The notes: generated by a model not told the origin, from the sequence alone. A stretch of 64,000 bases of DNA from Bacteroidia bacterium (GCA_965216465.1 CBDCFW010000006.1:832001-896000), one strand, 5' to 3'. Positions 1 through 64,000 are shown, numbered from the stretch's first letter. Translations and numbers: made by a program.

Positions 1-61
1 TTTAGTGGTGCAGGTTTTGGGAGGAATTTTGCTGAGCGTGTAGAAAAACTTCCCAAACGTG

Positions 62-805
62 TTATGAATTGCTTGAAATCGCAGCCATGAGGTCAGCTTT
101 TCTTCTAACAGACACATTAATTTCATAGCCATTTGTCAATACACACGTTCCTCCCCTTCCGGCTTCAACCGTTTCAACTTTTGTAGTGTTTACTATAGAT
201 GACCTGTGACACCGCACAAAACTATCAGGAAGAATGTCTTCATAAAATGTAAGAGCCTTAGTACTGATCAATGAGTGATCTTTGAGCAAAATGCGCGTAT
301 AAGAGTTCTCGGATATGAAGGCAAAAATATCGCTGAATTTTATGTTGTTATACGTTCCATTTTGAGGAACCACAATTGTATCATCTCGATTTATAGTTCC
401 AGATAGACGTGTGAAGTTGATATCATCAGTTTCTAAATGTTCTATCGCTCTATCAAGTGATGATAGAAGTTCAGGGATGTGAATTGGTTTTAACACATAG
501 TCAATGGCTGATAATTTGATCGCTTTTATAGCATAATGATCGTAACTGGTTACAAAAATGCTTTGAAACTTTACGTCTTTAACTTGGTCAAATATCTTAA
601 AGCTAAGGCCATCTTTAAGTTGGATATCTAAAAGCAGAATGTTGGGTTGTTTCTGGTTGATTAACTCTACGGCTTCAACAATTGACTGAGCCTCACCTAC
701 TATGTCTAGCTTGTCACTATAGCGCAAAACTATATTTCTAATAAATGCACGGGAATGCAATTCATCTTCAACAATCAGTACAGTATGCTTTTGGTTAGAA
801 GTCAT
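62..805 (-). CDS. LytTR-family two-component response regulator
   Basis: Receiver domain (IVEDE, LLLDIQL, FVTSY, DYVLKP) plus LytTR motif FVRCHRSSIVN. Confidence 0.92.
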   Translation of the reverse strand: MTSNQKHTVLIVEDELHSRAFIRNIVLRYSDKLDIVGEAQSIVEAVELINQKQPNILLLDIQLKDGLSFKIFDQVKDVKFQSIFVTSYDHYAIKAIKLSAIDYVLKPIHIPELLSSLDRAIEHLETDDINFTRLSGTINRDDTIVVPQNGTYNNIKFSDIFAFISENSYTRILLKDHSLISTKALTFYEDILPDSFVRCHRSSIVNTTKVETVEAGRGGTCVLTNGYEINVSVRRKADLMAAISSNS

Positions 806-911
806 CTAAGTATCTCAGATACAATTTAATAACGCAAATTTTTACAAAATAATATTACGGTTGGCAATTCAACCTAAAAATAGTTACTTCGACACTGTTT
901 TTGGTGTATCC

Positions 912-1940
912 ATGAATCTCTTCAAAGGCATATTTTATTTCGTCATTCTCATTATTGGGGCTGTATTGCTTGCTGCACTTTTTGCACCTTCGAGCGAAAC
1001 GGTAAAGCGATCTGTTATCATTGATAAAGACATCAAGCATGTGTTTAATGAAGTGGCGAGCGTTAAGCGTTGGAGTAATTGGGATCCATGGCATGATTTA
1101 GACACTGCACAGGTAAGAAATTTTACCGGAGATTTATCAGCTGGTTCGTACGGATTTGATTGGATCTCAAAAAAAACGGATCTGGGTAAAGGCTATATTG
1201 TATTTAATGAAGTAGTGCCCAATGAAAGTATTTCATTTGATATAAAACTGCTAAGATTTCAGGGAAGCGGACAAATAAAATTTAATACCATTAAGGAAGG
1301 AACCCATGTTGAGTGGTATTTAGATTCAGAACTTTCATATCCTAAAAAACTATTAAATTACTTTTTAAACTTTGAAGTAGGGCCTCAATTTGAGCAAGGT
1401 TTAGCGGGCCTCAAGACTTATCTAGAATCGGAGGAAATTGAAGAACCTACAGTATTTCTTCCTCGGGTAGAAATAGAAACGATTCATGGAATTAGTCATG
1501 CGCTTATTAAGGTCGACGACCTTCCTTGGGCCAATTTAGACCCTTATTTTAAGGAAGTTTACAAGGCAATATATGGTTTTGTTCAAACCAATGGATTAGC
1601 ACCAAAAGGGCCTTCAAGAACGTTCTATTTTGACTGGGACACTACAAATCAGACTACAACAATTGCAGCAGCGGTTCCTGTTTCTGAACTTGCTGAACTG
1701 GATTCTGCTATAGCTATTGAACTAGCAATCGGAAATGCAGAATTAAGAAACAGAAGTATTTCTTACCTTATGAAAGGTAGCTATAACCAATCAGATAAGG
1801 TACACAACGCGTTGCGAGCCTGGTTGCAACAAGAAAATTATAGCATAAACTGGCCAATTCTGGAGGAGTATCTTCTTGGTCCAAATGAGACTGCCGATTC
1901 AACAGCCTACAAGACTAGAATAGTATATCGCTACAATTGA
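912..1940 (+). CDS. Membrane-anchored SRPBCC (polyketide cyclase-like) domain fused to a GyrI-like effector-binding domain
   Basis: N-terminal TM helix, VKRSVII...WSNWDPW SRPBCC pattern, C-terminal GyrI-like (GSYNQSDKVHNALRAW, EEYLLGP). ATG at 912 preferred to TTG at 861. Confidence 0.75.
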   Translation: MNLFKGIFYFVILIIGAVLLAALFAPSSETVKRSVIIDKDIKHVFNEVASVKRWSNWDPWHDLDTAQVRNFTGDLSAGSYGFDWISKKTDLGKGYIVFNEVVPNESISFDIKLLRFQGSGQIKFNTIKEGTHVEWYLDSELSYPKKLLNYFLNFEVGPQFEQGLAGLKTYLESEEIEEPTVFLPRVEIETIHGISHALIKVDDLPWANLDPYFKEVYKAIYGFVQTNGLAPKGPSRTFYFDWDTTNQTTTIAAAVPVSELAELDSAIAIELAIGNAELRNRSISYLMKGSYNQSDKVHNALRAWLQQENYSINWPILEEYLLGPNETADSTAYKTRIVYRYN

Positions 1941-2500
1941 GCCTGAGCTTTTGACTTTTTTGTCCAACTGTATAATCCATAGATAGATAATGCAGTAAAT
2001 ATCGCCATTTGAATACTTAATAGATTTAACTCCTTAAGCTGATAGAGCCAAATGGTATAGATATTAATAATTATCCATAAGCTCCAGGCAATTAGGTATT
2101 TATACAGTTCAAGAAAGGTTGCTATTATAGAGAATATTGTACTAAATGCATCGTAATATGTTTTGTCTGCATTGGTTTTAGACATGGTGTATCCCAAACC
2201 TAAAGTTAAAAGAAGACCACCCGTTAACAGGAGTAGGGCATTACCCCAAGAAATGTGTTTTATATCAAATGATTGTTTAGCATTCTTGCTCCAATATGCA
2301 AATCCATAAAATCCAATTCCGGCATAAAACAGATAAAGCAGTGCTTCAGAATAGTAACCGCTTTCATATACCACAAAAGATTGCACAAATGAACCTACGA
2401 TGCCAAATGGCCAACACCATTTGGTTTCACGAATCAGGAGAACAACAAAAGCTATATTTAAGAGAACGCCGACGAGCTCGGCGATCTGAACTGTGTTCAT
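1931..2500 (-). CDS. pnuC: PnuC-family vitamin (nicotinamide riboside/thiamine-type) transporter
   Basis: Hydrophobic 189 aa; WCWPFGIV, DAFSTIFSIIA, WSLWIIIN, YGLYSW motifs. Confidence 0.85.
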   Translation of the reverse strand: MNTVQIAELVGVLLNIAFVVLLIRETKWCWPFGIVGSFVQSFVVYESGYYSEALLYLFYAGIGFYGFAYWSKNAKQSFDIKHISWGNALLLLTGGLLLTLGLGYTMSKTNADKTYYDAFSTIFSIIATFLELYKYLIAWSLWIIINIYTIWLYQLKELNLLSIQMAIFTALSIYGLYSWTKKSKAQAQL

Positions 2501-2848
2501 TTATTCTTCTTCGTTTTCAGACGATGTTTCAGCATCGCTACTTTCACCAGTATCTGTGCTTTCATCATTGTCACTCATCATTTCTTCAATTTTCACTTTT
2601 GCTTTATGATAAGTGTCACTTGCTGATTCAGCTACCTCTTCAGCGATGTCTTTGGCCTTATCAACAGCATCTTCGGCCATATCTTCTACCTTGTCCATGG
2701 CTTTCTCCACGGCATCTTTAACTTTTTCTGCAACCGGTTCTGCTTTTTCAGCGATGTTTTGTGCGGTTTCTTTTACCTTTTCAGAGGCAGTATCGGCTGC
2801 GTTTTCAGCCTTGCCAAATAAGTTCTTAAAAAAATTGCCAAGTCCCAT
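2501..2848 (-). CDS. Small hydrophilic helical-repeat protein (YtxH/LEA-like)
   Basis: MGLGNFFKNLFG start, A/E/K/D-rich 11-mer-like repeats, upstream TAGATTTG (TAnnTTTG) on the minus strand at 2870-2877. Confidence 0.65.
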   Translation of the reverse strand: MGLGNFFKNLFGKAENAADTASEKVKETAQNIAEKAEPVAEKVKDAVEKAMDKVEDMAEDAVDKAKDIAEEVAESASDTYHKAKVKIEEMMSDNDESTDTGESSDAETSSENEEE

Positions 2849-2877
2849 ATTATTGTTAATTTAGTTTCACAAATCTA

Positions 2878-4152
2878 ATGATTAATAGGAAACGAATATA
2901 CTTGGTTCTTGCCATGTTATCTGTGGTTATGTTCAGTCGTGCTCAGAACAGAGAATTAGCCGGACTTATCATAAATACATTATGCTCTGATGATTTTGCA
3001 GGTAGGGGCTACATTAACAACGGAGATCAAAAAGCGGCTGGTTATATAGCCGAGAGCTTTAAGGAAATTGGACTGCAACCGCTTGAACCTGATTATTTTC
3101 AGCGATTTAACTTGGATGTAAACACAATTCCAGTTGCAGAGATTGAAATCGATGGTAAGGCCTTGCGAGCAGGCTACGATTTTCTCGTAGAGCCATCTTC
3201 AGGGTCTGTAAAAGGAGAGTTTAATGTGTTCTTTGTATCGGAAAAGATGCTTGAATCACCAAAGGTTGAAAAGAAGATAAAACAAGCTATTAAGCGGGGA
3301 ATGGTCCCAGTGATTTCAACATATGACCCCAAAAATGAAGTTATAAAAGCCAACTTAGCAAAGGTTAAAGAATGTACTAGAGATAAGGTGGTTGTTCATT
3401 TGCGAGAAAGCTTAACATGGAGTGTAGGTAGAGTTCAATTAAAGGGATGTGAGATTTGGATGATTGACTCTACGTTTGATCGCTTTGCTACTACGATTGC
3501 GTTTAATATAGAAGCGGAATATATTTCAGGATATCAATCTCAAAACGTTATGGGCTATGTAGAAGGTACAACTCATCCTGATTCATTTATCATCTTTTGC
3601 GGCCATTATGACCACTTAGGCAAGATGGGAGATGCGACCTTTTATGGTGCTAATGATAATGCTAGCGGAATAGCTATTTTAATAGATATGGCTTATTACT
3701 TCGTTCAAAATCCACAGAAATACAGTGTTGCCTTTATAGCCTTTGGTGGAGAAGAAGCAGGCTTAGTCGGTTCATATAATTATGTTAGAAAACCACCATA
3801 CAAGGCACCCCTATCTAGGACAAAATTTGTATTCAACATGGATTTAATGGGCAGCGGGGAAGAAGGAGCAACAATTGTCAACGGTAAAATTTATACGCGT
3901 CAATTTGCTGCGTTTAAAGCTATAAACGACAGTTTGAATTATTTGCCAAAAATTAAGTCGCGTGGTAAAGCGGCAAATAGTGACCATTATTTCTTTTCAG
4001 AAGCAGGTGTACCTTCATTCTTTATCTATTTAATGGGAGAGTATAAGCATTACCACATCCCGCAAGACAATCCTACAAATCTGACTTTAGGCGAGTATTA
4101 CGATAAGAGCTATCTTTTAATTAGAGATTTTATTTTGTATTTAAATCAGTAG
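2878..4152 (+). CDS. Secreted M28-family metallopeptidase
   Basis: Signal peptide; GHYDHLG, GANDNASG, GEEAGLVGS, NMDLMG, SDH and YH motifs. Confidence 0.92.
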   Translation: MINRKRIYLVLAMLSVVMFSRAQNRELAGLIINTLCSDDFAGRGYINNGDQKAAGYIAESFKEIGLQPLEPDYFQRFNLDVNTIPVAEIEIDGKALRAGYDFLVEPSSGSVKGEFNVFFVSEKMLESPKVEKKIKQAIKRGMVPVISTYDPKNEVIKANLAKVKECTRDKVVVHLRESLTWSVGRVQLKGCEIWMIDSTFDRFATTIAFNIEAEYISGYQSQNVMGYVEGTTHPDSFIIFCGHYDHLGKMGDATFYGANDNASGIAILIDMAYYFVQNPQKYSVAFIAFGGEEAGLVGSYNYVRKPPYKAPLSRTKFVFNMDLMGSGEEGATIVNGKIYTRQFAAFKAINDSLNYLPKIKSRGKAANSDHYFFSEAGVPSFFIYLMGEYKHYHIPQDNPTNLTLGEYYDKSYLLIRDFILYLNQ

Positions 4153-4153
4153 T

Positions 4154-5665
4154 ATGTTGTCGTTCATTAATTCATTTATGTCTTGGTATCTTAAGAAAAG
4201 AATACCGACAATTAAGCACATGTTCAACCATGGTGCTGAAGTACAAGACGAAATGTTTAAAACGCTCCTTTCTCAAGCTAAAAAGACTTCGTTTGGGCGT
4301 GATTATAAGTTGAACGAAATTAAAACTTTAGATGAGTATAGAAATAGAGTACCGCTTTTTCACTATGATGACATAAAACCGTATATCCAACGCGTTATGC
4401 ACGGCGAGCAAAAAGTGCTTTGGCCAGGGGAGATTAATTGGTTTGCAAAGTCAAGCGGAACAACTTCTGATAAAAGTAAATTCATACCTGTGAGTTATGA
4501 TGCATTGGAGGATTGTCAGTTTAGAGGCAGTAGAGACATCATTGCATGGTACTACAACTACAATCCAGATGCAAGTATTTTTCAGGGCAAGGGCTTAATT
4601 GTAGGGGGAAGTCATCAAGTAAATGAGCTTTCGCCTAATTCTTATTATGGCGATTTAAGTGCTGTGATGATGAACAATCTTCCATTTATTGCAAATTACC
4701 TCGCTACGCCAAGTATGGATATTGCGTTGATGTCTAACTGGGAAGAGAAACTGGGTAAAATGATTGACTCAACGTACAAGGAAAATGTGACCAACATATC
4801 AGGAGTTCCTTCTTGGACTTTATTGTTACTCAAAGGAATTCTTGAAAAAGCAAAGGCTTCCACAATAAAGGAGGTATGGCCTAATTTAGAGCTATACATA
4901 CATGGCGGCGTTAGCTTTGACCCATACCGAAAGCAATTCAATGATATTATTGGCGACAGTTCAATGCAATATCGAGAAACATACAATGCTTCAGAAGGCT
5001 TCTTTGGCATCCAAGATTCACTCGGTAAAGACATGACTTTAATGTTGGATTATGGCATTTTTTATGAGTTCGTACTTCCGGAAGACCTTGATAAAAAGCA
5101 TCCAAAAAGCTATTGGATTGATGAAGTGGAATTGAACACCAACTACGCTGTGATTCTTAACACCAATGCAGGATTGTGGCGCTATGTGGTTGGCGATACG
5201 ATTAAATTTACAAGCAAGAATCCGTATCGCTTTGTAATAACTGGCCGCACAAAGAGCTTTATAAATGCATTTGGAGAGGAGCTAATGGTTGAGAATGCCG
5301 AGAAAGCGATAACTCAAGCACAATTGGAGTGCGATTGTATTGTAGCGGAATATACTGCTGCTCCAGTTTACATTTCAGATTCAAAGCAAGGCATGCATGA
5401 ATGGGCCATTGAATTTACAAAAGAACCGCAGGATCTAAGTAAATTTGTAGCAGTCTTAGACCAGAATTTACAAAAATGTAATTCTGACTACGAGGCTAAA
5501 AGACAGGGCGACCTTATTCTGCTTCCGCCTAAAGTAAACATTTGCAGCCAAGGAACGTTTTATAAGTGGTTAGATGCATCTGATAAGCTTGGAGGACAGC
5601 ACAAGGTACCTAAACTAAGTAACAGTAGAGAAATTCTAGAAGATATATTAAAGCACAATGTATAG
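4154..5665 (+). CDS. GH3 (auxin-responsive/acyl-acid amido synthetase) family protein
   Basis: AKSSGTT, YNASEGFF, GLWRYVVGD, GGQHKVPKL motifs. Confidence 0.92.
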   Translation: MLSFINSFMSWYLKKRIPTIKHMFNHGAEVQDEMFKTLLSQAKKTSFGRDYKLNEIKTLDEYRNRVPLFHYDDIKPYIQRVMHGEQKVLWPGEINWFAKSSGTTSDKSKFIPVSYDALEDCQFRGSRDIIAWYYNYNPDASIFQGKGLIVGGSHQVNELSPNSYYGDLSAVMMNNLPFIANYLATPSMDIALMSNWEEKLGKMIDSTYKENVTNISGVPSWTLLLLKGILEKAKASTIKEVWPNLELYIHGGVSFDPYRKQFNDIIGDSSMQYRETYNASEGFFGIQDSLGKDMTLMLDYGIFYEFVLPEDLDKKHPKSYWIDEVELNTNYAVILNTNAGLWRYVVGDTIKFTSKNPYRFVITGRTKSFINAFGEELMVENAEKAITQAQLECDCIVAEYTAAPVYISDSKQGMHEWAIEFTKEPQDLSKFVAVLDQNLQKCNSDYEAKRQGDLILLPPKVNICSQGTFYKWLDASDKLGGQHKVPKLSNSREILEDILKHNV

Positions 5666-6356
5666 ATTAAGCATTATAGCAATTGTTTTGACGGCCTTGA
5701 TTATCGGCTGTACAAAATCGAACAGCATTTCTGCGGAGGACTTTCAAATGGCAATTGGCTCAAATTCGGAAGCTGTAGTGATTGATGTTCGCTCACCTGA
5801 AGAGTTTGTAATGGGACACATTGAAGGAGCTCAAAATGTAAGTATTCATAGCAGAGAATTTGATGAAAAAGCCGTTGAACTTGCCGAAAACGGGGAAGTA
5901 TATGTTTACTGCAAGTCGGGGAGTAGAAGCTCAGATGCGGTAAAGAGATTGGCTAAACTTGGGGTAAAAACAACAGAGTTAAATGGAGGACTGCGTGCAT
6001 GGGAACAAGCCGGTTTTGGAATAGAAAGCACAATAGAAAAGGTGAAGACCAAATATAGCCTACAAGAGTACAATGACTTTATTGCGAATCACGAACTGAT
6101 TTTGGTTGACTTTTATGCCGATTGGTGCGGTCCGTGTAAGGCTATGGCTCCACATATTGCGGCAGTGAAAGATGAACATCCTGAGAAATTGACGATACTT
6201 AAAGTTAATACCGACCACAGTCAGGCTATTTCACGTCATTTTAATATTATGGGAATTCCATTGGTGAAAGTTTATCATCAAGGCAAAGAGGTATACGATA
6301 AAACGGGATACCACTCGAAAGAAGAGCTGGAGGCAGTTCTACAATCCTACCTTTAA
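5658..6356 (+). CDS. Lipoprotein with rhodanese and thioredoxin domains
   Basis: Lipobox IIGC; IDVRSPEEF..GHI and YCKSGSRS (rhodanese); DFYADWCGPC (thioredoxin). Confidence 0.88.
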   Translation: MYRLSIIAIVLTALIIGCTKSNSISAEDFQMAIGSNSEAVVIDVRSPEEFVMGHIEGAQNVSIHSREFDEKAVELAENGEVYVYCKSGSRSSDAVKRLAKLGVKTTELNGGLRAWEQAGFGIESTIEKVKTKYSLQEYNDFIANHELILVDFYADWCGPCKAMAPHIAAVKDEHPEKLTILKVNTDHSQAISRHFNIMGIPLVKVYHQGKEVYDKTGYHSKEELEAVLQSYL

Positions 6357-7390
6357 TCTTTCTTTTCTTCTTGCCAACCTTGTGCTTCAATAGGCACTAC
6401 ATTTCCTGATTTGGTAATCAGTTCTTTGCCTTCATGAGCAGCGGTTATGTAACCTATGACCGAAATGTCGGGGTTGTTTTTTATCTTGTCGTATGCTGTT
6501 TGAGGAAGGGTGAATAGCAGTTCATAGTCTTCACCTCCGTTTAAGGCACACATGGTTGGATTAAGGTCAAACTCCAAAGCTGTATCATAAGTCTGCTGAT
6601 CAATAGGCAGTTTTTCCTCGTAAAGTTTAACACCAACTTCTGAATGTTTACAGATATGAAATATCTCACTTGCCAAGCCATCAGAAATATCAATCATAGA
6701 AGAAGGAGTTTCACCTAAGTCAGCGAACATTTCTATAATGTCTTTTCGTGCTTCTGGACGCAGTTGTCGACCTATGATGTAGTCTTTGCCGCTCAGGTCG
6801 GGTTGCATATTACTTTGCTCTAGAAATACTTTTTTCTCTCGCTCAAGAAGCTGTAAACCCATATAGGCACCACCAAGATCGCCCGTGACACAAAGCAATT
6901 CTCCTTCTTTTGCACCGCTTCTTTTGACGATTTCTCCTTGTGCCTTTCCGATTACAGTTACAGAAATTACCAATCCAGTTACTGAGCTGGATGTGTCTCC
7001 TCCGATTAAATCCACCGCATATTTGTCACAAGCTGCCTTTATGCCTTTGTAGATCTCTTCAACAGCTTCTAACGAATATTTGCTAGATAGAGCTATTGAC
7101 ACCAACACTTGTTCTGCAGTACCATTCATAGCACACAGGTCCGAAATGCTTGATGAGATGGTCTTATAGCCTATGTGCATTAAAGGGCTGTATACCAAGT
7201 CAAAATCAACATTTTCGACATACATATCGGTACTAATTAACACTTGGCCATTGGATTCTATAGAAGCGGCATCGTCTCCAACTCCAATTTTCGTTGATGA
7301 ATTAGAAATTGAGAAGTTCTGCGTGAGATGGTCAATCAAACCAAACTCTCCGAGCTTACTGATATCCGTTTTTTCTTTGTTTTCAAACAT
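6353..7390 (-). CDS. thiL: Thiamine-monophosphate kinase
   Basis: LGEFGLI, GVGDDAA, IGGDT, MIDISDGLASE, GGEDYELLFT. Confidence 0.96.
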   Translation of the reverse strand: MFENKEKTDISKLGEFGLIDHLTQNFSISNSSTKIGVGDDAASIESNGQVLISTDMYVENVDFDLVYSPLMHIGYKTISSSISDLCAMNGTAEQVLVSIALSSKYSLEAVEEIYKGIKAACDKYAVDLIGGDTSSSVTGLVISVTVIGKAQGEIVKRSGAKEGELLCVTGDLGGAYMGLQLLEREKKVFLEQSNMQPDLSGKDYIIGRQLRPEARKDIIEMFADLGETPSSMIDISDGLASEIFHICKHSEVGVKLYEEKLPIDQQTYDTALEFDLNPTMCALNGGEDYELLFTLPQTAYDKIKNNPDISVIGYITAAHEGKELITKSGNVVPIEAQGWQEEKKD

Positions 7391-7433
7391 TGCAGCTGCA
7401 AAGGTCTCTTTTTTGATTTAAATTGTCCCGATT

Positions 7434-8120
7434 ATGAGGAAAATATTCGCATCTGTTGGCCAGTTCATTTTCCCCCGACTATGTATTTGCTGCTTGGAAC
7501 CATTGGTTTATACCAGCACATCTATTTGTGATTTTTGCCTAATCAGTCTCGATAAATTTGAGCCTTTTGATAAAGAAGCTTCTCAGCTGGATAAGATGTT
7601 TTGGGGGCGAGTAAACCTGGAAAGAACCGATGCATGGCTGACGTTTGGAAAAGACGATAATGTTCGCCGAATTCTTCATGAAGTCAAATATCGAGGAAAT
7701 GCCAAATTGGGAATTGAAATGGGCAAGTACGCAAGTTTGGCCAAACCTCATCTTTTAGAAGGCATAGACGTTATAGTGCCTGTGCCTCTACATCCTAAGA
7801 AAGAGAAGATTCGTGGTTACAATCAAGCTGAGATTATCGCAAAGGGATTGGTTTCGAATGGTCAGGTAGAAATTAAAAAGCTGCTAAAGCGATCAAGCAA
7901 TACCAAGAGTCAAACTAAACGCTCGAGGTTCGATCGTTATGAGAACATAACAAACCAATTTAGGGTTGAAAGCTCAAATGATATTGAAGGAAAGCACCTA
8001 CTTCTCGTTGATGACGTGATAACCACAGGTGCAACAATTGAAGCTTGTGCTAGAAGCTTGTTGCAACTAAAAGATGTAAGAATTAGTGTGTTTGCTTTGG
8101 CTTGTACTAGTGTACGATGA
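7434..8120 (+). CDS. comF: ComF family protein (zinc ribbon plus PRTase)
   Basis: FPRLCICC...ICDFC, PVPLH, RGYNQA, LLVDDVITTGATI. Confidence 0.9.
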   Translation: MRKIFASVGQFIFPRLCICCLEPLVYTSTSICDFCLISLDKFEPFDKEASQLDKMFWGRVNLERTDAWLTFGKDDNVRRILHEVKYRGNAKLGIEMGKYASLAKPHLLEGIDVIVPVPLHPKKEKIRGYNQAEIIAKGLVSNGQVEIKKLLKRSSNTKSQTKRSRFDRYENITNQFRVESSNDIEGKHLLLVDDVITTGATIEACARSLLQLKDVRISVFALACTSVR

Positions 8121-10536
8121 ACTTGTGTACAAAGATGCCATTGGCATAGATGAAGTAAACTCCAGCTTCAAACTCTTCAACGTTAAATCGAGTTTCAGAA
8201 TTTGAATTGATGGTGAAGTTAGATATTTCTTGTCCGATTGCATTGTGAAGCACAACATCAAAATCATTGAATGTTGTATTGTTGAATAACAACACGTCCT
8301 GAACAGGGTTAGGTCCGATGTTAAGCCCTTCAACATAGCTTGGAATACGGTTATCTCCAGAACTAGCTCCTGTTTCATTTACTTCACTGCATACCGTTTG
8401 CGTAAAGATTGGCTCATCAAATGTTCCTTTTTTATAGCTGAAGTAAATCTTCGCCATATTGCAAACGGTCTCACCTTTTTCAATCATATTAGGTAAGATG
8501 TTTACATTTACATCTATAAAACCAGAAGACAAGTCAGGGTCAATTTCGTGTGAAGCAAGATTGATATCGGTGAAGCTCCAAATTAACTTGGTTTTGTAAT
8601 TACCATTGTCCATTAACTCGTATTGAGACAATACCTCACAGTCGTGGCTTGTGTATGAGTGAATACCTCTATGGCTAATATAGATATCCGTATCTAACTC
8701 ATCTGTTATTTTTAGGTCAAGTGCAGGCATCGATCCTTGATTTGAATAACCGATTTTGTACTGCAATAAATCTTCATTTTTAGCAATATACTTGCCATTT
8801 CCACAATGCTTATCATTAACCAATACTTCTCCTTCTTCGTAAGAAGTAGCATCTGAATTGTTATTGGCATCGGCATCAGTTTCACCCGATCTCAGATTGA
8901 TTACTACATCTAACGTAGAATTTTCAACATTGTTAACGTTATACGTAATATAGAAGCATTGCTGGTCATTAGCATTTAAGTTAACCTTCCAAGTTGCCTT
9001 ATTATTACTGTAGTTTTCGTAAGCAAATTGCGTTGTTAAATCAGAAATGCTTGTACCGTGCTTAAGAATGAGCTCTGCGTCATTAATAGGCTCACTTCCA
9101 CTGTTCTCATAACAAATCATTGCTGTTTTACGATTTTCGTTTCCTATGTTGTAGCTTTTATTGTCTCCAATATGAACTGCAGCATCACGTACTCCAACTT
9201 TTTGATTTACTCCTAGGATAGAGCCATAGTAAGTTTTGTATTCGTCTACGTCTATTTCAACATCTGGGCAAGTAGGTTGCCAATAATCAACGGCAGCAGC
9301 ATTTAAGCTGTGAGCTTCTTTAGATACCGGGAGGTACAGTTGACCAAATTGATCTGTATTCAGAAAATCGATAGATTGGTCAAGAGAAACTGGGAAATTA
9401 GGGAACCATTCTTCATCTTGATCTTTATAACAGTTGCCATTCTTGTCGTGATACACTCGAGTAGCAACTTGAGCTCTGTTCTTGAAAATTTCTCCAATAA
9501 ATTTAATTCTTGCATTGTCTGAAAAATCACCAGAAACTACTACACTTTCTTCTGTGGAATAGAGTTGTTGAATGTCGCTTAAGAACAGGTTTGTTTTGGT
9601 CCATTTGTGACCGTTGTATTCCAAGATGTTAAATTGAGCTTGGCTGATGTGTTCTTCAAATTGACCAACTGCAAATAAGCTTCCATTTACTTCGGCAAAA
9701 TGCGTTATATCTGTAACAGTGAATTCGTCCATGCCTTGCGACATGTCTTGCCACAATGCACCAGCACTTATTTTAACTGTTTCGTTTGAGAAATTAGACT
9801 TACCATAAACTACAATTTCTCCATTGTATTGTCCGGCGGTAATGTTTTCTCCTAAGAAAGGCGGAAATTCCGCAAGTGACCATTCTTTTCCATCCCAAAC
9901 AGCAAGCGAGTTAAGACCTGAAGCGGGATCGGTAAATGCACCTGTTGCATATACTTTATCCTTTGCCACAGCCACGCTACTAAAGTCATCACTGCTTAAG
10001 TTTTTTGTTATCAGGTTACCAGCAAGTTCAAACTGGCCATTATCCAATGTTGCAATGTTGTAATTGCCATTTGCATTGACATATTTACCCACGCACTGCA
10101 CAGTACCGTCTTGAATAACCAATTTATCCAAAGAAGTACTTGTAGCAATGTCAGTGGTAGTTAAATCTTCCCAATTGCCTCCGTTCCACTTTAATATAGA
10201 ATTGGTAGCTGAAGGATTATTCTTGGTTGAATAGGCTGCACATAAATAGATTTCGTTGTTGTGTTCAACGATGTCAACAATTTCGTAGTCACCATTGCCA
10301 TTACTTCCTAGTTTTGGAAGAGAAGGATTTTGAATCTTATACCAAAAGTCGCCGTTCCATACTTGAAGTTCTATGGCTTGGTTTTGGTTTTCATAGGCCA
10401 CGATGATTCCACCATTGAAAGAAGTGATTTTTTGAGGTGCAGCAGGAAGACCGTGCCCCATAGGAGCAAGGATCTGTGCATTAACGCTCAAACCGAAGAA
10501 CAAAGCCAATACGATATGTACGATTCTCTTTTTCAC
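8107..10536 (-). CDS. T9SS-secreted protein: beta-propeller-like N-terminus, Ig-like (DUF11/DUF7619-like) domains, type A CTD
   Basis: Signal peptide ending NAQ; repeated WNG/WDG..W blades; VYHDKNGNCYKD; C-terminal IGPNPVQD...GVYFI...HKFIVH. Confidence 0.8.
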   Translation of the reverse strand: MKKRIVHIVLALFFGLSVNAQILAPMGHGLPAAPQKITSFNGGIIVAYENQNQAIELQVWNGDFWYKIQNPSLPKLGSNGNGDYEIVDIVEHNNEIYLCAAYSTKNNPSATNSILKWNGGNWEDLTTTDIATSTSLDKLVIQDGTVQCVGKYVNANGNYNIATLDNGQFELAGNLITKNLSSDDFSSVAVAKDKVYATGAFTDPASGLNSLAVWDGKEWSLAEFPPFLGENITAGQYNGEIVVYGKSNFSNETVKISAGALWQDMSQGMDEFTVTDITHFAEVNGSLFAVGQFEEHISQAQFNILEYNGHKWTKTNLFLSDIQQLYSTEESVVVSGDFSDNARIKFIGEIFKNRAQVATRVYHDKNGNCYKDQDEEWFPNFPVSLDQSIDFLNTDQFGQLYLPVSKEAHSLNAAAVDYWQPTCPDVEIDVDEYKTYYGSILGVNQKVGVRDAAVHIGDNKSYNIGNENRKTAMICYENSGSEPINDAELILKHGTSISDLTTQFAYENYSNNKATWKVNLNANDQQCFYITYNVNNVENSTLDVVINLRSGETDADANNNSDATSYEEGEVLVNDKHCGNGKYIAKNEDLLQYKIGYSNQGSMPALDLKITDELDTDIYISHRGIHSYTSHDCEVLSQYELMDNGNYKTKLIWSFTDINLASHEIDPDLSSGFIDVNVNILPNMIEKGETVCNMAKIYFSYKKGTFDEPIFTQTVCSEVNETGASSGDNRIPSYVEGLNIGPNPVQDVLLFNNTTFNDFDVVLHNAIGQEISNFTINSNSETRFNVEEFEAGVYFIYANGIFVHKFIVH

Positions 10537-11871
10537 TTATTTCTTAATTAGCTTATAATTGGTTGTTATGTTAAAACCGTAATTATAAGGCTTCACTTGT
10601 ATTGCTGCGTTGGTTTCAGAAAGTGAGTTTAGGTTGAGGCTAAACGTCGGTTCTGCTCCAATCACAAAGCGGTTTTTATTGAGGTATACACCCAGCTTAA
10701 CATTTGAAGCAAGGTTGTGGTTATCCAAGTTTAAATCGTTAACATCATTAAGTTCTAGGTAGGTATAATCTGCCTTTTGACCAGATGCTTTAAACAGATT
10801 TAAATAGGATAGACCAAGTTGACCTCTAAGTTCAAAGTTAGGACTTATCGCTCGCTTATACCCAATGTTTACTGGAATTTCAATAAAATGATATGAATTT
10901 GACCCTGTAAGCTTAACTTCTTCTTGTAGATGAAAGGGAACAGGTATGTAATCCCCAATAACATTATTATTTAACCAAGGAGTTGAATCAATCCTATAGT
11001 TGTAATTAATCTGCTCTGATCTCTGAGTTATAAAGAAACCTGTAGCTATATAGAATCCAGAAGAAGTGTGATATTGTGCATTTAGCCCTGCGCTATTAGC
11101 AAAAGTTGCATTTTCGCTCGAGTTTACTTTATCATAATATTGCTTATGAATTAAGCCAGCAAATGCACTGTTTTCAGAAACCAGTTTGCTAGAAATACTC
11201 GGAGTAAACGAGAATCCAGTTTCCCAATAACCAGTGGTGTTATTTGAATTCTGATTTCCTGTTCCAGTCTGAGGCTTAATTGCTGGTTCTTGTGGTTTCT
11301 CAGGTTTGGTGTTGGCTATAATTGGTTCTTCAGTGGTAACCTCTTCTACGACAACTTCTTCCTCTTCTATAACTTCTTTAACAACAGGAATGTCAGCAAT
11401 TACTTCTTCAACAGGTTCTTCAATTGCATAAGATGGTGCATCAACTACATCGCCTGAAGGGATTGGAGGTTCTTGTGTTGGTTGAGCCTCAACAAATGGT
11501 GTTGAGCTAGTTATAGGTGTCGAAGAGCTTATATCTCCATTTTGGAGTTCTTCAGACACGGAGTTATCATTTATTTCAGTATCAGCAGTGAAATCGTGTG
11601 TTTCTTCTGCCGATTTATTTTCAGTAATATCTTGAGTTGTATCTGTAGTCTCGGCAGCTTGTAGAGGGTCTTGAGAGCTGTTTTGGGCAACAAATATTGC
11701 GATTGAAGAACTTACAATTAAAGCTAGGAAGAACCACAAAGCGTAAATGCGATTCTTCCGACGCCCTAATTTTCTTTCGACGTAAAGCCAATCCTGGTCG
11801 CCTACGTCAGGAGTACTAACGCTAGCGGCTGATTTCTTTAGCAAATCATCGATATGTTGTAATTTATTCAA
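10537..11871 (-). CDS. Putative dual-membrane-spanning anti-sigma factor (N-terminal cytoplasmic segment, TM helix, disordered tether, C-terminal OM beta-barrel)
   Basis: Directly downstream of an ECF sigma; basic RKLGRRKNR then TM aa ~42-62; ~150 aa E/P/T-rich linker; barrel-like strands incl. HFIEIPVNIGYK and YNYGFNITTNYKL. Confidence 0.72.
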   Translation of the reverse strand: MNKLQHIDDLLKKSAASVSTPDVGDQDWLYVERKLGRRKNRIYALWFFLALIVSSSIAIFVAQNSSQDPLQAAETTDTTQDITENKSAEETHDFTADTEINDNSVSEELQNGDISSSTPITSSTPFVEAQPTQEPPIPSGDVVDAPSYAIEEPVEEVIADIPVVKEVIEEEEVVVEEVTTEEPIIANTKPEKPQEPAIKPQTGTGNQNSNNTTGYWETGFSFTPSISSKLVSENSAFAGLIHKQYYDKVNSSENATFANSAGLNAQYHTSSGFYIATGFFITQRSEQINYNYRIDSTPWLNNNVIGDYIPVPFHLQEEVKLTGSNSYHFIEIPVNIGYKRAISPNFELRGQLGLSYLNLFKASGQKADYTYLELNDVNDLNLDNHNLASNVKLGVYLNKNRFVIGAEPTFSLNLNSLSETNAAIQVKPYNYGFNITTNYKLIKK

Positions 11872-11881
11872 TCTAAAATTC

Positions 11882-12412
11882 TTATTTCCTTTTCAGTTTG
11901 GCGTTAAGTAACACCCTAGCTCTTGAAAGTCGGCTTTTAGATGACCCAACCGAGATATTGAGTTGTTCTGCAATTTCTTTGTGAGAAAGCTCATCTATTG
12001 CGTACATATTCAGAACAATCCGGTATATCTCGGGGAGTTGGTTTAAGGCTTCTAGAACAACATCAGGTTTTACGTCGTAACGTTCTTGTCTTTCTGGTTC
12101 AAATACTTGTTCATGCTTGGCTTCAAATTCGTCATGATAGTATTTATTTCTTCCGTGTCTAAGTTTGTTGAGAGCGAGGTTAATGAAAACCCTGGTCATC
12201 CAAGTATCAATCCGGCTTCCGCCCTTGAATGAACCTATTTTAATAAACACCTTGTAGAATCCGTCGTGAAGTAAGTCACGGGCGTCTTCTTGGTTTTTGG
12301 TGTACCTCATACAAACTGCCATCATCTTGTCAGCGTATTTTTCAAAGAGCATTTTCTGAGCAGATCGATCTTTGTCCTTACAACCTTGTATTAGTTCTTC
12401 GTCACTGATCAA
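11882..12412 (-). CDS. ECF sigma factor
   Basis: Region 2 (DARDLLHDGFYKVF, TWMTRVFINLA) and region 4 (SHKEIAEQLNISVGSSKSRLSRAR). Confidence 0.95.
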   Translation of the reverse strand: MISDEELIQGCKDKDRSAQKMLFEKYADKMMAVCMRYTKNQEDARDLLHDGFYKVFIKIGSFKGGSRIDTWMTRVFINLALNKLRHGRNKYYHDEFEAKHEQVFEPERQERYDVKPDVVLEALNQLPEIYRIVLNMYAIDELSHKEIAEQLNISVGSSKSRLSRARVLLNAKLKRK

Positions 12413-12428
12413 TTTGCTCTTATATTAC

Positions 12429-12458
12429 TATTAGACACCAAAAGTTTCAAAGGTTGCA
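12429..12458 (-). promoter_or_regulatory. Putative ECF promoter copy 1 (TGCAACC-N15-GTCTAATA), autoregulatory
   Basis: Plus strand TATTAGAC 12429-12436 and GGTTGCA 12452-12458; motif recurs at 16731 and 20971. Confidence 0.72.
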
Positions 12459-12470
12459 AAAAAAATATAA

Positions 12471-12504
12471 AAAAAAGAGAGGCCTCGCTCAGCGAGGCCC
12501 CTCC
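12471..12504 (-). terminator. Intrinsic terminator of T9SS gene copy A
   Basis: GGCCTCGC-TCA-GCGAGGCC hairpin with an A-run on the plus strand (U-run on minus). Confidence 0.85.
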
Positions 12505-12526
12505 GTAATATTAATATGAATGAATA

Positions 12527-15500
12527 TTATCTATTCAAAACAACTTTCTTAGTGATAATAGAACCTTGAACATTCATTTGAACGTAGTAGATTCCATTCG
12601 CTTGGTTAGTGATATCAACAGCGTAAGTTCCTTTGTTGATTTCACCGTTTTCAACGTTAAGTATTTGCTGACCTACAGCGTTGAACACATTGATAGTGAT
12701 TTCTTCATTTTCAGGAAGATTCACATTGATGTTGAACAATCCGCTAGTTGGGTTAGGGCTAACACTTAAGATGTTTTCTAATGAAAGATCAGTTACACTT
12801 CCAGTTAATGGGAAGTAATCGTGATCTACTTCAACATAAAGGATGAAGTCATTAGATACGTTTCCAGAGTTATCTTCAGTTCTGAAAGTAGCTGCGTACA
12901 GTCCTTCTTCCCAAACGTTGATGTCGTTGTGTACTAAAGTATGGTTATTAAATAGTACGTCTGGACCATCGTAGTTGTCAGAGAATAAGATGTAGTCAAT
13001 TGCGTCAAACTGAGAACCAACTCCTACTCTTAATACACCACCAATTTTGCTGGTTACAACTGGAGCTTCATCATCTATAACATGAACAGTTCTAACTTTC
13101 ACAGAAACGTTACCTGCAGCATCAGTTGCAGTGTAAGTATCTTGGTAAGTTCCCAAAACGAATGGATTAACATTCGAAGTTTGAGTTAAACTGATTTGAG
13201 TTGTGTTATACAAGTTATCGCTTGCAGAAGCAGCAACTGGAGTATAGATTGAGTTCACTGGGTGATAAACAACGTCAAGAGTATGTAGGTTAATTACAGG
13301 TGGGATAAAGTCTCTCACGATGTAGTTAATTTCTTGAACAGTTTGGTTACCACTTTCGTCAGTAGCTGTGTAAGTTACTGTAGTTGTACCTTGGTAACGA
13401 GTATCTACCGCAGCACCACCTTGAGGAGAAGCAGGGTTAGCAGTGAAGCTAAGATTGTCTCCTAGGCTGTTGTAGTTATCCGTTGCAGTGGTAATATCAA
13501 CAAAGATACTTTGTAACTGAACTTGAACTTCCCAAGGATCACTATCGGTATCAGCAACAGCATTAGCAATAACAGGTAATTCAGTATCTACAACATGAAT
13601 AGTTCTAGTAGCTGTAGTGCTGTTGTTTTGGTTATCCTGAACGAAGTAAGTAATGGTGTAAGAACCTAAAGTATTTACATCAACATTACCCGAAGTAACG
13701 ATAGCATTGTCAAGGTTACCCTCTTTAGCATCGTTAGCCGTAGCCCCAAGGTCAACCCAAGGAGTACCTACTTCGATCGTAGTATCTGTAGAACCGTTAA
13801 CAGTAAGAACAGGAGGAGTCTGGTCAACTACAACGTAAACTACACGAGTTACAGGAGCAGCAGTATTACCAGAAGCATCTGCTACATTATAAACTTCGTA
13901 GTAAACCCCAGTTAAAGTTTGGTCTACATCTGTAGTCATTTGGATGTTAGCAGAGATATCACCTTGAGAAGGATCTGTTGCAGTAGCTCCAGGAGTTACG
14001 TAAGTAGCAGGAGAAACTTGCTCAATAAAGATGGTATCGTTATCGTTCAGCGTGATTACAGGATCGTCGCCATCGTTGATTACACGGATAGCATAATCTT
14101 CGAATTCACCAATTCTGTTTGCCATTGGGTGGCTATTAGCACCACAAGGCATGTTAAGGTCAGTACCGTAACTAACACCAACTCTCATGATTGTATTAGC
14201 TTCGAAAGCTTGCGTGTAGTCAGGAACAGTAAAGCTACCCATCCAGCTAGTAGAAGTACCAGCAGCTTGGCTTGCAACTTCCTCACCAGCATCATCAAAA
14301 TCACCATCAACGTTCCAGTCGATCCAGATTTTTCTGTTCATTGGGTTAACATTACTTGCACGATCAACTTGGAAGTTGTAAACACCACCAAAGTTTAATT
14401 CTAAAGTACCTAACTCAGTGAAGTCTTCGTATCCAACACCAGTCATACTTTGATTTTCAAAAGTTTCACCAGTTACGCCGTCTTCAAGACTTACATAGTT
14501 GATACCAATATCAGTACTTGTAGTAACACTCACAACAGGGTTACAGTGTTCAACCACAATTACATAGTTTGTTTTAACAAGAGTAGCTTCAGACACAGAA
14601 GAATCAGGTAGAGCGTTAAAGTTGTAAGCTTTAAGCTGTACAGCATAAACACCTGGTTGATCAAATCTGAAAGTTCTTTCGCTTAGTTGATCACTAGTAG
14701 GACCGGTAGCAGTAACACCTTGAGGAGGGAAGAATGACCACTCCCAACGGTTAGCTTTATCAGTCATAGCAGTAAACAATACCTCATCACCAACAGCAGG
14801 TCTTCTATTGTCAGCATAGAAATCAATTTCAGTAGGTGTATTCGGATTAGCAACCACGAAAGTTTGTGTAGAAGTACTTACTCTACCATCGCAAGAAGTT
14901 ACCTTAAGTGTAAGTACATAAGTACCGTTAGTTAAGAATAACTGATCTAACCAGTGTCTGGTAGTAGCAACCGGAGTACCGTTCAAGCTCCACTCAAACT
15001 CAGTACTACCTTCAGCATTTTGTGAAGTATTCATGAAGCTTTCAGTAACGGCGTTATAAATAGTATCGCCAGGAAGGTCGAAGCTTGCAATCGGAGCAGC
15101 ACCTGTACCAGCAACGCTAGTCCAAGTAGCTTTAAATCCAGAATCTACAGCACCAGGAGTAGAGTTAAATAATAAGTACATTGCACCAGAGCTAGCAGTG
15201 ATAGGACCAGAAGGAGCATTACCTCCAGTAAATCCATTACCAGGGTGAAGCGGAGTACCTAGAGCGTTAACTCCGTCGTATATTTTAAGATTAGCATTCG
15301 CTAATAATTTGAACATTTCAAAGTTCAAGGTAACACTTTGAGCACCGCAAGGAGCGATAAGAGCTTCAAGGTTAGCCTCAGGAGCAGTATAGTCGTTAAA
15401 CTCACCGCCTTTATCATAAATTGTACCTGCACCAGCAGTAATTACGTTCGATGGAAGAGAAGTCTCAGGTCCAATGCTAAAGCTTGTACGAGTTACTTCT

Positions 15501-16678
15501 ATGTAGTCAACTTTACACGTAGTTGCTGAAGGCCCAACAACATTTGAAGACTTCAAGCAAACAGTCCATTTACCTTCACTCGGGAAGAAGTTTGAATTAG
15601 GACCTGTATACACTAAAGGTGAACTATGGATGTATGGGTTGTTACCTTGTAAATCAGGTTGAGCATTGTAGTCAATTGTATCAATACCATTGGTTAAGTA
15701 CCAATCCCAGTTGGTAGGACCATTAGTAGATAAATCGATTAATTCAAATGCGTCATAAATCTCAACAACATTTTTGTTTGACACAAAGTCAGCAACAGGA
15801 GCAGAAGTAGGAGCAATTGCTACAACAGTTTTAGTTGTAGAATCTTTTCCTAAGCAGTTTTCACTTACAAGCTTAACGGTGTAAGTACCTGCAGTACTGA
15901 AAATATGATCGGCATTTGTTGTAGAATAAGTAGTACCATCACTGATTGTCCAATCGTGAGAAATATAACCTGATTGGTTAGAATTCACTAAAGAAGCGAT
16001 AGTTCCGATAAATACCGTGTCAGGAACAAAGAAGTCACTGCTTAAACCTGCAGGAATTGAATAACTACAAGTGTAGTCTTCAGTTTCACCGTAAGCAAAT
16101 GTACCGCCGTTTGTTGAATGGTTTCCAGCTGTGATGTTGTTTGAACCATAACGGGCTCTAACTCTCATTCGGATAGTACCAGTAGTACCTCCACATGGCA
16201 CATTGATAACATAAGCAGAACTTAAGCTACCGGTACTAATATTTTTGGCACCGATAAATTCTCCTGGATCACCGAAATCTTCGTCTCCGTTGAAGTCGAA
16301 CCATACACCAATAGCGTTAGTGCTATTAAAACCAGTTGGGTTTGAGTTACTAATTCTTAGGTAGTAAGTTGCTCCAGCAGATAAATTAAATGAAGGTGTA
16401 GAGGTAATTAAATTGTAGTGACAGTTGTCACAAGATTGGTTACAACCATCTCCAAGCTTAGAAAATAGTACATTTCCTGAAGCATCTTCTAATACGATTT
16501 GCTCAATGGCAGCGTAACGTAGACCCCCACCATTTCGGGTACATCCGAAAGTGTGAGTAGGCTGCGTGTACTGTGCAAAGGAGTCTGCTGCGAAAGCAAA
16601 AACCCCTAACATTACAAATAGCAAACCTTTCGATAATAGTTGAAAGCGTTTTGTTAAATAGGTAATTGTTTTTTCCAT
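12527..16678 (-). CDS. Large T9SS-secreted multidomain surface protein, copy A (GEVED-PKD-PKD-CUB-PKD-PKD-GEVED-Ig/DUF5011 repeats-CTD)
   Basis: Signal peptide ending FAQ; GETEDY and GEFEDY GEVED motifs; PKD (PVADF, WDWY, GTYTVKL); CUB (GTIYDKGG, LKIYDG, GFKATW); PVITLN/PPVLTVNG repeats; CTD VSPNPTSG...KKVVLNR. Confidence 0.88.
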   Translation of the reverse strand: MEKTITYLTKRFQLLSKGLLFVMLGVFAFAADSFAQYTQPTHTFGCTRNGGGLRYAAIEQIVLEDASGNVLFSKLGDGCNQSCDNCHYNLITSTPSFNLSAGATYYLRISNSNPTGFNSTNAIGVWFDFNGDEDFGDPGEFIGAKNISTGSLSSAYVINVPCGGTTGTIRMRVRARYGSNNITAGNHSTNGGTFAYGETEDYTCSYSIPAGLSSDFFVPDTVFIGTIASLVNSNQSGYISHDWTISDGTTYSTTNADHIFSTAGTYTVKLVSENCLGKDSTTKTVVAIAPTSAPVADFVSNKNVVEIYDAFELIDLSTNGPTNWDWYLTNGIDTIDYNAQPDLQGNNPYIHSSPLVYTGPNSNFFPSEGKWTVCLKSSNVVGPSATTCKVDYIEVTRTSFSIGPETSLPSNVITAGAGTIYDKGGEFNDYTAPEANLEALIAPCGAQSVTLNFEMFKLLANANLKIYDGVNALGTPLHPGNGFTGGNAPSGPITASSGAMYLLFNSTPGAVDSGFKATWTSVAGTGAAPIASFDLPGDTIYNAVTESFMNTSQNAEGSTEFEWSLNGTPVATTRHWLDQLFLTNGTYVLTLKVTSCDGRVSTSTQTFVVANPNTPTEIDFYADNRRPAVGDEVLFTAMTDKANRWEWSFFPPQGVTATGPTSDQLSERTFRFDQPGVYAVQLKAYNFNALPDSSVSEATLVKTNYVIVVEHCNPVVSVTTSTDIGINYVSLEDGVTGETFENQSMTGVGYEDFTELGTLELNFGGVYNFQVDRASNVNPMNRKIWIDWNVDGDFDDAGEEVASQAAGTSTSWMGSFTVPDYTQAFEANTIMRVGVSYGTDLNMPCGANSHPMANRIGEFEDYAIRVINDGDDPVITLNDNDTIFIEQVSPATYVTPGATATDPSQGDISANIQMTTDVDQTLTGVYYEVYNVADASGNTAAPVTRVVYVVVDQTPPVLTVNGSTDTTIEVGTPWVDLGATANDAKEGNLDNAIVTSGNVDVNTLGSYTITYFVQDNQNNSTTATRTIHVVDTELPVIANAVADTDSDPWEVQVQLQSIFVDITTATDNYNSLGDNLSFTANPASPQGGAAVDTRYQGTTTVTYTATDESGNQTVQEINYIVRDFIPPVINLHTLDVVYHPVNSIYTPVAASASDNLYNTTQISLTQTSNVNPFVLGTYQDTYTATDAAGNVSVKVRTVHVIDDEAPVVTSKIGGVLRVGVGSQFDAIDYILFSDNYDGPDVLFNNHTLVHNDINVWEEGLYAATFRTEDNSGNVSNDFILYVEVDHDYFPLTGSVTDLSLENILSVSPNPTSGLFNINVNLPENEEITINVFNAVGQQILNVENGEINKGTYAVDITNQANGIYYVQMNVQGSIITKKVVLNR

Positions 16679-16730
16679 ATATAATTAATTATTACGTTCT
16701 AAAAAATTTAGACAGATGCCAAATTTATGT

Positions 16731-16761
16731 TATTAGACACGTCCAGCCAAAAAAGGTTGCA
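16731..16761 (-). promoter_or_regulatory. Putative ECF promoter copy 2 (TGCAACC-N16-GTCTAATA), followed by TAAATTTG at 16720-16727
   Basis: Plus strand TATTAGAC 16731-16738 and GGTTGCA 16755-16761, ~50 nt upstream of the copy A start codon. Confidence 0.72.
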
Positions 16762-16770
16762 AAAAAAGTA

Positions 16771-16805
16771 AAAAAAAGAGGGAGCCCGCTATGTGGGCCC
16801 CCTCC
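16771..16805 (-). terminator. Intrinsic terminator of T9SS gene copy B
   Basis: GAGGG-A-GCCCGC-TAT-GTGGGC-CCCTC imperfect hairpin next to an A-run. Confidence 0.75.
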
Positions 16806-16829
16806 GAGTATTTTAGATATGAATGAATA

Positions 16830-19800
16830 TTATCTATTCAAAACAACTTTCTTAGTGATAATAGAACCTTGAACATTCATTTGAACGTAGTAGATTCCAT
16901 TCGCTTGGTTAGTGATATCAACAGCGTAAGTTCCTTTGTTGATTTCACCGTTTTCAACGTTAAGTATTTGCTGACCTACAGCGTTGAACACATTGATAGT
17001 GATTTCTTCATTTTCAGGAAGATTCACATTGATGTTGAACAATCCGCTAGTTGGGTTAGGGCTAACACTTAAGATGTTTTCTAATGAAAGATCAGTTACG
17101 CTTCCAGTTAATGGGAAGTAATCGTGACTAACTTCTACCAAGATAACATGTTCGTTTGACTCATTTCCTGAATTATCTTCAGTTTTAAATGTTGCAGAGT
17201 ATAATCCTGGCTCCCAAACGTTGATGTCGTTGTGTACTAAAGTATGGTTATTAAATAGTACGTCTGGACCATCGTAGTTGTCAGAGAATAAGATGTAGTC
17301 AATTGCATCAAACTGAGAACCAACTCCAACTCTTAACATTCCACCAATTTTACTGGTTACAACTGGAGCTTCATCATCTACAACATGAACAGTTCTAACT
17401 TTCACAGAAACGTTACCTGCAGCATCAGTTGCAGTGTAAGTATCTTGGTAAGTTCCCAAAACGAATGGATTAACATTCGAAGTTTGAGTTAAACTGATTT
17501 GAGTTGTGTTATACAAGTTATCGCTTGCAGAAGCAGCAACTGGAGTATAGATTGAGTTCACTGGGTGATAAACAACGTCAAGAGTATGTAGGTCAATTAC
17601 AGGTGGGATAAAGTCTCTCACGATGTAGTTAATTTCTTGAACAGTTTGGTTACCACTTTCGTCAGTAGCTGTGTAAGTTACTGTAGTTGTACCTTGGAAA
17701 CGTGTATCTACCGCAGCACCACCTTGAGGAGAAGCAGGGTTAGCAGTGAAGCTAAGGTTGTCTCCTAGGCTGTTGTAGTTATCCGTTGCAGTGGTAATAT
17801 CAACAAAGATACTTTGTAACTGAACTTGAACTTCCCAAGGATCAGTATCGGTATCAGCAACAGCATTAGCAATAACAGGTAATTCAGTATCTACAACATG
17901 AATAGTTCTAGTAGCTGTAGTGCTGTTGTTTTGGTTATCCTGAACGAAGTAAGTAATGGTGTAAGAACCTAAAGTATTTACATCCACATTACCCGAAGTA
18001 ACGATAGCATTGTCAAGGTTACCCTCTTTAGCATCGTTAGCCGTAGCCCCAAGGTCAACCCAAGGAGTACCAACTTCGATCGTAGTGTCTGTAGAACCGT
18101 TAACAGTAAGAACAGGAGGAGTCTGGTCAACTACAACGTAAACTACACGAGTTACAGGAGCAGCAGTATTACCAGAAGCATCTGCTACATTATAAACTTC
18201 GTAGTAAACCCCAGTTAAAGTTTGGTCTACATCTGTAGTCATTTGGATGTTAGCAGAGATATCACCTTGAGAAGGATCTGTTGCAGTAGCTCCAGGAGTT
18301 ACGTAAGTAGCAGGAGAAACTTGCTCAATAAAGATGGTATCGTTATCGTTCAGCGTGATTACAGGATCGTCGCCATCGTTGATTACACGGATAGCATAAT
18401 CTTCGAATTCACCAATTCTGTTTGCCATTGGGTGGCTATTAGCACCACAAGGCATGTTAAGGTCAGTACCGTAACTAACACCAACTCTCATGATCGTATT
18501 AGCTTCGAAAGCTTGCGTGTAGTCAGGAACAGTAAAGCTACCCATCCAGCTAGTAGAAGTACCAGCAGCTTGGCTTGCAACTTCCTCACCAGCATCATCA
18601 AAATCACCATCAACGTTCCAGTCGATCCAGATTTTTCTGTTCATTGGGTTTGTGTTCGAAGCACGATCAACTTGGAAGTTGTAAACACCACCAAAGTTTA
18701 ATTCTACAGTACCTAACTCAGTGAAGTCTTCGTATCCAACACCAGTCATACTTTGGTTCTCCCACATTTGACCAGTAGCATCTTCTTCAAGACTTACATA
18801 GTTGATACCAATATCAGTACTTGTGGTAACACTCACAACAGGGTTACAGTGTTCAACCACAATTACATAGTTTGTTTTAACAAGAGTAGCTTCAGACACA
18901 GAAGAATCAGGTAGAGCGTTAAAGTTGTAAGCTTTAAGCTGTACAGCATAAACACCTGGTTGATCGAATCTGAAAGTTCTTTCGCTTAGTTGATCACTAG
19001 TAGGACCGGTAGCAGTAACACCTTGAGGAGGGAAGAATGACCACTCCCAACGGTTAGCTTTATCAGTCATAGCAGTAAACAATACCTCATCACCAACAGC
19101 AGGTCTTCTATTGTCAGCATAGAAATCAATTTCAGTAGGTGTATTCGGATTAGCAACCACGAAAGTTTGTGTAGAAGTACTTACTCTACCATCGCAAGAA
19201 GTTACCTTAAGTGTAAGTACATAAGTACCGTTAGTTAAGAATAACTGATCTAACCAGTGTCTGGTAGTAGCAACCGGAGTACCGTTCAAGCTCCACTCAA
19301 ACTCAGTACTACCTTCAGCATTTTGTGAAGTATTCATGAAGCTTTCAGTAACGGCGTTATAAATAGTATCGCCAGGAAGGTCAAAGCTTGCAATCGGAGC
19401 AGCACCTGTACCAGCAACGCTAGTCCAAGTAGCTTTAAATCCAGAATCTACAGCACCAGGAGTAGAGTTAAATAATAAGTACATCGCACCAGAGCTAGCA
19501 GTGATAGGACCAGAAGGAGCATTACCTCCAGTAAATCCATTACCAGGGTGAAGCGGAGTACCTAGAGCGTTAACTCCGTCGTATATTTTAAGATTAGCAT
19601 TCGCTAATAATTTGAACATTTCAAAGTTCAAGGTAACACTTTGAGCACCGCAAGGAGCGATAAGAGCTTCAAGGTTAGCCTCAGGAGCAGTATAGTCGTT
19701 AAACTCACCGCCTTTATCATAAATTGTACCTGCACCAGCAGTAATTACGTTCGATGGAAGAGAAGTCTCAGGTCCAATGCTAAAGCTGGTACGAGTTACT

Positions 19801-20915
19801 TCTATGTAGTCAACTTTACACGTAGTTGCTGAAGGCCCAACAACATTTGAAGACTTCAAGCAAACAGTCCATTTACCTTCACTCGGGAAGAAGTTTGAAT
19901 TAGGACCTGTATACACTAAAGGTGAACTATGGATGTATGGGTTGTTACCTTGTAAATCAGGTTGAGCATTGTAGTCAATTGTATCAATACCATTGGTTAA
20001 GTACCAATCCCAGTTGGTAGCACCATTGGTAGATAAATCGATTAACTCAAAATTATCATAGATTTCAACAATGTTTTTATTAGATACAAAATCAGCAACA
20101 GGAACAGCAGTAGGAGCAATAGCTACAACAGTTTTAGTTGTAGAATCTTTTCCTAAGCAGTTTTCACTTACAAGCTTAACGGTGTAAGTACCTGCAGTAC
20201 TGAAAATATGCTCAGCGTTTGTTGCAGAATAAGTAGTTCCGTCACTAATTGTCCAGTCATGAGCTATGTAACCTGATTGGTTAGCATTAACCATATTGGT
20301 AATCGTACCAATGTATACCGTATCAGGAACAAAGAAGTTGCTGCTTAAACCTGCAGGAACAGAAAGTGAAACACTGTAATCTTCTCCTTCACCATAACCA
20401 AATGTTCCGCCTCCACATGGTAGAGGTGTACCATCTTCGTCAAGTGAAATTCTTAACCGTGTAGTGCCCGTTGTGATATTACATGGAACAGTGAAGTTAA
20501 AATAGTACGTGTAATTTCCGTTAGTCGTGTTAATTTGATAGCCAATCTCTTCGCTATTCTCGAAAATTTCATTTTGATTGTAATCAATCCACACCTTACA
20601 TTGATCTTGATACATATTGAAACAATAAGAGGTGTAAACTTCTAAAGTGTAAGACCCACCAGCTGACAAATCAGCGGCAGTCAGTGAAGTGAAATCTTGA
20701 TATCCATTGCAATTGGTTGAAGGATTGTCAATAGTATTGTTATTTCCTACTAACTTCACATTGTGAATTTTGGACCAATTTGCAACGGTATAATTCAGAT
20801 TGCAATACTGTGCTAAAGAACTTGTGCTAAAGGCAAATAATCCTACCAAAAGCAGGACGAACCCTTTAGGTAATAGTTGAAAGCGGTTTTTTAAAAAGGT
20901 AAATGTTTTTTCCAT
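16830..20915 (-). CDS. Large T9SS-secreted multidomain surface protein, copy B (same architecture, different N-terminal GEVED module)
   Basis: Near-identical to copy A from the first PKD onward; GEGEDY motif; ATG at 20915 (MEKTF) preferred by homology to copy A (MEKTI). Confidence 0.88.
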   Translation of the reverse strand: MEKTFTFLKNRFQLLPKGFVLLLVGLFAFSTSSLAQYCNLNYTVANWSKIHNVKLVGNNNTIDNPSTNCNGYQDFTSLTAADLSAGGSYTLEVYTSYCFNMYQDQCKVWIDYNQNEIFENSEEIGYQINTTNGNYTYYFNFTVPCNITTGTTRLRISLDEDGTPLPCGGGTFGYGEGEDYSVSLSVPAGLSSNFFVPDTVYIGTITNMVNANQSGYIAHDWTISDGTTYSATNAEHIFSTAGTYTVKLVSENCLGKDSTTKTVVAIAPTAVPVADFVSNKNIVEIYDNFELIDLSTNGATNWDWYLTNGIDTIDYNAQPDLQGNNPYIHSSPLVYTGPNSNFFPSEGKWTVCLKSSNVVGPSATTCKVDYIEVTRTSFSIGPETSLPSNVITAGAGTIYDKGGEFNDYTAPEANLEALIAPCGAQSVTLNFEMFKLLANANLKIYDGVNALGTPLHPGNGFTGGNAPSGPITASSGAMYLLFNSTPGAVDSGFKATWTSVAGTGAAPIASFDLPGDTIYNAVTESFMNTSQNAEGSTEFEWSLNGTPVATTRHWLDQLFLTNGTYVLTLKVTSCDGRVSTSTQTFVVANPNTPTEIDFYADNRRPAVGDEVLFTAMTDKANRWEWSFFPPQGVTATGPTSDQLSERTFRFDQPGVYAVQLKAYNFNALPDSSVSEATLVKTNYVIVVEHCNPVVSVTTSTDIGINYVSLEEDATGQMWENQSMTGVGYEDFTELGTVELNFGGVYNFQVDRASNTNPMNRKIWIDWNVDGDFDDAGEEVASQAAGTSTSWMGSFTVPDYTQAFEANTIMRVGVSYGTDLNMPCGANSHPMANRIGEFEDYAIRVINDGDDPVITLNDNDTIFIEQVSPATYVTPGATATDPSQGDISANIQMTTDVDQTLTGVYYEVYNVADASGNTAAPVTRVVYVVVDQTPPVLTVNGSTDTTIEVGTPWVDLGATANDAKEGNLDNAIVTSGNVDVNTLGSYTITYFVQDNQNNSTTATRTIHVVDTELPVIANAVADTDTDPWEVQVQLQSIFVDITTATDNYNSLGDNLSFTANPASPQGGAAVDTRFQGTTTVTYTATDESGNQTVQEINYIVRDFIPPVIDLHTLDVVYHPVNSIYTPVAASASDNLYNTTQISLTQTSNVNPFVLGTYQDTYTATDAAGNVSVKVRTVHVVDDEAPVVTSKIGGMLRVGVGSQFDAIDYILFSDNYDGPDVLFNNHTLVHNDINVWEPGLYSATFKTEDNSGNESNEHVILVEVSHDYFPLTGSVTDLSLENILSVSPNPTSGLFNINVNLPENEEITINVFNAVGQQILNVENGEINKGTYAVDITNQANGIYYVQMNVQGSIITKKVVLNR

Positions 20916-20970
20916 ATAGAATTTGGTTATAGCGCCCACAATTTTTCATGTGCGAACGCCAAATTTATAT

Positions 20971-21001
20971 TATTAGAAACTTGTTCACAAGAAAGGTTGC
21001 A
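20971..21001 (-). promoter_or_regulatory. Putative ECF promoter copy 3 (TGCAACC-N16-TTCTAATA), followed by TAAATTTG at 20960-20967
   Basis: Plus strand TATTAGAA 20971-20978 and GGTTGCA 20995-21001, upstream of copy B. Confidence 0.68.
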
Positions 21002-21100
21002 AAAAAGTTGAATAGTGTATGTAAGAATTCTCTTCGGAACAAAAAAAGTTCAAATAAATTTGTGCACTAAGCTCAATTAAATCAACTTGCACTTTAAGCC

Positions 21101-24100
21101 ATGAACTTTGAAGACGTTTATCAATCACTTAACCCAAACCAGAAGTCAGCAGTAGACGCAATTGAAGGCTGTGTAATGGTTGTTGCGGGGCCTGGTACGG
21201 GCAAAACCCAGGTGCTCGGTGCACGTGTTGCAAGCATACTTTTAAAAACTGATACCAATCCCGAAAACATTCTTTGTTTAACCTTCACAGAAGCAGCAGC
21301 TACTTCATTGCGCAATAGACTATATCAGTTTATCGGTTCTGCTTCTCACCGGGTAAATATTTTAACTTATCACGGTTTTTGTAATCAGGTGATACAAGAG
21401 AACAAAGATTTGTTTGGGGTTCAGAATTTAAATCCGGTATCCGAGCTTGAAGTAATTGAATTGCTCAAAGAAATTATTGATGAACTTCCCAACTCAAGCG
21501 TCCTTAAAAGATTTAGAGGCGACGTTTATTATGACTCCAATAATCTTAAAAAATTATTCTCACTTCTAAAGAAAGACGACATCAGCCCGCAAGATATACA
21601 ACAAAGAGTGGCCGAGTATCTAGAAGAATTAAAAAATGATGAAAGCTTCTATTACAAAAGAAAGTCGGGGAACTTTCAAAAGGGCGACTTTAAAATTGAC
21701 CATTTTAACAAGGAGAAAGAAGCACTTGACAAACTCATTGAAGCAAGCAGATTGCTCCATGTATACGAGCAAAAACTAGCCCGTATTCAATGTTACGATT
21801 TTGATGATATGCTGAAATGGGTTTTGAACATGTTTAACAAAAACCCAGACCTTCTTTTAAATTATCAAGAGCAGTTTCACTATTTCTTAGTCGATGAGTA
21901 CCAAGACACGAATGGAGTTCAAAACAAACTTTTATATGATCTAATATCATACTGGGACAATCCAAATGTATTTGTCGTTGGAGACGATGACCAATCAATT
22001 TATAAATTTCAGGGAGCGAATGTCGAGAATATATATCAGTTCTATAAACGTTATGAGCAGTATGCTCAACTCATAGTCTTGGATGAAAACTATCGCTCAA
22101 GTCAAAATATACTGGATGGGAGTAACAGCATTATTTCTAAAAACGAAGAACGGTTGGTAGGCAAAGTACCTGGCCTAACCAAAAACATCAAAGCATCAAA
22201 TCCAGAAGTAAGCTCAATAACTCAAGCCGTAAAAGTCGTAGAATATCCAAATGCTTTTCAAGAAATTGTGAGTATTACTTCGAAGATTAAAAAACTGAAA
22301 ACAGAAGGAGTCAGTTATAAAGATGTGGCTGTGCTGTATCGAAACCATGCCCAGAGCGATGAACTAATCCGTTTTTTGGAAGCAGAGCGAATCGACTTTA
22401 ACGTTACACGAACACAAGATGTCCTCGAAGTGATAATTGTTAAACAGCTCAATGACTTTTTAAACTACCTCAAGCTAGAAGACAAGAAGTTAGACTCAGG
22501 TCAACACTTGTTATTTTCAATCCTGAATTTTAATCATTTCAAACATCTTTCAGCATTCGACATTGCCCGCATCAGTCGTTACTGCTACACTTATAAAAAA
22601 GAAGGAGGATGGAGAACGGTTCTGAACCAACTTCCAGGTGAGCTCAATATTTCAGACGCAGCAACCAAAGAGCTAAATCAATTTGTATCGGATACTGAGT
22701 ATTGGTTAAAAGAAATGCACAATTTAACCTTACAAGTTCTGGTTGAAAAGGTAATGTCTAAGATGGGATTTGTTTCTCGCGCACTTGCAGGAAGCGATGC
22801 CACCTTTGAGATGCAGTGTCTTAAAACGTATTTCAATTTCTTGAAAGAAGAAACCTCACGTAATCCTTACCTAAGCTTGTCTGAGTTTTTGGTGAAGGTT
22901 GATTTATTGATGAACAACGGAATCGGGTTAAAATTAAATCGAGTTGTGCATGGATTGAATGGCGTTAATCTCATGACTGTACATGGATCTAAAGGATTGG
23001 AATTTGACCATGTGTTCTTATTGGGTTGCACAGAAAAGAAATGGGAAAAAGATCGAACCAGTCTTCCTTTCGGTTTAAATAAAATTTGGGCAGGTGAGCC
23101 AAAGTCGGCTACAGAAGAAGAAGCCCGTCGATTATTTTATGTTGCCTTAACCCGAGCTAGAAAAGGAATTGAAGTTAGCTATGCTTTGAAAAATGAGAAA
23201 GACAAAGACATGGCTAAAAGCGTTTATGTTGTTGAGCTCGAGGAAAGCAATGCTGCAGTAATTTCAAAGGAGATGGCCAAAGAAGATGATATGCTACACT
23301 TCTTCGATTTTATGCTAAGTTACAATGATGAATCTTATGTTGATTTGGTCAATCAAGATTTTGTTAAGGCAATTCTTGAAGACTTTAGATTGAATGCAAC
23401 TAATCTGAACAATTACCTCAAGTGTCCGGTAACATTCTTTTATCAAAACATTATAAAGGTTCCATCTGCGAAAGGTGAAAACATGGCCTTTGGGTCTGCA
23501 GTTCATTATGCCTTAGAAGGATTATTTAAGCCAGATATAGAGCTTAACAATCCAACCGCTATGAAAGAAATGCTTACAACCCGTTTCAAAAACTATGTGC
23601 ACAATAACAAAGAGTCATTTACAACTGAAGCCTTAGAAAGAAGATTGCATTATGGAGGAGAGATTTTAAGAGGATACTATGATCAGTATAGTGATGATTT
23701 GATAAGTAATAATCAAGTTGAAACGGAGGTGTATTTCAACACCAGCGAGGTTGATGGTGTACCTATAAGTGGGGTGATAGACAAAATGATAGTCAAAGAC
23801 AAGGTAGTTCATGTTGTTGACTATAAAACGGGTAAGTATGAAACCGGAAGGAAGAAAGTAAGCCCTCCATCGGTCTTAGATTTAGAAAGCCAAGAGGAGA
23901 ATTATGAGAAGAAGCATGGTGGAGACTACTGGAGACAAGTGTTGTTTTATAAAGCACTAATTGAAAGCGATAAGCGTCTAAACTATGACGTGTTATCTGG
24001 AGAAATAGACTTCATTGAACCTCACAAAGAGGAATATCAAAAAGCTAAGATTATAATTCAAGATAATGAATACCAGTTTGTTAGAGCTCAAATCAAACAA

Positions 24101-24253
24101 GTGTATCAACGTATTATGAATATGGAATTTACCGAAGGCTGCAACGAACACGACTGCCAATGGTGTAACTTCAACCGGTATTATCTAGGTAAAAAGCGTT
24201 ACGAGCACGACGACCTTTTATCAACTCAATCCGTTGATATGGAAGAAAGATGA
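21101..24253 (+). CDS. UvrD/PcrA-family SF1 helicase with C-terminal PD-(D/E)XK nuclease domain
   Basis: AGPGTGKT, LVDEYQDTN, VGDDDQSIY, NYRS, MTVHGSKGLEF, EEARRLFYVALTRA; C-terminal GVIDK..VVDYKTG and Cys cluster. Confidence 0.93.
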   Translation: MNFEDVYQSLNPNQKSAVDAIEGCVMVVAGPGTGKTQVLGARVASILLKTDTNPENILCLTFTEAAATSLRNRLYQFIGSASHRVNILTYHGFCNQVIQENKDLFGVQNLNPVSELEVIELLKEIIDELPNSSVLKRFRGDVYYDSNNLKKLFSLLKKDDISPQDIQQRVAEYLEELKNDESFYYKRKSGNFQKGDFKIDHFNKEKEALDKLIEASRLLHVYEQKLARIQCYDFDDMLKWVLNMFNKNPDLLLNYQEQFHYFLVDEYQDTNGVQNKLLYDLISYWDNPNVFVVGDDDQSIYKFQGANVENIYQFYKRYEQYAQLIVLDENYRSSQNILDGSNSIISKNEERLVGKVPGLTKNIKASNPEVSSITQAVKVVEYPNAFQEIVSITSKIKKLKTEGVSYKDVAVLYRNHAQSDELIRFLEAERIDFNVTRTQDVLEVIIVKQLNDFLNYLKLEDKKLDSGQHLLFSILNFNHFKHLSAFDIARISRYCYTYKKEGGWRTVLNQLPGELNISDAATKELNQFVSDTEYWLKEMHNLTLQVLVEKVMSKMGFVSRALAGSDATFEMQCLKTYFNFLKEETSRNPYLSLSEFLVKVDLLMNNGIGLKLNRVVHGLNGVNLMTVHGSKGLEFDHVFLLGCTEKKWEKDRTSLPFGLNKIWAGEPKSATEEEARRLFYVALTRARKGIEVSYALKNEKDKDMAKSVYVVELEESNAAVISKEMAKEDDMLHFFDFMLSYNDESYVDLVNQDFVKAILEDFRLNATNLNNYLKCPVTFFYQNIIKVPSAKGENMAFGSAVHYALEGLFKPDIELNNPTAMKEMLTTRFKNYVHNNKESFTTEALERRLHYGGEILRGYYDQYSDDLISNNQVETEVYFNTSEVDGVPISGVIDKMIVKDKVVHVVDYKTGKYETGRKKVSPPSVLDLESQEENYEKKHGGDYWRQVLFYKALIESDKRLNYDVLSGEIDFIEPHKEEYQKAKIIIQDNEYQFVRAQIKQVYQRIMNMEFTEGCNEHDCQWCNFNRYYLGKKRYEHDDLLSTQSVDMEER

Positions 24254-24311
24254 CCAAGTAGGGCCAAATTTCTTCAAAACAATACGTACTTTTGCCTTGT
24301 TTTTTACAAAC

Positions 24312-24875
24312 ATGGAATTAGCAGACGTAATAACCGTATATTCTGAAAAGACGCCGAATCCGGAGTCTATGAAGTTTGTGGCAAACAAGATGATTTTGCC
24401 AAATGATAGTGTTGACTTCAGAACAAAAGAAAATCTTGACGAATGCCCAATGGCAAAAGAGTTGTTTGAATACGACTTTGTAAAAGGAGTGTTTATCATG
24501 AACAACTTTGTTTCGGTAACAAAAAAAGCTGACTACGAATGGTTCGACATTATTCCTCAGCTTAAGAAATTTGTTCAAGACTACCTTGAAGCCGAAAAGC
24601 CAATCATTGAGAAAAAAGAGGAGTTAACTGAAGAAGAAGAAAGTGAAGTAGTGATGAAAATCAAACAACTTTTGGAGGATCATGTTAAGCCAGCAGTTGA
24701 AATGGATGGTGGAGCGATTGATTTTAAAAGCTTCGATGAAGGAGTTGTAACAGTTACTATGAAAGGTTCTTGTAGCGGATGCCCTTCAAGTACCTTAACG
24801 CTTAAAGCTGGAATTGAAAACCTACTAAAAAGAATGATACCTGAGGTTGAAGCTGTTGAAGCTGAAGCCGGATAA
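24312..24875 (+). CDS. nfuA: NifU/NfuA-family Fe-S cluster carrier (Nfu_N plus NifU-C)
   Basis: EKTPNPESMKF, VKPAVEMDGG, GSCSGCPSS; ATG at 24312 after TACTTTTG promoter element at 24287-24294. Confidence 0.9.
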   Translation: MELADVITVYSEKTPNPESMKFVANKMILPNDSVDFRTKENLDECPMAKELFEYDFVKGVFIMNNFVSVTKKADYEWFDIIPQLKKFVQDYLEAEKPIIEKKEELTEEEESEVVMKIKQLLEDHVKPAVEMDGGAIDFKSFDEGVVTVTMKGSCSGCPSSTLTLKAGIENLLKRMIPEVEAVEAEAG

Positions 24876-24886
24876 ACAATAAAATT

Positions 24887-25561
24887 ATGATTAGAAAAAT
24901 TACCTTACTTTTATCATTAGCTCTTTTTGCAAGCTTTGGATTTGCTCAAGTTGAATTTAGCAAAGACTCAGCAGAACTTATTTATGTTGATATGACCAAC
25001 TTTGAGTATGCAGAAGAGGTTGAGATTACAAATAACAGTACAGATCCTGCAGATACTGTATTTACTTGGGAAAGAACTGTTGAAGCAATTCCTGATGAGT
25101 GGGGAACAGCGATATGTGACAAAGACCTTTGTTATCCAGAATCAACCAATACTGCTGGATTTATATTACCAATAGGTAAAACAATAAAGTTTAAGGTAAA
25201 TTATTACCCATATAATGCGAGAGGTTGTGGTGATGTAACGATTACTATTTTCTCAGATTTGAATCCGACTACGAACAATGACACGTTCTATACCGAGGTT
25301 TGTGCATTTAATCCAGCATCTGTGAAGGAAGTGCATCAATCATTCAAAATTTATCCTAATCCTGCAAAAGATTATATTACCATTCAGACTCAAAATCAAG
25401 GTGCATTGAACTACGGTATTTATGACATCCTTGGAAACTTACACCAAAGCGATGTGGTTTTATCAGGAGGTCAGATTGACATTCACAACTTGAAAAAAGG
25501 AGTTTATGTTCTTAGACTAGAGGGAGATCACTCAAGGTCACAAGTATTCCATAAGCTATAA
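24887..25561 (+). CDS. Small T9SS type A CTD protein, unknown function
   Basis: Signal peptide ending FAQ; KIYPNPAKD...KKGVYVLRL. Confidence 0.82.
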   Translation: MIRKITLLLSLALFASFGFAQVEFSKDSAELIYVDMTNFEYAEEVEITNNSTDPADTVFTWERTVEAIPDEWGTAICDKDLCYPESTNTAGFILPIGKTIKFKVNYYPYNARGCGDVTITIFSDLNPTTNNDTFYTEVCAFNPASVKEVHQSFKIYPNPAKDYITIQTQNQGALNYGIYDILGNLHQSDVVLSGGQIDIHNLKKGVYVLRLEGDHSRSQVFHKL

Positions 25562-25580
25562 AAAAGAAATAACACGATAC

Positions 25581-25611
25581 AAAAAATGGGGCCGAGAGCC
25601 CCATTTTTTTT
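25581..25611. terminator. Bidirectional intrinsic terminator
   Basis: AAAAAATGGGGC-CGAGA-GCCCCATTTTTT between convergent genes. Confidence 0.88.
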
Positions 25612-25629
25612 GTTTAATTTTTAAGTTTA

Positions 25630-26970
25630 TTATGCGTTGATGTCGAAGGTTTCCATAAACTTCGTAGTGAAGTTACCGTTTCTGAAATCTTCGTTCTGCA
25701 TTAATTTGATATGCAAAGGAATGGTTGTTTTAACACCTTCAATCACGAACTCAGAAAGAGCTCTTTCCATTTTAACAATACACTCTTCTCTTGTTTGAGC
25801 TGAAACAATCAGTTTCGCAATCATCGAGTCATAAAATGGTGGTATAACATATCCAGCGTAGATGTGTGAATCAACTCTTATGCCGTGACCACCTGGTTTG
25901 TGCAGTACTTCAATTCTTCCTGGACTTGGTCTGAAATCGTGAAATACATCTTCAGCATTGATACGACATTCCATTGAGTGCTTTTCAGGAAGGTAGTTCT
26001 TTCCAGACATCGGAATACCTGCAGCGATCTTGATTTGTTCTTTAATCAAATCGTGGTTGATTACTTCCTCAGTAACTGGGTGCTCTACTTGAATACGTGT
26101 ATTCATTTCCATGAAATAGAAATTCTTGTGTTTGTCAACCAAGAACTCTACAGTACCAACACCTTCATATTGAATAGCTTCACCTGCAGCAATTGCAGCT
26201 TCACCCATTTTTTGTCTAAGCTCTTCATCAGCAAACGGAGAAGGAGCCTCTTCAATTAGTTTTTGATGTCTTCTTTGAATCGAACAGTCACGCTCAGAAA
26301 GGTGACAAACTTTACCGTATTGGTCTCCAGCAATTTGAATCTCAATGTGGCGTGGTTCTTCAACGAATTTTTCAAGGTACATACCATCGTTTCCGAAGGC
26401 AGCCTTTGCTTCAGTTCGAGCACTTGCCCAAGCCTCAACAAACTCTTCATCATCCCAGATTACACGCATACCTTTACCACCACCACCGGCAGTAGCTTTT
26501 AGCATTACAGGATATCCCATTTCATTTGAAAGTGCAATACCCTCTTTTTCATCTTTCAACAGACCTTCTGATCCAGGTACACAAGGAACTCCTGCAGCAA
26601 TCATGGTTGCCTTTGCGTTCGACTTGTCACCCATACCATTAATCATTTCAGGACTGGCACCAATGAATTTAATTCCATGGTCACGACACATTTCAGAAAA
26701 TATGGCATTTTCAGAAAGGAATCCATAACCTGGGTGTATGGCATCTGCATTTGTGATTTCAGCAGCAGAAATAATCTTAGGCATGCTCAAGTACGATTCT
26801 GTACTTGAAGGAGGCCCAATACATACTGCTTCGTCAGCAAATTTTACATGTAAACTGTCTTTATCTGCCGTAGAGTAAACTGCAACAGTTGGGATATTCA
26901 TTTCTTTACAAGTACGAATAACCCTTAATGCAATTTCTCCACGATTTGCAATTAAGATTTTCTTAAACAT
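25630..26970 (-). CDS. accC: Acetyl-CoA carboxylase, biotin carboxylase subunit
   Basis: [49 protein letters not shown]. Confidence 0.97.
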
Positions 26971-26981
26971 AAGAAAGTATA

Positions 26982-27461
26982 TTAATTAGGTTCAACTAGG
27001 AATAACGGTTGGTCGTATTCAACAGGCTTAGAATCATCAACTAATACCTTAACCACCTTACCGCTAACTTCAGCTTCAATCTCATTGAAAAGCTTCATTG
27101 CTTCAATGATACAAATTACTTGGCCTTTCTCGATTACATCGCCAACCTCAACAAATGCTGGTTTGTCAGGAGATGATTTTCTGTAGAAAGTTCCGATCAT
27201 TGGAGACTTAAGCTCAACCGTGTTTGTTGCTGCTGGCTCAGCTGCTGGTGCAGCTGGAGTTGCTGGTGCCGCCGTTGGAGCTGCAGGAGCTGGAGCTTCA
27301 ACCACAACTTGTTGAGGAGCTGGCATTGCAATAGGAGCCGGAGCTGCAACTGGTTGATTTCTTTTTATATTGATTTTAAAATCTTTTTTCTCAATTGATA
27401 CTTCATCGACTTTAGATGATGAAATAAATTTGATTAAGGTTTGAATTTCTTTTAATTCCAT
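26982..27461 (-). CDS. accB: Biotin carboxyl carrier protein
   Basis: Ala/Pro linker, [17 protein letters not shown]. Confidence 0.97.
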
Positions 27462-27500
27462 GATTTAATTTCTTTAACGAAAATAGTACAAATTGTTTAT

Positions 27501-28484
27501 TTATTGGTCGTATGCCCACTTGACATAAACAGATCCCCAAGTGAAACCTCCGCCAAATGCAGCAAGAACTAAATTGTCTCCTTTTTTGAATTTCTTTTCA
27601 AAGTCTGTAAGCAACAACGGAATGGTTCCTGCTGTTGTGTTTCCGTATTTGTTAATATTAATTAACACCTTGTCTTTGCTTAAATCCATTCGATTTGCTG
27701 TCGCATCAATAATTCTCAAATTGGCTTGATGTGCAACAAGGTAATCTACTGAATCTCCCGTCAGATTGTTACGATCCATAATATCGCGGCTTACTTGTGC
27801 CATATTAGTCACCGCAAACTTGAACACCGTTTTACCTTCTTGGTAAACGTAATGCATGCGCTTATCGATAGTTTCGTGTGTTGGAGGCATTAAAGAACCA
27901 CCTGCTTTTTGATGAAGGAATTCTTTTCCAACGCCATCAGATTTAAGGATACTGTCCATAACCCCTACATTCTCTTCTGTAGGTTCAAGAAGTACAGCAC
28001 CACCACCGTCACCGAAAATCACACATGTGTTTCTATCTTGATAATCGACTATAGCCGACATTTTATCCGCACCACATACAATTACTTTTTTATGTTGCCC
28101 GGATTGGATGAATTTAGAACCCGTATCTAAAGCGTATAGGAAACCAGAGCAAGCTGCACTAATATCATAACCAAATGCATTAGTAGCACCAATTTTGTGT
28201 GATACAATATTTGCAGTCGCAGGGAAAACATGATCAGGAGTAACGGTTGCTACTATAATCATGTCAATTTCTTCAGCACTGATCTTTCTTTTTTCAAGAA
28301 TCTGTTTAATTGCTTCAACGCACATATCAGAAGTTGCTTTTCCATCTTCTAATATTCGTCTTTCGCTAATTCCAGTTCTTGTTCTTATCCATTCGTCATT
28401 GGTGTCAACCAATTTTTCGAGGTCAAAATTGGTCAGTACTTTTTCTGGCACGTACCCCCCAACGGCTGTAATAGCTGCTCTCAT
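27501..28484 (-). CDS. fabH: 3-oxoacyl-ACP synthase III
   Basis: AACSGF, HQANLRII, YGNT, FGGGFTWG. Confidence 0.96.
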   Translation of the reverse strand: MRAAITAVGGYVPEKVLTNFDLEKLVDTNDEWIRTRTGISERRILEDGKATSDMCVEAIKQILEKRKISAEEIDMIIVATVTPDHVFPATANIVSHKIGATNAFGYDISAACSGFLYALDTGSKFIQSGQHKKVIVCGADKMSAIVDYQDRNTCVIFGDGGGAVLLEPTEENVGVMDSILKSDGVGKEFLHQKAGGSLMPPTHETIDKRMHYVYQEGKTVFKFAVTNMAQVSRDIMDRNNLTGDSVDYLVAHQANLRIIDATANRMDLSKDKVLININKYGNTTAGTIPLLLTDFEKKFKKGDNLVLAAFGGGFTWGSVYVKWAYDQ

Positions 28485-28490
28485 ATAATA

Positions 28491-29438
28491 TTATATACTT
28501 GTTTGTTCAGAAAACGATAGTTCAATTTTAGAAATTAAGTTTGAATCTACCACATTTTTAGAGAGTTTTATCATATTGCTAAAAGTTTTCGCTTTCGAAA
28601 TGCCATGACCAACGATAACCGGTTTTTTAACACCTAGGATAGGAGTTCCGCCATAGTTTTCGAAGTTGAAACGGCTTAAAAATTCATCTTTTACACCTCT
28701 TTTTACAAGGTTATAGAAGAATCCTTCGCAAGTTTTAACCACAATATTTCCTGTGAAACCATCACAGACCACAACATCGGCAACATCGTTAAAGATATCT
28801 CTTCCTTCAACATTACCAGTAAAGTGAATTCCTTTTTGATTTTCAAGAAGTGGAAAAGCTGCTTTGGTCAGCAGATTTCCTTTTTCTTTTTCTTCACCAA
28901 TGCTTAGCAAAGCCACTCTTGGATCAGAAATGTTGTAAACCGCTTTTGCAAACTCACTTCCTAATACAGCAAATTTGGCAAGCGTTTCTGGCTTTACATC
29001 TGAATTCAAGCCAACGTCAAGTAATACTCCTGTTGTTCCGCTTCTCTGGGGAAGAACTGTTGATAGAGCTGGACGTTCAATGCCGTGAATTGTTTTTACG
29101 TTGTAAAGCGACGAAACCATCATGGCTCCGGTATTCCCAGCACTTAAGAAAGCATCGATTTTTCCTTCAGCTAAGCTGTGTAAACCAACATTTATACTGG
29201 AAGTTTTTTTAGACGCAACGGCTTTAGTGGCATGCTCGCTCATGCCAATACTTTCACCGGTGTGAACTATAGTAATGTTGGGGTGATCTAACTCTGAAGA
29301 ATAGGGTGCCAAGGCTTCCGGTTCTCCAAAAATTACAAAATGAGAATCGCAATTCTCAGCTCGTGCTTCAAAAGAAACAGCCTTTACACATTCTTCGGGT
29401 GCAAAGTCACCACCCATGGCATCAATGCCTATCCTCAT
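28491..29438 (-). CDS. plsX: Phosphate acyltransferase
   Basis: IGIDAMGGDFAP, SAGNTGA, DVVVCDGFTGN; rpmF-plsX-fabH order. Confidence 0.96.
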   Translation of the reverse strand: MRIGIDAMGGDFAPEECVKAVSFEARAENCDSHFVIFGEPEALAPYSSELDHPNITIVHTGESIGMSEHATKAVASKKTSSINVGLHSLAEGKIDAFLSAGNTGAMMVSSLYNVKTIHGIERPALSTVLPQRSGTTGVLLDVGLNSDVKPETLAKFAVLGSEFAKAVYNISDPRVALLSIGEEKEKGNLLTKAAFPLLENQKGIHFTGNVEGRDIFNDVADVVVCDGFTGNIVVKTCEGFFYNLVKRGVKDEFLSRFNFENYGGTPILGVKKPVIVGHGISKAKTFSNMIKLSKNVVDSNLISKIELSFSEQTSI

Positions 29439-29446
29439 ACTACTAA

Positions 29447-29632
29447 TTATTCGCCTACTTTAGGTTCTAATACCTGAACACCGCGGTACATTCCGGTTTC
29501 AAGGTTTAGCCTATGGTAAAGGTGAACTTCTCCAGTAGATGGATCTCTGTGAAGCTGTCTGTTGCCTAATTTGTAATGAGTTCTTCTCTTGTCTCTTCTC
29601 GTTTTCGAGATTTTACGTTTAGGATGTGCCAT
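29447..29632 (-). CDS. rpmF: 50S ribosomal protein L32
   Basis: [19 protein letters not shown]. Confidence 0.97.
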
Positions 29633-29635
29633 TTT

Positions 29636-30130
29636 CTATTCTATTAGTTTTTTTAATACGTCCCACCGATCATCCGTTGGCTTCTCAACTTCAGGAGATT
29701 GATAGTTTAATTCACATTGGTCTTTGGTTTGTGAAACTTCACATAGTTTTCGTACGGGCATGTTCAAGCAAATGAGCTCGTAAATGCTATCATACGTAGA
29801 GTATACTTGATGATTTACTGCAAGGTAGTTTTCTTCTTGTAATAACTCTTCATTTCCGGTTAATTTAAGCACCACTTTGTTGGTTGCATCTATGTCGATT
29901 TTAATCGGTTTCAAGCAACGCTCGCAATTGGTGTTTATATATCCAACTATATGATAGTCAATACTAACCGTGGCATCTTTCTTTTCACACTGCAGTGTTA
30001 CAGTGAGGTCACCAGATTGGTACAAACTATTTTCTTTTAAACCAAAGAACGCATCTTCTATTTTCAAAGATATACTATCCTTTTCGTTTTTGAATTTAAT
30101 AAAATCAATATCAAAATCGGACAGCTTCAC
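29636..30130 (-). CDS. YceD/DUF177 family protein
   Basis: CERCL, terminal DDRWDVLKKL; sits upstream of rpmF. Confidence 0.88.
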   Translation of the reverse strand: MKLSDFDIDFIKFKNEKDSISLKIEDAFFGLKENSLYQSGDLTVTLQCEKKDATVSIDYHIVGYINTNCERCLKPIKIDIDATNKVVLKLTGNEELLQEENYLAVNHQVYSTYDSIYELICLNMPVRKLCEVSQTKDQCELNYQSPEVEKPTDDRWDVLKKLIE

Positions 30131-30180
30131 TTCAAAAAGGGTGCAAATTTAATAAATTTACACTTATTATTAACAAGAAA

Positions 30181-31257
30181 TCAATTTAAATCAGGCACAC
30201 CAATACTAAACTTCTCTCTTCTATGCTCTTTGTACCTAAGCGGGGTTACAGATTTGTCGTAGAAGCTTAGCCTGTTTCGGTGAATTTTATTGATTAGAAA
30301 CAGTGCGTTTACAAATGAAGAAGGGTCAGCTAAACCTTTACCAGCAATGTCGTATGCCGTTCCGTGATCAGGCGATGTTCTTATGAATGGAAGTCCTGCA
30401 GTATAGTTTACTCCTGATGAGAAGGCTTGTTGTTTGAAAGGAATTAAAACCTGGTCGTGATACATGCCCAATACTCCATCAAAATTTTTAACATTATCAG
30501 ATCCAAAAAATCCGTCAGGGGCATATGGGCCGATAGCCATTATTTCATTTTCTTGAGCTGTTTTGATCGCAGGTGCAATAAGATCAATTTCTTCAGTACC
30601 CATCAAACCGTTATCACCAGAGTGTGGATTTATTCCTAACACCGCAATTTTTGGTTTCGAAATGGCAAAATCTGATTTTAAATGTTCGTGAAGTTCGGTA
30701 ATAGCATCTACTATTTTTTCAGAGCTCAAATTGGCGCTTACAGCATTCAAAGGAGTGTGTCCGGTAACCATGGCTACGCGCAAATCGTCATCGAGCAAAA
30801 TCATTTGAACGTTTGATTCAAATTTCTCTGCAAAATATTGCGTATGCCCATTGAATGCTAAGCCCGCATCTACGGTGCTTTTTTTATCAATCGGAGCAGT
30901 AAGTATGTTATGAATAATGCCATCTTTTATATCTTCAACGGCTAATTCTAATGCGTCTAATGCAAATTTCCCGGCCTCAGTACTTGGTTCACCTGGGGTG
31001 ATGTTTATTCGATCGCGGTTGCAAATTCGAATATTTACAGCATCCTCTTTAATATCACTCTTTTTACGAACAATATTGAAGTTTATCGGAGCGATATCCA
31101 GTAAGGAGGCATAGTGCTTAAACAGATAGGGCGTGCCATACACTACTGGCGTGCAGTAGTTGAGTACCAAGCTAGTGCTCAGAGTTCTCAAGATAAGCTC
31201 CGGACCTATACCATTAAAATCGCCAACGGTTATGCCTACGCTAAGTTTTTCGCTCAT
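30181..31257 (-). CDS. pdxA: 4-hydroxythreonine-4-phosphate dehydrogenase
   Basis: GDFNGIGPE, TAPIDK, GHT, INPHSGD, MYHDQ, RTSPDHGTAYDIAG. Confidence 0.95.
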   Translation of the reverse strand: MSEKLSVGITVGDFNGIGPELILRTLSTSLVLNYCTPVVYGTPYLFKHYASLLDIAPINFNIVRKKSDIKEDAVNIRICNRDRINITPGEPSTEAGKFALDALELAVEDIKDGIIHNILTAPIDKKSTVDAGLAFNGHTQYFAEKFESNVQMILLDDDLRVAMVTGHTPLNAVSANLSSEKIVDAITELHEHLKSDFAISKPKIAVLGINPHSGDNGLMGTEEIDLIAPAIKTAQENEIMAIGPYAPDGFFGSDNVKNFDGVLGMYHDQVLIPFKQQAFSSGVNYTAGLPFIRTSPDHGTAYDIAGKGLADPSSFVNALFLINKIHRNRLSFYDKSVTPLRYKEHRREKFSIGVPDLN

Positions 31258-31286
31258 AGGTAGGCAAAGGTAGGTTTTCTTACCGA

Positions 31287-31754
31287 TTAAGAAATAAGTT
31301 TTTGCCTGAGCATGAATTCAAGCTGTTGGTTGGTTTCAACCAGTCTTGATTTCATAAGGTGGTCTTGTTTCTTTTCTTGGTTTGCGTAAAAGGATGCTTC
31401 AATAGTTTGTGTTAAATCGTCTTTAACCCAAGGCTTGGTTAAAAATCTAAACACTTCACATCGATTTATAGCCTCAATCACAATATTAATGTCGTTACAT
31501 CCTGTAATTAAGATCCTTCCAATATGTGGATGCTCAGTCTTTAATCGCTCTAAAAGATCGACTCCAGAAATGTCTGGCATCATGTGGTCGGTAATTACAA
31601 CATCAATCTCATTAGCCTCAATAATTTCAAGGGCTTTAGCAGCACCATCGGCTAAGTGTACATTGAAAATTTTACGAAAATTTGCTCTGAAAGCTGTAAG
31701 ATTTTGTGCTTCATCGTCAACGTAAAGCACGGAAATGATTTTGTTTAAATCCAT
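31287..31754 (-). CDS. Stand-alone response regulator receiver with C-terminal coiled coil
   Basis: YVDDE, VITDHMMP, LITG, FLTKPW; no DNA-binding domain; TATATTTG promoter element at 31779-31786 (minus). Confidence 0.9.
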   Translation of the reverse strand: MDLNKIISVLYVDDEAQNLTAFRANFRKIFNVHLADGAAKALEIIEANEIDVVITDHMMPDISGVDLLERLKTEHPHIGRILITGCNDINIVIEAINRCEVFRFLTKPWVKDDLTQTIEASFYANQEKKQDHLMKSRLVETNQQLEFMLRQKLIS

Positions 31755-31837
31755 GGTTATCAATAAATAGTAGTACTACAAATATACATTAAATGTTGAT
31801 AACTGCAAAACTTGGATGTATTTATATAGATGTTTGT

Positions 31838-34090
31838 ATGATTACAATGACATATAAACCGCATTTCTATAGATTAACTAATTATGATGAAAGCTCCGCT
31901 TTTGAGCAACTAATTCGCGATAAATCTCCAAGGAAAATTGACACAATTGCCTCACAGTTAAGGGAATTGGTGCTTTGTCAAAATCCGAGCATTGCTAAAT
32001 CTGACCCTAAAGTCAACGAACTTATTAGCGAAAAATTGAATTCCGTTGATGGAAAATCTGACCATTATGGCGTGTGGGTTTACTATTCTTGGAGCAACAC
32101 ACTTATTCACATTCTTGATGAGAAAGAATTTATTGAAGTTCGAACGAATCGAAACAACTATAAAATTACACCTGAAGAACAAGAGAAGCTCAGATCTAAA
32201 GTTATAGGCATCGCTGGATTGTCAGTTGGCCGATCTGCTGCAGTCACTCTTGCTCTTGAACGTGTGGGCGGTGAAATACGTTTGGCTGACTTTGACGAAT
32301 TAGAATTGTCGAATCTCAACAGAATTAAAGCACCCTTGGCATGCATAGGATTGAATAAAGCCATTTCTACGGCACGTGAGATTGCTGAAATGGACCCATT
32401 TATTAATGTTGTGTGCTTTGACCAAGGATTGAATGAAGCAAACCTCCACGAGTTTTTTACCCAGGGAAGTAAGCTTGATCTTTTTGTAGAAGAATGCGAT
32501 GACATCAAAATCAAAATTCTATCGAGACAGAAAGCCAAAGAATTACAGGTTCCTGTAATTATGGAAACAAGTGATAATTGCATTATCGATATTGAGCGAT
32601 TTGATCTAGAACCAGAACGTCCGATAATTCATGGTCAGCTAGAAGGCTTGAGTCTAGAACAAGTAAAAGAACTCAAAACTCAAGAAGAAAAGCTGCCTTT
32701 TATTACTCGATTTTCAGGAGTTGATACTTTATCGCCACGAATGAAAAGTTCAATGATCGAAATTGAACGCACTATTCGTACTTGGCCTCAACTCGCATCG
32801 GATGTAACTTATGGAGCAGGCTTAGTAACTTATATGAGTCGAGAAATTTTGCTTGGACATCTATCCGAATCAGGTAGATATTCAGGTGATATCAAAGATA
32901 TTTTCAAACAGAAAATGAATGCTCCAAAGCAAAGCAGCGGAGCAATTTTATCAACTAATGAGCAAGTTGGAGCAGTTATTAAGCGATTAAAGCCCATTGG
33001 CACAAGGAGTGAAGTTGAAATTCCAAAATCAATTCTAGAGAAAATGGTTAAGGACTCGCTACGTGCTACTACTTTAGGTAACTTACAAATGCTGAATTAT
33101 GCCTATATCAATAATGTACTTTACCTTCTTTACGATAAAGAAAGAGGATACTCCTTCTCAGATATGTATGGTATCGGCTCGAAAATTAGTCTTGGTGCAA
33201 TTTTAGAAGGATTGAACGTGAGTGCGGCTTATCATGGATATGCATTGGACATCAATTACCACCCTCATGCAGAAATAGAAGAGGTGGCTGCAGAAATTGT
33301 ATTTGAACCAAAAACCAAAAACGGTTATCCAACTGAATCGGAATACCTATCACTGCACGAACGCTATACGGACCGAAGCAGATCTAACAATGGCAAAGTT
33401 TTAGGCAGCAAAATTGATCAACTAAATGTGTCGTTAGCCGATACAAACACCAGACTTCAGTATATTGATGATAGCAACAAAGTAGAGGCACTTTCGTCTA
33501 TACTGGCTGAAATTGATCGCATTCGAATTCAGTATAAAAACACACACGCAGACTTATTTAATGAGCTGAAATTCCCGAAAGAAGGACAAGAGCTTAAGGA
33601 GGGGATTAATATCGACGAAGTTGATTTGAAACCATCAGAAAAGGTGGGCTTCCAAATGACTAAGGACTATAGAGCTATTGAATTACTTAATGATTTAGAT
33701 TTAGGATCTAGGTTAGGAGAATTAACGTCGCAATTCATATCAACTTCCAGCGGTGTAGGATTGCTTACAATTAATAAGCAGTTGGCGAATCAATTTTATG
33801 AGGGTGGAAGAGTTGTACAACGATTTTGGATGAAGTGTAGTGAATTGGGTGTGGCATTACATCCTTTTACGGCATTAATGTTCTTCCATGAGCATATTAA
33901 GCGAGGAAATATTGAAAGCCCTTACAAAGAGAGGCTAGAAAATAAAATCAACGAGTTTTATTCATATTTCGAGCTTGAAGATGAAATGTCTGAGCTGTTT
34001 ATTTTCAGGTTGCTCAATCCTGATAAATCAAGTACGAAGAAAGTTACTACTAAAAGAAGAGATATAGATGAAATATTATTCACCGAATAA
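31838..34090 (+). CDS. Rv1355c/MoeY-like ThiF (E1-like) adenylating enzyme fused to a nitroreductase-like domain (OxzB-like)
   Basis: WVYYSW...RTNRN..KIT.EEQ, GIAGLSVG, RLADFDELELSNLNRI, VEECD, WPQLASDV; C-terminal ERYTDRS and GGRVVQRFWMKCSELGVALHP. Start could be 31793, 31838 or 31847. Confidence 0.85.
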   Translation: MITMTYKPHFYRLTNYDESSAFEQLIRDKSPRKIDTIASQLRELVLCQNPSIAKSDPKVNELISEKLNSVDGKSDHYGVWVYYSWSNTLIHILDEKEFIEVRTNRNNYKITPEEQEKLRSKVIGIAGLSVGRSAAVTLALERVGGEIRLADFDELELSNLNRIKAPLACIGLNKAISTAREIAEMDPFINVVCFDQGLNEANLHEFFTQGSKLDLFVEECDDIKIKILSRQKAKELQVPVIMETSDNCIIDIERFDLEPERPIIHGQLEGLSLEQVKELKTQEEKLPFITRFSGVDTLSPRMKSSMIEIERTIRTWPQLASDVTYGAGLVTYMSREILLGHLSESGRYSGDIKDIFKQKMNAPKQSSGAILSTNEQVGAVIKRLKPIGTRSEVEIPKSILEKMVKDSLRATTLGNLQMLNYAYINNVLYLLYDKERGYSFSDMYGIGSKISLGAILEGLNVSAAYHGYALDINYHPHAEIEEVAAEIVFEPKTKNGYPTESEYLSLHERYTDRSRSNNGKVLGSKIDQLNVSLADTNTRLQYIDDSNKVEALSSILAEIDRIRIQYKNTHADLFNELKFPKEGQELKEGINIDEVDLKPSEKVGFQMTKDYRAIELLNDLDLGSRLGELTSQFISTSSGVGLLTINKQLANQFYEGGRVVQRFWMKCSELGVALHPFTALMFFHEHIKRGNIESPYKERLENKINEFYSYFELEDEMSELFIFRLLNPDKSSTKKVTTKRRDIDEILFTE

Positions 34091-34778
34091 AGTGCTGACG
34101 GCGGCTCGAAAGATTAAAATCTTTGGTTTTTGGGCAAAAGACAACCCTGACTATTGCAATATTTTTGAATATGGTCATAGAAAGGTACTCACAGACCATG
34201 GGTTGAACCTGACCTCAAATAACAACGATTGGAAAACGCAAGAGAATGTGTTTGTATTCTTGGCATTTGAAGGAAACACACCGGTTGGAGGTATTCGGTT
34301 TGAAAAATATGACCCGCGTTACAAACTTTCAGTTGAACGAGCACTACACATGCATGACAAGAACATCATGGAATCAATCAAGGAGAATAACCTTGGTGAA
34401 TTTGGAGAGGCCTGCGGCTTATGGAATGACAAAATCGTGTCTGGTGAAGGACTATCCGTAGTGCTATCTCATCTGTGCTTTATTTACGCACCCATGCTGG
34501 CTTGTGATCACATGATAGCCTTCAATGGAATCTATACTTACAAGATTTCACGAAGTATGGGAGGCCAAATTGTCGATAACATCGGTGATGAAGGCATTTT
34601 CAAATATCCAAACGAACGATTCAAGTCGGCGGTCTGGAAATTTGATCTACAGAACTTCCAAGGAACAACCAAAGAATTTGAACAGCGTGTGTTGCAATTG
34701 AGAAAGAATATAGAACCCGAGTTTATTGTAAATAATACCAAGAATGGACTACATATTAAGTTGTCAAACAAAATTTAA
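34068..34778 (+). CDS. Putative GNAT-fold N-acyl amino acid synthase/acyltransferase (Rv1356c/FeeM-like)
   Basis: VFLAFEGNTPVGGIRF beta-strand, GEACGLW, MGGQ, YPNERF segments resemble Rv1356c-type proteins as I recall them; overlaps the ThiF gene. Confidence 0.62.
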   Translation: MKYYSPNKVLTAARKIKIFGFWAKDNPDYCNIFEYGHRKVLTDHGLNLTSNNNDWKTQENVFVFLAFEGNTPVGGIRFEKYDPRYKLSVERALHMHDKNIMESIKENNLGEFGEACGLWNDKIVSGEGLSVVLSHLCFIYAPMLACDHMIAFNGIYTYKISRSMGGQIVDNIGDEGIFKYPNERFKSAVWKFDLQNFQGTTKEFEQRVLQLRKNIEPEFIVNNTKNGLHIKLSNKI

Positions 34779-36915
34779 ATCACTAATAAAGAAGGGGTTA
34801 ATTGTTCTATTTGCCTTTCTTTCTTTACAATCTTTTTCACAAGAGGTAGTAACCATTCAGGCTGCTGATACTTCATTTCAAGTAGAAGGCGAGAAGGTAT
34901 ACCATGGTCTTTTAGCAAATGCTGACATGCTTAAAGACTCTATTGCAACGATGGAGTGGGTGACATTCAACGCAACCAAGACTTTCAACTTAACTGAGGC
35001 ACATACTGACCACGTTCTCCGTGTAACATTAAACAACGAATCTGCTGAAGAAAATTGGCATATAACCATTCCTGCCCCTCATTTAGACTCTGTAACCTTG
35101 GTTTATAACCTCGAAACCGAAAGTCCAGTTAAGCTATTGTCAGGAGACATGGTCTGTAGATCTGAACGACAAATTGATGATGCAAGTCACTCATTCGCAG
35201 TGCAAATCCCAAAGGGTGAAACGAAAACATTTTATGTGATTGTAAGAAGCGACGGTGCCAAAGTAATGCCGATAGTGATTGAATCACAACAAGCATTTTA
35301 CGCTGGAGTGTCTACTCGAAACATATTCTTCGGGATTTTCTCGGGTATCATGGTTATCATGTTTGTATACAACCTAATTGTATTCTCATATACACGTGAT
35401 AAGAACTATTTGTACTACATTTTTTATGTACTATTTATTTTCTTGGCTCAGTCTAACCTACTTGGAATCAGTTATTACTTTGCTGGATATTCGCCAACCA
35501 TTAATAACTTATTGATGTATGTTGGGAGTGCTGTGTCAGGGGTGTTTGGAGGACTATTTCTACGACACTTCTTAAAAACCTATATCACGGTTCCTAAGTT
35601 GAATTTTATGCTATCTGTGGTAATTGCAGTGTACATTGTTCAACTCTTGTTGGCCCTTCTCGGTTTCTTTGAATTTAGCTTTATCCTTATACAACTTGCT
35701 GGCTTCTTGGTCGTGATCACATTTGCGTCAATCTCAATTAAGCTTTCTATAGCAGGAGAGCGGTTTGCTAAGATATATCTTGTTGCGTGGACGCCAATTT
35801 TTGTAGGATTAGTATTCTTAATTCTCAGAGATAGCGGCGTGTTGCCTTTCACAGATTTGATCAATAATATGTTCCCTGTTGGTGTGATTTTAGAAACGGT
35901 AATGCTGTCTCTAGCATTGGCTAATCAGATTACTGTGCTTAAACGCGATAAGGAAACAGCAAATCAGCGAGTAATTGAAGAAGTGAAAAAGAATGAAGAG
36001 CTGGTTAGAAATCAAAACATTGTACTTGAAGAGAAAGTGGCACTTAGAACCCAAGAGTTAGAAAGTGCCCTTAATAATCTTAAATCGACTCAATCTCAAC
36101 TGGTGCAATCTGAAAAGATGGCATCTCTGGGTGTGCTCACCGCTGGAATTGCACACGAGATTAATAATCCGATAAATTTTGTAACGGCAAATGTTATCCC
36201 GTTAAGAGAAAATATCGAGTCTTTGAGCGACCTCCTTTCAGAGTATAAAAATATTGATAGAAGCAATTTTGAAGACGAGCTTGCTCGAATCGAAAAGAAG
36301 GAAGAAGAAGTTGAGCTTGATTACATCTTAAAGGAGACTGACGAGTTAATTAATGGTATTGAAGAAGGAGCAAAACGTACCCATACCATTGTTGATGGAC
36401 TAAAAACCTTCAGTAGGGGAGATGCTGGTTCAAATAGTCTTGCAGACCTTAATGTTGGTATTAACAGTACGCTATCGGTACTTAAAAGTCGTTTAAATGG
36501 AGTCAAAGTAACTAAACAGCTTGCTTCTGATCTTCCAAGAATTAATTGTCAAATTGGTAAAATAAACCAAGTATTTTTAAATCTGGTAAACAATGCACTC
36601 GACGCATTGGAAATTGTAAATGGTCCAAATTCTAATCAATCTAATATCGTAATTAAGTCTTATTCAAAAGAGGATAAGATATACGTTGAAATTCAAGATG
36701 ATGGTAATGGAATCAGTGAAAATGACCAAAAGAAAATATTTGAGCCATTTTTTACCACCAAGCCAATTGGAAAAGGAACAGGTTTAGGGCTATCTATTTC
36801 GTACGGAATAATTGAAGAACATCATGGTGAAATGAAGCTGGAATCTGAAGTGGGCAAAGGCACCACATTTACCGTTATTATTCCTGTAACTGATGACGAG
36901 AGCGAGCCTCTTTAA
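34744..36915 (+). CDS. 7TM-DISM sensor histidine kinase
   Basis: Signal peptide, DISMED2-like periplasmic domain, 7 TM helices (MFVYNLIVF, YLYYIFY, YLVAW, LSLALA), EKMASLGVLTAGIAHEINNP, QVFLNLVNNALDA, FEPFFTTKPIGKGTGLGLS. Confidence 0.93.
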   Translation: MDYILSCQTKFKSLIKKGLIVLFAFLSLQSFSQEVVTIQAADTSFQVEGEKVYHGLLANADMLKDSIATMEWVTFNATKTFNLTEAHTDHVLRVTLNNESAEENWHITIPAPHLDSVTLVYNLETESPVKLLSGDMVCRSERQIDDASHSFAVQIPKGETKTFYVIVRSDGAKVMPIVIESQQAFYAGVSTRNIFFGIFSGIMVIMFVYNLIVFSYTRDKNYLYYIFYVLFIFLAQSNLLGISYYFAGYSPTINNLLMYVGSAVSGVFGGLFLRHFLKTYITVPKLNFMLSVVIAVYIVQLLLALLGFFEFSFILIQLAGFLVVITFASISIKLSIAGERFAKIYLVAWTPIFVGLVFLILRDSGVLPFTDLINNMFPVGVILETVMLSLALANQITVLKRDKETANQRVIEEVKKNEELVRNQNIVLEEKVALRTQELESALNNLKSTQSQLVQSEKMASLGVLTAGIAHEINNPINFVTANVIPLRENIESLSDLLSEYKNIDRSNFEDELARIEKKEEEVELDYILKETDELINGIEEGAKRTHTIVDGLKTFSRGDAGSNSLADLNVGINSTLSVLKSRLNGVKVTKQLASDLPRINCQIGKINQVFLNLVNNALDALEIVNGPNSNQSNIVIKSYSKEDKIYVEIQDDGNGISENDQKKIFEPFFTTKPIGKGTGLGLSISYGIIEEHHGEMKLESEVGKGTTFTVIIPVTDDESEPL

Positions 36916-37945
36916 TAATTCCTCGAATCCAAATAGGAAATACAATAATTCCCAAGAATAAATACGGGAAGTAACTAATTAATCGCCACAAAACGGAGGT
37001 ACTGTTTGCCAACTGTGGGTTGCTGAAGTATTCCCCCAAAAATGCAGGAAAAAGCAACTCCGCGAGACCACTTGCACCTGGAGTTACAGGCAACATTAAG
37101 GCTCCCCACATGATTAATTGACGAGCAAATATCTCAAGCACTTCTGTTCCGTGACCAAATGCTAAAATCAAGAAGTTTACTAAGGCAAAGCGAGCAGTCC
37201 AAGAAAATAGGGTCGCTCCAAATGCTTTAAACCAAAAAGGTCTTCTTTTTAGTCTAAATTCTTCTGACGCTACCAATAACTCATCACCCCAAACCTTAGC
37301 ATTTTCTTTCCATCTTCTTAGTAATGGAAGTCTAAAAATCCCTTTTAGAATACCACTTACAACTTGGGGACGTATGAAAATCCCGACATAAACAACAACA
37401 GCCCAAACGATGAGAATAACGTAAGATGCGATGAAGTATCCTTTCATCAACGAGCCACTGAAAACCCCAATCTGACCCGGAATTTGACTATTAAGTCCAG
37501 TAAAAATTAGAAGAAGTGGAACAGCTAGAACATAGAACAATACGTCTAAATAAGATGTAGCGAGAACAATAGCTGTAGATTTTCCTGTTCCAAGTTTTTT
37601 CTCTTGTGCCAGTAAGATAAAGGCTGCAGCGGTGCCTCCAACTATTCCCGGTGAAATTGCCGAAGAGAATTCCCAGAGCACAACAAGGTGAAAGCACTTT
37701 CTCCAACTCAATTTTTCATCACTTAAAATCCGAAGGCGGTATACGTATCCCAAGAAACGGAATCCGACCATGATTAAAGCAAGGATAAACCAAAAAAGTA
37801 CATTAACTCCCCAGTCTATGTCTTTGTAGGCATTTGGATCAAAATCTCGATAGAAAAAATAGAACACAACAGCGACCCCTATAACGATAGGAATTATGAG
37901 GTTACGTCCCTCAAAATATTTTCGCAGTTGTCGTACTGAACTCAA
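36878..37945 (-). CDS. Lysylphosphatidylglycerol synthase TM (UPF0104/flippase-like) membrane protein
   Basis: Polytopic; SAISPGIVGG, PVTPGASGLAE, LWRLISY. Confidence 0.85.
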   Translation of the reverse strand: MSSVRQLRKYFEGRNLIIPIVIGVAVVFYFFYRDFDPNAYKDIDWGVNVLFWFILALIMVGFRFLGYVYRLRILSDEKLSWRKCFHLVVLWEFSSAISPGIVGGTAAAFILLAQEKKLGTGKSTAIVLATSYLDVLFYVLAVPLLLIFTGLNSQIPGQIGVFSGSLMKGYFIASYVILIVWAVVVYVGIFIRPQVVSGILKGIFRLPLLRRWKENAKVWGDELLVASEEFRLKRRPFWFKAFGATLFSWTARFALVNFLILAFGHGTEVLEIFARQLIMWGALMLPVTPGASGLAELLFPAFLGEYFSNPQLANSTSVLWRLISYFPYLFLGIIVFPIWIRGIIKEARSRHQLQE

Positions 37946-39402
37946 GTCAATGCGTTTACTTTTTGTCCTTGTGCTAATGAATATTTACGCTCACCGTTGA
38001 TGGTAATCAACATTTCAATAGAGCCTATAGTAAGGAAGTCGTACATACGAATAGCTTGCTCCATGAAGCGTTTTTTCTTTACTTCCTTGGTTGTGTTCTT
38101 TTCAATTCTAACTACATATGTATTTACAAGGTCAGTGAACACAGACCCTTCAGGCCATACTTGTGTACCACGGTTTGTAATAGTTGTAACTTCCATGTCT
38201 TCATCCAAGTTGGCTTGAGCAATTGCAGCAATTCTTTCGGGTTGCTCTTCAGACTCAATAAATAAATCGATACCTACCGTTTCAATCACATCGTCACTGG
38301 CAACAAGCATTCTATTGCTGTCTAACATTTGTGGTTTGTGATGCTTTTCGGCATCGTGGTCGGTAATGTTTGAAATATCAAGTTCATTTATTACGGCTTG
38401 TGCAAATTCTTTGGTACCTAAAGCGTTTGCTCTATCGGCTCCAAAATCTCCAGTATGAATTCCTTTGTCAATGGCGTCTAAAAGTGCTTTACGAATTGCG
38501 TAGCCGTACTCTTCTAATCCCATTTGGTTAAGCATCATCGTTCCGCTAAGCAATAACGAAGTAGGATTAGCTAAATTTTTTCCTGCAATGTCAGGGGCGG
38601 TTCCGTGAACAGCCTCAAATATTTTAATATGGTCTCCAAGGTTTGCAGATGGCGCAAATCCTAAACCACCAACAAGCCCGGCACAAAGATCTGAAACAAT
38701 GTCTCCTTGTAGGTTGGTTAAAACAACACACTGAAATTTATCAGGCTCGTAAACCAACTTCATGCAAAGTGCATCTACAATTACATCATCAGCTTCAATT
38801 TGAGGATAGTCTTTAGCAATCTCATAAAATGTATCGAGGAACATTCCATCTGTTAACTTCATGATGTTTGCTTTGTGCCCACAAGTTACACGTGTATATC
38901 CCTCTTTGATAGCAGTTTCAAAAGCAGAACGAATCACTTGCTGAGATCCAGGGCGTGATATAATTCTACGGCTAACAGCAACATCTTTTGTCATATAGTG
39001 CTCAATTCCTCCGTATGTATCTTCGATGTTTTCCCTAACAATTGTAATATCAATAGGAATTCCAGCCTTGCTAAATACCGTGTCAACGCCTTTAATCGAT
39101 TTGAACTTTCTGATGTTCGAATGGGTATTCCAAGTTTTACGGGCGGTAACATTGATACTTTTTACCCCACCGCCTTTTGGTGTTTCCATCGGACCTTTGA
39201 ATAAAACTCCAGTGTTCTCAACACTAACCTTTGCTTCATCTGTCATTCCCGTAGTGAAACCTTGGTCGTAAACACCTTTTCCCATAGCTACAAAATCGTA
39301 ATCTAAAGGAACATTTGCGGCGTTGAAGATGTCGAGAACGGCGTCCATAATTTCAGGACCGATTCCGTCCCCTTTTGCTACTGATATTTTTACTTTATCC
39401 AT
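37942..39402 (-). CDS. icd: NADP-dependent isocitrate dehydrogenase with C-terminal extension
   Basis: GDGIGPEI, KGPMETP, SINVTARK, RENIED, HKANIMK, NLQGDIVSD, FEAVHGTAPDIAG; ATG at 39402. Confidence 0.93.
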   Translation of the reverse strand: MDKVKISVAKGDGIGPEIMDAVLDIFNAANVPLDYDFVAMGKGVYDQGFTTGMTDEAKVSVENTGVLFKGPMETPKGGGVKSINVTARKTWNTHSNIRKFKSIKGVDTVFSKAGIPIDITIVRENIEDTYGGIEHYMTKDVAVSRRIISRPGSQQVIRSAFETAIKEGYTRVTCGHKANIMKLTDGMFLDTFYEIAKDYPQIEADDVIVDALCMKLVYEPDKFQCVVLTNLQGDIVSDLCAGLVGGLGFAPSANLGDHIKIFEAVHGTAPDIAGKNLANPTSLLLSGTMMLNQMGLEEYGYAIRKALLDAIDKGIHTGDFGADRANALGTKEFAQAVINELDISNITDHDAEKHHKPQMLDSNRMLVASDDVIETVGIDLFIESEEQPERIAAIAQANLDEDMEVTTITNRGTQVWPEGSVFTDLVNTYVVRIEKNTTKEVKKKRFMEQAIRMYDFLTIGSIEMLITINGERKYSLAQGQKVNALT

Positions 39403-39574
39403 ATGTCTTTTTTGAAAGAGCTGCAAAGGTAGCAAAGTTATAGCCAAGTTCTAGCGATTTGGGCACACTTTTTGTGCGTTTGGAAATGCGTTAAAATGCT
39501 GATTTATATTAGTGTTTATGGTAGAATATGCTACTTTTGCAGGTTCTTAATATAAGCGAGAAAGATTTTATTAA

Positions 39575-40438
39575 ATGAGACAACTTAAAATTTCAAAACA
39601 GTTTACCAATAGGGAAAACAAGTCATTAGACAAATACCTTAATGAAATTTCTAAAGTGCCGATGATCGATGCTCAAGAAGAAGTGGAATTAGCACGTCGT
39701 ATTCGAGAGGGTGATCAAGCAGCTTTAGAGAAGTTGGTAAATGCCAATCTTCGTTTCGTTGTTTCCGTATCTAAACAGTACCAGAATCAAGGGTTAACCT
39801 TAGGAGATTTAATCAACGAGGGAAATCTTGGTTTGATAAAAGCGGCTAAACGTTTTGATGAAACAAGAGGTTTTAAGTTTATTTCTTATGCTGTTTGGTG
39901 GATTCGTCAATCTATTCTTCAGGCACTTGCAGATCAAAGTAGAATTGTTCGTCTTCCTTTGAACAAGGTTGGATCAATAGGGCGTATCAGTGCAGCAGCT
40001 GCTCGTTTAGAGCAATTGCAAGAGCGTGAGCCTACTGCTGAAGAAATTGCTAAAGAGCTTGAAATTAATGTGACTGAGGTTGAGAATGCATTCAAGTCTT
40101 CTGGTCGTCACTTGTCAATCGATGCTCCATTGATTGAAGGAGAGGATAACAGTTTATTAGGAGTTCTTGATAACAACGATGAGCCTAATCCTGATCAGCC
40201 TTTAATGGATGAGTCGCTTAGAAAAGAAATTAATCGTGTAATCTCGACTCTTTCAGAAAAGGAGCGCGACGTTTTGAAATATTACTACGGCTTAGATGGA
40301 GGTCCGGCACATACCTTAGAAGATATTAGCGATAAGGTTGGACTTACTCGAGAGCGCGTACGTCAGATTAAAGAAAAAGCGCTTAGACGACTAAGAAAGT
40401 CATCAAAAAGCAAAATCCTAAAATCATACTTAGGGTAA
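39575..40438 (+). CDS. rpoD: Bacteroidota-type primary/RpoD-family sigma70 lacking region 1.1
   Basis: MRQLKI start, [43 protein letters not shown]; upstream TACTTTTG at 39532-39539. Could be a paralog of the primary sigma. Confidence 0.88.
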
Positions 40439-40444
40439 GATATT

Positions 40445-40468
40445 AAGGGCCGAAAGGCCCTTTTTTTA
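40445..40468 (+). terminator. Intrinsic terminator
   Basis: AAGGGCC-GAAA-GGCCCTT followed by a T-run. Confidence 0.9.
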
Positions 40469-40573
40469 TGGAACAAATTTGGCTTTAAACTTCAAGGCTT
40501 TCGAAAATTATTTTTTTATTCGATTGAAATAATACTACACTTGCAGTCGAATTAAGTTCTTTAACGAAATTTT

Positions 40574-40672
40574 CTTATCAAGAAAAGCCGAGGGAATTGG
40601 CCCGATGACGCTTTAGCAACCTACCTCCGGTAAGGTGCTAACTCCAATCTCACATATGTGGGAACAGATAAG
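40574..40672 (+). ncRNA. SAM-I (S-box) riboswitch aptamer
   Basis: P1 CTTATC...GATAAG; ATCAAGA, GAGGGA..GGCCCGATGA, GCAACC, GGTGCTAACTCC consensus; lies upstream of methionine genes. Confidence 0.95.
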
Positions 40673-40714
40673 TAGTGAATTGTAACAAATCGTGAGAACA
40701 CGTTAAGATATACA

Positions 40715-40749
40715 AGGCTCTTCTGCTTATCAGGAGAGCCTTTTTTTTT
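40715..40749 (+). terminator. Riboswitch expression-platform terminator
   Basis: AGGCTCTTCTG-CTTAT-CAGGAGAGCCT plus T-run; internal CTGCTTATC (40723-40731) can pair with GATAAGTAG (40667-40675) as antiterminator. Confidence 0.9.
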
Positions 40750-40802
40750 GGCTCTTCCTGAGGCTCTTTTTGATAGTTTTTTAACCTAATAATTATTTAA
40801 AA

Positions 40803-41972
40803 ATGAGCAGAATTACAGAAATTATTCATTCCGTACCAGTAGACGAATTAACAGGATCTATCAGCGTACCCGTTTATCAAACTTCAACATTCGTACAACG
40901 TGCACCTGGTGTAAACAAGGGGTACGACTATGCCCGTTCTGGGAATCCAACTCGTTCAGCCCTCGAAAGTGTGCTTTGCAAACTAGAAAATGGTGCAGGA
41001 GTAAGTGTGTTCTCCACCGGGCTAGCAGCTATTGATGCCGTAATCAAACTATTTAATGCTGGTGATGAGATTATCGCTGTCGATGACATTTATGGAGGTG
41101 CTTACCGCCTCTTTGAACATGTGTTTTCACGATTAGGAATCAAAGTGCACTATGTTGACACTACCGAGACAGCTAATCTAGTTAATTACATTAGTGACAG
41201 AACAAAATGCATTTGGCTAGAAACTCCAACCAATCCTACATTAAAAGTGAGTGACATTAATGCCGCAGCCAAGTTGGCCCAATCTATTGATGCATTATTG
41301 GTTGTAGACAACACATTTGCCAGTCCGATTGCTCAACAGCCGATTCAATTGGGAGCAGACGTTGTTATTCACAGTGCAACAAAGTATTTAGGAGGACATT
41401 CTGATTTGGTAGCTGGAGCAGTTATTTGTAAATCAGAAAAATTAGCTGAACGTATTCAGTTTATTCAAAACGCATCGGGGGCTATTCTGGGACCTTGGGA
41501 TTGTTTTCTAGTGTTGAGAGGAATAGAAACCTTAGACCTAAGATTCAGAAGGCAATGTGAAACAGCATTGCAAATAGCTCAATATTTGGACTCGCATCCT
41601 GATATTGACCAAGTGCATTACCCCGGATTAGTCTCACATCAAAATCATCATATTGCCAAGAAACAACAACGTGGCTTGTACGGCGGAGTTGTATCGTTCT
41701 CACTAAAGGAAGATAAAACTTCTGTAGCGTCAAAGTTTGTTTCGAACACCAAATACTTTAAACTGGCAGAGAGTTTGGGTGGAGTAAAAAGTCTTATTTG
41801 TCAACCGGCCCTTATGACACATGCTTCGGTACCCAGAGAGAAACGCTTGGCATCAGGAGTTCAAGACTCGCTTATCAGATTGTCTTGCGGTATAGAAGAC
41901 GTCGAGGATTTAATCATTGATTTAGAAACAACATTTGAATTGATCAAACGAAAGGAGGTGGAAGTATTATGA
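40803..41972 (+). CDS. Cys/Met metabolism PLP enzyme (cystathionine gamma-synthase/lyase, MetB-like)
   Basis: YARSGNPTR, WLETPTNP, VDNTFASP, HSATKYLGGHSD, AESLGGVKSL. Confidence 0.92.
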   Translation: MSRITEIIHSVPVDELTGSISVPVYQTSTFVQRAPGVNKGYDYARSGNPTRSALESVLCKLENGAGVSVFSTGLAAIDAVIKLFNAGDEIIAVDDIYGGAYRLFEHVFSRLGIKVHYVDTTETANLVNYISDRTKCIWLETPTNPTLKVSDINAAAKLAQSIDALLVVDNTFASPIAQQPIQLGADVVIHSATKYLGGHSDLVAGAVICKSEKLAERIQFIQNASGAILGPWDCFLVLRGIETLDLRFRRQCETALQIAQYLDSHPDIDQVHYPGLVSHQNHHIAKKQQRGLYGGVVSFSLKEDKTSVASKFVSNTKYFKLAESLGGVKSLICQPALMTHASVPREKRLASGVQDSLIRLSCGIEDVEDLIIDLETTFELIKRKEVEVL

Positions 41973-43141
41973 GTAAATTTAATATAGGGTTATTTGGTTT
42001 TGGAGTTGTTGGGGAAGGAATTTACAATGTTATTTCTCAGCAGAATCAGCTAGATGCTGAGATTGTTAAGATCGTGGTCAAGCAAGAATCAAAATCGAGA
42101 AATGCACCTTCAGAGCTATTTTCTCTTAATCAAGATGAAATTTTTAATAATTCAGAAATCAACTTAATTGTAGAGTTAATAGACGACGCCGATGCGGCCT
42201 ATCAAATTGTAAAGCGAGCACTGCTATTGGGTAAATCGGTGGTGAGTGCAAACAAGAAAATGATAGCCAACCACCATCAAGAATTAATTGCATTGAGCAA
42301 AAAGCGAAAGGTGTCTTTTCTTTATGAAGCTGCGGTGTGTGGAAGTGTGCCTATTATTCGAAATCTTGAAGAATACTTTGATCATGATGAGTTGTCATCG
42401 GTACAAGGCATTGTGAACGGATCAACCAACTTCATATTAAGTCAAATGAGCAAAAATGGAGTCAGTTTTAACGAAGCATTAACCACTGCTCAAGAAAAAG
42501 GATTTGCAGAATCAGATCCCACTCTTGATGTTGAAGGGGTAGATGCAGCCTATAAACTTAGCCTTATTTGCTTGCATGGCTTTGGAAGCAGTGTACCAAG
42601 CAATCATGTTATACGAAAGGGAATCACGTCGGTCAATGCCTTCGATATTCAATTTGGCAAAAAACACAATCTTGCTATCAAGCTAATAGCTCAATGCCAT
42701 ACATCGAAAGGAAACGTTCAAGCACTATCTGTATTTCCAACATTTGTTCAAGAAGATTCAAATTTTGGGCGAACTGACAACGAGTATAATTCAGTAAAGT
42801 TGAATAGTGCGTTCGCAGATGAGCAATACTTTTATGGTAAAGGGGCAGGAAGATATCCAACTTCAGCAGCCGTTCTCAGTGATATTTCTGCCCTATCGTA
42901 CGGCTATGCGTATGCTTACAAGAAAGGAGTAGAAAGATGCAAACCAAGTAATCAGTTACGGGCAAAGTTTTTTGTAAGCTTTGATGCCAAGTGTAGTCTC
43001 GACAGATCAATCTTTGATAAAATTGATGAAGAGTATAATGGGCATACACGGAGCTATGTAGTTGGAGCGATATCGTTGAAGAAACTGAATGCTAGTGGCA
43101 TACTTAATGATGATACAATCTCAGTAGTTTGCTACAATTAG
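41969..43141 (+). CDS. hom: Homoserine dehydrogenase
   Basis: GFGVVG, VVSANKK, YEAAVCGSVPII, NGSTNFIL, GFAESDPTLDVEG, GAGRYPTSAAV. Confidence 0.93.
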   Translation: MSKFNIGLFGFGVVGEGIYNVISQQNQLDAEIVKIVVKQESKSRNAPSELFSLNQDEIFNNSEINLIVELIDDADAAYQIVKRALLLGKSVVSANKKMIANHHQELIALSKKRKVSFLYEAAVCGSVPIIRNLEEYFDHDELSSVQGIVNGSTNFILSQMSKNGVSFNEALTTAQEKGFAESDPTLDVEGVDAAYKLSLICLHGFGSSVPSNHVIRKGITSVNAFDIQFGKKHNLAIKLIAQCHTSKGNVQALSVFPTFVQEDSNFGRTDNEYNSVKLNSAFADEQYFYGKGAGRYPTSAAVLSDISALSYGYAYAYKKGVERCKPSNQLRAKFFVSFDAKCSLDRSIFDKIDEEYNGHTRSYVVGAISLKKLNASGILNDDTISVVCYN

Positions 43142-43269
43142 TTGGCGATAAATTGATCTGGAGCAGTTCAGATGGACCGTTTAGTATGTGACTTTGTTTT
43201 ACCCACCAACACCTTTGCATCTTTCAGTTTACGTGCAAAGCGGTCCATTTCTCCTGAAGTGAGAAATGA

Positions 43270-44157
43270 TTACTTGCTTAAGATTTTTTTAAGATCGTCA
43301 ATACCAGATAAAAGCATAAGATTATTGCATTCTGGCATCGTACACTGACTATTTTGAACGCCGCCTCCACCAATAAGCAATTTTGTTTCCAGAAGCTTGT
43401 TTGAGATTTTATCAAGGTATGCAGAAAGTTTATTATCAGGCCTTGACGTTATAAATAGTGTCAAAATATGCGTTGGGTTGGTTAGCTCTGCACATTCCAT
43501 TACTCCGTCAAAAGGCACACTTGAACCCAAGTAAATGCATTCATATCCAGCCTTGCGAATGAGGTAGTAGCCATAAAGAAGGCCAATTTCATGGTTTTCG
43601 TCGTCGGGTAAGTAAAGTAAAAACTTTTTGCTACCCTTTCTTTGAGGAAGACTGTTTATAGCACTGTACAACTTCTGTCTTAACAATTGACTTGCAAAAT
43701 GTTCCTGAGCAGGATAAAGCTTATTAACTGACCATAGCATGCCTATCTTTCCTAAGAGAGGATATACGATTTCTTCAATGGTCTCTTCCAGTCCGAACAT
43801 TTTTATACATTCAGCATAAGTGTCTTCAAACGCATAAATGTCACATTTTAGCGTAGCTACGATAAGCTTGTTCGTCAAGAAAGCGTTGTTGTGGTCTTCA
43901 TCAAAAGAAATAAGCGATTCAATCTCAGAATGGAGCTGGTCGTTATTAAGCGAGCTTGCTCTGCTAATCTTCATACCACTATCTAACAATGTGGTTATGT
44001 TCAACAGTTTTTTCAGATCTTGATGGCTATACGTCCGAATATTGGTTGGTGTTCGATCGGGCTCAAAAATGCTATAGCGCTTCTCCCACATCCTAATGGT
44101 ATGGGCCTTAATTCCGCTCAGATTCTCAAGATCTCGTATGCTAAGTCTGCTTATCAC
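43270..44157 (-). CDS. MerR-family regulator with cobalamin-binding domain (CarH/LitR-like)
   Basis: MerR HTH (HTIRMWEKRY); W-x9-EH (WSVNKLYPAQEH); ExHxxG (ENHEIG); YLG. Confidence 0.87.
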   Translation of the reverse strand: MISRLSIRDLENLSGIKAHTIRMWEKRYSIFEPDRTPTNIRTYSHQDLKKLLNITTLLDSGMKISRASSLNNDQLHSEIESLISFDEDHNNAFLTNKLIVATLKCDIYAFEDTYAECIKMFGLEETIEEIVYPLLGKIGMLWSVNKLYPAQEHFASQLLRQKLYSAINSLPQRKGSKKFLLYLPDDENHEIGLLYGYYLIRKAGYECIYLGSSVPFDGVMECAELTNPTHILTLFITSRPDNKLSAYLDKISNKLLETKLLIGGGGVQNSQCTMPECNNLMLLSGIDDLKKILSK

Positions 44158-44205
44158 TTACTTTCTAAAAGGAATAACAGTGCAATAATGTTTGTTTTGG
44201 GGCAT

Positions 44206-44232
44206 AAAAAAAAGGCTGCTACAGCAACCTTT
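44206..44232 (-). terminator. Intrinsic terminator after the Spy-like gene
   Basis: Minus strand AAAGGTTGC-TGTA-GCAGCCTTT plus T-run. Confidence 0.8.
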
Positions 44233-44252
44233 TCTTCATTTTGTATACGCTA

Positions 44253-44990
44253 TTACTTCGAAAGCAAGAAGCGATAGAGTCGTTTCTTTTCTGCTTTTTG
44301 TGATTTCTTATGCGTTTTTCGAGGTTTAACGTTTTGCTCAGATGCAATTTCTTGTCTTTGCTTTTCGGCTTCATCAAAAACAGGTTTTAGATCTACCATA
44401 ATTGCATCTAATTCTGTTTGATGAGCTGAAATAATGGGGTCAAGCATTTGATTAATTTCCTGACGCTTTGCTTTGAGTTCTTCCCTTTCTTGCTCTGTAA
44501 GTGTCTTACGCTCGCCTTTCTTATGCTTTGGCTTTAAAGCTCTTGCTTCTTCTATGATCTGCTTTTCATCTTCGGTGAGCAACTTGTCAAATTCAACTCT
44601 TTTGGCTTGTACTTGAGGCTTAACATGCTCTTTGTGGTACTGTTTAATCTGCTGATGAGCTTCTTTTCTCTCCGTTTTCATTTGTTTATGAACTTCTTTC
44701 AGGGCTATTATTTGATCCTCATCAAGAACTTCATGAATGGCAGTTCGTTGGTCTTTTTTAATGGCTTTGAAGGCTTCTTTATTTTTCTCCCCACTTAATT
44801 TTAGGGCTTTAATTTCTTCAGCACTTTTCAGCATAATTTGGTACACATCAGTTTTTTGATCTTCACTTAATTGAACTTTTTGATCAAGTAGTTCTACGTG
44901 TTTTTTCGCTCTCTCTTCTGGAGATACTTTTTGAGCTATTACCGCCTGGCAGAATAACATCAGTACTAGTGTTAATTTAATTACCTTCAT
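44253..44990 (-). CDS. Exported all-helical K/E-rich protein (Spy/CpxP-like repeats)
   Basis: Signal peptide ending IAQ; LSEDQK, LDEDQ, LTEDEK, LTEQER repeats. Confidence 0.65.
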   Translation of the reverse strand: MKVIKLTLVLMLFCQAVIAQKVSPEERAKKHVELLDQKVQLSEDQKTDVYQIMLKSAEEIKALKLSGEKNKEAFKAIKKDQRTAIHEVLDEDQIIALKEVHKQMKTERKEAHQQIKQYHKEHVKPQVQAKRVEFDKLLTEDEKQIIEEARALKPKHKKGERKTLTEQEREELKAKRQEINQMLDPIISAHQTELDAIMVDLKPVFDEAEKQRQEIASEQNVKPRKTHKKSQKAEKKRLYRFLLSK

Positions 44991-45008
44991 ATCTTATCGT
45001 TTATTTCT

Positions 45009-45036
45009 TTGACATGAATAACACAAGTTTTATTCC
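45009..45036 (-). promoter_or_regulatory. Putative ECF promoter GGAAT-N17-TGTCAA (target copy)
   Basis: Plus strand TTGACA 45009-45014 and ATTCC 45032-45036; same elements and spacing at 46294-46321. Confidence 0.68.
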
Positions 45037-45055
45037 ATTTAGTGCCAGAGTCGGC

Positions 45056-45466
45056 CTATTTATGCTCAGAATGGCGAGATCTTTGGCGGTCATGACGTGG
45101 TCCGTGAGGAGGTCTCGAAGCCCTATGTTCCTTAATTCTTTCTAGTTTTTGAATCTGATTATCTTTCAGGTGTGGAGTTATTTTTTGAAACATTTCATTT
45201 CGCAGCGAATCCATCTCTGCACGATGTTTTTGCCGTACTTCTTTGTGTACAGGTAACATAGAATCTAGAATAGGTTTTATCTCTGATTCTTGTTCTTCAG
45301 TTAAATCAAGGCGTTTCATCCAATGTCTTCCTTCTGCTTTTGGATTGTGGGTCATTTCATGGATGTGCTTGATTCTTTTTTTGGCCATTCTCCCAGAAAT
45401 GAAAAAACCAAGTACAAACCCCATCAGTAGGGTTAAGGTTAGTGTAAGTATCAATTTTTTACTCAT
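45056..45466 (-). CDS. Membrane-anchored periplasmic His/Met-rich helical protein (CnrX/ZraP/Spy-like sensor)
   Basis: N-terminal TM; LDLTEEQ and LKDNQ motifs; HIHEMTH, HKEVRQKHRAEM, His-rich tail. Confidence 0.65.
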   Translation of the reverse strand: MSKKLILTLTLTLLMGFVLGFFISGRMAKKRIKHIHEMTHNPKAEGRHWMKRLDLTEEQESEIKPILDSMLPVHKEVRQKHRAEMDSLRNEMFQKITPHLKDNQIQKLERIKEHRASRPPHGPRHDRQRSRHSEHK

Positions 45467-45468
45467 GA

Positions 45469-45729
45469 TTATAGATATTCAAAAATGTCTGTTGATGATG
45501 AAAAGCTAAGTTGATCAACGCCCAATAGCGTGTCGTAGTTTATTGAGCCATCTTGAAAGTAGATGAGCCCAAGACAAACGGCAATCGATGCGGCAATACC
45601 ACTAACCAGCCATTTGTAGCTTGGTAAATGTATAACTTTGGCAGGTTCAATACTCTCCATAACAAGTTCTTCGAAGCTTGCATCAAAGCTGTATTGCATC
45701 TTTTTTAATTGTTCGTCTGTGTTATTCAT
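45469..45729 (-). CDS. Small single-TM putative anti-sigma factor
   Basis: 86 aa, overlaps the ECF stop codon, KVIHL then TM WLVSGIAASIAVCLGLIYF. Confidence 0.68.
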   Translation of the reverse strand: MNNTDEQLKKMQYSFDASFEELVMESIEPAKVIHLPSYKWLVSGIAASIAVCLGLIYFQDGSINYDTLLGVDQLSFSSSTDIFEYL

Positions 45730-46279
45730 GCTGATAGTTTAAATCTTTTTCGAGGATTAATTTTAATTTTTCCATTCCGCGTTTTAATCGAGAAAGGACG
45801 GTTCCTTTTGGAACTTCTAGAATATCTGCTGTTTCTTGCGTGCTAAAGCCTTGTATCATTCGAATAACAACAACACTGCGGTGCTTATCGTCGAGTCGCT
45901 TTAAAGCTTGAGCAATTATTTCTTTGCTTTCGAAATCATCTGAACCTGTTGTTATCCGGTGGCTTGCTTTGGATAAGTCTAAACTTCTCTTGGCAAAGTT
46001 TTGTCTCCTTTTAAGCACGTTAATGCTCAAATTCATTGTGATACGGGTTAAGTAAGTTGCAAGTTTTGCATCTTTTCTAAACTGGGGTAAAGAACGGTGA
46101 AGCCGAATGAATACCTCTTGACCAACTTCAGTGGCATCGTGGTAATCTCCAACCATATTCATTGCAACAGTTGCAACCATACTTTTATGTCTGGTTATAA
46201 TCTCTTTGAACGCAGCCTGATTGCCCGATTTAGACAAATCGACAAGTTCAAAATCAGATAGTTTGGTTACAGATTGCAA
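45722..46279 (-). CDS. ECF sigma factor
   Basis: EVGQEVFIRL, TYLTRITMNLS, STQETADILEVPKGTVLSRLKRG. Confidence 0.93.
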   Translation of the reverse strand: MQSVTKLSDFELVDLSKSGNQAAFKEIITRHKSMVATVAMNMVGDYHDATEVGQEVFIRLHRSLPQFRKDAKLATYLTRITMNLSINVLKRRQNFAKRSLDLSKASHRITTGSDDFESKEIIAQALKRLDDKHRSVVVIRMIQGFSTQETADILEVPKGTVLSRLKRGMEKLKLILEKDLNYQHE

Positions 46280-46293
46280 TTGCTTTTACCTTA

Positions 46294-46321
46294 TTGACAA
46301 TGTAAAGCATTAAAAGATTCC
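46294..46321 (-). promoter_or_regulatory. Putative autoregulatory ECF promoter GGAAT-N17-TGTCAA
   Basis: Plus strand TTGACA 46294-46299 and ATTCC 46317-46321, 15 nt upstream of the sigma start. Confidence 0.68.
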
Positions 46322-46517
46322 AAGAAAATTAGTGAATTTTACATCCAGCCCATTTCGACTTTGGTCTTATTTCTCGTGTTGCATTTATTTCTTGAGGCAC
46401 AAGAACTCAACACGGTAGCGAGACCGAAAAGTGCTAGAAAAAAGATAGCTTTTTGCTTAGAAGACATATGCAAGTATAACGTTCTTGAAACAATATGTAT
46501 TATTCAGATATGCCATT

Positions 46518-47669
46518 TTAGTGCAAGAGCTGTATAGCGTCTAGGTATCGGTCCGGCAAATCGCCACTTGTAGCCTGCTGATAATCAGAGTATAAGCAAG
46601 GAATAATCAAGTTTTTATCGCGGTTGTTTAGACTTCTGGGATGTGGAATCTCCATCCACCATCTATTCGTTCTTTTGCTTTTATGAAAGATGATGTCCTG
46701 GTGATTGTTTTCAAACCCACATCTATAACGTAAAAACTCGTCGTGCAAACTGGGGTGATCTTGTCTTCTATTAGCGTATCCATCAATGAAGTACCAAATA
46801 ATTTGGGCTGCAAGTTGAGAAGTTAAGTTTCGGTTATCTAATCGAGGGTTTACTTCAAATAAGCCAAAGCATTGAGAAGTATCACTTACTCCAGCATACC
46901 ATGCTAATTGACAAGCCATGTCACCTTCTAGTCCCAATTGGATTTCCATTTTCATTACCAGGAGCATCAGAACTCTTAATAGCACTGATATCCATCAAGG
47001 TAAGATGGTTGTTTCTCAAAAGCAGTTCGGCCTCCTCAACATTTTTCTTTAAAGCACCTAAGCGGAGATGTCCCAAAATTCAAATTCTGAAGTACATCGA
47101 GCATTTTGGGAGGCACTGTAGTGCCCTTGAAATGCTAAGGCATTTAAGCGTAGCAAGTGGTTTGGCTCGTTTCGAATTATACCATCGAGTAATTGTCCTT
47201 CCAATATTGGAATACGCGACGAGATGTACGAGATTTCAATGCTTTGATTGTGGTTGGCAAAACTTTCATAAAGGGCTTGACCAAGCTGATAGCTTCCTCC
47301 AATAACAATGCTGACAATGTTTTGCTCATGAAGTTGCTCAACAATATCTTTTAATCCAACAAGCGTATCATCGAAAGTTTCACCGCTTTTTAGGTTTCCA
47401 AGATCAACTACAGATTTTTCAATGTAGGTGTTAGAAACCAATTTATACAGTTCCTTTCTAATTTGGTTAGGAGCTTCAATGGTTCCTTCGTTTTGCAATT
47501 CGAGATTTTCGGGTACCCCAATTATTGCAAGATTAATTTGCTCTAGAGATGGGAATTTTTCATCGTACTTAGCAAGCGAAGCACCGAGCTCGAATGGCTG
47601 ATATTCATTAGATATTTTTAATCGTTTCGAAGTATTCCTGAAACATTGAATATATTCGTGATTCAACAA
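46518..47669 (-). pseudogene. Arginase/formiminoglutamase-family gene interrupted by three +1 insertions (pseudogene or sequencing error)
   Basis: N-part (IIGVPE, DLGNL, VIGG) and C-part (ACQLAWYAG, AAQIIWYFIDG, KSKRTNRWW) join into one ORF when single bases are removed at ~47117, 47072-74 and 46933-35. Confidence 0.8.
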
Positions 47670-47687
47670 AAGTAATCATAGAATAAC

Positions 47688-48698
47688 GTGACTTTTGCCG
47701 TAACCGGAGCGAATGGATTTTTAGGTGTATATATTTTACATCACTTGGTTAAAAAAGGACATCATGTGAAAGCTTTAGTGCGGCCTTCCTCCTCTCTTAA
47801 TTTGTTTAATCAGATCAGCGATTATTACCAACTAACAGATAATCAGAAAGAATTAATTGAATGGGTTCATGTTTCTTTATATGACACTTATGCACTCAAT
47901 GAAGTTTTTGAAAATGTAGATTATGTAATCCATCTAGCAGGTAAAATTTCTTACTTAAAAAGAGAGCTTCCAGACTTAATTCATGTTAATCGAGATTTTA
48001 CTGCCGCAGTTGTTGATGCATGCTTGTCAGCCAACGTAAAGCGATTGATTTATTGCAGTAGCACCTCGGCAATTTCTAAGAACAATACAAACGCGGTTGT
48101 AGTTGAGTCAAAAGAATGGGACGATAAGTTAGAGCATAGCAATTATGGTTATACGAAGCACCTTGGCGAAATGGAAGTGTGGCGAGGAATAGAAGAAGGC
48201 TTAGCAGCTAATATTATCAACCCAGGGGTTATTTTAGGTTATGCCAATTGGAATGACGGTTCGAATAAGCTTTTTCGAAATGCATTTCAATCTTTCCCTT
48301 TTTTCAGTGAGGGTATTACCGGTTTTGTTGGAGTTTCAGATGTAGCCGATATCGTATATAGATTATGCAACTCTGAAGTGGTAGGAGAGCAGTTTCTAGT
48401 TATCTCTGAGAATAAGTCGTACGGTGATATTGCTCGCATGATGGCCAAACACTTTGATAAAAAACCACCTCGATTTGAAGTTAAAGGATTGCTGTATCGT
48501 TTGATTTATGGCTTTATAAGCCTAAAAGAAAGATTAGGTTTAGGTGGTTTACTTTCAAAAGAGACCGTAAAGGCTAGTATTGCTAAAAATCAATTTTCAA
48601 ACCAGAAGATTAAAGACGCTTTAAACTATGAGTTTGAATCGATGGAAGAAGTAATTTCAGCAGCAACGGAGGCATATAAAAAAAGCCCACCGAAGTGA
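47688..48698 (+). CDS. NAD-dependent epimerase/dehydratase family protein
   Basis: VTGANGFLG, VIHLAG, YGYTK, INPGVILG. Confidence 0.9.
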   Translation: MTFAVTGANGFLGVYILHHLVKKGHHVKALVRPSSSLNLFNQISDYYQLTDNQKELIEWVHVSLYDTYALNEVFENVDYVIHLAGKISYLKRELPDLIHVNRDFTAAVVDACLSANVKRLIYCSSTSAISKNNTNAVVVESKEWDDKLEHSNYGYTKHLGEMEVWRGIEEGLAANIINPGVILGYANWNDGSNKLFRNAFQSFPFFSEGITGFVGVSDVADIVYRLCNSEVVGEQFLVISENKSYGDIARMMAKHFDKKPPRFEVKGLLYRLIYGFISLKERLGLGGLLSKETVKASIAKNQFSNQKIKDALNYEFESMEEVISAATEAYKKSPPK

Positions 48699-48705
48699 GC
48701 TTTTT
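48678..48705. terminator. Probable bidirectional terminator
   Basis: AAAAAGCCCAC-CGAA-GTGAGCTTTTT between convergent genes. Confidence 0.7.
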
Positions 48706-48725
48706 CATTGTATTTAAATTCTAGA

Positions 48726-49352
48726 TTATTCTTCTGAATTTCCTTCTTCGCCTTCAGCTCCTTCTTCTCCTTCTTCTTCTTCATCAAGACCATCAGCAGC
48801 ACTTTTAGCGGCTCTCGTCACAACACAAGAAACGATTGAATTTGAATCAGAATCAAGCAAATCAAGCTTATCAACTGAGATATCCTTAACTTTAACACTC
48901 TTACCAATTTCAAGATCGTTAATATCAACTTCTATAAATTCAGGTAAGTCAGAAACAAGTCCTGAAACTAATAACTTTTTGATCTTCAATTGTAGCTTAC
49001 CACCGGCTCTTACACCTGGAGAGTTTCCTACGATTTTTACAGGAACGTGGATGCTAACTGGTTGAGCAGTATCGATTTCGTAAAAATCTGCGTGAATAAT
49101 ATCTTCAGAAACAGGGTGGAATTGAAGCTCTTGAATTTTAGCAAGCTTCATGTCGTTACCTACTTCAATTTTAACCAAGTATGTATTTGGTGTATATACC
49201 AAGTTTTTGAAGTCTGCTTGGTATACAGCAAAATGCTTGTTTTCTCCACTTCCGTAGATTACGCAAGGCACTTTACCTTCTTTTCTTAATTGTTTGGTGC
49301 TTGACTTTCCTAGTCCAGCTCTTTCAGCACCTTTTAATGCAATTACTTTCAT
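48726..49352 (-). CDS. rplY: 50S ribosomal protein L25/Ctc
   Basis: LRKEGKVPCVIYG, QFHPV...HADF, acidic tail; follows prs. Confidence 0.96.
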   Translation of the reverse strand: MKVIALKGAERAGLGKSSTKQLRKEGKVPCVIYGSGENKHFAVYQADFKNLVYTPNTYLVKIEVGNDMKLAKIQELQFHPVSEDIIHADFYEIDTAQPVSIHVPVKIVGNSPGVRAGGKLQLKIKKLLVSGLVSDLPEFIEVDINDLEIGKSVKVKDISVDKLDLLDSDSNSIVSCVVTRAAKSAADGLDEEEEGEEGAEGEEGNSEE

Positions 49353-49378
49353 TGTTAATTATTAAAAATCTTTGTTAA

Positions 49379-50350
49379 TTAAATTAAGTTCTTCTGATAC
49401 GAATCGTTGACGTTGAATAGCGAGCTGATTGACCCAAACTCACTTACATTTCTAATGGCGTTTGCAAACAAACTGTCTACGCTCAACATCTTAATTTTCT
49501 TATAGTTTCCTGCTTGAATAGGAATAGTATTACATAATGCTATTTCTTCAAGTACAGAATTTTCTAAATTTTCGTATGCTTTGCCGCTCAATACAGGGTG
49601 GGTACATACGGCTCTTACAGAATTTGCTCCTTCTTCTTTGATTAACGCAGCAGCTTTGCAAAGTGTATTAGCAGTGTCGCAGATATCATCAATTAAAACA
49701 ACATCTTTACCTTTTACATCACCAATAACAGTCATTGAAGCAATTTCATTTGCTCTTTTTCTTGCTTTGTCGCATATTACCATTTCAGCACCTAAGTACT
49801 TAGCAAACTCTCTAACTCTTTTAGTCGCTCCAACGTCTGGGGCTGCAAGAAGAAGGTTGTCAAGTTTTAGACTCTTAATGTAAGGGATAAAAATTACAGT
49901 AGAATCAAGGTGGTCAACTGGGATGTCAAAGAATCCTTGAATTTGTGGAGCGTGTAAGTCCATAGTCATAACACGATCAGCACCAGCAGCAGTCAAAATA
50001 TTAGCTACCATTTTTGAACTGATTGGTACACGAGGCTTGTCTTTTCTATCTTGTCTTGCTAATCCGAAGTAAGGAATTACGGCAACAACTTTATGAGCAG
50101 ATGCACGCTTAGCAGCGTCAATTAGCATCAATAACTCCATTAAGTTGTCGGCAGGAGGGAAGGTAGATTGAACAATAAACACATCACAACCTCTAACAGA
50201 TTCGTCTAATGACGGTTGGAACTCGCCATCACTAAATTTACTTAGTGTAACAGTTCCGCAAGCTTGTCCGTAAGAATTTGCAATTTTTTCTGCGAGATAG
50301 CTCGAAGCCGAGCCAGAAAAGATCTTTACTTTATTTATAAATGATGGCAT
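49379..50350 (-). CDS. prs: Ribose-phosphate pyrophosphokinase
   Basis: FSDGE, PYFGLARQDRK, MDLHAPQIQGFFD, LIDDICDTANT. Confidence 0.97.
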   Translation of the reverse strand: MPSFINKVKIFSGSASSYLAEKIANSYGQACGTVTLSKFSDGEFQPSLDESVRGCDVFIVQSTFPPADNLMELLMLIDAAKRASAHKVVAVIPYFGLARQDRKDKPRVPISSKMVANILTAAGADRVMTMDLHAPQIQGFFDIPVDHLDSTVIFIPYIKSLKLDNLLLAAPDVGATKRVREFAKYLGAEMVICDKARKRANEIASMTVIGDVKGKDVVLIDDICDTANTLCKAAALIKEEGANSVRAVCTHPVLSGKAYENLENSVLEEIALCNTIPIQAGNYKKIKMLSVDSLFANAIRNVSEFGSISSLFNVNDSYQKNLI

Positions 50351-50398
50351 ATCGTTTTACTTTCACCCTACCAAGAGGATTATCATAAACTTTAATTG

Positions 50399-50471
50399 TT
50401 GACCGACCAGGGCTCGAACCTGGACTCTTCTGGACCAAAACCAGACGTGTTGCCAGTTACACCATCGGTCA
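50399..50471 (-). tRNA. tRNA-Gln(TTG)
   Basis: Minus strand TGACCGA TGGTGTAACTGGCAACAC GTCTGG TTTTGGT CCAGA AGAGT CCAGG TTCGAGC CCTGG TCGGTCA A; promoter element TACTTTTG at 50483-50490. Confidence 0.96.
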
Positions 50472-50501
50472 ATTTTGGCCTGCAAAAGTAATATTCATTT
50501 T

Positions 50502-52694
50502 TTAATTTGCAACATCACTCATGAATTGAATTTGAAAAACTTTCATTTCCTCATGAGAGAACTCGCCTCCAAACTCATTTACAGCCTCATCTATGTTGTT
50601 TGTTTCGGTAGATTTAAAGTAATCAAAAATCTCATCTCTACCTTCTTCGTCAATTATATCGTCTATGTAATAATGAAGATCTACTTGAGTTCCGGAGTAT
50701 ACAATTGCTTCGAGTTCGTCGACCAATTCATCGTATTCCATTCCTTGTCCTTTAGCAATATCTTCTAGGGGTACTTTCTTGTCAATGTTCTGAATGATAT
50801 GAATTTTTTTCGCACTTCTGTTCACTATCGACTTAAGTACGAGATCATCTGGACGTTCGATGTTGTTTTCTTCAACATATTGCCCTATCAATTCAACAAA
50901 TGGCTTGCCGAACTTTTTAGCTTTATTTTTTCCAACACCCTGAATGTTTTCCATTTCTGCAATAGTCATTGGAAACTTAAAAGCCATATCCTCTAATGAA
51001 GGTTCCTGGAAAATTACATAGGGTGGAAGTCCCATGCTTTTGGCTACCGTTTTTTGGAGCTCTTTTAGCTTACCAAATAACACTTTATCGTACACAGCTT
51101 CAAGCTGAATTTTTTCAAAATCTTCATCGCTAACTGCATCAAATTCTCGGTCTTGAGCCAATTCTACTGGAGTGGGTTGAGCAAGGTATGCACGACCTTC
51201 ATCACTGATTGATAGTAAGCCATATTGTTCAATGTTTTTAATGATGAGGTTATTTACTTGGGCGAATCGAATAAGCGTTTTCCAAAAATTTGGTCCTTGA
51301 TCTTTGCCTCGTCCATACAACTCATAGGTGTCGTGCTTATATGCTTTTACTTCAGGGGAAGATTTGCCGACGAGAATATCGACGACATGTTTAATATTCA
51401 CCTTGCCGTCGGTAAATTGAATGGTTTTCAATGCATCAACCAACTCGCTTGTTACATCTTGCTTTTCTCGAGGGTTACGACAATTGTCACACATCTTGTT
51501 GCAGTCGTCGGCATCAAAATTCTCCCCAAAATAATGTAAGAGTGATTTTCTTCTGCACTGTGAAGATTCTGCGAAGTAGGCCATTTCGGAAATTAACTGG
51601 GTGCCAATCTCACGTTCAGCTACCGGCTTATCTTTCAAGAATTTTTCAAGCTTTTCAGTGTCTTTAGGATTGTAAAATAACAAGCAATCGCCGTCTAAAC
51701 CGTCTCTACCTGATCTTCCTGTTTCTTGGTAGTAGCCTTCTAACGATTTGGGAACGTCATAATGCACCACAAAACGAACATCAGGCTTGTCGATTCCCAT
51801 TCCGAATGCAATCGTTGCACAGATAACGTCAACATCTTCCATTAAGAACTTATCTTGATTTTGTGCTCGCGTTTTGGCGTCTAAACCTGCATGATAAGGA
51901 AGAGCATTTACGCCGTTAGCTATTAATATATCTGCAACTTCTTCAGTCTTTTTTCTACTTAAACAGTAAACGATTCCGCTTTTGCCTTTTCGTTTATTGA
52001 TAAAAGAAATAAGGTCTTTCATGGTTTGAGCCTTACTTCCTTTGGGCATTACTTCGTAATAGAGGTTTGTTCTGTTAAACGACGATTTGAAAACTTGAGC
52101 ATCAACCATATTCAAGCTCTTTTGAATGTCGAGTTGAACTTTAGGTGTAGCCGTAGCCGTTAGAGCTACCATTGGAACGTCGTCAATTTCTTTAACAATC
52201 TGTTTGATTCGGCGATATTCTGGACGAAAATCATGTCCCCACTCAGAAATGCAGTGTGCCTCATCTACTGCCACAAAGCTCACACGAACAGATCGAAGAA
52301 ATTCAATAGTTTCATCCTTCTTTAACGTTTCGGGAGCTACATAAAGCATTTTGGTATTACCTTGAGCAACATCAGATTTAACTTTTTCTGATTGCGATTT
52401 GGTAAGTGAAGAATTGAGAAAATGAGCAATTGAATCACTTTCTCCAAACCCTCTAATAGAGTCCACTTGGTTTTTCATTAAAGCAATCAAAGGAGAAATG
52501 ATTATTGCTGTACCATCGCTAATTAAAGCAGGTAACTGATAACACAGTGATTTACCAGCTCCGGTAGGCATAATCACAAAACAATCTTTCCCTTCTATTA
52601 TGGTTCTAATAACCTCCTCTTGCATCCCTTTAAAGGAATCAAACCCAAAAAATTCCTTTAAACTAGCTTTTAAATCTAATGCGTCAGTCGCCAT
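50502..52694 (-). CDS. recQ: ATP-dependent DNA helicase RecQ
   Basis: MPTGAGKSLCYQLP, VDEAHCISEWGHDFRP, ATIAFGMGIDKPDVR, RQC Cys cluster, HRDC. Confidence 0.97.
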   Translation of the reverse strand: MATDALDLKASLKEFFGFDSFKGMQEEVIRTIIEGKDCFVIMPTGAGKSLCYQLPALISDGTAIIISPLIALMKNQVDSIRGFGESDSIAHFLNSSLTKSQSEKVKSDVAQGNTKMLYVAPETLKKDETIEFLRSVRVSFVAVDEAHCISEWGHDFRPEYRRIKQIVKEIDDVPMVALTATATPKVQLDIQKSLNMVDAQVFKSSFNRTNLYYEVMPKGSKAQTMKDLISFINKRKGKSGIVYCLSRKKTEEVADILIANGVNALPYHAGLDAKTRAQNQDKFLMEDVDVICATIAFGMGIDKPDVRFVVHYDVPKSLEGYYQETGRSGRDGLDGDCLLFYNPKDTEKLEKFLKDKPVAEREIGTQLISEMAYFAESSQCRRKSLLHYFGENFDADDCNKMCDNCRNPREKQDVTSELVDALKTIQFTDGKVNIKHVVDILVGKSSPEVKAYKHDTYELYGRGKDQGPNFWKTLIRFAQVNNLIIKNIEQYGLLSISDEGRAYLAQPTPVELAQDREFDAVSDEDFEKIQLEAVYDKVLFGKLKELQKTVAKSMGLPPYVIFQEPSLEDMAFKFPMTIAEMENIQGVGKNKAKKFGKPFVELIGQYVEENNIERPDDLVLKSIVNRSAKKIHIIQNIDKKVPLEDIAKGQGMEYDELVDELEAIVYSGTQVDLHYYIDDIIDEEGRDEIFDYFKSTETNNIDEAVNEFGGEFSHEEMKVFQIQFMSDVAN

Positions 52695-52776
52695 TTATCT
52701 GCCTCTCTAAATATTTTTAATAATTGCAGGTCTAATATACTACTTCTTTCCTGATATGCTAAAATAATTTTTTAAT

Positions 52777-53757
52777 TTGCAGTCGATTATCTTGCTTACC
52801 GAAAAAGAAATACTTCAGATTGCTTCAGACACCATTCAACTTGAAAGCAAAAGCCTATCAGAACTGTGCAACAAATTGACCTCGAGCTTTGTTCAGGTCG
52901 TTAATTTAATTGACAAATCAAACGGTCGTGTTGTAGTTACTGGAATAGGAAAAAGTGCAATTGTGGGCCAAAAAATTGTGGCAACATTAAACAGCACTGG
53001 AACACCAGCTTTGTTCATGCACGCAGCAGATGCAATTCATGGTGATTTAGGCATGATTCAAAAAGACGATGTAGTTATTTGCATCTCAAAAAGTGGTGAA
53101 AGTCCTGAAATAAAAGCACTAGTACCATTATTAAAATCAGGAGGCAATAAGCTTGTTGGGATGGTAGGAAATCTAAATTCCTATTTAAGTACCAACAGCG
53201 ATTATGTGTTAGATACAACTGTCGATAAAGAAGCTTGCCCTAACAATCTTGCTCCGACCACAAGTACCACTGCTCAAATGGCTATGGGAGATGCCTTGGC
53301 AGTAGTGCTTATCAGCTCTAAAAATTTTAAATCTGAAGATTTTGCACGTTATCATCCAGGAGGTGCATTAGGTAAAAAACTGTACTTAAAACTGGCTGAT
53401 TTAGCTCGAGAAAATAGCAAACCAAGCGTTTCACTTACAGCTGAACTCTCTGATTGCATTTTAGCTATTAGCAAGTCGCGACTAGGTGTAACCGTTGTAG
53501 AAGATCAAAATGAAGTCGTTGGTATTATTACCGATGGTGATTTAAGAAGAATGCTTACCAATCAGAAAGATTGGGGCAATCTTGTAGCAAAAGACATTAT
53601 GACCAAAAATCCAAAAACGTTGTCAGAAAATACGATGGCAGTCGATGGAGTGTCATTTATTAAAGAACATAAGATTAATCATATCATATTAACAGATGAA
53701 GGTGCGTTAAAAGGCATTGTTCACATTCAAGATTTGATTAGAGAGGGACTTATATGA
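52777..53757 (+). CDS. kdsD: Arabinose-5-phosphate isomerase (KpsF/GutQ, SIS plus CBS)
   Basis: GIGKS, HGDLG, APTTST, HPGGALG, GIITDGDLRR; exact start uncertain. Confidence 0.93.
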   Translation: MQSIILLTEKEILQIASDTIQLESKSLSELCNKLTSSFVQVVNLIDKSNGRVVVTGIGKSAIVGQKIVATLNSTGTPALFMHAADAIHGDLGMIQKDDVVICISKSGESPEIKALVPLLKSGGNKLVGMVGNLNSYLSTNSDYVLDTTVDKEACPNNLAPTTSTTAQMAMGDALAVVLISSKNFKSEDFARYHPGGALGKKLYLKLADLARENSKPSVSLTAELSDCILAISKSRLGVTVVEDQNEVVGIITDGDLRRMLTNQKDWGNLVAKDIMTKNPKTLSENTMAVDGVSFIKEHKINHIILTDEGALKGIVHIQDLIREGLI

Positions 53758-54839
53758 AGAAAATGAAGCATACGTACGTACTGATTCTAGCGGGTGGAAT
53801 TGGAAGCCGGTTTTGGCCTATTAGCCGAGAAAAAAAACCAAAACAATTTCTCGATATTCTGGGTACAGGACGAACACTAATTCAAGAAGCATTTACCCGA
53901 TATAGCAAGCTGGCTGACAAGGAAAATATTTATGTAATTACTAATGAACGCTATGTTTCACTAGTGGCGGAGCAACTTCCAGAACTTGCAAAAGATCAAA
54001 TACTGGGAGAGCCTTATGGGAAAAATACAGCGGCTTGCGTAGCCTACGCAGCTCATAAAATATCTGAACTATCCGATGAAGGAATTTTAATTGTTGCACC
54101 AAGTGACCATTTAATATTGGATGAAACCACCTTCATCAATCAAATGCACAGGGCTCAAAACTTTGCAAAAGAGAATGATGCCCTAATTACCTTAGGTATT
54201 AAACCGCATCGCCCTGACACTGGCTACGGTTACATTCAGTTTAAAGAGAAGGAGATTAAAGATGGGGTTAATAAGGTAGTTACCTTTACAGAAAAACCAC
54301 CTTTAGACCTCGCAAAGAAGTTTTTGGAAAGCGGTGACTTCCTGTGGAACTCAGGAATGTTTATTTGGAGCATTTCAAGTATTATGAAAGCCTTAAATGA
54401 GCACTTGCCCGAAATGAGCTTGGTTTTTGCAGAAGGCAAAGGAGCATACAACACTTCAATAGAAGCCCAACACGTAGAGCGAATCTACAGCCAAATAAAT
54501 AGCATCTCAATAGATAATGGGGTTCTTGAAAAGGCAGAAAACGTGTATGTACTCCCATCTGACTTTGGTTGGAGTGATTTAGGAACTTGGAAAAGCGTTA
54601 ATGAACAAATAGAACCCAAAGAAAATAACTCATCACTAAATGCAATCTTGCATGCAACCAATGCTAAGGATAATTTGGTGGTAACTCAGCAAGAGAAATT
54701 AGTTGTACTTAAAGATTTAGATGGCTACTTTGTAATTGACACAGACGATGCTTTACTTATTTGTAAATCTGATCAAGAGCAAGAAATAAAGAAAATAGCG
54801 TCTGAGATTAAGAAAAAGTACAACAAACGCTTTGGTTAA
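53754..54839 (+). CDS. manC: Mannose-1-phosphate guanylyltransferase
   Basis: LAGGIGSRFWP.SR..PKQF, KNTA, PSDH, TGYGYI, WNSGMF, WSDLGTW. Confidence 0.93.
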   Translation: MKKMKHTYVLILAGGIGSRFWPISREKKPKQFLDILGTGRTLIQEAFTRYSKLADKENIYVITNERYVSLVAEQLPELAKDQILGEPYGKNTAACVAYAAHKISELSDEGILIVAPSDHLILDETTFINQMHRAQNFAKENDALITLGIKPHRPDTGYGYIQFKEKEIKDGVNKVVTFTEKPPLDLAKKFLESGDFLWNSGMFIWSISSIMKALNEHLPEMSLVFAEGKGAYNTSIEAQHVERIYSQINSISIDNGVLEKAENVYVLPSDFGWSDLGTWKSVNEQIEPKENNSSLNAILHATNAKDNLVVTQQEKLVVLKDLDGYFVIDTDDALLICKSDQEQEIKKIASEIKKKYNKRFG

Positions 54840-55995
54840 AAAATCGAGATTAGCATACTTATGGGTTTTTCTTCTTGCACTCTTTTCGTTTAAAGAGTCA
54901 AATCTGAATATTGATTCTGATCAGAATCAATTGATCAACCATGAAATCTTGAACTCTTTTTACAATCAACTTGATTCGTTAGTTGAACACGCTGATCGTA
55001 AAGTTTCTATAGTTCATATTGGAGATTCGCACATTCAAGCAGATTATCTAACAGGTACAGCAAGAAAGAACTTCCAACAGCATTTTGGAAATGGGGGCCG
55101 TGGATTTGTGTTTCCATATCGAATTGCTCGTAGTGGAGGAGCCATAGATGTTAAATTTAGCCATACGGGATCTTGGGAATACTGTGAGGTCATGCGGAAG
55201 TATGCCTATTGCGATTTAGGAGTCTCTGGTTATGCTGTTTCTCCAATTGATAATTGCTCTGTGCACATAGATGTAATTTCTAAGGCAGTTTCGAATGCTT
55301 CATTCAATAAGATAACGGTTTTGGATAATGAAGACATTTATGTTCCAACAGCTGCAAATGGATCATATCAGATCGATACAACTGGTGAAAGTACAGTGAT
55401 TGTATTCGATAAATTTCAAGATACTATAGACTTGGCTCCTTTACAATCGAACCAGCACGCACAACTAGAAGGGTTAATATTGGAGAATGGGCAACCAGGA
55501 GTGCTTTATCACGCTATGGGTGTTAATGGATCGAGCACATTGCAATATTTACGGAGCAAAACATTTGAGCATGACATAGCTGAGTTAAATGCCAATCTGG
55601 TTATTATCTCATTCGGAACGAATGATTGCTACCTGCCGAGATCTCGATTTTGTCAACATTGCATCAAAGACCGGTACAAGACCATGATTTCTCGAATCAG
55701 GTCTCAGAATCCCAATGTTGCAATTTTAATCACTACTCCCCCTGATCATTATTACTACCGACGATATCCGAATAAGAATATTAAACTTTTAAGAGATGCC
55801 TTAGTAGAAATGGCAAATGAAGAAAATGTTGCGGTTTGGGACCTTTATGGGGTAATGGGAGGAGAGAACTCAATTCGCAGTTGGTACAACGAAAGTTTGG
55901 CAAGAAGAGACCTCATTCATTTCACCAAAGAGGGATATTACAAGCAAGGGGATTTATTGTTTGAAGCTATAATGCACCATTATCAAGAACGCTAA
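54832..55995 (+). CDS. Exported SGNH/GDSL hydrolase-fold protein (PatB-like O-acetyltransferase partner)
   Basis: HIGDSH, GVNG, FGTND, DLIHFT; adjacent to an MBOAT gene. Confidence 0.85.
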   Translation: MVKKSRLAYLWVFLLALFSFKESNLNIDSDQNQLINHEILNSFYNQLDSLVEHADRKVSIVHIGDSHIQADYLTGTARKNFQQHFGNGGRGFVFPYRIARSGGAIDVKFSHTGSWEYCEVMRKYAYCDLGVSGYAVSPIDNCSVHIDVISKAVSNASFNKITVLDNEDIYVPTAANGSYQIDTTGESTVIVFDKFQDTIDLAPLQSNQHAQLEGLILENGQPGVLYHAMGVNGSSTLQYLRSKTFEHDIAELNANLVIISFGTNDCYLPRSRFCQHCIKDRYKTMISRIRSQNPNVAILITTPPDHYYYRRYPNKNIKLLRDALVEMANEENVAVWDLYGVMGGENSIRSWYNESLARRDLIHFTKEGYYKQGDLLFEAIMHHYQER

Positions 55996-57503
55996 TGTTG
56001 AGTTTAGATCAAATATTCAACTATTCTGAAAAGCACCCGTTGCTGTTCAACCAATACCTCTTCCTTTTGCTATTTACAGTAATGTTCGCAGGCTATACTC
56101 TGGTTCATAAAAGGGTAAGGCTACGTAACTTCTATTTGCTCATTTTTAGCTTATTCTTTTACTATAAAAGCAGCGGCTTATACTTCTTCCTGTTGCTGTT
56201 CAGTACTGTTGTTGATTATGGATGTGGATATGGCATATTCTTATCAAAAAATCAGCTTGGTAAGCGGTTATATTTATTGCTCAGTGTGTTTGTAAACCTA
56301 GGAATGCTTGCCTTCTTTAAGTATTCTTACTTTTTCGTGGATATTATAAACTCCTCGTTCGATACAAGCTTTAAAGCCGTAAATTTCTTGGCGGTTTTTG
56401 CTAATGAATCACTCGGTGCTAGCTTCAATATAAATGAGATATTTTTACCCGTTGGTATATCGTTCTACACGTTTCAAACCCTAAGCTACAGCATTGATAT
56501 TTATCGCGAGAAGATTAAACCGTGTGGCAACATATTTGACTTTGCCTTCTTCGTTTCTTTCTTTCCGCAACTTGTGGCAGGGCCAATTGTAAGAGCTTCC
56601 GAATTTTTACCCCAAATCAAAAGGCCCTATTACTTAAGTAAGAGTGGTTTTGGAATCGCTGTCTTTCTCATAATGACAGGTTTAATCAAGAAGGTTGTAA
56701 TTAGTGATTACATCAGTGTAAATTTTGTTGATCGTGTATTTGATACTCCAGATTTATATAGTGGATTCATGAATCTGATGGCGGTGTATGGATACTCTAT
56801 ACAAATCTATTGTGACTTTTCAGGCTATTCTGATATGGCCATCGGACTGGCTGCATTACTAGGCTTTAAATTGCCCATAAACTTTAACAGTCCGTACAAA
56901 GCCAGAAACATTACAGACTTTTGGAGAAGATGGCACATTTCACTGTCTACATGGCTGCGAGATTATCTTTACATTTCGTTAGGAGGAAATCGAAAAGGAA
57001 AGATTAGAACATATTTTAACTTGTTCATTACCATGTTGCTGGGAGGACTTTGGCACGGGGCTGCCCTGAAGTTTATTATATGGGGCGGATTGCACGGTGT
57101 AGCATTGGCCATTCACAAACTTTGGATGCGTTTCTCAAACTTTTCGTTGGGTCGACCTGGCAGGGTTCTGAGCGTGATTTTTACATTCCATTTTGTGGCT
57201 TTTTGTTGGCTTTATTTTAGAGCCTCAGATGTTCCTACCGTTAAAGCTATGTTGAACAACATATTTTTTGATTTTGATTGGTTCGGGGTAACAGAGCGCG
57301 TAGTGGCCTACTGGAAAGTATTTGCTTTAATTGTACTAGGATTTGTTCTTCACCTCTTGCCTAACAATTTGAAAAACAGAGTTCAATGGTGGTTTACAGA
57401 GTCGCCAATGTATGTTAAGGTAATGGTGTTTGTTATTGTTGTGTTTGCAACATTTCAAGCAACTGTTGCTGGCATACAACCATTTATTTACTTCCAGTTT
57501 TAA
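55995..57503 (+). CDS. MBOAT O-acyltransferase (AlgI/PatA/DltB family)
   Basis: LPVGISFYTFQ, FFPQLVAGPI, YCDFSGYSDMAIG, FWRRWHISLS.WLRDYLY, GLWHGA. Confidence 0.95.
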   Translation: MLSLDQIFNYSEKHPLLFNQYLFLLLFTVMFAGYTLVHKRVRLRNFYLLIFSLFFYYKSSGLYFFLLLFSTVVDYGCGYGIFLSKNQLGKRLYLLLSVFVNLGMLAFFKYSYFFVDIINSSFDTSFKAVNFLAVFANESLGASFNINEIFLPVGISFYTFQTLSYSIDIYREKIKPCGNIFDFAFFVSFFPQLVAGPIVRASEFLPQIKRPYYLSKSGFGIAVFLIMTGLIKKVVISDYISVNFVDRVFDTPDLYSGFMNLMAVYGYSIQIYCDFSGYSDMAIGLAALLGFKLPINFNSPYKARNITDFWRRWHISLSTWLRDYLYISLGGNRKGKIRTYFNLFITMLLGGLWHGAALKFIIWGGLHGVALAIHKLWMRFSNFSLGRPGRVLSVIFTFHFVAFCWLYFRASDVPTVKAMLNNIFFDFDWFGVTERVVAYWKVFALIVLGFVLHLLPNNLKNRVQWWFTESPMYVKVMVFVIVVFATFQATVAGIQPFIYFQF

Positions 57504-57816
57504 GCTTTTTCCTGAGCCATACTTTCTGAAAAACGCGATTCCAACAAAGCTTCGATAAGTCTTCAAAATAGTTTGCAGTAGTACCTAGTTTCGACTCGTC
57601 AATATCGATGCGATAAATCAGGTTTGTTAGAAGCCCCATTTGATCAATGTTTTGCAATTCTCGTTTTAGTTCAGCAATTAATCCTAGAGCACTGTTTGAT
57701 TGAAAGTCGTAAGATGTTCCTGCCATTAGAATGTCTTTTTGCATTTGGTCAACCACATCTTGTAAATCTAAGGGATTGATGGATTGAAATTCTATGTCGT
57801 TATTTGTCTCAAGCAA
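57484..57816 (-). CDS. Conserved hypothetical protein
   Basis: 110-aa ORF with QMQKD, LIYRIDI and R..QKV.LR patterns seen in small Bacteroidota proteins. Confidence 0.6.
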   Translation of the reverse strand: MLETNNDIEFQSINPLDLQDVVDQMQKDILMAGTSYDFQSNSALGLIAELKRELQNIDQMGLLTNLIYRIDIDESKLGTTANYFEDLSKLCWNRVFQKVWLRKKLKTGSK

Positions 57817-57822
57817 AACGTT

Positions 57823-58404
57823 ATGGTAAAAGTAGTGTATAGCCCAAATGATGGCAAGAAAAGATGCGAATGGTGTTTAAAAGATGACCTCTATGTTCGG
57901 TACCACGATGAAGAATGGGGTGAAGTGTCTCATAACGATCATCATCTTTTCGAACACCTCATTCTAGAAACCTTTCAAGCAGGGTTGAGCTGGTATACTA
58001 TTCTTAAGAAAAGAGAAAACTTTAGAGCAGCTTTTGATCAATTTGATGCTCAAAAAATGGCAGCCTACGGAGAAGACAAGATTCAAGAGCTACTCCAAAA
58101 TGCAGGAATCATTCGAAGTAGGGCTAAAATTGAAGCAGCCATAAACAATGCAAAGGTTTACCTACAACTACAAGAAGAATTTGGAAGTTTCGACAAGTAC
58201 ATCTGGCAATTCACAAATTATAAAACCTTAAAATTTACCATAAAATCATGGGCCGATGTACGCACCACTACCCCCGAAAGCCATGCTATGAGCAAAGACA
58301 TGAAGAAAAGGGGATTCAAATTTGTTGGAAGCACAACTTGCATGGCCTATATGGAGGCTGTTGGTATGGTTAGTGACCATTTTCACGACTGCTGGAAAGC
58401 TTAA
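57823..58404 (+). CDS. tag: DNA-3-methyladenine glycosylase I
   Basis: RCEW, YHDEEWG, LETFQAGLSW, KKRENFR, GFKFVG, DH..C; ATG at 57823. Confidence 0.95.
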   Translation: MVKVVYSPNDGKKRCEWCLKDDLYVRYHDEEWGEVSHNDHHLFEHLILETFQAGLSWYTILKKRENFRAAFDQFDAQKMAAYGEDKIQELLQNAGIIRSRAKIEAAINNAKVYLQLQEEFGSFDKYIWQFTNYKTLKFTIKSWADVRTTTPESHAMSKDMKKRGFKFVGSTTCMAYMEAVGMVSDHFHDCWKA

Positions 58405-58463
58405 AATCAGAAATCTTTATTCTCGGCATTTACCTTTTTTGGACATGAGGTATTGACTAGTAA

Positions 58464-59309
58464 GTGAACAAAAACTTAGTGTCAAATTTTTCAACAGAAC
58501 TAAATGATCCGAGGTATTTCCAGATATTTTACCTCGGGTCGTTTTTATGCTATGGAATTCTCTTTCTTGATTGGAGTCTAGCCATAACTAACTATGCTAC
58601 TATTTTTTTGGCCGCTACAGCTACGCAGCTCTTTTTCGCTCATTTCACCACGAAAAAATATTCGTCTATTAAAAGTGGATTGATAACCGCATTGGGTCTA
58701 TGCCTTTTACTAAAAATGCAAAGCCCTTGGGTCGGAGGATTAGCCGCGGTTATTGCCATAGCAAGCAAGTTTCTAATTAGAAAGAAAAACAAACATATTT
58801 TCAATCCAGCTAACATTGGCATTGTTGCTGCTATTGTGCTTACAGGACAAGCCTGGGTTAGCCCAGGGCAATGGGGTAGCAATGTTGTATTGTGGTTTTT
58901 TATTGGTTCGGCTGGATTGATGATGATCTTAAAAGTTGGGAGATTGGATACTGCTATTTCGTTTCTCCTAACTTTTGGGACATTACTCTTCTTACGTCAA
59001 GTAGTTTATTTGGGATGGGAACCTTCTGTTTGGCTTCATAAAATGAGCAACGGAACATTGCTTTTGTTCGCATTTTTTATGATTACAGACCCCATGACAA
59101 CACCAAATCACCCTAAAGCTCGAATCATTTGGGCAAGTATAATCGGTATTGCACTTTTCATTGTCTCGAACTTTTTGTATATGCAAAGTGCTGCAATCTG
59201 GATTCTCTTCATTATTAGTCCTTTTACAGTCTTATTCGACCGAATTTTTAAAGGGGTGAAATATGAATGGACTCAAAATCAATCGAAGCAAAGTTTACCC
59301 TCAAATTAA
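58464..59309 (+). CDS. RnfD/NqrB-like polytopic membrane protein (stand-alone)
   Basis: DPRYFQ, SKF...HIFNPAN, FFMITDPMTTP. Confidence 0.8.
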   Translation: MNKNLVSNFSTELNDPRYFQIFYLGSFLCYGILFLDWSLAITNYATIFLAATATQLFFAHFTTKKYSSIKSGLITALGLCLLLKMQSPWVGGLAAVIAIASKFLIRKKNKHIFNPANIGIVAAIVLTGQAWVSPGQWGSNVVLWFFIGSAGLMMILKVGRLDTAISFLLTFGTLLFLRQVVYLGWEPSVWLHKMSNGTLLLFAFFMITDPMTTPNHPKARIIWASIIGIALFIVSNFLYMQSAAIWILFIISPFTVLFDRIFKGVKYEWTQNQSKQSLPSN

Positions 59310-59320
59310 AAAATAGTATT

Positions 59321-60787
59321 ATGAAAAAAACAACTTTAATCGTCTTTGCAATTCTGGCTACACTTGGAGCCAATGCATTTTGTGGCTTCTATGTCGCTAA
59401 GGCAGGATCAAACCTGTACAACAACAAATCTGAAGTTATTCTGGTCCGCGATGGAGACCGCACAACAATTACAATGAGTAACGATTTTCAAGGCAATGTG
59501 AAAGATTTTGCCATGGTCGTTCCTGTACCTAATGTTATATCAAGAAGAGATATTAAGGTGGCAGATAGAGGAATCTTTGAATTTTTAGATGCCTATTCAG
59601 CTCCAAGATTGGTAGAATACTTTGATCATAACCCCTGTGCAGTTCCACCACCTCCAGTCTTAGAAATTGTCGAAGATGACTTGGAAGTGGATGAAGTCGA
59701 TGTATCATATTTTACGAAACGTGATGTTCGAACAGGAGTTAAAATTGAAGCCAAATACGATGTAGAAGAGTACGAGATCTTGATTTTAAGTGCGACAAAG
59801 TCTGAGGGTTTAGAAGAATGGCTAATTACCAACGGCTATAAAATACCTACAAAAGCAAAGAAGGTATTAGAGCCTTATATCAAGAATAAACTTAAATTTT
59901 TTGTGGTTAAGGTAAATTTGAATAAGTATAATCCTCAAGCACATGGAGGGTACCTAAGGCCTTTGCAAGTAAGTGTGACCTCAAATAAATTTATGCTTCC
60001 AATTCGATTAGGGATGGCCAATTCGAAAGGAGCTCAAGACATGATCGTTTATACCTTTTCAAAAAAGGGAAGAGTTGAGTGCACCAACTACAGAACAGTA
60101 GACGTGCCATCAAATCGAAACGTTCCAACTTTTGTTAAGGCTAAATTTGGGAACTTCTATAAAGACTTGTTCGAAACCTCATATCGTCGTCAAGGTAAAG
60201 ATGCAGTTTTCTTGGAGTATGCTTGGAATGTTACTCCACGTTTTACCGGAATGAAATGCGATCCATGTGTTGGAAATCCTCCTTACGTAAATGAGTTGTC
60301 TAAAGCGGGAGTTCATTGGTCTGGAAGTGGCCAGAATGTTTTTTTTACAAGAATGCATGTACGGTACGCTCTCGACAAATTTCCTGAAGACTTGTTCTTT
60401 CAAGAAACACCAAACAACCAAAACTTTCAAGCGAGATATATTATTACACATCCGGCTGGGGGAGACTTAACCTGTGATGAAGGCCAGCAATATTTGGCCA
60501 AATTAAAAACCCGCAGGAAAAAGGAATTGTCTGAAATGTCGGCATTAACACAATGGGATGCATTGAAGTATCCGGATTATGTATCTACTGGATCTGCCCA
60601 AGAGCGGGTGGAAGTGAAGGAGGTGGATGAAATAGAGACCGACCCAATTAAAAATGATGTTTTTCCAATAGGCAATATGAACAACGACAAACCAAAGGGC
60701 CCGATGCTTTTTTTAGTCCTTTTTGTCACCATGTTTATAGCCTATATGGTCAACAATTTAGCGTTGCAGCGTCGCTTGCAACGATAA
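59321..60787 (+). CDS. DUF2330 family exported protein with C-terminal TM anchor
   Basis: Signal peptide then FCGFYVAKA, FAMVVPVP, YSAPRLVEY, MLPIRLG, TRMHVRY; ATG at 59321. Confidence 0.85.
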   Translation: MKKTTLIVFAILATLGANAFCGFYVAKAGSNLYNNKSEVILVRDGDRTTITMSNDFQGNVKDFAMVVPVPNVISRRDIKVADRGIFEFLDAYSAPRLVEYFDHNPCAVPPPPVLEIVEDDLEVDEVDVSYFTKRDVRTGVKIEAKYDVEEYEILILSATKSEGLEEWLITNGYKIPTKAKKVLEPYIKNKLKFFVVKVNLNKYNPQAHGGYLRPLQVSVTSNKFMLPIRLGMANSKGAQDMIVYTFSKKGRVECTNYRTVDVPSNRNVPTFVKAKFGNFYKDLFETSYRRQGKDAVFLEYAWNVTPRFTGMKCDPCVGNPPYVNELSKAGVHWSGSGQNVFFTRMHVRYALDKFPEDLFFQETPNNQNFQARYIITHPAGGDLTCDEGQQYLAKLKTRRKKELSEMSALTQWDALKYPDYVSTGSAQERVEVKEVDEIETDPIKNDVFPIGNMNNDKPKGPMLFLVLFVTMFIAYMVNNLALQRRLQR

Positions 60788-60802
60788 GACTATGTAAATT
60801 CG

Positions 60803-60832
60803 AAAAAAGGCCCCTAACCTAGGGGTCTTTTT
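60803..60832 (+). terminator. Intrinsic terminator
   Basis: AAAGGCCCCTA-ACC-TAGGGGTCTTT followed by T-rich sequence. Confidence 0.82.
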
Positions 60833-60850
60833 CTTTTATTTGCATTTGAA

Positions 60851-61342
60851 TTGAAGAACCAACTACCAACTTATCTTAAAGTTTTTTGTGTACTTAGCAT
60901 TATTGGATTTAGCTACTTAACTGCTATGAATTATGTGATGTATTCAACGCCTGAACAGATATCCACAATGCGACAAGATATACTTGTTCAACTTGAACAT
61001 AGTATAGAAGACATGGAGAACGACTCTAATACCGAAGAATTGGATGGCTTTTTTGATAAGGTTACTGAAGATGTAGAAACCCATTTAACCGAATCAAGAT
61101 ACAAACAACATAGCCTATACAGGATGTTGGGAAACTTCTTGACACTCATAGGAGCAATGTTCATGTTCAGAGCGAGAAAGCTTGGATTTCATCTTTACAT
61201 AGGAGGCTCCATTCTATCAATCGTATTTGGTTTTGTAGCATTTGGATTCGGTATGATAGGTTGGGCGTTTAACATCCTCTACATTTTCGCGGCTCTCCTA
61301 TTCGGCTTTATATATTTCAAATCCTTAAAGTACTTAAATTAA
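60851..61342 (+). CDS. Hypothetical membrane protein
   Basis: LPTYLKVFCVLS N-terminal TM, acidic loop, three C-terminal TMs. Confidence 0.7.
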   Translation: MKNQLPTYLKVFCVLSIIGFSYLTAMNYVMYSTPEQISTMRQDILVQLEHSIEDMENDSNTEELDGFFDKVTEDVETHLTESRYKQHSLYRMLGNFLTLIGAMFMFRARKLGFHLYIGGSILSIVFGFVAFGFGMIGWAFNILYIFAALLFGFIYFKSLKYLN

Positions 61343-62368
61343 GTGTTTAGCAAGGCTCAAGTAATAGATGGAATTCAGTACGCAAAATCGTTGAATATCA
61401 ACAGGTTGTTCAATGCGGCTAAGATTTATTTAAGCTACTTTGCGAGTAAGGCAACGAAGAAAAACTATCACTCCGGCAATCCAATTGCGATCTCAATAGA
61501 ACCAACAACTTCATGTAATCTTCGATGTCCTGAATGTCCATCAGGATTGCGATCTTTTTCAAGACCTATTGGAATGTTAGATCCCGAATTGAACAAGACT
61601 ATAATTGACCAATTAAAAGGGGAGTTAACCTATATCACGTACTACTTTCAAGGAGAGCCATACCTCAACACTAATTTTACGGATATGGTTCGGTATGCAA
61701 GCGACCACAAAATTTATACAGCCACCTCTACAAATGCACACTACCTAACCGACGACAATTGTAAGAAAACGATTGAAAGTGGATTGAGCCGTATGATTAT
61801 TTCAATCGACGGAGTAACACAAGATAGCTATGGGAAATATAGAATTGGAGGAGACCTCAAAAAGGTGATAGAAGGAACCAAAAATATGGTTCGGTGGAAG
61901 AAGGAAATGAAGAGTAAGACTCCGTTTATTTTGTGGCAGTTTATTGTATTTGGTCATAACGAGCACGAAATAGATGAGATTCGATCGCTAGCTAAGGAAG
62001 TTGGTGTCGACCACTTAGCATTAAAAACAGCCCAGATTTATGACTTTGAAACAGGAAGTGATTTACTTCCAAAAAACCCCAAATATTCGAGGTATAAAAA
62101 GAAGAATGGCAGGTACCAAATTCAGCACAAATTACTGAACCATTGCTGGAGAATGTGGCATGCCTGTGTCGCTACCTGGGACGGCAAACTTGTTCCCTGC
62201 TGTTTTGATAAAGACGCCGAGTATCAGCTCGGAAGTCTAAACAATTTGACGTTCAAGCAAATATGGAAATCGGAAGAATACAATCGATTTAGAAGACTCA
62301 TCTTGAAATCGAGAAGCAATATTGACATCTGCAAGAACTGTACTGAGGGCACTAGTGTCTGGAAGTAA
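61343..62368 (+). CDS. Radical SAM/SPASM-domain protein
   Basis: CNLRCPEC, QGEP, STNA, ISIDG; SPASM/twitch C...DGKLVPCCFD...CKNC. Confidence 0.92.
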   Translation: MFSKAQVIDGIQYAKSLNINRLFNAAKIYLSYFASKATKKNYHSGNPIAISIEPTTSCNLRCPECPSGLRSFSRPIGMLDPELNKTIIDQLKGELTYITYYFQGEPYLNTNFTDMVRYASDHKIYTATSTNAHYLTDDNCKKTIESGLSRMIISIDGVTQDSYGKYRIGGDLKKVIEGTKNMVRWKKEMKSKTPFILWQFIVFGHNEHEIDEIRSLAKEVGVDHLALKTAQIYDFETGSDLLPKNPKYSRYKKKNGRYQIQHKLLNHCWRMWHACVATWDGKLVPCCFDKDAEYQLGSLNNLTFKQIWKSEEYNRFRRLILKSRSNIDICKNCTEGTSVWK

Positions 62369-62444
62369 AAAAGTGAAAATTATTTTTGTGATTACCCAAA
62401 TTGCATTAATATTGCTTGAATCAAAAATAAAGGCTTTTGATATT

Positions 62445-63947
62445 ATGAATAGACACTTACTAACTTTATTAGTTGCACTAATACTTTTTACCCCCACCTT
62501 AGAAGCACAGAATAACGGAAACAAATTTGGCTTTGAAATCAATGGTGGCTTGCGCGAATATCACGGTGATTTGGGTAGTGCACTATATCTACAAAGAAGA
62601 CCTGATTATCAATTTGTAGGAGGAGCATTTGGAATGTCTCTTAATCCTTCATTTGATGTAAACATCTACGGTTCTTCTGGTGATTTAGGGTTTTATAAGA
62701 ATACATACGACGTTCGTACTACAAGATCATACCGACAAGGTTTTAGATCTAGAATTACCAACGTAATGCTAGGGGTTACATACAAGTTTAATAATGGTTA
62801 CATTATGGACGAAGACGCGACCTTTAAGCCGTATTTAAGAGGAGGTTGGGGTGTAAGCCAATCGATTACCCGTTTGTCACACAATAAAACAGGATACTCA
62901 GAAAGTAGAAACTGGTTAGCATCACACTGGAATGCAGGTGTTGGTGTTAAAATCAGATTAACTCCTTCTATCGATCTTGCTTTAAGCGAAATGTTTAACT
63001 ACAGTTTCGATGATAACTACGACGGTGAGCCATTCACGCTGACAGGTGCGAAACTGAACGATGCAATGGAGGGCAATAAGCCACTTCACGATGCATTCTT
63101 AGCTCACTCTATTGGATTTGTATTTAACTTCGGTGGCGGAGGAAGCGGATACACGATCAAAGACTCTGACGAAGATGGTGTTGCTGATGCGTTTGATATC
63201 TGTCCTAATACTCCAGACGGATATGAAGTTGATAGCGTTGGTTGTGCATTAGACGATGATAAAGATGGTGTACCTAACGAAATTGATAAGTGCCCAACTG
63301 TTCCTGGTGAGAAAGACAGAGACGGTTGCCCAATTTTAGATAAGGATAGAGATGGTATCGAAGATGCTGATGATAAGTGCCCAGAAACTCCAGGTTTAAA
63401 AGAGTTCGATGGCTGCCCAGATTCAGATAAAGACGGTATTATCGATTCTGAAGATAAATGTCCACTACTTGCCGGTACAGCAGAAGGCGAAGGTTGTCCT
63501 GATTCTGACGGCGATGGTGTTTATGACCATAAAGATGTTTGTCCTACAACTCCAGGGGTTGTTGAGAACAAAGGTTGTCCAGAAATTAAAGAGGAAGTTA
63601 AGGAAGCTATTAGACTGGCTGCAAAAGGAATTTACTTCGAAAGTGGTAAAGACGTAATAAAAGCAGAGTCATTCGCTAACCTTGACAAACTAGTAGAGAT
63701 ACTAAACGAATATCCAGAAGCAAAGGTTGCTATTGATGGTCACACTGATAGCCAAGGTGAAGATGCCGACAATTTGCAGCTTTCGCAGGATAGAGCAAGT
63801 GCGGTTAAAAGATATTTAGCGTCTAAAGGCGTTGAAGAAACTAGAATGACTGCCACAGGATATGGAGAGACTCAGCCAGTTGCTGATAATGGTTCAGCCG
63901 CTGGGCGAGCACTAAATAGAAGAGTAGACTTTAAACTCTCTTATTAA
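62445..63947 (+). CDS. OmpA-family outer membrane protein with thrombospondin type 3 repeats
   Basis: Signal peptide from ATG 62445; barrel domain; repeated D.D.DG..D..D.CP; GHTD, LSQDRA, GYGE, NRRV. Confidence 0.93.
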   Translation: MNRHLLTLLVALILFTPTLEAQNNGNKFGFEINGGLREYHGDLGSALYLQRRPDYQFVGGAFGMSLNPSFDVNIYGSSGDLGFYKNTYDVRTTRSYRQGFRSRITNVMLGVTYKFNNGYIMDEDATFKPYLRGGWGVSQSITRLSHNKTGYSESRNWLASHWNAGVGVKIRLTPSIDLALSEMFNYSFDDNYDGEPFTLTGAKLNDAMEGNKPLHDAFLAHSIGFVFNFGGGGSGYTIKDSDEDGVADAFDICPNTPDGYEVDSVGCALDDDKDGVPNEIDKCPTVPGEKDRDGCPILDKDRDGIEDADDKCPETPGLKEFDGCPDSDKDGIIDSEDKCPLLAGTAEGEGCPDSDGDGVYDHKDVCPTTPGVVENKGCPEIKEEVKEAIRLAAKGIYFESGKDVIKAESFANLDKLVEILNEYPEAKVAIDGHTDSQGEDADNLQLSQDRASAVKRYLASKGVEETRMTATGYGETQPVADNGSAAGRALNRRVDFKLSY

Positions 63948-63970
63948 ATCTCAAACTAAAAGCTAAGATT

Positions 63971-63999
63971 AAAGGGGCACGCATTGCGTGCCCCTTTTT
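63971..63999 (+). terminator. Intrinsic terminator
   Basis: AAAGGGGCACGC-ATT-GCGTGCCCCTTTTT. Confidence 0.9.
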
Positions 64000-64000
64000 A

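Follow-up and report, generated by a model that had tools for sequence, protein, structure and literature searches.

Organization of the locus

The window, that is, the whole 64,000-nt stretch of DNA that was analysed, contains a stand-alone receiver (RR1) that diverges from a three-gene operon, in which successive genes overlap. The operon encodes a TrzS-like fusion protein, a 236-residue protein (p236), and a sensor histidine kinase of the 7TMR-DISM type; Table 1. An earlier note on this DNA had described such a co-oriented, overlapping trio with a divergent receiver less than 100 bp away, and all four genes were found in place. The fusion gene overlaps the p236 gene by 23 nt, the p236 gene overlaps the kinase gene by 35 nt, and the gap between RR1 and the fusion gene amounts to 38-92 bp, depending on the start codons chosen. 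The starts at 31838 or 31847 are considered likely for the fusion, given that alignments with the family model and with relatives begin at residue ~18-23. The same note had set the module between pdxA and icd; pdxA indeed flanks the receiver, but a flippase-like gene intervenes between the kinase and icd. The arrangement is far beyond chance, because it was found again in every related locus with enough flanking sequence.

Table 1. Genes and regions at the locus, with positions counted from the first nucleotide of the window
Feature	Position	Strand	Remarks
pdxA	30181-31257		Adjoins the receiver
RR1 receiver	31287-31763 (ORF)	-	Likely ATG at 31754, 155 aa; ORF reaches TTG at 31763
Divergent intergenic region, RR1/operon	31755..31837		AT-rich; sequence read directly
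TrzS/Rv1355c-family fusion	31793-34090	+	Likely start at 31838 or 31847
p236, 236-aa GNAT-fold protein	34068-34778	+	Predicted N-acyl amino acid synthase
7TMR-DISM sensor histidine kinase, 723 aa	34744-36915	+	Assigned by Pfam domains
LPG_synthase_TM gene, flippase-like	36878-37945	-	Sits between the kinase and icd
icd	37942-39447		Beyond the LPG_synthase_TM gene

The divergent region presumably holds the promoters of both RR1 and the operon. A box (TATATTTG, minus strand, 31780-31787) that resembles the consensus TAnnTTTG was spotted by eye. A scan for sigma-70-type promoters gave fewer sites than were obtained in shuffled sequences, and is not informative for Bacteroidota.

The fusion protein

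The fusion protein, which the earlier note had read as a ThiF-nitroreductase enzyme, was placed in the Rv1355c/TrzS family by a curated model (NCBIfam NF005901), with a score of 645.4 bits against a cut-off of 476. The match extends over residues 20-760 and over positions 10-716 of the 722-position profile, and was identical in a search of the whole genome. The protein consists of a ThiF-like adenylating cyclase (residues ~20-400), followed by a flavin oxidase of the nitroreductase superfamily (~420-760). Pfam detects the ThiF half alone (residues 124-256), and the nitroreductase-type half is visible through NCBIfam, in which an Acg-family FMN oxidoreductase model matches residues 422-695 (E 3.7e-18).

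The two halves were compared with 82 homologues at columns with a conservation of at least 90%. In the ThiF half, the window matches the consensus at 80 of 83 such columns, and the motifs GIAGLSVG, DFDELELSNLNR, and EECDD are all kept, leaving the adenylation half intact (nucleotide-binding loop, DxD...SNLNR, and ECD motif). The ECD motif aligns with the Asp of the TrzS D217A variant, as judged by position in 715-aa mycobacterial homologues rather than in the M. tuberculosis protein itself. In the oxidase half, the consensus is matched at 13 of 19 conserved columns and deviated from at six, making this half the second most deviant of the 83 sequences. The changes affect the nitroreductase-type FMN-site motifs: APSxGNxQPW became ATTLGNLQML, RxTNR became RYTDR, and E(I/L)RW became ELKF. 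An intact flavin-dependent oxidase half was not found in the window fusion by this conserved-column comparison, and the half looks degenerate and impaired. Since family-invariant residues are missing from it, the window enzymes may not yield an unsaturated oxazolone, and the term "oxazolone", in its strict published sense, may not fit the organism of the window.

The p236 protein

The p236 protein matched no Pfam or NCBIfam model, and a PDB profile search gave no matches. It had been called GNAT-like in the earlier note, a description that cannot be read from the family libraries, but is borne out by the predicted fold. The AlphaFold2 model (pLDDT 88.2, pTM 0.87) was most similar in Foldseek to FeeM (2g0b; E 3e-8, TM 0.73-0.80 on the target), so the absence of a GNAT fold, which the earlier note had named as refuting its reading, was not found; FeeM was followed by the AHL synthases MesI, BjaI, and EsaI. 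VIA-align likewise ranked FeeM first (Z 16.9, 181 of 188 target residues aligned, rmsd 3.1), with AHL synthases next. Protein acetyltransferases ranked below small-molecule acyltransferases in these structure searches. FeeM, whose gene was recovered from soil DNA and which represents the long-chain N-acyl amino acid synthases, is similar to p236 in size and in the three-layer GNAT variant that it has in common with AHL synthases. However, the structural alignments show only 10-12% sequence identity, and the FeeM Pfam model was matched by 3 of 24 p236-family members and Acetyltransf_1 by 5 of 24, all weakly. FeeM clusters are, to our knowledge, not known to carry a kinase.

Comparison of the p236 family (A1) with an actinobacterial family (A2) by hhalign gave a match (97.2%, E 3.2e-11, 184 columns), with the motif pairs GGIR/GGvR, E.CGLWN/vEMKsAW, and YP..RY/YPdxRYRT in common. 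Family A2 includes a Rhodococcus plasmid gene that lies beside a GGDEF gene and diverges from an Rv1355c-family gene, and a hypothetical protein of M. tuberculosis that is 51% identical to the Rhodococcus plasmid member. The tie between A2 and TrzA is made by genomic position and by this hypothetical protein, rather than by a record named Rv1356c. No similarity was detected between p236 and a ThiF-adjacent GNAT of Streptomyces. A natural fusion of an Rv1355c-type ThiF protein with p236 exists (P0148), and p236-like domains are also fused to TIR and LRR domains. The profile alignment suggests that p236 is distantly related to the actinobacterial family adjoining Rv1355c-type genes, and the modelled fold leads us to predict a divergent TrzA/TyzA/FeeM-like N-acyl amino acid synthase, the products of which would probably be fatty-acylated amino acids. 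The assignments of both enzymes, fusion and p236, are made with good confidence.

The sensor kinase and the receiver

The kinase matched 7TMR-DISM_7TM (129.4 bits, residues 193-394), 7TMR-DISMED2 (43.2 bits, residues 78-179), and HATPase_c (87.9 bits), all above the Pfam cut-offs, and HisKA with 25.2 bits, just below the cut-off of 26.9. All four kinase boxes (H, as GIAHEINNP, N, G1, and G2) could be read in its translation. A signal peptide precedes the periplasmic DISMED2 and the seven-helix membrane domain, after which come a coiled coil, HisKA, and HATPase. No other gene of the genome matches PF07695. The hybrid kinases RetS and LadS of Pseudomonas aeruginosa, which act in the Gac/Rsm network, have the same DISMED2 and seven-helix sensor fused to a histidine kinase core, but no small-molecule synthase is known to be encoded next to them, and carbohydrate or calcium has been proposed as their ligand. 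For the DISMED2 domains of known 7TMR-DISM proteins, the ligands proposed are carbohydrate or calcium and not lipids, which counts against lipid sensing; no lipid ligand is known in this family. In a kinase tree, the p236-linked kinases were not resolved as one clade, and unlinked paralogues fell inside in four long-branch groups. Seven genomes of the window's family have a 7TMR-DISM domain without a p236 match.

RR1 matched Response_reg alone in Pfam (77.5 bits) and has no output domain. In NCBIfam, it aligned best with positions 1-139 of the 422-position profile for NosR-family c-di-GMP phosphodiesterase regulators, which cover their receiver and linker. It keeps D13, D14, D56, T84, and K107, and every catalytic and phospho-acceptor residue is retained in the kinase and RR1. 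The C-terminal tail, N-x-Q-L-E-F-x-L-R-Q-K-L-L/I-S, is invariant or nearly so among 26 aligned sequences (alignment A3). A REC-HisKA-HATPase protein, which is present in most relatives, is absent from the window. Neither receiver of the module has a DNA-binding output, so the sequence gives no sign of an autoinduction loop.

Conservation across Bacteroidota

Related loci were counted if they extended at least 3000 nt upstream and at least 3500 nt downstream of p236. Two sets were compiled, 59 loci from genome contigs (genome_contigs) and 22 from the window's family, with at least four loci common to both; the 80 loci surveyed are the best-scoring of at least 570 and do not represent a random sample. 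A 7TMR-DISM sensor on the same strand as p236 was present at 59/59 and 22/22 loci, respectively. When the kinase was required to lie directly downstream of p236, 71 of 72 loci qualified, and the exception has its kinase upstream in the same locus. Within the window's family, a PF07695 domain was found ~1.1-1.2 kb downstream of all 26 full-length p236 genes. The predicted synthase and the membrane sensor kinase are thus inherited as one unit, and the synteny with 7TMR-DISM kinases, lack of which would have refuted the reading of the earlier note, is conserved across Bacteroidota. We regard a functional coupling of GNAT and kinase as very likely. A divergent RR1 copy was found in 52 of 57 complete loci.

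The step that follows the GNAT is variable. The 59 genome-contig loci carry a ThiF-oxidase (46), ThiF alone (7), an ICMT-type methyltransferase (3), or a class-I methyltransferase (3), and no tailoring gene was present at 4 of the 22 family loci; ThiF is adjacent to p236 in 53/59 and 18/22 complete loci. The conserved core therefore consists of GNAT, kinase, and receiver, with a ThiF-oxidase that is exchangeable or absent. The proposal that a synthase pair is wired to a two-component system consequently holds for the GNAT, but not for the pair. No exporter, resistance gene, or further biosynthetic gene was found in the module, and no exporter is conserved. Of 27 other genomes in the window's genus, 3 carry the module, and most small genomes lack it.

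Comparison with a congener (G025) revealed that the synthase and kinase genes are far more diverged (TrzS 41% identity, p236 37%, and kinase 45%) than RR1 (75%) and the flanking genes pdxA (71%) and icd (81%). By analogy, such strong co-divergence is the pattern of diversifying signal-receptor pairs.

Relation to known systems

Genes of signal synthases are adjacent to kinase genes in LuxM/LuxN, CqsA/CqsS, RpfF/RpfC-RpfG, and LqsA/LqsS-LqsR. The window is similar in that genes for a polytopic membrane histidine kinase and a receiver accompany that of a predicted synthase, and the RR1 receiver, as in the Rpf system, resembles those of HD-GYP/NosR-type regulators. It differs in its predicted chemistry (acyl amino acid derivatives) and in having receivers without an output domain. 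Quorum-sensing kinases of the LuxN, CqsS, RpfC, and LqsS types are listed in the accessible text of PMC8895600, whereas the 7TMR-DISM receptor type is absent from the families named there.

TrzA and TrzS (Rv1356c and Rv1355c) were described as the makers of N-acyl tryptazolones in mycolic-acid-producing Actinomycetota, and TrzS was found experimentally to cyclise and desaturate the N-acyl tryptophan made by TrzA (PMC12856293, accessible text). The window fusion belongs to the same curated family (NF005901) and lies beside a small GNAT-fold acyltransferase, apparently a remote homologue of the actinobacterial partner, and signalling genes are found next door in both systems. However, the two genes stand in the opposite order, the GNAT following the fusion in the window; p236 is too diverged for any library model; the signature residues of the oxidase are lost; and the neighbours encode a two-component system with a 7TMR-DISM kinase where the actinobacterial pair has c-di-GMP enzymes. 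The c-di-GMP genes flanking Rv1355c/Rv1356c, to which the earlier note had drawn attention, are mentioned in the same text (PMC12856293).

OxzA/OxzB of Pseudoalteromonas rubra (10.1101/2020.06.11.147165) and TyzACB of M. tuberculosis (PMC10404671) had been cited in the earlier note as makers of oxazolones from acyl amino acids, in agreement with what is accessible of both papers, in which an N-acyltransferase is followed by ThiF cyclisation and flavin-dependent desaturation. The structural neighbours given for TyzA, FeeM (2G0B) and BjaI (5W8C), are also those of p236 (PMC10404671). In the published similarity network, these systems fall into a ThiF subcluster other than that of TrzS (PMC12856293), and the accessible portions of their papers mention no linkage to a sensor kinase (10.1101/2020.06.11.147165; PMC10404671). 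[quoted passage not shown] No publication on the coupling of a p236-type synthase to a 7TMR-DISM kinase was found in the literature.

A possible self-made lipid signal and its alternatives

The gene cluster suggests a self-made lipid signal encoded together with its receptor. Family and fold indicate that p236, in the cytoplasm, would N-acylate an amino acid from acyl-CoA or acyl-ACP, and that the ThiF half would adenylate the free carboxylate and cyclise the product to an oxazolone, the ring of which would be desaturated by the flavin oxidase half in typical family members. Because the oxidase half looks impaired in the window, its product may instead be a saturated azlactone or a derivative. 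The varied steps after the GNAT (ThiF-oxidase, ThiF, class-I SAM methyltransferase, ICMT-type membrane carboxyl methyltransferase, or nothing) would all act on one carboxylate or leave it free, as might be expected of a signal diversified into "dialects". The neutral, lipophilic product would partition into or through the membrane, where the co-transcribed kinase may detect it via its seven-helix domain or DISMED2. Phosphoryl transfer would then proceed to RR1 and, in most relatives, to the REC-HisKA-HATPase protein as well, and RR1 may act through protein contacts of its invariant C-terminal tail rather than through DNA binding. The reading of the locus as a make-and-sense module, taken as a whole chain that includes the ligand-receptor step, is put forward tentatively, with a chance approaching even. 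It would represent the logic of synthase and sensor kinase with a new variant of chemistry and receptor, and is worth pursuing; if true, the poorly understood acyl-amino-acid lipids would gain a function.

One alternative is that the order is reversed: the kinase would use DISMED2 to sense polysaccharide, calcium, envelope stress, or a similar cue from outside, and RR1 would turn the neighbouring enzymes on or off at the protein level. In that case, the lipid made (acyl amino acid or oxazolone) would be an effector (stress protectant, antimicrobial, or surface-active lipid) rather than a ligand of the kinase. Conservation of an operon that combines enzymes, kinase, and receivers fits such wiring equally well; DISMED2 is retained in the kinase; and receivers without DNA-binding domains make control by protein contact plausible. 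Biosynthetic clusters under two-component control, however, usually have DNA-binding regulators, and the module lacks an exporter, a resistance gene, and additional biosynthetic genes. Antibiotics were reported to induce proteobacterial oxazolones, and planctomycete N-acyl tyrosine derivatives to be antimicrobial (PMC12856293, accessible text), in line with an effector role, whereas a kinase that stays while the tailoring changes is not predicted by an effector model, and the faster joint divergence of synthase and kinase relative to RR1 also argues against it. We consider this alternative unlikely, though a serious competitor to the self-made signal.

The product might also be a resident membrane aminolipid, whose level is adjusted by a seven-helix kinase that monitors the composition or packing of the bilayer, with no communication between cells. 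N-acyl amino acid lipids are described as common in Bacteroidota membranes (PMC12479983, accessible text), tryptazolones as more abundant in cells than in the supernatant (PMC12856293, likewise), and the flippase-like gene adjoins the module in the window's family. That neighbour, however, was found at only 1 of the 80 surveyed loci, the best-scoring of at least 570, and this one (L064) comes from a contig that also belongs to the window's family, which points to local synteny. The patchy occurrence of the module is unlike that of a core envelope function, and variable capping of the carboxylate would be unexpected for a bulk lipid, making such a homeostatic loop improbable.

Least probable is that GNAT and ThiF modify a protein or peptide, for instance the strikingly invariant RR1 tail, in the manner of E1-like ThiF proteins that adenylate protein C termini: several pathways include ThiF-like enzymes that adenylate the carboxylates of proteins or peptides (PMC12596934, accessible text) and fusions of p236-like domains with TIR and LRR domains exist, but the characterised members of this ThiF family act on N-acyl amino acids (PMC12856293, accessible text), the RR1 tail is unchanged in many loci from which ThiF is absent, and the structures most similar to p236 are those of acyltransferases that act on small molecules and have tunnels for acyl chains.

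Organization of the Module

ORF listing and family scans agree that the four genes described in the earlier note at 31287..36915 are present. [quoted passage not shown] The kinase was found to contain a signal peptide, a DISMED2 domain, and a seven-helix domain, with the H box and ATP-binding boxes intact, and RR1 retains D13, D14, D56, T84, and K107. The flanking genes had been given as pdxA and icd. The former does lie beside the receiver, but icd is not directly beyond the kinase, since a gene missing from the earlier list (LPG_synthase_TM) intervenes, its 3′ end overlapping that of the kinase gene by 38 nt. Rfam revealed no match inside or adjoining the module, and the SAM riboswitch located upstream of a Cys/Met-metabolism gene is an ordinary arrangement. 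A scan for sigma-70-type promoters, the consensus of which is unsuited to Bacteroidota, returned fewer sites than shuffled sequences.

Features of the module and of the region downstream
Feature	Position	Strand	Remarks
RR1, receiver-only	31287-31763	minus	ORF listing and family scans; 155 aa from the probable ATG (31754)
ThiF-oxidase fusion	31793-34090	plus	765-codon ORF; ORF listing and family scans
p236	34068-34778	plus	236-aa ORF; overlaps fusion gene by 23 nt
7TMR-DISM histidine kinase	34744-36915	plus	723 aa; overlaps p236 ORF by 35 nt
LPG_synthase_TM, flippase-like	36878-37945	minus	Between kinase and icd; convergent with kinase
SAM riboswitch	40572-40674	plus	Rfam, 83.9 bits
Cys/Met-metabolism PLP enzyme gene	40803-41972		Downstream of SAM riboswitch

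Linkage of p236 to the Kinase

Relatives of p236 are encoded at no fewer than 570 loci in a search of one genome per species. The best-scoring 80 of these (hereafter, the wider loci) represent the nearest relatives, not a random draw, and at least four of them share contigs with loci from the window's own bacterial family; by their titles, they belong to Cytophagales, Sphingobacteriales, Chitinophagales, Flavobacteriales, and Saprospiraceae. A sensor and kinase lie directly downstream of p236 in 71 of 72 loci that extend 3500 nt or more beyond it, and upstream within the same locus in the single exception. Synteny with the 7TMR-DISM kinase, on which the earlier note had staked its proposal in advance, is thus conserved: the kinase is present in all 59 wider loci with room on both sides (at least 3000 nt upstream and 3500 nt downstream of p236), and in the window's family, profile searches with p236 and the Pfam 7TM model placed a same-strand 7TMR-DISM domain approximately 1.1-1.2 kb downstream of 26 of 26 full-length p236 genes, a count that leaves aside three further matches cut by contig ends. 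The window's genome encodes exactly one 7TMR-DISM protein, the module kinase.

A TrzS-family gene scoring above the cut-off was found in 26 of the 66 genomes of the window's family, representing 12 of 13 genera. Twenty of the 28 family loci consist of the receiver followed by divergent ThiF(-oxidase), p236, and kinase genes, usually at the pdxA-to-icd site; one of the remaining eight is cut by a contig end, and seven contain a second TrzS paralogue with different neighbours. Within the window's genus, TrzS and p236 matches were detected in only three of 27 other genomes. Genomes of the genus that lack the module are mostly small (about 2.0-2.4 Mb), compared with 3.2 Mb for that of the window. 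The LPG_synthase_TM gene was rejected as a component of the module; it occurs with the module throughout the window's family, but it lies beside only one of the 80 wider loci, itself on a contig of the same family, indicating local synteny.

Fold and Relatives of p236

No Pfam or NCBIfam model matched p236 of the window, and a word-based search identified only five relatives. Homologues gathered from related loci were assembled into an alignment of 24 sequences (A1). When its members were scanned singly, five of 24 gave weak matches to Acetyltransf_1 (best E 2e-4), and three of 24 to the FeeM model (best E 1.5e-5). The family profile gave no matches among PDB sequences at E values up to 10, and a fold search was therefore needed. 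The GNAT fold that the earlier note had proposed was borne out by a confident AlphaFold model (pLDDT 88.2, pTM 0.87), for which FeeM was the leading Foldseek match (E 3e-8, target TM 0.73-0.80), ahead of two CoA-dependent AHL synthases, MesI and BjaI, and then EsaI. An independent all-against-representatives structure alignment also placed FeeM at the top (Z 16.9; rmsd 3.1 over 181 residues), and LasI scored Z 15.3. FeeM and BjaI are likewise the structural neighbours reported for TyzA (PMC10404671). The p236 family is a large one, with 650 representatives at an E threshold of 1e-3 and 276 at the stricter 1e-30; its Atlas clusters are unnamed "hypothetical protein" clusters from Bacteroidota. 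In one metagenomic protein (P0148), an Rv1355c-type ThiF half (482 bits) is fused directly to the p236 domain. A predicted complex of p236 with RR1 (score 0.21, mark 0.32) speaks neither for nor against binding.

A connection to the actinobacterial enzymes was provided by a Rhodococcus plasmid, in which an Rv1355c-family gene lies beside a divergent gene for a 260-aa hypothetical protein and a GGDEF gene. The 260-aa protein matched the A1 profile at 86%, and the alignment of its own family (A2, 20 sequences), which includes a hypothetical protein of M. tuberculosis that is 51% identical to it, matched A1 at 97.2% (E 3.2e-11, 184 columns), with corresponding motifs. These profile comparisons make a strong but indirect case for a relationship between the p236 family and TrzA, to which A2 is tied by genomic position and by the unnamed M. 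tuberculosis protein. A tblastn comparison of this protein with four plasmid loci located a partner beside only one (L143), and no A2 partner gene was detected within the stretch compared on the other Rv1355c-bearing plasmids of the four. On a Mycolicibacterium plasmid, the gene that follows an Rv1355c homologue is unrelated to the p236 family, to which hhalign revealed no similarity.

The ThiF-Oxidase Fusion

Along its full length, the fusion protein fits the NCBI curated model for the Rv1355c family, scoring 645.4 bits where 476 is required. According to PMC12856293, TrzA (Rv1356c) N-acylates tryptophan, and TrzS (Rv1355c) then catalyses an ATP-dependent cyclisation of the acylated tryptophan followed by desaturation with O2, yielding N-acyl tryptazolones. 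The window's protein was aligned with 82 homologues (72 from Bacteroidota, 10 from mycobacteria), and columns conserved at 90% or more were scored. Its ThiF half matches 80 of 83 such columns; its oxidase half matches only 13 of 19, and is the second most deviant among the 83 sequences. The motif APSxGNxQPW, which we take to be the nitroreductase-superfamily signature, is changed to ATTLGNLQML, RxTNR to RYTDR, and E(I/L)RW to ELKF, and the changed residues are located in unambiguous alignment blocks. In several relatives from the same bacterial family (including L058 and L059), the oxidase half is entirely absent. These substitutions, together with the oxidase-less relatives, lead us to think that desaturation is probably impaired or lost in the window's organism. 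TrzS residues D217 and R540 could be placed only approximately on the alignment, and the M. tuberculosis TrzS sequence was absent among the 120 matches listed.

A Constant Core with Variable Capping

In the 59 complete wider loci, the tailoring gene encodes a ThiF-oxidase in 46 and ThiF only in seven, and Pfam searches revealed that ThiF is replaced by an ICMT/PEMT-type membrane methyltransferase in three and by a class-I SAM methyltransferase in three. Four genomes from the window's family have, at the same chromosomal site, the receiver, p236, the kinase, and a REC-kinase protein but no tailoring gene. Since the tailoring gene varies or is absent, while the other three stay, the constant unit consists of the GNAT, the 7TMR-DISM kinase, and the receiver. 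The earlier note had coupled an oxazolone synthase pair to the kinase; the GNAT part of this coupling holds, but the pair is not the conserved core. In each case the tailoring step would concern one and the same carboxylate, which is either modified or left free. A REC-HisKA-HATPase gene follows the kinase in most loci, and is absent from the window and its nearest relatives.

RR1 proteins are 148-173 aa in length, mostly 151-159 aa (65 loci). In an alignment of 26 sequences from several orders (A3), the last 14 codons specify a C-terminal tail, N-x-Q-L-E-F-x-L-R-Q-K-L-L/I-S, which is invariant or nearly so and is conserved beyond most of the receiver domain. The tail looks like a docking peptide for a putative partner.

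A quick tree of 114 seven-helix domains (94 linked, 19 unlinked, one unknown), the backbone of which is unresolved, placed the unlinked paralogues in four long-branch groups inside the linked kinases. The linked/unlinked label is clustered on this tree (0 of 500 shuffles as low), which does not amount to monophyly of the linked kinases. Clades track the type of tailoring gene, a pattern that vertical descent alone would also give. Comparison of the window with a congener (L051) showed identities of 41% for TrzS, 37% for p236, and 45% for the kinase, versus 75% for RR1, 71% for pdxA, 81% for icd, and 98% for rpoD. Between these two congeners, the synthase and receptor evolve fast and the receiver is fixed.

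Possible Signalling Role and Alternatives

The best-supported reading of the module is that an acyl amino acid derivative made by the cell itself is sensed by the co-transcribed kinase, to which it would bind. In its pairing of a synthase with a kinase, the module resembles the LuxM/LuxN, CqsA/CqsS, and RpfF/RpfC systems, in which the two genes are adjacent; PMC8895600 lists the kinases of these pairs. The synteny fits nearly as well if the wiring is reversed, such that the kinase responds to a different cue and, through the output-less receiver, regulates the enzymes. Sensing of a self-made ligand is favoured over this arrangement because the synthase-receptor pair is constant, because the ligand-capping step is interchangeable, and because, between congeners, identity falls to 37-45% for TrzS, p236, and the kinase, compared with 71-81% for RR1 and the flanking housekeeping genes. 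A membrane-homeostasis loop is also compatible with the synteny, but fits it less well than reversed wiring.

That self-made ligands of this kind serve a hitherto unrecognised system of cell-to-cell signalling throughout Bacteroidota is possible, but we regard it as somewhat doubtful. In such a scheme, N-acyl amino acid synthases of a private family would make the autoinducers, whose carboxylate, whether free, methyl-esterified, or cyclised to an oxazolone, would define lineage-specific "dialects". A dedicated 7TMR-DISM histidine kinase would be the receptor, and would pass the signal to a receiver that has no output domain and ends in an invariant docking tail.

The coupled components, oxazolone enzymes and 7TMR-DISM kinases, are already known individually. 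7TMR-DISM receptors are widespread, and to our knowledge they have no defined small-molecule ligand; we also know of no recognisable LuxI-type synthases in Bacteroidota. The discoverers of bacterial oxazolones describe their physiological role as unknown (PMC12856293; 10.1101/2020.06.11.147165), and the text of the oxazolone papers makes no mention of kinases or Bacteroidota. A full-text literature search combining "7TMR-DISM" with "N-acyl amino acid" returned no papers, and further full-text searches found no paper on the coupling or on the GNAT-kinase core, although supplementary neighbourhood tables of the oxazolone papers may list such neighbours. If phylum-wide cell-to-cell signalling of this kind is correct, bacterial oxazolones would acquire a first physiological role and 7TMR-DISM receptors a first class of lipid ligand, and Bacteroidota would have a quorum-sensing-like system of their own. 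The questions of oxazolone function and of the 7TMR-DISM ligand are joined here in one operon, conserved in at least four orders of the phylum. Carriers of the module include the cultured and non-pathogenic genera Algoriphagus, Pedobacter, Arcticibacter, and Daejeonella, so that the signalling hypothesis is directly testable, and the role of oxazolones and related acyl amino acids becomes a direct experiment in harmless cultured bacteria. This variety of capping steps, from ThiF-oxidase through ThiF alone and two kinds of methyltransferase to none at all, would provide a natural comparison of signal variants.

Related Genes in Other Contexts

The second full-length TrzS-family paralogue in seven family loci (L047 7960-10314, L044 7937-10258, L032, L038, L042, L045, and L054) stands apart from any GNAT, kinase, or receiver gene; around it lie genes for a GCS2-like ligase with CBS domains, an ABC exporter, and an MscS-type channel, and it may belong to a different ThiF-oxidase pathway. 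Streptomyces and Kitasatospora plasmids encode a ThiF protein that shares ~40% identity with the ThiF half of the window's fusion and lacks an oxidase half (L142 3929-5703; H11-H14). In the one locus inspected (L142, from Streptomyces), an unrelated GNAT gene (Acetyltransf_3) follows and overlaps ThiF, and hhalign detected no similarity between this GNAT and the p236 family; this is a parallel oxidase-less pairing.

Domains resembling p236 were also found fused to TIR (P0121) and leucine-rich repeats (P0099), and in tandem, both as two stretches of one 479-aa protein (P0008) and as two adjacent genes (L067 2781-4201). L067 and L066, contigs titled as Akkermansia and Burkholderiales MAGs, carry the whole module; their kinases nest within Bacteroidota sequences on short branches, and mis-binning of the contigs is more probable than transfer.
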